From: Gracilinanus agilis
Lineage: Eukaryota
DNA length: 64,000 nt
NCBI RefSeq assembly: GCF_016433145.1
Contig: NC_058136.1
Coordinates: 70,953,779-71,017,778, forward strand
Direction of reading: 5' to 3'
The position numbers and the translations under genes are program-made. Each line of letters starts with the position of its first letter. The stretch's first letter is position 1. Positions 1 to 64,000 of the stretch are shown one piece after another. Under the pieces are notes generated by a model, which was not told where the DNA came from, did not search any database, and saw only the letters and a program-made list of their open reading frames with translations.

Positions 1-353
1 GATGTCTGTTAAGATGACCACTTTATATTTCCTCATTCTGTCCTCTGCTAGACACTTGAAATTCTTCACTAGGGTTTGACAGAGCCATCTTTTGGCCATC
101 AAACCATCTGAAAAAAGTCCCCTCCATTTTTGTCCAGGAAATGGTCCCCAAGTCCCCAGTAAAGACATCACTCCAGCTGAAATGCCCCCCCCCAGGTTCT
201 TAGATTTCATCACATCCTCATTTTTCTTCCTATGGTTTTCTGTGCCTAAATATGTCTACTCTGTTTTTTAACCTCCCAGCAGCACTCAGTCTTGTATTCT
301 ATAGTCCCATTTTAACAGAGAAGAGACCTCATCCTGAAAATGTACTAAAGTAA

Positions 354-535
354 GGGGGCAGCTGGGTGGCTCAGTGGATAGAGCACCAGGCCTGGAGTGG
401 GAGGATCTGAGTTCAAATCTGACCTCAGACACTTCCTAGCTGTGTGGCTAGTCACTTAACTCTATTTGCCTAGTCTCCTATCCTCTCCTATCTAAGAGTC
501 ATTACTAAGCTGGAAAGTAAAAATGAAAAAATAAA
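354..535 (+). mobile_element. Marsupial tRNA/CORE SINE
   Basis: GGGGCAGCTGGGTGGCTCAGTGGATAGAG head, core and A-rich tail. Confidence 0.8.
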
Positions 536-1299
536 TTAATTCATTAAATGAACCCGAGGTACTGAATCAATCACAGAGTGGTTCCACTCATCCTGTCAAT
601 CTGGTTCTTACTAAAGGAACAGTCCCTTGACCACCTCCAGAAGAGGATAGCCTTAGAGGCTGAAGACCAAACCAGACAAATGAAGCGAAACCTTAAGTTC
701 TAGGAATGGGGGAGGGGTGGGGGTGTCCTGGGCTGTCCCTGAAGCCCCCAAACTCAATCTTGCCTGCTGGTAAAGAAGTTTCCTGAGATAGAGCAGAGAC
801 TCAGCCAGGTATGTAGTCTCTTTTGATTCCTTTGTTGCTGAAGCAATCAAAGTAACCCCAAACAACCTGGCCCCTAAGTGCAAGAAGAAAAGAGAAAAGT
901 GAGAGAAATTTGACTTGGCAACTGTTAGTTATGGCAGGTTTAAGGGAGAAGGGGTATAGAGCCTGGGGTACTGGACTTGGAGCTTGGAAGGCTCCCCGTC
1001 AATCTAGTTCAAGGCCCTCAATTCCACAAAGCACCAATCAGAAGCTCAATATTCGGAGTGCTCTGGCCAATCCAGCAACCATCCTGGCCTCAAATACCTC
1101 CGGAGCCCAGCTCCTTGGACCCCTGGAGTCGGCTACCGTTCTTCACCTCTGGCTTTAATGGGACGGTCTTTTCTAAGGCTAGATTGACAGACAGTTTCTC
1201 TTCGGTGCTCTCCAAACCTCGCCTCCCTACGCAGGCAGGCTGGGGTTCAAGGTTCTTCCCTAACCTTTGCCCCAGCCAGCCCTTATCGCTGGCCCCTAG

Positions 1300-1799
1300 N
1301 NNNNNNNNNNNNNNNNNNNNNNNNNNNNNNNNNNNNNNNNNNNNNNNNNNNNNNNNNNNNNNNNNNNNNNNNNNNNNNNNNNNNNNNNNNNNNNNNNNNN
1401 NNNNNNNNNNNNNNNNNNNNNNNNNNNNNNNNNNNNNNNNNNNNNNNNNNNNNNNNNNNNNNNNNNNNNNNNNNNNNNNNNNNNNNNNNNNNNNNNNNNN
1501 NNNNNNNNNNNNNNNNNNNNNNNNNNNNNNNNNNNNNNNNNNNNNNNNNNNNNNNNNNNNNNNNNNNNNNNNNNNNNNNNNNNNNNNNNNNNNNNNNNNN
1601 NNNNNNNNNNNNNNNNNNNNNNNNNNNNNNNNNNNNNNNNNNNNNNNNNNNNNNNNNNNNNNNNNNNNNNNNNNNNNNNNNNNNNNNNNNNNNNNNNNNN
1701 NNNNNNNNNNNNNNNNNNNNNNNNNNNNNNNNNNNNNNNNNNNNNNNNNNNNNNNNNNNNNNNNNNNNNNNNNNNNNNNNNNNNNNNNNNNNNNNNNNN
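1300..1799. other. Assembly gap (500 N)
   Basis: Exactly 500 N, the same size as two other gaps, so probably a placeholder of unknown true length. Confidence 0.95.
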
Positions 1800-27881
<26,082 letters not shown>

Positions 27882-28854
27882 AAGGCCCTGACCCTGACCC
27901 TGACCCGGCCCCGGCCCCCTCCTCTGCTTCAGAGATGCCACCCGCTGCGTGCGCCTTGTGCAACTTCTCCTTCCCCCTCCCCTGGCACCTTTGGAGCCTC
28001 CCTCTGCCCTGTTTTCTCACTTTCCCTCCTCTGTATTTTGGGGTTTTAAGGGGTCGGGAGGATGGGTTCTTAGGAAGAAAGCACATTTTAGTGTTGGGCT
28101 GGGAGGGGAGGAAGGTTTGCTGGAGAGAGAGAGGCCTTCACACCCCACACCCTTGTGCTGGATTTTGCATGCAGTACCAAGCCTCCTAGATGGTATGTTG
28201 CCCCTTGGGCCTCCCCCTGCCCCCACTACCCACTAGGCGAGGCGGTAGTGGGAGAAGGGAAGAGGACAAGGGGCCTCCTGGCAGCCTCCCTCTGCCCATG
28301 GACGCTCTCCACAGCAGCAATCCCATGTAGGTTTTCCACTTGTTCTCCATCCATAATGTTTAAAAAGAAACTTACGATTCCTTCTTACACCAACAGTTCT
28401 TCATTCTTGATTTTTCCTGGGATTACAGAGGAGACAGATTGGGGAACGGAGGAGGTGGAGGGGGGACATCAGCAAGAAGAAGAGCAAAAGAAACTGGCAA
28501 AGGGCACATAGCCTTCCTCTTCCTCTCCTCCTCCTCCTCCCTCCAAAGACTGCCCTGCTCTGAAGCCAGTCAGGGCTGGGCTAGCAGCCTGGGCAGCTTT
28601 TCTCGTTTTATCTTTTTGTTTGCAGCCACCCAAGTTCCTTAAACTCATCTCGGCCCTGTGCCCTCCAAGGCCTGGGCTGGACTTCCCCAGGACCTTGGCC
28701 TCACCATCTGGTTCCCCCTGCCCAGAGCAAGAGAGAGTCTGGGGGGAGGGGGAGGGGCATGGCTTAGTCTGAAAGATGCCTCCATGGGGTGAGGGAACCC
28801 CAGACAGGCCCAGGCGAGGGGAAGGGAGGAACTGTCATCATTTTTCTTTTTCTT

Positions 28855-28885
<31 letters not shown>

Positions 28886-30204
28886 AAAGCAAAAAGTTGA
28901 AGAAAAGAAACTCATTTTTATTACAATGTTCTAATACGTGGGGCTTTTTTCCCGGGGTGGGGGTGGGGGTGGGGCGTCTTTTAGCAATGTACAAAACGGA
29001 TTCCTTTTTTTCCCCCCCCCCACCCCCACCCCAGTTTAGCGTCGGTCTTGGCAGGGATGTCCTGGGGAGGCTGAGCAGGCTGGGCCGAAGGGAGAGTGGC
29101 ACCCTGGGCAGTGCCAGGAGAGGCAGAGACTCTCCATACTTTGGTTTCTCTTGACTGCAAAGACATTGCATGTTGCTGCTTCCCTCCCTCCCTCCTTCCC
29201 TCCCCTCCTTCCATCCCTTCCTCCCTTCTTTGGATTCGACTTGGCCCTGAAAGGAGCATGTTCATCAGAAGGGGGGAGGCAACATCAGCCACCTCCCCAT
29301 CCACACCCAGCGAGTTGGGAAACAAGCAAACTAGAAGGAAGTTGTCTTTTCAGGAAAGGTGATGGGAATGCTCCCCCACCCCCACCCCCCCAAGCCCTCT
29401 AGACCCTGCCCTGACCAGCTGGGGCCACTCCAAATGGGAAGTGTTCCTGGGGCAGATGGGGGCAGAGCAGACAGCTACCTACTTCTAAGAGAACCTCCCA
29501 CCCCACCTGCCCCACCCCCCAACTTTCCTATTTGGGGACAAGGGGGCGTTGAAAGGGAAGAGTAGAAGCTGAGCCTGGAAGAGATGGACATTTGGCAATT
29601 AGGGGGATGGGGTGCTCTTTCTCAAAGCCAGTGGCCCCAGCCTACAGATTCCATGAATTTGTAGGCCTTGCTTTCCTAAAAGTTGGGAGCTGAACCCGAG
29701 ACAGAATCAGGCCAGGGTGGCTTAGGGGAGCCAAGCTCCCCCCGTGCCCACGATCTGCTTTGGCCAAATGAGCACTTTGAAAAAATGCTGTACAAAAAGA
29801 ATTTGCAAACAAGAGGCCCACCTCAAGGACCTGACTAGGGTCTCTCCTCAGTTCTCGGGCCAGCCTAGAGAGTTAGTGACCAATGTCCTTCCCATACCCA
29901 CCCACCCTGCCCCTGCTCACCCACGGTACCCTCTTCACCCCTCTGCTGTTGGCTCCCACAAAACTGCAGGGCCCCTGTTCTTTTGTATTATAGAAAATTT
30001 CACTGTGTAGTCTCTTAGACTCCATTCCCTAGTCCTGCCGCCGCCGCCGCCATCTGTTTTTCTTCCATCTTCTACCGCCCGCCCCCTTTAATTTCTTGCC
30101 TTTTTTTTTTTTGTAAGAACAGCTGTTCTATCTTCCATTGTAGAGCCCCCTCCCCCTGTGACTCAATATTACCCTAGTGCTATGTTGTTTGTGCTATTTT
30201 GAAC

Positions 30205-30210
30205 AATAAA
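30205..30210 (+). other. HCFC1: HCFC1 polyadenylation signal (3' UTR about 27882-30225)
   Basis: AATAAA followed by T-rich sequence about 2.3 kb after the stop codon. Confidence 0.75.
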
Positions 30211-33200
30211 ATACGTTTTTTTGAAATAACCACGTGGTCGGCTTCTCCCTTGCCCACCGACCCAGAACTCTCCAAAGATGGTCCCCAAAGGCCCTGAAGG
30301 TGGAAAACGCATGTCTTTGTGCCCTCTCTGCCCTCCAAATGGAAAGTTCAGTGCTGTGTTTGGTTACTCAAGTCATGGGGGCCCAGCTTGGAGAGAGGAT
30401 GCATGAGAGGGGGTGGGGGTTTTGCTACCCAGGAAACTTGCTTCTGGCCCCTGTGGTAGCCAGCTGTTGGCCTTTGGACAGAAGCACCTTCAGAGCCTAT
30501 CTATGAAGGAGGGGTGAGATGAAAATGATGGACCGAATGATCTTTAAAACCATCTGGGGGGCCACCTTTGGAATGGTCTATCTTGAAGGAATAACATTGT
30601 TCAAAACCGTGGAGTCGATCCCACAGACCAGGGTGCAGGGCGTGGGGCAGAATGTCACATGAGACTGGAGGTGATGTAACTCTACTTCCCCTGTCCATTT
30701 CCCTCTGCGTTCTTTGCTCTGAGGAAGAGGGAACCAATAGAGTAGACCAAGATGTCACGTTTGGGCCTACTGGGTTTCCTCCTCTTGCTCCAAGCTGCCC
30801 TTTTCTATTGCCTGCCGTTCCTCACTTTCCCACCTTGGTAACAGTTGAGCAGAAGAGACAAGAAACCTCGGATCCTCAAGTCTAATGTCATCTTTTTTCC
30901 CAGCTGGAGAAGTTCTGTTTCATTAAAAAGTGAACATTTCTTGGCCATGTGTAACCCTGGGCAAGTCACTTAACCCGAACTGCCTACAAAAAAAAGTAGT
31001 GATGGTCTCCCACCGAGTTGATTTCAGAACCAAGACTGGATTGGCCAAAGTCCCTCTTGTTGCTAAAGGAGCAGCAGCAGGATCCAAAGGCCTCGGGATA
31101 CGGGCACTTCTCTTCAGCAGGTCTGCCTTTGAGCTGCACCTTAGGAGAATTCAAGGAGGGATTTCACTTTGCCCTCTCTGGCCTCTCCAGGACCTCCCCC
31201 AGCTAACATCCCCTGTGGCCCAGGAACTCCTCCATGGAGTTGGCATCTCTGTTCCGCAGCCCTGGGGGATTTGAGTTGCTGGTCCTCCCTGTCTTCCCGA
31301 CCCCACCACAAAGATGCTCCCTAATGGCCCCCGAGACGGCCCAGCCTCTGAGGTCCCGCTCTTCATTGATACAGACATCCCGATGGCATTGGGCTAAATG
31401 CCCTGCCCCGGACATCCTTCGCCGCTCTTTCCAGCCTATCGGCACTGGCAGGGAGGTAGAAAGGAGAGCCTTGGTCCCCAGAGAGCTACCAGGCTGGCAG
31501 GGGAATGGCATAGGGTGGGCAGGGTCTTGATGGAGTCCACAGGGGCTCTGAGGAAGGAGCAGACAGGTGAGCTATTGAGGCAGACTTCACAGCAAAAAGC
31601 ACTTGAAGTGGGACCTTGAAGGAGGGCAAAGATTGGGCCAGGTAGAGGCAGGAGGGGAGTTGGGACAGAGCCAGGAATAAGTGAGAGGAGGGCCTGCAGG
31701 AAAAAGGGTTGTGGAAGGGAATGGGGGGTGGGGGGTACGGAAAGCTGGATGGGAAATCGGGCCAGAAGGATGGTGGAGAACCTTTCCTACCATGCTCCAG
31801 TGGTTTGGACTTTATCCTGCAAGTAGCAGGAGGAGCAATGGAAACCCTCCAAGCAAATCTGTGCTCAAGGGAGAGTAGTATTCCATGGACAAAAGGAGGA
31901 AACGGACAGCCTAGCCCAGTCTCTGGGACCTGGGCCAGGAGTCCTCTCCACCCCCCATCAGGCCCATGTTTCCCCCTTCCCTGCACCAGAGCCTGGAGGA
32001 CAAGTGCTCTGTGGATCAGATTGTCTTCCCTGGGGACGAGCATTGATGCACCCGATTCCTTTGGCCTCCCAGGTCGTTGCCATAGACCAAAGAGAGAAGG
32101 TTCTGATGACGACTAACATGCCTGGGCCAAGAATGTCAATTGCCCAGGTAAATAAATCTCTCCGTCCCAAGCTATTGAGAATAGGGGCTGCCCGGCCCGG
32201 CCTAGGCCGACCATGCCCACGGTTCTTCCCATTGGGAGTGATATGGGCTGCTCCCTTGAGGTGCCCATGCTTCTTGCTCCTGAACAAATGAATATTTACT
32301 AAAAGCATTGACCAGACAGCTAGAAGATTCAGACAGACCCTGCTTTCGTGGGGGCTCCCATTCTAATAGAGAGAGACTGCAAACAGGGAGCTTTTAGTTG
32401 TACCAGAGAGATCGCCACACCCCCACCTTGGCCTTAGGATTGCAGCAAGGAAGATGGCATCTTCTTTAGTGGCATTTCCACTGATATGCCCCCCACACAC
32501 ACACCCTTTCTGCTTTTCAACTATTCAATGGTGCCAAAGAGTTCTGGGCTAAGAATTTTTCAGGGTCTACCCTAACTATGGCTGTGATGGTGGAGGAGGA
32601 ACTGGAAGTCGTGAGTGGTCATAGCTCTGATGAGGCTTGCTCCCCGCTCTCCCCCGGTGGCCACTAGAGCAGGCTAGGAGGGGCCCAGGTGAGGAGGGGT
32701 GGGGATGACCATACACTGCCAGTCCCAGGGATGCTGGGCTTACTGGCCCTTCCTTCAGAGTTGGCCAAGCCTGTGCTTATCTCTGTTAGGTCTATGAGAT
32801 GCGTCCTGTTCTGCCTCTGGGAGGTTGGGTACAAGTGTATAGCTGAGCGTAGATTGGAATTTGGGTTACAGATGGGCATCAGGGAGCCACAAGCAACACC
32901 CCACCTGCCGCCAAGGAAACTGGTCGGCTTCCCAAGCAGCAGGAGGTGACACCCGGCAGCAAGAAGGCCTTTCTTCAGGCTGCTGGCAGAGACAGGGGCA
33001 CACTGCCACGATCAGCACCCAGGAGGAGGAGGAGGAGGTCTGGTACAATTCCACGACATAGACCGGAACCGCTTTGGCCCCGCCATATATCCCTGATCTA
33101 GGCAGAGCAGAGAAGGAGATCCTGGGGTCGGAACTCATCCGTTCTCCATCCATCTTCCCTCAGGTCAAGGCTCTCCCAACCCACCCACTCGACACGGCCC

Positions 33201-34189
33201 AATACAGCCTAGGCCAAACTGTAACCCCAGCAGGGGGTAGTTCCAGGGCACCTAATCTGTTCCAGGCGCTGGGGACAGAGTAGCACCATGAAACAATCCT
33301 TACCCTTGAGAAACTTACAATCTCCATCGGCAGTGGGTGTACTACGGAAGGCTGAAAGGTCTCCAGCAAGCTATCTTCCAAAAGTTCATTGCACTTCGAC
33401 ACAATGGAGACAAAATTTGAAAGAATACATAATCAGGAATGTTCCACGCAGGGAGCTCCTTATCCGGACCTTGAAGGAAGATGGGAATTCTAATCTTGAT
33501 GGGACAGCCTGTGCCAAGACGCACAAATGGGAGATGAAATGGCAACTTCCTTCGGAGAACAGAGAGATAGCACAAATGATATAGAGTAATGGCCCCCCTG
33601 GGCCCGAGGGGGCAGCTCCAAGTCTGCTTTGGTCCAAGGCCTCAAAATGCCCCATTTTCTTCATTTAATATTTACTTTTTTACCAATTCCATGCAATAAC
33701 CAATTTCCACACAAGTTTTCCCAAGTTACAGGCGTGAACTTATCTCCCTCCTTCCCTTCCCTTCCCCTTCCCGGCTCTGGCAGGCCACTGGATCTGGGTT
33801 AGACATGGATTATCATGCATTTTCTTCATTTACAGAATTAGCTTTGTCCTTGAGGAATTCAGCGGGTTGGCTCTTTATCTGGGAAAGCCTGGACCCCCCC
33901 AACCCAGGGCAGGTTCTCTTTGGCTCGCCAATGCCCCACCTCGACTCCTGCAGGCAAATCTAGCCTTTCCCTCCATGTGGCCAATAGAGAGAGACATATA
34001 GATAGGGTTTCTTCCCTCAATCCAACAAGCATTTTTTTTTTTGAGATGTAAATGTAAGATTTTGCTAAGGATTATTTCTCACGTCGCTCAATTTTAGACG
34101 CCGACAGACCTCTGATCTGATCAAGATATTCAGGATATTTGGAAATTCTTGCACTAGCGTATTATACTACTCATCTTCCAACAAGCATT

Positions 34190-34410
34190 TAAAAACATTT
34201 TTTTAACCCTTACTTTCTGCCTTAGAATCACTACTACATATCAGTTCCAAAGCAGAAGAGCGCTAAGGGCGGGAGAATTGAGTTAAGTGACTTGCCCAGG
34301 GTCACACAGCTAAGGATGTCTGTGAGCAGATTTGAACCCAGGACCTCCCGTCTCTACACCTGATACTCTATCCACTAAGCCACCTAGCTGTCCCTCAATA
34401 AATATTTCTG
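34190..34410 (-). mobile_element. Marsupial SINE
   Basis: tttaacccttactttctgccttagaatc...ctagctgtccc. Confidence 0.75.
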
Positions 34411-35359
34411 TTTTTTTTTTCCTTCCTTGATTGTATTTTAATGACAGATTTCCACATAAGTTTTCCAAAGTGACATGATCCGTATTGTCTCCCTCCCCCA
34501 TCCCGGGTTGGATGAGCTATTATTCGCTCTGGGTCATACATGTTCGGTAAATATTTCTACTATGTGTAAGACACAGGGCTAGACGTTGGGAACACAGAGT
34601 CGAGATGAAAAGCATCCTTGACATCAGGGGGCTTCCATTCTACTGGTAGGGACACAATAGAGGTGAGCAAATCTAGTGTAGACATGATCGTTTATGGAGG
34701 AGGGAGCAAGCAGAACAACTAACACCCCTTTCTCCAGAACCCCCCCCCCAAGAGACGTCATGGAGGAGGTAGTATGTGGGATGAATGGCCAAGAAATCGG
34801 TGAGTTCTGAGAGGTGGAAGGGGAAAGGGGATGCCCATGCCAACAACCAGAAAGGCAGGAGATAGAATGCCTAATCCAAGGAGGGCCAAATAGGTTACTC
34901 TACCTGGAAAGCAGATCACTGGGCAAAACCTGGAGAGGTAGGCTGGAGTCAGGCTGGGAAGGGCGTTAGAGACCAAATCAGTTATTCTGCTATTAATTGG
35001 ACATGGATTATTGTGTCCATACGTGCATGGAAATTGGACAGATTTCTTCCCCTGTGATGTCAGTCAACAAACATAGAGCACCTACTATGTGCCCGACACC
35101 TCGCTAGGTACTGGGGATACGCAGAGAAAAATGATGTCCGGATCCATGGAAAGCTCAAAGGGTGCACTCTGCGTTCCATCAGGGGAGACGTGGTCCTGGA
35201 GGAGGATCTAGAGAACGAATACAAGACAAAAACAAGGCAGGTCGAGAGATATGAACAGATAGTTTAGGGGAAAAGAAATCGAAGCTCTATCTATAGAGAT
35301 AGGAAAAATGTCGCACTCCCACTGGCCAGCCCTTACCGCTCTTCTGCCTTGGAACAAGC

Positions 35360-36230
35360 ATATAGTGTTGATTCTAAGGGGGAAGGGAAGGCTTTGAAAA
35401 AATGCTCGAAATCATTACTGGTTAGAGAAATGATCACGCCTGACAGACTGGGTATAAAAGGATAAAAAAGGGCAAAATGACCACAAACAGTGGAGGAGAT
35501 GCGGAAGAGCAGAGGGGACACCAATACCCTGCTGGCGGAACTGTCAACTGAATCAGCCATTCCGGAGAGTTATAAAATTGGGTATACCCTTCAATCCAGA
35601 AATACCCTTGCCGGATCTGTTTCCTGACGTGATCAGGAAAAAAAGGCGAAGAACCCAGGCGTTCCAAAAGATTGCGAGCAGCTCTCTTTGTGGTGGCAAA
35701 GATTTGGAAACTGAGGGGATGCCCATCAACTGGGGAATGGCTGAACCAGTTGCCGTATAGGATTGTGGTGGAATACTCCTGTGCCGTAAGAAATGATGCA
35801 ACGGGGGCAGCTGGGTAGCTCAGTGGATGGAGAGCCAGGCCTAGAGACGGGAGGTCCTGGGTTCCAATCTGGCCTCAGACACTTCCCAGCTGGGTGACCC
35901 TGGGCAAGTCACTTGACCCCCATCGCTCACCCTTCCCACTCTTCTGCCTTGGAGCCAATACACAAAAGTTACGGGTTTAAAAAAAAATGATGCAACGTGG
36001 GAAAGACCTACACGAAAATAATGAAGAGGGGAAAGAGCAGAACCAAGAGAACACCAGCTACAGCTACAGAAATGAAGATTTGAAGAATGACTCCTGAATG
36101 TCCACCTCCAGAGAAAGAACGGAGCAACAGAAACACAAAAGATATATATATATATATACATATCTTTCTGTCAGGTGATACCCTCTATGGTGGGGAGAGG
36201 GGGCTGAGGGGCTGAGATACATGGGAAGAA
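35360..36230 (+). mobile_element. Degraded L1 ORF2/3' fragment carrying a nested SINE
   Basis: PFNPEIPLPDLFP resembles L1 ORF2 PFDPAIPLLGLYP; L1 3' text continues after the SINE. Confidence 0.75.
35804..35984 (+). mobile_element. SINE1_Mdo-like tRNA-derived SINE with TSD
   Basis: GGGGCAGCTGGGTAGCTCAGTGGAT...; TSD AAATGATGCAACG at 35791-35803 and 35985-35997. Confidence 0.85.
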
Positions 36231-36263
36231 ATTCTATTAAAAAAAAAAAAATATATATATATA

Positions 36264-36763
36264 NNNNNNNNNNNNNNNNNNNNNNNNNNNNNNNNNNNNN
36301 NNNNNNNNNNNNNNNNNNNNNNNNNNNNNNNNNNNNNNNNNNNNNNNNNNNNNNNNNNNNNNNNNNNNNNNNNNNNNNNNNNNNNNNNNNNNNNNNNNNN
36401 NNNNNNNNNNNNNNNNNNNNNNNNNNNNNNNNNNNNNNNNNNNNNNNNNNNNNNNNNNNNNNNNNNNNNNNNNNNNNNNNNNNNNNNNNNNNNNNNNNNN
36501 NNNNNNNNNNNNNNNNNNNNNNNNNNNNNNNNNNNNNNNNNNNNNNNNNNNNNNNNNNNNNNNNNNNNNNNNNNNNNNNNNNNNNNNNNNNNNNNNNNNN
36601 NNNNNNNNNNNNNNNNNNNNNNNNNNNNNNNNNNNNNNNNNNNNNNNNNNNNNNNNNNNNNNNNNNNNNNNNNNNNNNNNNNNNNNNNNNNNNNNNNNNN
36701 NNNNNNNNNNNNNNNNNNNNNNNNNNNNNNNNNNNNNNNNNNNNNNNNNNNNNNNNNNNNNNN
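36264..36763. other. Assembly gap (500 N)
   Basis: Exactly 500 N; the upstream contig ends in A/(AT)n. Confidence 0.95.
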
Positions 36764-36954
36764 TCCCTTGTTTCCCGGAGGCAGTGAATAGTCTAATGTA
36801 GGTTGTATGTACTTTCAGTGACGTGGCTTTTTCAGACAGGATTTTAAACAGGTCACATTGCCCTCTTGCCATGGTCTATCTCAAATTCTCCGCGAGTTTC
36901 ACGTGTTTCTGACCGACTCTGTTTCCCGTTATTGTCCTGCCTCCAACCCTTCAG

Positions 36955-39900
36955 GTGTCCGAGGTCCAAGTATGCCTAGATCTGGAAGACGAAATCTTGT
37001 CTAGAGCCAAGAATATCCAAACCCGCCTGGATCGCCAGTGTATTGAAACTGAGGAGGTAGGTGTGACTCAGTGGCTCTTGGACAGAGCTGGGACCCCTCT
37101 GGGTAGCTCCGTCTCACAGGTCTCTGCAGCGTGCCTCTGCCTGAGACCATCCCTTTCGAGTCTCCTCGTCTTCCCTCCAACTGCGGTCAGAACCCCCCTT
37201 TCAGTTCTTGGGGCGTCTTTACCTCTGTGGTCCTCAGAGTGGCCCCTTTGCTTCCCATCCTCAGATCAACAAGACCCTCAAGGCCACTCTACAGTCTTGG
37301 TTAGACCAGTCAGCCTCTGAGGAAGGGGACGTGTTGGATGCCTTCCAGACCAGTCCATCCACTGAATCGCTCAAGTCCACCGGCTCTGACCATGGCAGCC
37401 GGCAGCTTGCACGGAGACGTGGCCAGCAGCAGGAGACTGAAACTTTCTATGTTCTGGTGAGAGCCAGAGAGGCTGGGAGTGAGGGCAGGAGAGGCAGCAG
37501 GAGGCCAGCAGGAGGCCAGGGGTAGGCTTAAAAGATCCATCGACCACTGACCACGGCATCCCTTGGGACCCACAGAAACTTCAAGAATATTTAAGCTGCA
37601 GAAGTATACTCTTTAAGCTGCAAGCAAAACATGAGAAACTACAGGAGGCTATTCAAAGAGGTGGGCCTGCCCCCCCCAGCCCCAGCACCCCCTGCTGCTT
37701 CCCCAAGGCCCACTTCCAGGCCATTCACTCCTGGCCTAGAGCCCCACTTTTAGAGATGACGCACAACCAGAATGCCCTCCAACTTAAATCCATCCCCCAC
37801 CTAACCCCTTTGGGCCCCAGGAGATACCCAAGGGCTCATCGATAAGTTGCTTTTCTCTTGTCCTCACAGGCAACAAGGAAGATCGTGATGGTTCACAGTA
37901 AGTCTTGTGGGAATTTATGCTGAAAAGGGAATCACAGATTGAAAGCTGTTACGGGTCTCAGAGATTATCTAGTTCAAAAATCTTCATTTTATAGATGAAG
38001 AAAAACTGAGGCCTAAGATCTCTAATTGTCAAAAACAGGATTTGAATTCGGCTCCTCTGACTCAAATCTGGTTTTCCGCCCTCTGAAAGGGGAGGCCTTA
38101 TCTTTCTATTTATTTACTAGGGTTCTAATCTCCCCTTTGTCTCTGTGTGACTTTGGGCCCCTCAGTTTGCTTGGGCTTTCTCAGTATTCCCATCTATAAA
38201 ATGGAGTTGAACTAGATTTTTTTAAAATATATTTTTTAATTTTTTTAGAAAAAGTTTCCATGGTTACATGATTCATGTTCTAACTTTCCCCTTCACCTCC
38301 CCCCCAGCCCTCCCCCCAAAAAGCCGACGTGCATTTCCACTGGTTTTAACATGTTGAACTAGATTTTGTATTAGCTGTTTTGGGCCGAGATGAAGAAGAG
38401 TTTCAAACCTATGGGGGGCCCCCTAGAGCCCTTCAGCTGCCTTCTCTGGCCATTGTCCCCAACTTCCCCCATGAAGGCCTTTTAGCTCCAAGGGTAGGGG
38501 AGGAAGAAGGCATAAGCTTTGGCGGGGGGAGGTGGGGAGTGTCCCTCAGCCTCTGTCCTCCCAGAACTCCTGTCCCTTTTACCCTCTGGGCTGTGTTTTC
38601 AGCTGTCCCAGCCTCTTCTGCATTGATTTCAGATCTTGCTCGACTATGACTAGATCCCAAAGGAATCGGCGTCTTCGGCCTAGTTCCCAGTACAATCACA
38701 AACTTTTTTCAGGAGACATGGAAAAGTTCATCCAGGTGCACTAGCCACCCTGCCCCTGTCCCCTGCCAGGATGGCTCCAGAGAAGGGGCAGAGACCCCTC
38801 TTCTCTCTTCGGCCTGGGACTTGGGCCCAGAGCGAAGGGGCCTTTGGGGAGGGCACACCCAGCCCTCCCAGTGCCTCTAGTAGAGACACATTTGTGGCCA
38901 GAGCTCGCTGCAAAGAAAGTGGGAGGGCTTTGAAGGCCCAGTGAGCAACAGGCACTCATTGACTGCCTACGGTGGGCCAGGCCCAATGCTAAGCTCTGGG
39001 GTTACACAGAAAGGCCCTGTTCTCAAGCTAATGGGGGAGTTCTGACATGTAGACCCCTAGGGACATCTGGAGTAGGTGGGGGAGGCTCTAGCAGCAGAGG
39101 GCTGACACGAAGGGAGGGGGTTTTTGGTGATCCAAACGGCCCAGGAATATGTGGAAATGCATTTTGGACCCTCTGCATGTGGCTGGATATATCTGGGGAG
39201 GTCCCCACACACACACATATCCCCTTCTCTGGATCACAGGGATTGTGGTCGTCTGTCCTCCCCTTAGCCTGAGGAATGTCATGGGCCCACTCCCATGAGA
39301 GTCCTAGGATGGAGATGACTGTTGGCTGTCTTGAGGGTGGGGGATGGGGGAAGTAGCACCATTCTCCACAGCCTCGGGGTGGGGGAGGGTCAGTCAACAT
39401 GGCCATCTCCCATCATTCCCCCTTGACCCCTCTCTCTTCTTCCCACCTCCAGAGCTCTGGCCAAGCTGTCCCTTTAGTTGTAGAAAGCTGTGTCCGCTTC
39501 ATCAATCTACATGGTAAGAGCCTGTGTGTTTCTGTTCCAGGCCTGTCCTCTCGCCTCTCTGGGCATCCCCTGGTACTCCACTCAGACCATCTCAGGCTGC
39601 TGGGAGGGGGGCACCACAGCTCTGGGTGGCTGGCACTATAGGCCGTGGGATTTGGGGGAAGGTCACCTGGGCGGGGGAATCCCTTCCTTCCTCCTGTCTT
39701 AGCCCACGGGGTGGGGGTGGGGGGGAATTCCTCATACCTAGCATGGTCCTTCCCTTGTCCCCAGGTCTCCAGCATGAGGGCATTTTTCGAGTGCCTGGAG
39801 CACAACTGAGGGTCACAGAAATCCGCAATGCCTTCGAGAGAGGTGGGTTGGGAGGGAAGGAAACGGGGAGATCCTCCTGCCTGGGGTGGGACAGCTGGCC

Positions 39901-42900
39901 AGGGCTGTGCAGCCTTGGGTCATCCCTGAATTTGCCCCCCAGGTGAGGATCCTTTGGTAGATGGCTACTCTGCTCATGACTTGGACTCTGTGGCTGGCGT
40001 ACTAAAACTCTATTTCCGTGGCCTGGAGACGCCACTTTTCCCATTAGAGATGTTTGGGGAGATGCTGGCTGCTGTGGGTAAGTGAGGTGTTGGGGCAGGG
40101 GCTAAGGTGGGCCTAAAGAGTGGCCGGGGAGGCAAATCGAAACGAGGGGAGCTGGGAGAAGGAGCAGTCGGAGTAATAAGGCCCCTGGGATATGGGGTAT
40201 TGGGGTCTGCAGATCTGGAGAGCCCTGGAGAACGGAGAGAATTCGTGAAGGGCATCGTGAGCCGCCTGCCGGGGCCAGTGCTGGTGGTCCTCCGTTATCT
40301 CTTTACCTTCCTCAATCAGTGAGTAGCCCCTCACCCCACCCTCCCTCAGGAGATGTCTTCTTCTCCTCCCCTACTTGGGCCACTGGCCAGAGGGGTCAGC
40401 AAGTGTCAGAGCTGGGAGGGCCCTTCGGGTTATCTCGTTGAACCCTTTCAGATTTGCCCTAAGTTTCTAAGACAGGCCTCCAGTTTCAGGAGGGCAGAAG
40501 GTGGCCAGAGGGGAACCCATGTGGGGTTGGTGCTGGTGGCGGGGGTGGTATAGAATCTGCTGGGGCTCCCCCTGGGGTCGAGTGCCCATCCACGTTCTGT
40601 TGTGTTCCACCTTATGTGCCGGTTCGAATTTGCGATGCTCAGCCTGGCCCAGTACAGTGATGAAAACATGATGGATCCTTACAACCTGGCTGTGTGCTTT
40701 GGGCCCACCCTAGTGGTTGTGCCACCCGAGCAGGACCCAGTGGCAGTGCAGAGCCGAGTAAACCAGCTGGTTCAGACCCTTATCTTAGAACCCGAGCTGA
40801 TCTTCCCAACCTCGACTGCACTTCCAGGGCCCCTCTATGAGAAGTGCATGGCCCCACCACATGACGATTTTGGGTAGGTTGGAGACATGCACCCCAGCTT
40901 CCCCCACCCCACTTTGTCAGGAACCTGGGGGAGGCCGGGAATAGAAGGTCCCCAAAGGACTCCCTGACTCCCAGTCCACTTGTACCCCCATGTAGAGACA
41001 CAGCTGTGTCTATTTCTGGGCCTGTACACCTCAGCCACTAGCAGGCTGAGCTAGGGGAGGCGGGGACGTCCCCCTCACTACCTTGGGTCTGACTTTCTGA
41101 CCTTGGCCTCAGGGATCCTCAGCTGGATGCCACAGCAGAAGAGAATGAGCAGGACCTGCCTGTGGAGACATCAGCCACTAAAGAGGGTGAAGCAGGGGGA
41201 CTCCAGACCCCTAACCCTGTCTGTCCCCCTTCCCTTCTGAGTACCATGAGAGGGCCTCCATCTTCTTAGACAGGATCCTGAGTCTTCCCCTGAATGCCCT
41301 TGACCCCCCTGCAGTCTCCCCGCCCCCTTGGCCAGTGCCTCACGTCTTCCCCCACCCTCTTCCCCACAGAGACTTCCATCCCAATCCCAGAGAGCTCCAA
41401 GGATGCCTCATATTGTTCGACCCCAGTCCTTGAGTGCGGGGAGTCTTTGGAGGCTGTGGCTTGCTTTGACTATGTAGGCCGCACACCCCAGGAACTTACT
41501 TTCCAGCGTGGAGATTTACTGTGTCTGCACACCCGAGCCTCCGGAGAATGGTGGCGTGGAGAGCATGCAGGCACCCTGGGGCTCATCCCCCACAAATATA
41601 TCAAGGTGCCTGACAAGTGAGTGAGAGCAGCCCTGGGAAGCCTTACTGGTTCAGGGCCTTCAGCCCCCTCCCTAAGACTCCCCGCCTGCTCCCATCTCCC
41701 AGTCTGTCTTGAGGGGAGATGCAGCCCAGAAGGCCTGCTTGAGTCTCTCCCCCACCTCCACATCCCTGTTCTGCTCTCCATGCCTCCTTGGGACCTGGCT
41801 TTTTCTAGAGGCCGAATCCAACCATCCCCGTTGTGTCCTTAGGGCAGAGAATCAAGCGGTTTTACAGGAGGGACAGGGAGAAGGCGAGCTGGTCCCCAAA
41901 AACGAGGACCCTGTAGTGGAGCCTGTGTGCCGGTGAGTGGAGGGAGCCCTTCGGGCTCACTGGGCAGCGTGGCAGCGGTATACCTCATGACCCACTCAGG
42001 ATTATGCTCACTAGGAGAAGCCAGTGCTCTGGTGGGCTGTGAAACCCCAGATTGGGCAGTCGAAGGCTTAGGCCGTTACCTCGGTTTGTTTCACAACTAA
42101 TTGGTGGGATGACCTTAAGGAGAGCCCTGCCCCCTTGCTAGGCCTCTGTGAAATAAGCAGCTTCTGTCCTCTGGGTTCCAAGGAATCTTCAGCCCTTGAC
42201 ATTCCAGGATTCTCAGATTCTGTGGGAAACTGACAAAACGGGCTATTCAGAGCTCTGGTGGGGCCTGGGGGGGGGGCGGATCTTGGTGAGCTTTGGGGGA
42301 CAGCAGGGTGGAGGGATCGAGGGATGTCAACAGGCTCTCTCTCACCCGCTGCCCCGTTCCATTCCAGAGTTCGCACAAATTCAGCAGGTACCTATAGCAA
42401 GGCTTCCTCCAAATCGAGAGGTGGCAAACTGACTTCGCCTTTTCTTGATCCTACCTACCACCCCATGGCAAGCGGCCGAGCTTTGTCGCCTTCTGACAGG
42501 TCAGCCCAAAGGGCGGAAACTCCTTGAAAGGGGAGGCTCCCCGAGGGAGAAAGGCAAGCCCACTCTCTTTGGTACCATGTTGGGTGGCCCCAGGGTGACC
42601 GTGTGCCCTTCTGCCCACCCCCACTCAATAATCCAGATCAGAACGCTGGAATGCAATGGATATGCCAGGTCCCTCTGGGTACAACTGGCACTGCCCGGCC
42701 ATCATCACCGGTGATAAGAAATGGGACAAATGGGACGCTGATAAGAAATGGGACACTGATAAGAAATGGGATGCTGATAAGAAATTGGAGGTCGATAAGG
42801 TGAGTGAGCCTGGCTTCCAGTGCAAAAGGGTGGTGTTCTCCGTGGCCCCATCTCTGGGACCTGAACTGGATCCCCCTTTCATCTCAGCTCTTTTTTCTCT

Positions 42901-44932
42901 TAGCCTTTCCTTTCCATCTTAGAATCAGTACTGTGTATTGGCTCCAAGGCAGAGGAGTGGTCAGGGCTGGGCCATGGGGGTCAAGTGACCTGCCCAGGGT
43001 CACCCAGCTGGGAAATGTCTGAGGACCGGGCTCCTGTCTCCAGGCCGGGCTCTCATTCCATTGAGCCACCCAGCGGCCCCCCTCAGCTCTTCTCATTTCT
43101 CTCTGCCCTCCCTTCTGATCCTTTCCTTTCTTCCCTTCCTCTCTTGGCTCCTTTTCTCCCCGATTTCTCCTTTTCAATTCAGCAGACCGAGTAAGTCTTC
43201 ACCGATTGCCTGTGCTGGGGAGGAGGGAGGAAGTCAGAGGGGCAATAATAATCCTCCGGAGACCTGCCCCTGGGGAGCTCCCAGTTTGTCTGGGGCTGTC
43301 GGCCTAACCCTTGAACAAAGAGAAGTGGCAGGACCACTTAGGCGATGGATAACTGCTGGGCCACAGATGCTGGGCTTAGGAGGGAAGCAGCCTCTTGGGA
43401 TGGCCAGGAAAGGCTCTTTTGGGGGAATTGCCGCTTGGATTGGGCCTTGGAGAACCAGCGGGAAGTCGGACATGGGAGGGACGGCGGAAAAGAAGGAGAT
43501 GGACGTTCTAGGTCAGGCGCAAGCCAGCCGGAGCCTGAGATACGAGGAGATGGGCTCGGCTGGAGTTCCAGGTAGAGGAGAGAGGGCCGAGGTTGTGCAG
43601 GGTCTCCACCGGCAGCCTATGGAGTCATGATCTCATCCTGTTGGCATTCGAGAGTCACTGGGGCTTCAAGAGGTGACATTGGGCCAGGCCTGGGTTGTAG
43701 GAAAATCACTTTGGCAGCCGTACGGAGGATAGATTAGAGTGGAGAGAGACTTGATGGGGCAGAGAGAGAGACCCATTAGGAGTCTGTGGCTCCAGGCCAA
43801 TGGAGAGATGATGACGCCCTGCTCTAGGGTGGTGGCCGAAAGGATGGAGATGGATACCGGAGATATTGACAACAGGGTATGATTGAGGTGGGGGCAGGGA
43901 GAAGAGCCAACAATGACTCAGGGTAGGAGCCTGGGCTAATGGGAAGATGGCGGTTGTGCCATTAACGGAATCAGGGAATTAGAAGAAAGAGAAGGGATGG
44001 GGAAAAGGACGAGCAGCTTTACTCGGGGACTTGGCAAGCTTGGAGGAGCTCTATGGAGCTAGCCGTGCGGCCGACAACCCAAAACTTGAACCTGGTGCTC
44101 GAGGACCAACTGAGGGCCAGACATGCAGATTTGGGCGGCCTGGGACCTCCTGCCTGAGGCCGTGATCACCGGAGCCTTGGGAGTGGAGGAGATTACCCTG
44201 AGGGGAAGGGGAGGAAGAGAGCCACCCAAGGGAACCCCAAAGGAGTTGTGCCAAGGAGGGGAAACCAAGGAGGGAGAGTTTCAAAGAGGAGGCACCAGAG
44301 CCCTCAGAGGGGCAAATGAGAGGCCAGAGGAAAGCCCAAAGTTGGGGACCTGGGAGAGGGGCGGCGGGGACCAAAGTCGGATTTCAGGGTGGCGGTGGCG
44401 GTGGCGGTGGCGGTGGCGGGGAGTGAAATGGGAACGATGGGCCTCTTGGCAAATGCCTGGCAGCCGAGTGGCCAATAGGGCAGCAGGGTTGTGGGGGAGA
44501 CCTGAGAAGAAGTATTCCCGGCTAGACAAGAAAGGAGATGGAGAAAGAAAAAAAGGGGACCCACTACTCCAATGGCTGGGTCCGAGGCACAAGAGGAGAG
44601 GGTGCTGGGTTGCTCTTTCTCAGACACCGGAGGGCAGAAATGGGTGAGGGTGGGAGAGATGTGTTTCCCACAAGCACCCTTCTCTTTGACTCCCGGTGAC
44701 TGACCTTCCCCCTCCCCACCCCCCCCAGAGCGTGGCCCAGAAGATGGAATCTGTCTTTAAAGAGCTCTTGGGAAAGGCTCATACCCGGCACCTGCCGAAG
44801 ACCTCAGAGATACTTTTGAGCTCCCCTGAGGCCTCCTGCTCCGCTGCACACAGCTGGTGGCCCCTGGGACCCTCCCGAGCTGGGAAGAACAAGGTTTTCT
44901 CTAGAGGCGCTGGGGGCCACGACCAGTTCTGA
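36955..44932 (+). CDS. ARHGAP4: Rho GTPase-activating protein 4, partial (last 15 exons: RhoGAP, SH3, tail); 5' F-BAR exons missing at the gap
   Basis: Exons 36955-37056, 37265-37456, 37576-37660, 37870-37897, 38633-38735, 39453-39513, 39765-39842, 39943-40077, 40213-40318, 40643-40873, 41113-41186, 41370-41616, 41843-41932, 42637-42799, 44729-44932 (1899 nt, in frame). Contains GLQHEGIFRVPG (arginine finger), LAQYSDENMMDPYNLAVCFGPTL, SH3 EAVACFDY...GEWWRGEH...GLIPHKYI and tail SVAQKMESVFKELLGK. Confidence 0.95.
42713..42799 (+). repeat. Coding 18-nt tandem repeat GATAAGAAATGGGAY(G/A)CT encoding (DKKWDx)n in ARHGAP4
   Basis: Read directly: GDKKWDKWDADKKWDTDKKWDADKKLEVDK, ending at the donor AAG|GTGAGT. 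Confidence 0.9.
42890..43085 (-). mobile_element. Marsupial SINE in the last ARHGAP4 intron
   Basis: ccatcttagaatcagtactgtgtattggctccaagg...ccacccagcggcccc. Confidence 0.75.
43330..44350 (-). mobile_element. Degraded L2 LINE
   Basis: Long purine-rich text typical of antisense L2; no intact ORF. Confidence 0.55.
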
Positions 44933-45052
44933 GCTCCTTTTCCGCCCCTGCTATTTCTTCACAGGTGTATGGGACCTCGCCTGTCTTCATTTACCTTAAC
45001 TCAAACCTTTCTGTCTACATTCCCTTTCCCTTTTTTCCTCTTGAAAAACCGG

Positions 45053-45058
45053 AATAAA
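45053..45058 (+). other. ARHGAP4: ARHGAP4 polyadenylation signal
   Basis: AATAAA about 120 nt after the stop codon. Confidence 0.65.
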
Positions 45059-45622
45059 GTTGAAGGTCCGGCGGGGCAAATGCTTGGCTCCCAAATCGCC
45101 ATCTCTCCACTGGCCCAGGAGGGCCCAGCGAGGCTTCCATTACTCCCACCAGTCATAGCCCACGTGACGTCGCTGGGGATGTGGGGGCGGCAGAGCGCCT
45201 GACGCACATTCTCTCACTTGGGCCCACAACCACCCTGGACATTCAGCCCCTCGGCTCCCCCTCCCAGAAGACATTGCCTCATCGCAGACAGACCGAGGTG
45301 CTCCCCAGCCGCAAACGACCTGCTGTCTTGTCTGGGGGCCGGTGGAAGGAGAGCTAAGCCCAAAGAAAAGGAGCCCGCTTCGTTAGCCTGCAAAGGGGGA
45401 CCGGATAAGCATTAAGTGCCTACTGTGTGCCAGGCATTGGGCTAAACACTTTACAAAGTGTAGGGCCTGTTATTGTTCCCATTTTACAGTTGAGGAAACT
45501 GAGGCAAGTAAGTACCTTGACCAGGACCAGATAGCCAGTGAGGTTGGATTTGAAGCCCAGCACACCATCCACTGAGCCACCATCTCCAGAAGCTCTGGCT
45601 TAACTGGGAGTCCTATCAGGAA

Positions 45623-45721
45623 TACTACTACTACTACTACTACTACCACTACTACCACTACTACTACCACTACCACTACCACTACCACTACTACTACTAC
45701 TACTAACTACTACTACTACTG
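45623..45721. repeat. (TAC/CAC)n trinucleotide microsatellite
   Basis: Direct. Confidence 0.95.
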
Positions 45722-46559
45722 TAGCAAAGTGGTATACATTAGAGAAGCACAGCAACCCTGGGAAGGAGATGCTATCATGATCCTCACTTTCCACATAAGG
45801 AAACTGAGGCAGACTACGATTAAGTGACTTTCCCAGGGGTAAGAGTCACAGTCAGGTTGGAACTCGGCTCCCTCTCGGAGGAGCCTGGTGATTCAGGTAA
45901 AGGAGGAGTCCCGTCAGGTAGCAGGTACCCAAGTGGGAAGGGGAGGGAGATTGCCCCAGATGTTCTTGGAGGATGCCAGGAATGGGCAGGGGGTTTCCAG
46001 AGGTACGGAAGAAAGGGCTCCATCTCTGCCTCCCCTGCCACCTTCAGCATTACTAAATAGGGAATAGAGGGGAGAAAATGGGGAGGCTGCTAGGTATGAG
46101 ATGGTGCCCAGGAGGGCAGCCGGGGAGACCAGGAGTAGGAAGGAGACGGTCTCGGTCTCACCCCTAAGCTAAGGCCTACAGCTATGAGCTCCCCTTCTTC
46201 AAGGCAGGCCAGGGAGAGTGATTCTGGGAGAGGACGCGGAGGGGAGGGCATCCTAACATGGGGAATTAGTCAAGGGGCAAACAAAGACTGTTGGGATCAG
46301 GCCAAAATGCCATTCACTGGCCCAACTGGCCCAGGTACCAAATCCTGTGGATTGGGCATCCCAGCATTTCTCCTGTCTGCCCTTCCTCACATCCCCCCTC
46401 ATGGCTGGTGGGGATCAGTGGTCGCCCCCTTTTTGGTCCCCTGCCTCATAGCATCCCAGACTCTCCGGCTGGGGGTTCGGAGGTCATCTGGTTCTGCCCA
46501 GAGCAGACCCAGCATGCCCTTCTGCAGTATCCCCACCAGGGAGTCACCCAGAGGGCCCA

Positions 46560-47200
46560 AAGTATACAGAAGACTGCCACCTCCTGATGCTCTTGGGGCC
46601 GGAGGAAACGAGTCTAATCCAGCTTCCCCAAGAGAGCTGTGCAGCCATTTGAGGACCCCCCATGCCATTCTCCGGGAATCCTCCTGGAGTTGCTCCGTGC
46701 ATGTCCTCCTCAAGCTTTGGGGCCCAGAACTGCCTGCAGTCCTCCGGGTGTGGCCTGGCCAGGGTGGGGGGCGGCAGGACTTCAGGCCTCTTCTCCTTCA
46801 GAGCCCTCCGCCTGCCTTGATGCAGCTCCATATTGAATTGGCGGCCCCGGCCGCCTCCACTGTCTCCTCTCCCAGCTAGCCTGTTTGAGCTTCCCGATGA
46901 CCTGATTAAGTCGCTCCCACGAGCCAAAGCCTTTCCACCGCCTGCAGGATGAAACCAAAATGGCATCGGGAGCTCTCGGAAATGTGGCCCCGGCCTTGGC
47001 GTGCCATGCTTGCCCACCCGAAGGCCCCCTCTGGTCCAAGCAGGCCTCCCAGCTGCCCCGCACTCCAGGCTTGGGCGGTCCTTCGCAGCCCCGGACCGTA
47101 CACTCTCTTCTTTGCCTGGCCCAGTTCTCGCTGGCCCAGCCTCACTTGGGCAGCCACAGGGGCCTCCCCAGATCTCCAGACAGTTCCATCTGGGAATGAC
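46560..47200 (-). mobile_element. Old CR1/L3 LINE ORF2 fragment
   Basis: Minus-strand translation LARPHPEDCRQFWAPKLEEDM resembles CR1 ORF2 [21 protein letters not shown]. Confidence 0.7.
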
Positions 47201-47694
47201 CGGCAGGGCCAGGGCCTCTGGGAGCGGACCCCGAGGTGGGGGATGAGCCAAGGGGCAAGCCCTGCCGATTCCACTCCCTCTGAGCTCACAGCCGGCCTTC
47301 CTCGCACCCCTCACTAGGGCTTCTTTGGAGGGGGTGCCCGAGGTAGGGCTACGCTGGGCCGCTGAGGGAGGAGGGGAGGAGGGGGGTCAGGAACCTCTTG
47401 GGCCGGCAGGTAAACTGGCCGGGGAGGAGTCGGGCAGAGTGGCCTGCCCTGACGTCAGGAGCGGAGCCAAGTCATGGAAAAACTATCCCAGCAGAGGCTG
47501 GAGCTGTAATAAACAGGGCGAGAACAATAGGTGGGGGCAGTGGAAGCTGGGGGAGGGGGGGCTGCCTGGCTCCCACAGGAGATCCATCAGGGGAGGGGGA
47601 GACTCCAGTGGGCTGGAGAGGCCCTGCGAAGGGCTCCTCCTCCCTCTGGGCAGACCTCTCGGCCTTCCTGCACAGAGGGATGGATGGGGGGGGG

Positions 47695-50600
47695 TGTACT
47701 TCTGTGTGTTTCTTCGGGTCTGTGTCTGTGCACGTCTGTACATGCGTGTGTGTATTTGTGTATAAATCTGTTTTGGGTGCCTGTGTCTATGTGTATTTGT
47801 GCGTGTCTATTTGCATGGATCTATGTGTCTCTTTATGTGTCTGTCTATGTGTTTGTATATGTGTGTGTATTTGTGCATGTATGTATTTGTGTGTCTGTGG
47901 TTTTATGTGTGTATCTGTGGGTCTGTGTATTTGTGTATGTATCTGTGTGTCTATGTGTTGTTTGTGTCTGGATATGTATATTTGTGCATGTCTGTATTTG
48001 TGTGTATCTCTGTTTCTTTATGTGTGTGTATCTGTGTGCCCATATTTTGGTGTGTCTGTGTGTGTGTATCTGTGTGTGTCTGTGTTGTGTGTGTCTGTGT
48101 ATTTGTACATGTCTGTATTTGTGTGTATCTGTGGTTTTATGTGTATCTGTGTCCACATGTCTGTATGTGTGTCTGTCTTGTCGTGTGTCTGTGTGTCTAT
48201 GTGGTTTTATGTGTGTGTATCTGTGTGTCTATGTGTGTATGTGCCTGTGTTTGTGTAAGCATATCTTATGTGTCTATGTGTTGTGTGTGTGTCTATGTGT
48301 ATTTGTGCATGTATGTGTATTTGTGTGTATTTCTGTGTTTATGTGTTTCTTTGTGTCTATGTGGTTTTATGTGTGTGTATCTGTGTGTCTTGTTTGTCTA
48401 TGTGTTGTGTATGTCTATGTGTATTTGTGCGTGTCTGTGTGTCTGCGTTTCTTTATGTGTCTGTAGGTCTATGTGGGTTTATGTGTGAATCTGTGTGTCT
48501 GTGTGCTCATATATCTGTATTTGTGTCTATGTGTGTTGTGCGTGTTTGTGCATGTGTATCTGTGTGTCTATGTGTGTCCATATGTCTGTGTGTCTGTTTG
48601 TGTATGCATATCTTATGTGTCTGTGTTGTGTGTGTCTATGTGTTTCTATATGTATTTGTGCATGTCTGTGTATCTGTGTGTCCATGTGTATCTTTATGTG
48701 TCTATGTGGTTTTATGTGTGTGTATCTGTGTGTCTTTGTGTGTCCGTATGCCTGTGTGTCAATGTGTATCTTGTTTGTATATGTGTTGTGTGTGTCTATG
48801 TGTATCTATGTGTATTTGTGCATGTCTGTGTGTCTGTAGGTCTATGTGGTTTTATGTGTGTATCTGTGTGTGTCTTTGTGTGTTGTGTGTTGTGCATGTG
48901 TATCTGTAAGTCTGTCTATGTGTTGTGTGTGTCTGTGTGTTTGGCTATGTGTATTTGTGTGTGTCTGTGTTTCTTTATGTGTCTGTGTGTCTATGTGGTT
49001 TTATGTGTGTGTATCTGTGGGTCTGTGTATCTGTGTATGTATCTGTGTGTGTCTATGTGTTGTGTGTCTGTCTAGGAATGTGTATTTGTGCATGTCTGTA
49101 TTTGCGTGTATCTGTGTCTGTGTTTCTTTATGTGTCTGTGTGTCTATGTGGTTTTATGTGTGTATCTGTGGGTCTGTGTATTTGTGTATATATCTGTGTG
49201 TGTCTCTAAGTGTATGTGTATGTGTATTTGTGCATGTCTGTATTTGTGTGTATCTGTATGTCTGTGTGTTTATGTGTCTGTGTGTCTTTGTGGTTTTATG
49301 TGTGTATCTGTGGGTCTGTGTATTTGTATATGTATCTGTGTGTCTATGTGTGTCCATGTGTCTATGTGTTTGTGTGTGTTTGTGTGTCTGTGTTGTGTGT
49401 CTCTGTCTGTGTATTGGTGCGTGTCTGTATTTGTGTGTATCTGTGTGTGTCTGTGGTTTTATTTGCGTGTATCTTTGTGTTCGTATTTCTGTGTGTCTGT
49501 GTGTTCTTGTGTTGTGTGTGTCTCTGTGGTTTTATGTGTGTATTGGTGGGTCTGTGTGTCCGTATTTCTGTGTGTCTATGTGTGTTTGTGTGTGCATGTG
49601 TATCTGTGTGTCCATGTGTTGTGTGTCTCTTTTTGTATGTGTATTTGTGTGTATCTGTGTGTTTCTTTATATGTCTCTGTGTCTATGTGGTTTAATGTGT
49701 GTGTATCTGTGTGTGTCTGTCCGTATTTCTGTATGTCTATGTGTGTTTGTGTGTGTCTGTGTATTTGTGCATGTCTGTGTATGTGTATTTGTGTGCATGT
49801 CTGTGTGTTTATGTGTCTGTGTATCTATGTGTGTTTGTGTCTGTGTTGTGTGTGTGTCTGTGTATTTGTATGTGTCTGTATTTGTGTGTATCTCTGTGTT
49901 TATGTGTCTGTGTGTCTATGTGGTTTTATGTGTGTGTATCGGTGGGTCTGTGTATCTGTGTGTGTCTATGTGTTGTGTGTATTTGTATTTGTGCATGTCT
50001 GTATTTGTGTGTATCTGTGTCTGTGTGTTTATGTGTGCATATCTGTGTCCGTATGTCTGTATGTGTGTCTGTCTGTGGTGTGTATATGTGTATTTGTGCG
50101 TATCTGTGTGTCTATGTGTCTATGTGGTTTTATTTGTGTGTATCTGTGTGTCTGTGTATATCCGTATGCCTGTGTGTCTATGTGTATCTTGTTTGTCTAT
50201 GTGTTGTGTGTCTATGTGTGTTTGTGCGTGTCTGTGTTTCTTTATGTCTCTGTGTGTCTATGTGGTTTTATGTGTGTATCGGTGTGTCTATGTGTGTCCA
50301 CATGTCTGTGTGTCCATACGTGTGTGTCTGTGTTTGTGTATGCATGTCTTATGTGTCTGTCTATGTGTTGTGTGTCTGTGTATTTGCGTGTGTCTGTTTG
50401 TCTATGTGGTTTCATGTGTGTGTATTTGTGAGTCTGTGTATTTGTGTATGTATCTTTCTGTGTCTATGTGTGTCCGTGTGTGTGTCTAAGTATTGTTTGT
50501 ATATATACGTGTATGTGTATTTGTGTGTATCTGTGTGTTTCTTTATGTGTCTTTGTGTCTATGTGGTTTTTTGTGTGTAGCTGTGGGTCTGTGTATTTGT

Positions 50601-53600
50601 GTATATATCTGAGTGTGTCTATGTGTTTCTGTGTGTATGTGTTGTGTGTGTCTCTCTGTGTATGTGTATGTGTATTTGTGCATGTCTGTATTTGTGTGTA
50701 TCGGTGTGTGTCTGTGTGTTTCTTTATGTGTCTGTGTCTATGTGGTTTTATGTGTGTATCTGTGTGTGTCTATGTATCCGTATTTCTATGTGTCTGTATC
50801 TGTGTATTTGTGTGTCTGTATCTGTGTGTATCTCTGTGTGTGTTTATTTACGTGTCTGTGTATTTGTGTGTGTATCTGTGTGTCTATGTAGTTTTATGTG
50901 TATGTATATGTGTGTCTATGTGTTGTGTGTGTATTTGTGCATGTCTGTATTTGTGTGTATCTGTGTTTGTGTGTTTCTTTATGTGTCTGTGTATCTGGTT
51001 TATGTGAGTGTCTGTGTGTCCATATTTCTGTGTCTGTGTTTGCGTGTGTATGTGTATCTGTGTGTTTCCTTATGTGTCTGTGTGTCTATGTGGTTTTATG
51101 TATGTATCTGTGTGTCTGTGTATTTGTGTATATATCTGTGTGTATCTGTGTTTGTATGTATGTGTATTTGTGTGTGTCTGTGTTTGTGTGTATCTGTGTG
51201 TGTTTCTTTATGTGTCTGTGTGTCTGTGGTTTTAGGTGTGTGTATCTCTGTGTGTCTATGTGTTCCCACATGTCTGTATGTATGTCTATGTATTGTGTGT
51301 GTTTGTGAATGTGTATCTGTGTGTCTGTCTGTGTTGTGTGTGTCTGTGTGTTTGGCTGTATGTATTTGTGCGTGTTTGTATTTGTATGTGTCTGTGTTTC
51401 TTTATGTGTCTGTCTATGTGGTTTTACATGTGTGTATCTGTGTGTCTATGTGTGTGTTTGTGTGTGCATATCTTATGTGTCTGTCTATGTGTTGTGTGTA
51501 TGTGTGTCTATGTGTATTTGTGCATGTCTGTGTATCTATGTGTTTATGTGTCTGTGTGGTTGTGTCTGTGTGTCTGTGTGTCTATGCGTGTCCACATTTC
51601 TGTATGTGTGTCTATATGTCTGTGTATTTGTGTTTGTGTGTGCTTATCTTATGTGTCTATGTGTTGTGTGTCTATGTGTATTTGTGCATGTCTGTGTATT
51701 TGCTTGTATCTGTGTGTCTCTTTATGTGTCTGTGTCTCTATGTGGTTTTATGTGTGTGTATCTGTGGGTCTGTGTATTTGTGTATGTATCTCTCTGTGTC
51801 TAAGTGTGTCCATATGTGTGTATGTGTATTTGTGCATGGCTGTTTTGTGTGTGTATCTGTGTTTCTTTATGTGTCTGTGTGTCTTTGTGGTTTTATGTGT
51901 GTATCTCTGGGTCTGTGTATTTGTGTATGTATCTGTGTGTCTATGTGTTGTGTGTGTCTGGGAATGTGTATTTGTGCATGTCTGTATTTGCGTGTATCTG
52001 TGTCTGTGTGTTTCTTTGTGTCTGTGGGTNNNNNNNNNNNNNNNNNNNNNNNNNNNNNNNNNNNNNNNNNNNNNNNNNNNNNNNNNNNNNNNNNNNNNNN
52101 NNNNNNNNNNNNNNNNNNNNNNNNNNNNNNNNNNNNNNNNNNNNNNNNNNNNNNNNNNNNNNNNNNNNNNNNNNNNGCATGTCTTTTTGTGTGTATCTGT
52201 GTGTGTCTGTGTGTCTATGTGGTTTTATGTGTGTATCTCTGGGTCTGTATATTTGTGCATATATCTGAGTGTGTCTGTGTGTCTGTGTATTTGTGCATGT
52301 CTGTATTTGTGTGTGTCTGTGTTTCTTTATGTGTCTGTGTGTCTATATGGTTTTATGTGTGTATTTGTGGGTCGGTGTATTTGTGTATGTATCTGTGTGT
52401 GTCTATGTGTGTCCGTGTGTTTGTGTGTGTGTCTGTGTCTGTGTATTTGTGCGTGTCTATTTGTGTGTATCTGTGTGTGTGTTTCTTTATGTGTCTGTGT
52501 GTCTATGTGGATTTATGTGTGTATCTGTGGGTCTGTGTATATATCTGTGTGTGTCTATGTGTGTCCGTGTGTTTGTGTGTGTCTGAGTGTTTGTGTGTGT
52601 GTCTGTGTCTGTGTATTTGTGTGTGTCTATATTTGTGTGTGTTTCTTTATGTGTCTGTGTGTCTGTGTGGTTTTATGTGTGTGTATCGGTGGGTCTGTGT
52701 ATCTGTGTATGTATCTGTGTGTGTCTATGTGTTGTGTGTATGCGTTATTTGTGCATGTCTGTATTTGTGGGTATCTGTGTCTGTATCTGTGTCCATATGT
52801 CTATGTGTGTTGTGTGTGTATGTGTATCTTGTGTGTCTGTCTGTGTTGTGTGTGTCTGTGTATTTGTGCGTGTCAGTATTTGTGTGTATCTGTGTGTGTC
52901 TGTTTCTTTATGTGTCTGTGTGTCTATGTGGTTTTATGTGTGTGTGTCTGTGTGTCTCTGTATGTCTGTATGTGTATCTGTGTGTGTTGTGTGTGTTTGG
53001 CTATGTGTATCTGTGTGTCTATATGTTTCTTTATGTGTCAGTGTGTCTATGTGATTTTATGTGTGTGTTTCAGTGGGTCTGTGTATTTGTGTACGTATCT
53101 GTGTGTGTCTATGTGTGTCCGTATGTCTGTATGTGTGTCTATGTGGTTTTATGTGTGTGTCTGTGTATGCATATCTTATGTGTCTGACTGTGTTGTGTGT
53201 CTATGTGTGTCTATGTGTATTTGTGCATGTCTGTGTATTTTGTGTATGTGTGTTTATGTGTGTGTATCTGTGTCTATGTGTGTCCATATGTCTGTGTCTG
53301 TGTGTCTATGTGTATTTGTGTGTGTCCCTATATCTGTGTGTCTGTGTGTTTCTTTATGTGTCAGTGTGTCTATGTGATTTTATGTGTGTATATCTGTGTG
53401 TCTATGTGTGTCCGTATGTCTATATGTGTTTGTGTATGTGCATCTGTGTGTCTGTGTTTGTGTATTTGTGTGTTTCTTTATGTGTCTGTGTGTCTTTGTG
53501 GTTTTATGTGTGTTTCTGTGTGTCTGTGTGTGTCCGTATGTCTCAGTGTGTTTCTGTGTGTATCTGTATGTGTCTGTGTGTCTACGTGTTTTGTGTTTGT

Positions 53601-54495
53601 GTATTTGTGTCTCTGTTTATGTCTGTGTGTTTGTGTGTGTATGTCTATGTTTTTTCTATTTGTTGGTATATCTATGTGTGTCTATATGTGTCTATATGTC
53701 TATGTGTATTTGTGTGTATCTCTGTGTTTATGTCTTTGTGTGTGTCTATGTGCATGTGTGTATGTCTGTGTGTGTCTATATGGTTTTGTGTGTATCTGTG
53801 GGTCTGTGTGTTTGTGTGTGTCTATGTGTTTGTATGTGCACATGTGTTTGTGTGTATATCTCTGTGTTTGTGTCTATGTGTGTGTTTGTGTGTTTCTTTG
53901 TGTCTCTGTGTTTACGTGCATGTGTGTATGTTTGTGTCTGTTTTGTGTGTGTCTATGTAGTTTTGTGTGTATTTGTGTATCTATGTATTTGTGTGTATAT
54001 GTGCTTGTGTATGTCTATGTGTGTTTGTGTGTCTGTGTGTGTTTGTATGTATTTGTGTCTGTCTGTGTGTGTTTGTGTGTATCTATGTGTTTGTATATGT
54101 GTGTGTCTTTGTGTGTGTCAATGTGTCTGTGTGTATGTCTGTGTCTACGTGTGTTTGTGTGTATGTCTGTGTCTACGTGTGTTTGTGTGTATGTCTGTGT
54201 ATTTGTGTCTATGTTCATGTGTGTGCCTATTTTTTGTGTGTCTATGTATCTGTGGGTCTGTGTTTGTGTGTATATCTGTGTCTGTGTGTTTGTGTCTGTG
54301 TCTATGCGTGTTTATATGTATCTTTGTATGTGCTTGTGTGTCTGTGTGTTTCTGTGTATCTGTGTATTTTTGTGTGTCTTTGTATGTGTGTTGGTGTGTT
54401 TGTGTGTCCGTGTGTCTATTGCGGGTGTCTGTGTTTTGTGTCTGTGTGTTTCTGTGTGTCGGTGTCTGTGTCTGTCTGTCTGTCTGCCTATCTGT
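47695..54495. repeat. ~6.8 kb TG-rich complex tandem array with ~140-155 bp higher-order unit
   Basis: Built from TGTG, TATCTG, TATTTGTG, CATGTCTG and TTTCTTTATG modules. The landmark GTGGTTTTATG recurs roughly 30 times by eye, e.g. near 48706, 48845, 48995, 49149, 49290, 49454. Confidence 0.95.
52030..52176. other. Assembly gap (147 N) inside the TG-rich array
   Basis: Run of N. Confidence 0.95.
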
Positions 54496-54959
54496 CGTGC
54501 TCTGGGCTTGTCTCTTGGAGCCCATGGCCTTGTGGGTAGGTTTCTGGCTTCTGGGCATGTTCATAGTCACCTCCTTGCACCCATCCCACCCTCCCACCCT
54601 TCCCAGTGAAAGGAAACTCCCTGATGGGGAGGTTTATTGAGCTAACCTAACTGCCTCAGGGTAGACCATCCATCCATCCATCCATGCATGCATGCATGCA
54701 GCCATGTGTACAAATGTAGGCGGGGGGCTGAGGGCCCGCCTACACACTGGGGTTTGACTGCCAAAGGGGGGGGGAAGGGATGTCCTCCCCCATTGCCCTC
54801 CCCTCTCCCCTGTACCCCCTGCTCCCGGGCTTGCCGCCGTCCAAGGGAAAATAATCTGCGAGTGTCCTGGCATGTGGTCTGGGCCCTTCGGTATACACCT
54901 GGGGAATCTTGGGTCGAGCAAGGGGAAGCGATGGGCCAATGCGAGTCCCCTCACTCCCA

Positions 54960-55460
54960 TTAATGAATCCATCAATCAGCAAGCATTTATTAAGCCCCTA
55001 CTATGTGCCAGGCACCGAAGATACAGGGAAAAAGGGAGGCCGGTCGTGGCCCTCAAAGAACTTGCCATCTCCCCTAAGAAGTAGATCTGGGATCTCTGCA
55101 GAATAAATACACAGAACTAAGTGGGGAGAATCAGGAAAGTCTCCTGGAAGAGGCGGCCCCGGAGGGAGCTAGGGATTCCCGGAGACGGAGCATTCCAGGC
55201 CTAGACTATTAAGCAACCTAATGGATGCCTTTGGAGTGTCAGGAGGAGGGATGGAGAGCCAGACCGGGAGGACCTTGAAAGGCTAAACAGAGGAGTCTCG
55301 TTACCCTTGAGGCACCGGGGCACTACTGAGGCTTCTCGGGAGCAGGGGCATGACACGGGCACACCTGGCCTTTAGGAATGGCAGGCCGTGCTGGGTGGGA
55401 GATGTTGGCTTGGGCACGGAGCTGGATCTCTGGGCTTTCTGGAGTCCAGGAAGACCGGTC
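54960..55460 (-). mobile_element. L2 3' remnant within or near the AVPR2 3' UTR
   Basis: atcaatcagcaagcatttattaagcc-ctactatgtgccaggcac is the reverse complement of the L2 3' terminus. Confidence 0.6.
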
Positions 55461-55486
55461 ACTGCCCCCACGGTCTTCCGGGGACC

Positions 55487-57973
55487 TCAGGACGACGTGT
55501 CCTTGGTGAGAGAGGAGCTGGCGGTTATGCAGGAGTCGTCGGGGGCACCGAGGCTGGCCAAAGGAGGTGGCCGGGAGCAGCAGAGGAGGCTTCGGAGCTC
55601 AGAGGACACGCTGCTGCTGAAGGTGGCGTAGATCCAAGGGTTGGTGAAGCTGTTGAGGCTGGCCAGAAGCATGAGCAGCACAAAGGGTGGCCCTGAGAAG
55701 AAGGCAGAAGCCAGAAGGGAGGTGAGCAGCAGACAAGAGGAGCACTCGTTGGGGGAGACAGAAGGTGCCCGCGGGACGGTGGAGAAATGGCAGAGCTATG
55801 GGAACCACAGGCTAGGGGGCAGAACGGGGTGGAGGTGTAGGAGAAGGGACAGAGAGGGGCCGCAGGGGTCTGGGCTGGCAGAGTAGGGGGCTCTTCCCTC
55901 TCCCTGCCAAGTGGACCAAGGGGGAGGCAAGGCTGAGGACCAGGATGGGGGCCGAGGGGGTGTCTGCGTGTGCCTCTGAGTGTGTGCGGTAAGGTGTCGG
56001 TGGGCAGAAATGACACAGCCCTCTGGGCACCAGACGTGTGGTGGTCCGAACGTACCCTGAAACTTACCTTCCCGGGGTGCCTGGGGGTCCCACACTGACC
56101 ACAGCTGCACCAGGAAGAAGGGTGCCCAACACAGTACGTACACAATCACTATCACCAAGGTCATTCTCACTGTCTTGGCCATGGCTGCGGAGACTCGGGC
56201 ACCCTCGCCAGGCCCCACGCCACTGGCCCTCGGGGACAGGCTGGCATGGATCTCCCGGAAGATGAGCACCTGGCAGGCAGCAATGCCTGCGGCTGGTGCC
56301 ACAAACACCATTAGAGCAATCCAAGTAACATAGGCCCGGAGCCCCCAGGGCTCGATAAAGAGGGCCCAGCAGTCGAGGGTGCCAGTGTCATCCTCTACCT
56401 CTTGTTGGCTGAAGATGAAGAGTTGGGGCAGGCTGAAGATCAACGAGAGGGCCCACGCCACCAGGATGGGCCTGTTCCAGTGGGCCCCACCATGGCGGAA
56501 TGCCAACATGGGGCGGCAGATGGCTCGATGGCGGTCCAGGGTCATGGCCAGGATCATGTAGGAGGAAGCGTACATGCCCACCATCTGCAGATACTTGACG
56601 GCTCGGCATAGAAAGTCGGGACCCTGGAAACGGTCCGTGATGTCCCAGGCCAGCTGTGGGAGCACCTGGAACAGGGCCACGGCCAAATCGGCCAGACACA
56701 GGTGGCCGATGAAGACGTGCATAGGGGCCCATCGGCCTCTCTGGCCCCTGCGGGCCAAGGCCCCCAGCACCAGTATATTGCTCAGTGTTATGCACACAAA
56801 CATGGCTGCCAGCAGTGCCACCTCAGCCTGGGCCAACCATGGGTTCCTTGAATCGCCATTGCTGGTGTTGCCAGGGAGACTGCCATTGGAGAGGGACCCA
56901 GGGGCTGCTGGGAAATGGAGAGAGGCAGGGAGAAATGAGGGCCCTGGATAAAAGGGAGGGGGGGCGTGGATCTTGTTCTAATTAGAGCCCACCTTGAGTC
57001 CATTGGAAAAAGGCCGAGCAGGGACACGAATTTAGAGGGTGGGGTGGCCTTGAGGGCCAGCTCTTTCTTCCCTCCCCTGTTCTCATTCCCAGTAGCGGCT
57101 TCCAGTGACCTGAGCTGGAACTTTCAGAGAATGCTGCTCCTCTCATTAGGGAACCGTGGGAGGTGGAGAGCTAGGGATTTGACTCATCGGACTCAGTTTC
57201 CTACTCCGTAAAATGAGCCGGAGAAGGCATGGCAAAGCTTTCTGGTCTCTGCCAGGAAAATCCCAAATGGGGTCACAACAACAGCATTCGTAGGCTCGTG
57301 GGACCCCACACCAAAGAGCCAGAAGGCAGCTTGGAGACCATCGCGTCCAGCCTTCTCGCTTTTTAGAGGAGGAAACTGAGGTCCAGGCAGGGGAAGGATT
57401 TTGCCCAAGGCCATACACGTAGGATCCAAGTCAAATCTCATTTTACATAGGTAGAAACTGAGGCCCATAAGGGGAAGTGATTGCCCAAAGCCGCATGGGT
57501 AGGAAGTAGCAGAGACCGAACTGGAACCCAAGTCCAAATCCACTTTGTTCCGTACAGCCCACGTTAGCCTCTATTCCTACCCGCTTCAGATACGCCTCGT
57601 GAGCGTTCCTCATCTCTGTTCTATCTGGGCAGACAGGCAAGAGGCAGGGTTCTGCCATTGGTCATTGGGTGGGATCCCCCCAAGACAGAGTGTGGGGTGG
57701 CCATGGGCCCCCACCACATTCCAGCTCCCAGGAAGCAGCTGGGGAGAATGGAATCTAGGTAGGACAAGGTATGCTGAGACTCGGGAAAGCAAGGGATGGG
57801 TGTGTTGGGTGGGGAAGTGGTGTGGCCCTGCTCTCTGTGACTCCCTCCCCGCCCCCTGCCGCCAGGCCCCTCCGGCCTTCTCTCTTCATTCCCCTTCTCT
57901 CTTTGCCCTCGCCCCCTTGAGCACGCCAAGCAGGCGGTGGAGCCTTACCTGACGCTGTAGAAGTTTTCAGCAT
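55487..57973 (-). CDS. AVPR2: Vasopressin V2 receptor, complete, 3 exons, 356 aa
   Basis: Exon 1 57973-57949 (25 nt, MLKTSTAS, donor GTAAGG), exon 2 56907-56068 (840 nt), exon 3 55692-55487 (206 nt). Motifs [42 protein letters not shown], palmitoylation CC and C-terminal KDTSS. Confidence 0.97.
57170..57545. mobile_element. MAR1-like and MIR-like SINE remnants in AVPR2 intron 1
   Basis: ctcagtttcct...gaaggcatggcaaa...aaaatcccaaatggggtcac; gaggaaactgagg repeated twice. Confidence 0.6.
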
Positions 57974-58480
57974 GCTGGCCGCAGAGGGGACCCCGGTGCC
58001 TGGCCCCTCTCCTCCACTTCGGGGGCCTGGAAGGGAGAGAGCTGAATTCAGTCCGAACCCAGATCCCCTCGGCGGCAGTCTGTGCCACCCAACCCAGGGT
58101 GGGTGGCCCTTGGCTCTGAGGGCTGCTGGGAGCTGCCCCAGGCTGAGAAGGGGAGGATGCCCGAGGCTCCCAGATGTCCCCTCTGTCCTCACCAGGGCTC
58201 CAGCAAGGTGGGAGCAGCTCTGACTGAGAGAGGAGGACCTCTAGGTGCGCGGGCACGGATATTTGGGAAATTTGGGAGGGGCCGAGGGGCCCGAGAAGGG
58301 CTCAGGAGGTGACGAAGGGAATGGAGATGCCTCTGTTCCCTCCTTAACACAGTCTCTGCTGGTTCAGTGGTGGCCAGAGACCTCCCTTCCCTTTCCTGCC
58401 CTTCCTTCCTCCCCCCTTCCCTCCCCTTCCCATCTCAGCCCAATCTGGCCCAGGGCTGGGATTGCAGAGCCAACAGAGAG

Positions 58481-58482
<2 letters not shown>

Positions 58483-58530
<48 letters not shown>
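58483..58530. repeat. (GT)n microsatellite upstream of AVPR2, runs into a gap
   Basis: Direct. Confidence 0.95.
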
Positions 58531-59030
58531 NNNNNNNNNNNNNNNNNNNNNNNNNNNNNNNNNNNNNNNNNNNNNNNNNNNNNNNNNNNNNNNNNNNNNN
58601 NNNNNNNNNNNNNNNNNNNNNNNNNNNNNNNNNNNNNNNNNNNNNNNNNNNNNNNNNNNNNNNNNNNNNNNNNNNNNNNNNNNNNNNNNNNNNNNNNNNN
58701 NNNNNNNNNNNNNNNNNNNNNNNNNNNNNNNNNNNNNNNNNNNNNNNNNNNNNNNNNNNNNNNNNNNNNNNNNNNNNNNNNNNNNNNNNNNNNNNNNNNN
58801 NNNNNNNNNNNNNNNNNNNNNNNNNNNNNNNNNNNNNNNNNNNNNNNNNNNNNNNNNNNNNNNNNNNNNNNNNNNNNNNNNNNNNNNNNNNNNNNNNNNN
58901 NNNNNNNNNNNNNNNNNNNNNNNNNNNNNNNNNNNNNNNNNNNNNNNNNNNNNNNNNNNNNNNNNNNNNNNNNNNNNNNNNNNNNNNNNNNNNNNNNNNN
59001 NNNNNNNNNNNNNNNNNNNNNNNNNNNNNN
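58531..59030. other. Assembly gap (500 N)
   Basis: Exactly 500 N following a (GT)n run. Confidence 0.95.
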
Positions 59031-59262
59031 CAGGCCAGATCCAGAGGCTCCGAAGAGCAGCCCCCAAAGGAGAGGCCTTCCCTGGGGAGATGAGCCAAAG
59101 GCAGCCACTGAGGCCCCGGGGACCTGCGTTTCTCACCTGGTTCAGCAGCTCCTGCTCAGCCAGTCTCTCTCTGCTGGCTTTCCATCACCCCATCCAGGCT
59201 GGGGCCCAGCTCCGCCCTCCACAGGCCCCCCTGGGAGCAAGGAGGGAGGGACCTGGGACCTG

Positions 59263-59293
<31 letters not shown>

Positions 59294-60798
59294 CTGCCCT
59301 GCCCCACCTATTTCCTGTCCAAGATTCCCCAGGCCAGGGGGAGAGGGGTGCCACTGCCACCACCACTGCCATCAAGCTCCCCTGGGCAGCATTGACTGCC
59401 CCTCCCGGGCCAGGGTCAGAGACCCCATCTCGGCCCTACTCCTTGGTTTCAGGTGGGGAAACTGAGGCCTAGACAGGGCAAAGGATAGAAACAGGGTAAG
59501 AAGTCAGTCCCCCACCTGGACTCCATTTTCTCTAGCATCCCCGCCCCCGGCCCCAAGGTACCGGCACACACAGAGGAGCCTGGGAGGCTCACCCCCTGGG
59601 TCTCCTCTCTGGCTCTGGGACTGCTATCAAGCTGAGGTGGCTACCCCACAGCTAATGATGGGAAGAAGGTGTGGTTGGCAGGGGCTGGGGTTGATTCCCC
59701 CTAAGGGAATTAGCTTCCTTCTGGGGGGGGGAAGAATTTCAGCTTTCCCAGAATGGACCCAGGCCCCCTCCCTTGCCCTGATTTGCTTTCCTGTGTCATT
59801 CCTGCCTCTTTGGCCCTCCCCTCCCCCTCAGAAAAGTTAGGAGCTCAGCCAAGGGGGTGGTAAGGAAGAAGAGAGAGGAAGGCCCCGCTCCCTAGGCCAG
59901 AGGAGGCCAGTAACTTGTAGCCATGGCTGTGCACAGCCTTGTCCTCACTGGCCCTTTAAGCAGACTGCTTCCTCTCCACTCGCTGAGTCTGGGAGGGGCC
60001 CATTTTCATTTCATTCTAGGAGATGGAGGGGACCTGGCATCAGTTTCCAGCTCCGGGACCTACTCGTCCTGTCCCCTCCCTTGGAGCTCAGCCTCCTTCT
60101 CGGGGAAAACACTTGTTCTGAAGCTGTGATCCTGGCAGGTCACTTCATTCCTTGCGCCTCAGTTTCCTCCACTGTAAAAGAGGGGGCTGGGCTTCAGTGG
60201 CTTTTAGGCCTTTAGTACGTCCATCCTGTGACCCTCTGGTGATCCAGCCTTAGCATAGAGACCCGTGAGGGAGAACCCCCCTCCTCGTCCTGGCCAACTA
60301 TTGGTGACCCCGTGGATCATAGTGTCCTTGGGGTTTCCTTGGCAAGGACACAGGAGCCGTTGACCATTTCCTCCTGCAGTGGGTTAAGGCGAACAGAGGT
60401 TAAGTCACTTGCCTAGGAACACATGTTGCTAATAAGTGTCTGAAGCCAGATTTGAACTCGGGTCTTCCTAATCCAGAGCCATCGAGCTGCCTCAAAGAAG
60501 GACATCCTCATGAGACACACATACAGCTCCAAAATACTCAACTGGGAGACTGAGGTGGGAGAGAGACAAAGCTGGATGGGGAACAACCCCACCCCGGAGA
60601 CCCTCAGGAGCCAGCCTGGAGCTTCTGAGTCATCTTTGACAAGGCTCTTCTCTATGGCCTCCATGACCTATCATTGCCATATGCTACACATTGCTATATA
60701 CTCTGTTGTCGGTCCTTGTGGTGGCACTCCCCTGCCTAGATGGCTTCCGAGTCTAGACCCCTTTGAGCAGTTGGAATTGCTAAGAAATGCTGGAAACA

Positions 60799-61000
60799 GG
60801 GCAGCTGGGTGGCTCAGTTGGTAGAGAGCCAGGCCTCGAGATGGGGGTCCTGGGTTCCAATCTGGCCTCAGACACTTCCCAGCTGGGTGACCCTGGATGA
60901 GTCACTTGACCCCCATCGCCTAGCCCTTACTGCTCTTCTGCCTTGGAGCCAATACACAGTATTGATTCTAAGATAGAAGATGAGGGTTTAAAAAGAAAAA
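60799..61000 (+). mobile_element. SINE1_Mdo-like SINE
   Basis: Full head, core and A-rich tail; approximate TSD AAGAAATGC. Confidence 0.85.
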
Positions 61001-61131
61001 AGAAATGCAGAAAAGAAAATGAGCCTTCCTAGAAGGCAAGAACAACTTGGTGAGACTAGTGAACAGAGACAGCCATTTATCTCAGATTTACACCACCAGA
61101 GTAACCGACAGGGTCCAGATGTGGCTTGCAT

Positions 61132-61314
61132 GTTTTTTTAAACCCTTAACTTCTGTGTATTGGCTCCTTGGTGGAAGATTGGTAAGGGTGGGCCATGGGG
61201 GTCAAGTGACTTGCCCAGGGTCACACAGCTGGGAAGTGGCTGAGGCCGGATTTGAACCTAGGACCTCCTGTCTCTAGGCCTGACTCTCACTCCACTGAGC
61301 TACCCAGCTGCCCC
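61132..61314 (-). mobile_element. SINE1_Mdo-like SINE with TSD
   Basis: Ends in CAGCTGCCCC; TSD TGGCTTGCAT at 61122-61131 and 61315-61324. Confidence 0.85.
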
Positions 61315-62069
61315 TGGCTTGCATTTTTTGTAGTTCTTTTCACTGCGGCATCATCCTGGCGAGAAGTGACGTGCTTCCAGGAAGCATCCCCTGTAGGGCA
61401 GCCAGAGCTTAAGTGACCGACCTGACTAGGGTCATCCAGCTAGTAAGGGTCTGAGATCGAATTTGAACTCGGATCTTCCTGATTCCAGGCCCAGTGCTCT
61501 CTTACCTAGCTGCCTCAATGACATTTCCATGATGATCAACATGTGCTGGGTTGGGCCTGAGATTAGACCATAAGTCTTCGGGTGTGTCTTCTGTGTTTCT
61601 TTCACCTGAGATCATTCTAAGAAATGGACATTTCTAGCCCTGGCTGTACCCTTGTGAGTTTGAGAGATGGTTAGGTTCAGAGTCATTGCTGGCGTATTGT
61701 TTTCCTAGTTCTGCTTACTTCACACCGGATCAGTTCAGATAAGTCTTCTCATGTTCTTATGTTTGAATTCTTTATATTTATCATTTTCTAACGTCCATTA
61801 TATTCTCGCACCCCGATTTGTCTAGTCATTGTCCAACCATTAGGCATTTACTTTCTTTTAATCGATGAATCCATTAACAAGAATTTATTAAGAATCTATA
61901 TGACCTGAAATGAATAACATGGAAATAGATATCAAGTGATAATACATGCGTAACCCAGTGGAATTGCTCGTCGGCTCAGGTTGGGGAGAGGGAAGAGGGG
62001 AGAGAGACAACACGAATCATGTAACCATGGGCAAAAAAATCATTAAATTAATTAATTTTAAAAAAGAAT

Positions 62070-63085
62070 CTGTGTGACCCTAGGCAAGTCATTTCACCCT
62101 GTTTTCCTCACTTTCCTTATCTGTCAAATTAGCTGGAAAAGGAAATGGCAAACGGCTCCAGTATCTCTGCCAAGAGAACCCCAAATAGGGTCATGGAGAG
62201 TTGGACACAAATGAAAAAAAATGGCTGAATGACAGCAGCGATGTGTCAGGCACTGTACTAGGCACTGGTAACTCATAGACAAAAGTGTCCTCAGGGAACT
62301 TACATCTATTGGAAGAGACGACATATACGTATATGTCAAATAATCACAAGGTGATTGGGTGCCAGGGGGAGGATAGTAGCAGTTGAGGTGAGGAAAAGCA
62401 AAGAAGGTGGAGACCAACGAACTGAGTTTTGAAGGAAAGAAGGGATTCTAAGAGGTGGAGAGGAGAAAGGAGTGTGGACTGTTCTAGGTAGGGGGGAGGC
62501 GGTCTGCAGAGGCTTGGGCCTGGAACAGCCTCTGCTGCGAGCATAATAGAGATTCAGTTAGGGAGGAGTTATCTGGTGGCTGTGAGAACCCAGCTGAGAT
62601 TAGATAACGATTTATGGCTGTTCTCATGATTTCCTCCTGTTCCATTGAGCAGCATGTGAGTAGAAAAGAAGGAGGCAGATGGTGTAGGGTTGTGGTTTGG
62701 TGAGGCATGAGCAGCAGTGGGACAAAGAGAAAACGGATCCGAGAGTAGATGACAGCAATGTTGAACCAAGTAACTAGTGGGTGAGGAGACAGAGAAGAAA
62801 GCCAAGTGAAGCCAAGAGCCGGGAAAGTACTGGGGGTGGGCTGAGAGTGGGGAGGCTGGCAGTCATGAAGGGGACAAAGAATAGATTCAGGCTGGGTGAG
62901 GCACAGGGAAAGATGGAATGATAGGAGATTATGATGGGATAGAGAAATTTCAGAATTCTTGATCATGAAAGTGGAACGTAATGAGGAGATGGAGAGATCC
63001 AGGCTTTCCCTGTGTGACTGAGGTGGAGTAAAGGCATAGGTCGTGGGAGTTTGGTAGACTGAGGAACTTGGAGGCTAGAGTGCTT
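62070..63085. mobile_element. MAR1-like SINE (~62070-62230, +) followed by degraded L2 (-)
   Basis: tgtgtgaccctaggcaagtc...ggaaatggcaaac...ccaagagaacccc; then antisense L2-type text. Confidence 0.6.
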
Positions 63086-63089
63086 GAGG

Positions 63090-64000
63090 AAACACCGATG
63101 TGAATGCCCAAATATTCTAGTATACGAGCAGGAGTATGGGTAGACAGGAAGATTGGGGAATGGCTGAACAAACTGTGGTCTGTGATGGTGATGGAATACT
63201 ATTGTGCTGTAAGGAATGATGAATTGCTTGATTTCTATAAGAACTGGAAAGACCTCCATGAACTGATGCAGAGTGAAAGGAGCAGAACCAGGAGAACTTG
63301 TACACAGAGATGGATACACTGTGGGATGATCAGAGGTAATTGACTTTGCTACTAATAGCAATGCAGTGATCCAGGACAATCCCAAGGGACTTATGAGAAA
63401 GATGCTATCCACATCCAGAGAAAGAACCGTGGGAGTAGATACACAGAAGAAAAACATACAATTTATCACTTGTTTATATGGGCATATAGGATTTCGGGTT
63501 TTGGTTTTAAAAGATTACCCTAGTACAAAAATGAATAATGTGGAAATAGAGTTTGAGCCATAATACATGTACAGTTGTCCCTTGTTATATTGTGGTTCAC
63601 TTATCCTGGCTTCACCTTATTGCAGGTTTTTTAAAAAAAATTTAGTTCTGTATCACTTTTTACTATATCGTGAGATTTTGCAGATGAATACCGTACGGTA
63701 ACAATGGAAATGCAGTATGCCACTACCACTTGCTCAAGTTTGCCAACGTGAGCTTGTACATGGAACACTATTGGCTGATGAAAGGCGACCAACCACAGTG
63801 CTGTGTTCTGTATCCTGGGTTCTGACTGGCTCAGTGATTGTAGCATCGGGTCTGTCTACTTTCCTGCTACTTCTCAGCTTTTCACCTACCACAGTGGGTA
63901 GGGTGGGGGGTGGGGGGTTGTATGGAACGTAACTCCCTCGATAGATGAGGGATCACTGTATAATAAGCCAGTGGAATTGCTTGTCAGCTGCAGAAGAGGG
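63090..64000 (+). mobile_element. L1 3' fragment (ORF2 C-terminus plus 3' UTR), interrupted by a DNA transposon
   Basis: Translation KIGEWLNKLWSVMVMEYYCAVRNDE...WKDLHELMQSERSRTRRT matches the L1 ORF2 end. Confidence 0.85.
63572..63958. mobile_element. Tc1/mariner-superfamily (pogo/Tigger-like) non-autonomous element inserted in an L1 3' end
   Basis: TA at 63570-63571 and 63959-63960; imperfect TIRs CAGTTGTCCCT... / ...AGGGATCACTG; the L1 3' UTR text resumes after it. Confidence 0.7.

What the first reader, a model, noticed from the sequence alone, without database searches (positions are those of the whole stretch)
47695..54495. ~6.8 kb strand-asymmetric TG-rich higher-order array between the 3' ends of ARHGAP4 and AVPR2
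Seen: this is not a simple (TG)n. A limited set of modules repeats with a ~140-155 bp period (GTGGTTTTATG landmark), and the + strand is T/G-rich and nearly free of CpG and AA. It ends ~140 nt from a candidate AVPR2 poly(A) signal (54633-54638). Known (recalled): in human the two genes end within a few hundred bp of each other; here they are ~9.5 kb apart. Inference: a lineage-specific expansion that could act as a Z-DNA-prone or nucleosome-phasing insulator between convergent genes. If transcribed on +, it would be a multivalent UG-rich scaffold for TDP-43/CELF proteins, like the repeat domains of Xist or marsupial RSX; on -, it would be CA-rich (hnRNP L).
Basis: partly seen in the sequence, partly recalled or inferred. 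Interest (0 to 1): 0.7.

Follow-up and report, generated by a model that had tools for sequence, protein, structure and literature searches.

The report
Degenerate TG-rich tandem array, opossum
A real 6.8-kb block of about 50 loosely repeated, T/G-rich 120-160-bp units fills the gap between the tail ends of the ARHGAP4 and AVPR2 genes of an opossum, and it looks like ordinary non-coding repeat expansion: nothing here shows that it is transcribed or acts as an insulator.

Summary
Window 47695-54495 is a one-stranded T/G-rich tract (T 52%, G 29%, C and A under 10% each). It is a tandem array, not a (TG)n microsatellite. A profile built from its own units tiles it with 56 hits, all on the + strand, and 31 of them are full length. 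Self-matches of 100-480 bp at 80-95% identity far exceed Markov controls. The common spacing is 140-162 bp. There is no regular higher-order period: units average 60% identity, neighbours are no closer than distant units, and subfamilies are interspersed.

The array lies between convergent ARHGAP4 (+) and AVPR2 (-). The AVPR2 exons are identical to Gracilinanus agilis. That published assembly was built from 100-bp linked reads, so array length and unit order are not confirmed by long reads. The internal N gap hides about 90-105 nt plus an unknown number of units.

The functional readings are weakened or untested:
- no (TG) run of 6 or more;
- longest alternating purine/pyrimidine run 23 bp;
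- no 10-bp helical periodicity;
- no CTCF motif, no Rfam match, no RNA structure;
- no RNA run on record holds it.

Cross-species comparison and read laying were not possible. Most likely it is a neutral, cryptically simple minisatellite-like expansion. Interest is low.

The parts
47695..52029 (+). Left part of the TG-rich tandem array, about 30 units, up to the assembly gap. The first ~200 nt are the most decayed.
   Evidence: profile hits tile 47702-52028 on the + strand only.
48706..49290 (+). Best-preserved run of four consecutive units (140, 149, 153 and 142 bp), each starting at the GTGGTTTTATG landmark.
   Evidence: highest profile scores, 78-93 bits; self-match at lag 153, 89% over 242 bp.
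52030..52176 (.). Assembly gap of 147 N inside the array. Its true length is unknown, and it was not filled.
   Evidence: the flanks are the same family and strand. The register implies about 90-105 nt plus n units missing.
52177..54495 (+). Right part of the array, about 20 units. After ~53500 the landmark is lost and the units are more decayed. It ends in a short (GTCT)n run.
47508..47513 (+). AATAAA, candidate distal poly(A) signal for ARHGAP4, ~180 nt before the array. A proximal one lies at 45053-45058.
   Evidence: Use of either signal is not shown.
54633..54638 (-). AATAAA on the - strand (reads TTTATT on +), candidate distal AVPR2 poly(A) signal, 138 nt from the array. Another lies at 54986-54991.
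   Evidence: Use of either signal is not shown.
55487..55795 (-). Open frame holding the AVPR2 last coding exon (TM7 with NPWIY and the C-terminal tail). The stop codon is at 55487-55489.
   Evidence: The tail is identical to the G. agilis V2 receptor P0132.
56066..56836 (-). AVPR2 main coding exon, taken from ORF 55796-56836. Residues 1-257 of the ORF match the receptor.
   Evidence: V2 receptor structures, E 1e-132; 256/257 identical to G. agilis; the single difference is the ORF tool's start codon.
41294..41620 (+). ORF holding the ARHGAP4 SH3-domain exon. It shows that ARHGAP4 runs on the + strand toward the array.
   Evidence: the best PDB match is the human ARHGAP4 SH3 domain (2epd, E 1.6e-23).

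Best explanation
This is a non-coding, strand-asymmetric, degenerate tandem array, of minisatellite- or satellite-like class. About 50 units of roughly 120-160 bp are present, and each is itself made of short interrupted T-N dinucleotide motifs (TG, TC, TA). The array sits in the intergenic spacer between the convergent 3' ends of ARHGAP4 and AVPR2 on the X-homologous chromosome of the opossum Gracilinanus agilis.

Most likely origin (inferred): a cryptically simple TG-rich seed was amplified by unequal exchange or replication slippage at the ~145-bp scale. Later duplications of 2-3-unit blocks and long mutational decay followed, so that units now average only ~60% identity. It is tolerated because the tail-to-tail gap between two genes holds no promoters.

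Its only probable effect is passive: it moves the two gene ends ~7 kb apart. The shown steps are its existence, anatomy, strand bias, position, and lack of coding or structural signals. The origin mechanism and neutrality are inferred.
For: - Real repeat family: profile hits tile the whole tract on one strand and occur nowhere else in the 64-kb window. Self-matches far exceed Markov order 2-8 controls.
- Old and decayed: mean unit identity is 0.60 and the maximum 0.84. Neighbours are no more alike than distant units, subfamilies are interspersed, and both edges are more decayed.
- No coding signal: the long + strand ORFs (470 and 418 aa, Cys/Val-rich) exist only because stop codons need A. There are 5-8 stops per frame in 4.3 kb of the + strand against 36-48 on the - strand. 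They have no Pfam match.
- No known RNA family. No RNA structure beyond shuffles: z +0.32 on +, and MFE -0.8 kcal/mol for 296 nt on -.
- No CTCF motif and no helical periodicity.
- CpG obs/exp stays at or below about 0.5 everywhere in 43-58 kb, so no adjacent CpG island stands out.
- Not a collapse or stutter artefact on either side of the gap: 99.7% of 48-mers are unique within the array, and the longest exact internal repeat is 51 bp.
Against: - Neutrality is an absence-of-evidence argument. No expression, chromatin or cross-species data could be obtained.
- The sharp ceiling at (TG)5 is far below Markov expectation, so the pattern of interruptions is not simple random decay of a microsatellite. 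It may reflect copying of an already interrupted unit, instability of longer runs, or a limit of the short-read assembler.
- The + strand carries 26 TGCATG (3.9 per kb against 0.24 per kb elsewhere in the window) and 173 TGTNTGTNTGT matches. These would be protein-binding motifs if the strand were transcribed.
- Array length and unit order rest on a 100-bp linked-read assembly (PMC8390783).
Confidence: 0.72

Rival explanations
1. Functional termination buffer between convergent genes. On the + strand the array is a 6.8-kb GU-rich, positively GC-skewed tract just downstream of an ARHGAP4 poly(A) signal. It could bind CstF-type GU/U-rich-element factors, or favour pausing or R-loops. ARHGAP4 read-through would then stop before reaching AVPR2, which would limit transcriptional interference.
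For: - Position between convergent 3' ends.
- AATAAA at 47508 lies ~180 nt before the array.
- GC skew of about +0.5 runs throughout the array.
- Established knowledge, not tested here: GU-rich downstream elements and terminal GC skew are linked to 3'-end processing and termination.
Against: - Downstream elements normally act within a few tens of nt of the cleavage site, not over kilobases.
- G clusters, which favour R-loops, are nearly absent: 23 GGG in 6.65 kb.
- In human the same gene pair functions with almost no spacer (PMC1657029).
- No transcription data are available.
Confidence: 0.1
2. The array is transcribed, either as a long ARHGAP4 3' extension or as its own lncRNA. It would then act as a multivalent UG-rich (+) or CA-rich (-) protein scaffold, binding TDP-43, CELF and RBFOX on +, or hnRNP L on -.
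For: - High motif density on +: 361 GTGTGT, 173 TGTNTGTNTGT, 26 TGCATG and 79 (TG)4-5 runs.
- The - strand RNA would be essentially unstructured and single-stranded.
Against: - No run on record as RNA holds the array's words.
- No CpG island stands out in 43-58 kb, and nothing seen next to the array suggests its own start.
- No (UG)6 or longer run, which is the threshold for tight TDP-43 binding (PMC2665213).
- Unit divergence of ~40% and irregular lengths argue against constraint.
- RSX repeats have a different composition (PMC6633197).
Confidence: 0.05
3. Partly an assembly artefact. TG-rich units do exist at the locus, but their number, order or even placement is wrong, because the array was assembled from 100-bp linked reads and contains a gap.
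For: - The assembly method was stLFR 2x100 bp, Supernova, GapCloser and Hi-C (PMC8390783).
- There is an N gap inside the array.
- Only 5-15% of sampled 31-mers were found in any public run's contigs.
- The three long CA/GT microsatellites elsewhere in the window are all 46-48 bp. This hints at assembler-limited repeat lengths; that these lengths are close to the assembler's word size is recalled, not checked.
Against: - 99.7% of 48-mers and all 60-mers are unique within the array, so 100-bp reads span every internal exact repeat and the path on each side of the gap is unambiguous.
- There are no near-identical stutter copies; the best long self-match is 92%.
- Both edges grade into unique flanking sequence within the same contig.
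Confidence: 0.12

Closest known systems
Minisatellite / VNTR-type and low-copy satellite-like tandem arrays built from cryptically simple sequence
   Same: Head-to-tail units on one strand. The unit is itself made of short simple motifs. Unit length is variable, the edges are decayed, and the location is intergenic.
   Different: The unit (~145 bp) is longer than classic minisatellites of 10-60 bp. Copies are much more diverged (mean 60%) than in actively homogenised arrays. The strand bias is extreme.
(TG)n/(CA)n microsatellites (Z-DNA-prone, TDP-43 / hnRNP L binding tracts)
   Same: The TG dinucleotide dominates (1775 TG, 1761 GT), and T sits at every second position over long stretches.
   Different: No run exceeds (TG)5, and interruptions by C, A or TT come every 2-10 nt. 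True (CA)23-24 microsatellites occur elsewhere in the window.
Higher-order repeat arrays (alpha-satellite type)
   Same: A monomer of roughly nucleosome size, with several monomer subfamilies.
   Different: There is no fixed multi-monomer period, and no high identity between blocks. Identity does not depend on unit offset.
Repeat domains of RSX / Xist lncRNAs
   Same: A kilobase-scale tandem repeat on the X-homologous chromosome. If transcribed, it would be motif-dense.
   Different: RSX repeats carry G/C-run, AAAG/GAAA and pyrimidine motifs, and they are transcribed and conserved between opossum and koala (PMC6633197). Here there is no evidence of transcription, no CpG island and a different composition.
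X-linked CTCF-binding macrosatellites (DXZ4/FIRRE type; recalled, not tested against sequences)
   Same: A tandem array on the X chromosome proposed to act in chromatin organisation.
   Different: No CTCF core motif even at 2 mismatches, low GC (39%) and short units.

Membership tests
Tandem repeat array (minisatellite/satellite-like) | Head-to-tail copies of one unit in one orientation | tested here: met
   56 profile hits tile 47702-54491, all on the + strand.
Tandem repeat array (minisatellite/satellite-like) | Copy similarity beyond what composition gives | tested here: met
   70 self-HSPs of 100 bits or more, against 0-0.3 in Markov order 2-8 simulations.
Simple (TG)n microsatellite | Long uninterrupted dinucleotide run | tested here: not met
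   The longest run is (TG)5, while Markov models expect 11-33 runs of 6 or more.
Higher-order repeat (alpha-satellite type) | Fixed multi-monomer period, with block-to-block identity far above monomer-to-monomer identity | tested here: not met
   Identity is flat at 0.60-0.64 for unit offsets 1-8. Long self-matches have irregular lags of 1.4-4.0 kb at 80-92%.
Z-DNA-forming tract | Long alternating purine-pyrimidine run (roughly 24 bp or more of TG/CA; threshold recalled from the literature) | tested here: not met
   The longest alternating run is 23 bp. Only 2 runs reach 20 bp and 15 reach 16 bp. Pure TG runs are 11 bp or shorter.
Nucleosome-positioning / phasing array | Regular unit length and ~10.3-bp dinucleotide periodicity | tested here: not met
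   Landmark-to-landmark intervals range from 93 to 348 bp. The spectra show period 2 and a weak 8-10 signal, with no sharp helical peak.
CTCF-type insulator / DXZ4-like macrosatellite | CTCF core motif in the units | tested here: not met
   0 matches to CCASYAGRKGGCRSY with up to 2 mismatches in the array.
RSX/Xist-like repeat-domain lncRNA | Transcribed from its own promoter | not testable with these tools
No CpG island stands out in 43-58 kb.
RSX/Xist-like repeat-domain lncRNA | Repeat motif content like the RSX repeats | tested here: not met
   RSX repeats have G/C-run, AAAG and pyrimidine motifs (PMC6633197). This array is T/G-rich with 9.6% C.
High-affinity TDP-43 target | (UG)6 or longer | tested here: not met
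   None is present. Reported Kd values are 3060 nM for (UG)3, 115 nM for (UG)4 and 14 nM for (UG)6 (PMC2665213). The array has 184, 72 and 7 runs of n = 3, 4 and 5.
Protein-coding gene | ORF with a family match, or codon signal not explained by composition | tested here: not met
   The 470-aa Cys/Val-rich ORF has no Pfam hit. Stop codons are scarce on + only because A is scarce.

The most novel reading that the evidence does not exclude
The array is a transcribed, X-linked, multivalent GU-rich RNA domain. It would be either a long ARHGAP4 3' extension or an independent lncRNA. Its ~80 (UG)4-5 runs, 173 UGUNUGUNUGU motifs and 26 UGCAUG sites would concentrate TDP-43, CELF or RBFOX proteins. The strict ceiling at (UG)5 would be selected to keep binding weak and multivalent, or to keep the DNA stable.
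Probability: 0.04. Interest if true: 0.6.

Novelty: new member of a known kind. Interest (0 to 1): 0.2.

Why it matters
As it stands, the value is mainly for annotation. The array explains why two genes that almost touch in human lie 7-9.5 kb apart in this opossum. It warns that the 400+ aa ORFs inside it are compositional artefacts. It also flags a stretch whose length rests on a short-read assembly with an internal gap.

It would matter more in two cases. Long reads could show a much larger or polymorphic array. Stranded RNA data could show regulated transcription. Either way, it would then be a natural test case for how convergent X-linked genes are buffered, or for GU-rich scaffold RNAs.

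Tried and rejected
The Rfam scans covered 43000-47800 and 47900-55500, and the folds used 48995-49290. Local scripts did read the whole window file.
No cross-species test was therefore possible.
3. The look-up of sequencing runs gave only small shares: 0.15 in one run of unknown kind, and 0.05-0.06 in five runs guessed to be DNA, under two other organism codes. With TG-rich 31-mers these shares cannot be interpreted without laying reads.
4. The repeat finder was swamped by the low-complexity background. TRF alone under-reports the long unit.
5. A landmark search allowing 4 mismatches was unspecific.
6. Rfam gave nothing. Pfam on flanking and array ORFs gave nothing.
7. Literature searches on this locus in marsupials or on marsupial TG-rich satellites found nothing specific.
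8. Scan-note searches found no similar array noted elsewhere in this genome.
9. The longer AVPR2 isoforms of Monodelphis and Petaurus were checked for C-terminal extensions into a CA-rich strand. Their extra residues are N-terminal, so they say nothing about the array.
The exons were handled separately, by reference.
Full report
**What is there**

Window 47695-54495 is a sharply bounded tract. Its + strand is 52% T, 29% G, 9.6% C and 9.2% A. GC skew is about +0.5 and AT skew about -0.7 throughout, and GC content is about 39% against 55-67% in both flanks.

AA (14 occurrences), GA, AG and GG are strongly under-represented. CpG obs/exp is 0.27, which is no lower than in the flanks. A and C sit almost entirely in the 'G phase' of a T-N-T-N alternation, and period 2 dominates every spectrum.

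**Not a microsatellite**

No (TG) run exceeds five repeats. The run-length distribution for n = 1 to 5 is 232, 334, 184, 72 and 7. Markov chains of order 1-5 trained on the array expect 11-33 runs of six or more, and none of 200 simulations per order had zero. Order 6 still expects 3.8.

True (CA)23-24 and (GT)23 microsatellites exist elsewhere in the window.

**A real long-unit tandem array**

- TRF mostly reports periods of 2, 8, 10 and 18, plus a few local arrays of 103-127 bp.
- The lag histogram of shared 14-mers peaks at 140-144, 150-154 and 158-162 bp.
- A profile seeded from four adjacent units and then rebuilt from 31 full-length copies tiles 47702-54491 with 56 hits. All are on the + strand, and no significant copy lies elsewhere in the 64 kb.
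- Self-BLAST gives 70 off-diagonal matches of 100 bits or more. They run up to 481 bp at 80-95% identity. Markov order 2-8 simulations give 0-0.3.
- The landmark GTGGTTTTATG occurs 21 times. About half of the intervals between unit starts are 113-163 bp. The others are about 1.5 or 2 units where the landmark has decayed.

**No regular higher-order repeat**

- The 31 full-length units average 60% identity, counting gaps as mismatches, with a maximum of 84%.
- Identity is flat at 0.60-0.64 for unit offsets 1-8.
- Several subfamilies are interspersed. One has members at 48995, 49149, 51091, 51742, 51888, 52220, 52350 and 52667. The pair 48706/50124 is another.
- Blocks of 2-3 units recur at irregular distances of 1.4-3.7 kb.
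- Both edges are the most decayed, and the landmark disappears after about 53.5 kb.
- This is the picture of an old array shaped by occasional internal duplications, not of an actively homogenised HOR.

**The gap**

Before the gap, the sequence stops at unit position about 137 of 140. After it, the sequence resumes at about position 88 and runs into a landmark at 52219.

Both sides are therefore the same family in the same orientation. The missing piece is about 90-105 nt plus an unknown number of ~145-bp units. The 147 N are only an estimate.

**Context and source**

- ORF 55796-56836 (-) matches solved V2 vasopressin receptor structures at E 1e-132.
- The last coding exon ends with a stop at 55487-55489.
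- Both exons are identical to the Gracilinanus agilis V2 receptor. The Monodelphis protein differs at several residues. The window is therefore G. agilis or something indistinguishable from it, in line with an earlier scan note that called it an opossum.
- ORF 41294-41620 (+) holds an SH3 domain whose best solved match is human ARHGAP4. The two genes are thus convergent.
- Candidate poly(A) signals lie at 45053 and 47508 on the + strand, and at 54986 and 54633 on the - strand. The array fills most of a spacer of 7.1 to 9.6 kb.
- In human, a 5,995-bp deletion removes all of AVPR2 plus the last ARHGAP4 exon (PMC1657029).

**Reliability of the assembly**

The published G. agilis assembly was made from 2x100-bp stLFR linked reads with Supernova, GapCloser and Hi-C scaffolding. 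Its contig N50 is 57 kb (PMC8390783). No long read stands behind the array.

Internally, 99.7% of 48-mers and all 60-mers are unique within the array, and the longest exact repeat is 51 bp. Each side of the gap is therefore an unambiguous path for 100-bp reads, and there are no stutter copies.

An assembler would also drop or collapse exactly the parts that are not unique. The true length can therefore only be equal or larger, and it remains unconfirmed.

Public-run look-up found only small shares of the array's 31-mers: 0.15 in one run of unknown kind, and 0.05-0.06 in five runs guessed to be DNA. No holder was on record as RNA. I kept those places out of all later search-tool calls.

**Tests of the proposed functions**

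- *Z-DNA.* The longest alternating purine/pyrimidine run is 23 bp. Only 2 runs reach 20 bp and 15 reach 16 bp. Pure TG runs are 11 bp or shorter. The potential is weak.
- *Nucleosome phasing.* Units are irregular in length, and there is no sharp ~10.3-bp periodicity of any dinucleotide tested.
- *CTCF-type insulation.* There are no core-motif matches with up to two mismatches.
- *Known RNA families.* None was found.
- *RNA structure.* The + strand folds no better than shuffles (z +0.32). The - strand is essentially unfolded, at -0.8 kcal/mol for 296 nt.
- *TDP-43.* Published affinities rise from 3060 nM for (UG)3 to 115 nM for (UG)4 and 14 nM for (UG)6 (PMC2665213). The array offers 79 runs of (UG)4-5 and none longer. 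Only low-to-medium-affinity multivalent binding is conceivable.
- *Other motifs.* The + strand also carries 173 TGTNTGTNTGT matches and 26 TGCATG (3.9 per kb against 0.24 per kb elsewhere in the window). These are simply parts of the repeated unit.
- *RSX analogy.* RSX repeat domains are characterised by G/C-run, AAAG/GAAA and pyrimidine motifs, and they are conserved between koala and opossum (PMC6633197). The likeness is limited to 'a tandem repeat on the X'.
- *Coding.* The 470- and 418-aa + strand ORFs are Cys/Val-rich artefacts of A-poor sequence. They have no Pfam match.

**Verdict**

The tract is a genuine, strongly strand-biased, degenerate tandem array of about 50 units of ~145 bp between convergent gene ends.

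The best-supported reading (about 0.7) is a neutral, cryptically simple repeat expansion tolerated in a promoter-free tail-to-tail spacer. Its only likely effect is distance.

- a termination buffer for ARHGAP4 read-through (about 0.1);
- a transcribed GU-rich scaffold (about 0.05);
- substantial mis-assembly of length or order (about 0.12).

The one feature that is not trivially explained is the strict ceiling at (TG)5. It may come from copying an already interrupted unit, from the instability of longer runs, or from limits of short-read assembly. Interest is low.

Noticed in passing
window 4260-4305, 5092-5139, 58484-58529: The three long CA/GT microsatellites in the window are all 46-48 bp (23-24 repeats). 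The third abuts a 500-N scaffold gap. These lengths are close to the word size I recall for the Supernova assembler (48; recalled, not checked), so they may be assembler-limited rather than true lengths.
   Followed up: partly
window 55487-56836 (-): Both AVPR2 coding exons are identical to the Gracilinanus agilis V2 receptor (XP_044538530.1) and differ from Monodelphis at several residues. The window is therefore from G. agilis, whose assembly is short-read based (PMC8390783).
   Followed up: yes
window 45623-45720: (TAC)32 trinucleotide repeat at 85% matches, in the unique spacer between the proximal ARHGAP4 poly(A) signal and the array. It produces poly-Val and poly-Ser ORFs on the - strand.
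   Followed up: no
window 54666-54705: Short (CCAT)n/(GCAT)n compound microsatellite, just inside the region between the two candidate AVPR2 poly(A) signals.
   Followed up: no
window 53197-54609 and 53384-54640 (+): ORFs of 470 and 418 aa, rich in Cys, Val and Leu, run through the array. They exist only because stop codons need A, and they have no Pfam match. Gene finders could mis-call them.
   Followed up: yes
window 47695-54495 (+): TGCATG, the RBFOX-type hexamer, occurs 26 times (3.9 per kb against 0.24 per kb in the rest of the window). It is part of the unit segment ATTTGTGCATGTCTGT.
   Followed up: partly
window 45059-47694: 2.6 kb of GC-rich (50-67%) unique sequence lies between the two + strand AATAAA signals. 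It has no Pfam-matching ORF and no Rfam match. Whether it is ARHGAP4 3' UTR or intergenic is open.
   Followed up: partly
window 1300-1799, 36264-36763, 58531-59030: Three N runs of exactly 500, against one of 147 inside the array. The 500-N runs look like fixed-size scaffolding joins and the 147-N run like an estimated gap. This fits the assembly pipeline described in PMC8390783.
   Followed up: partly
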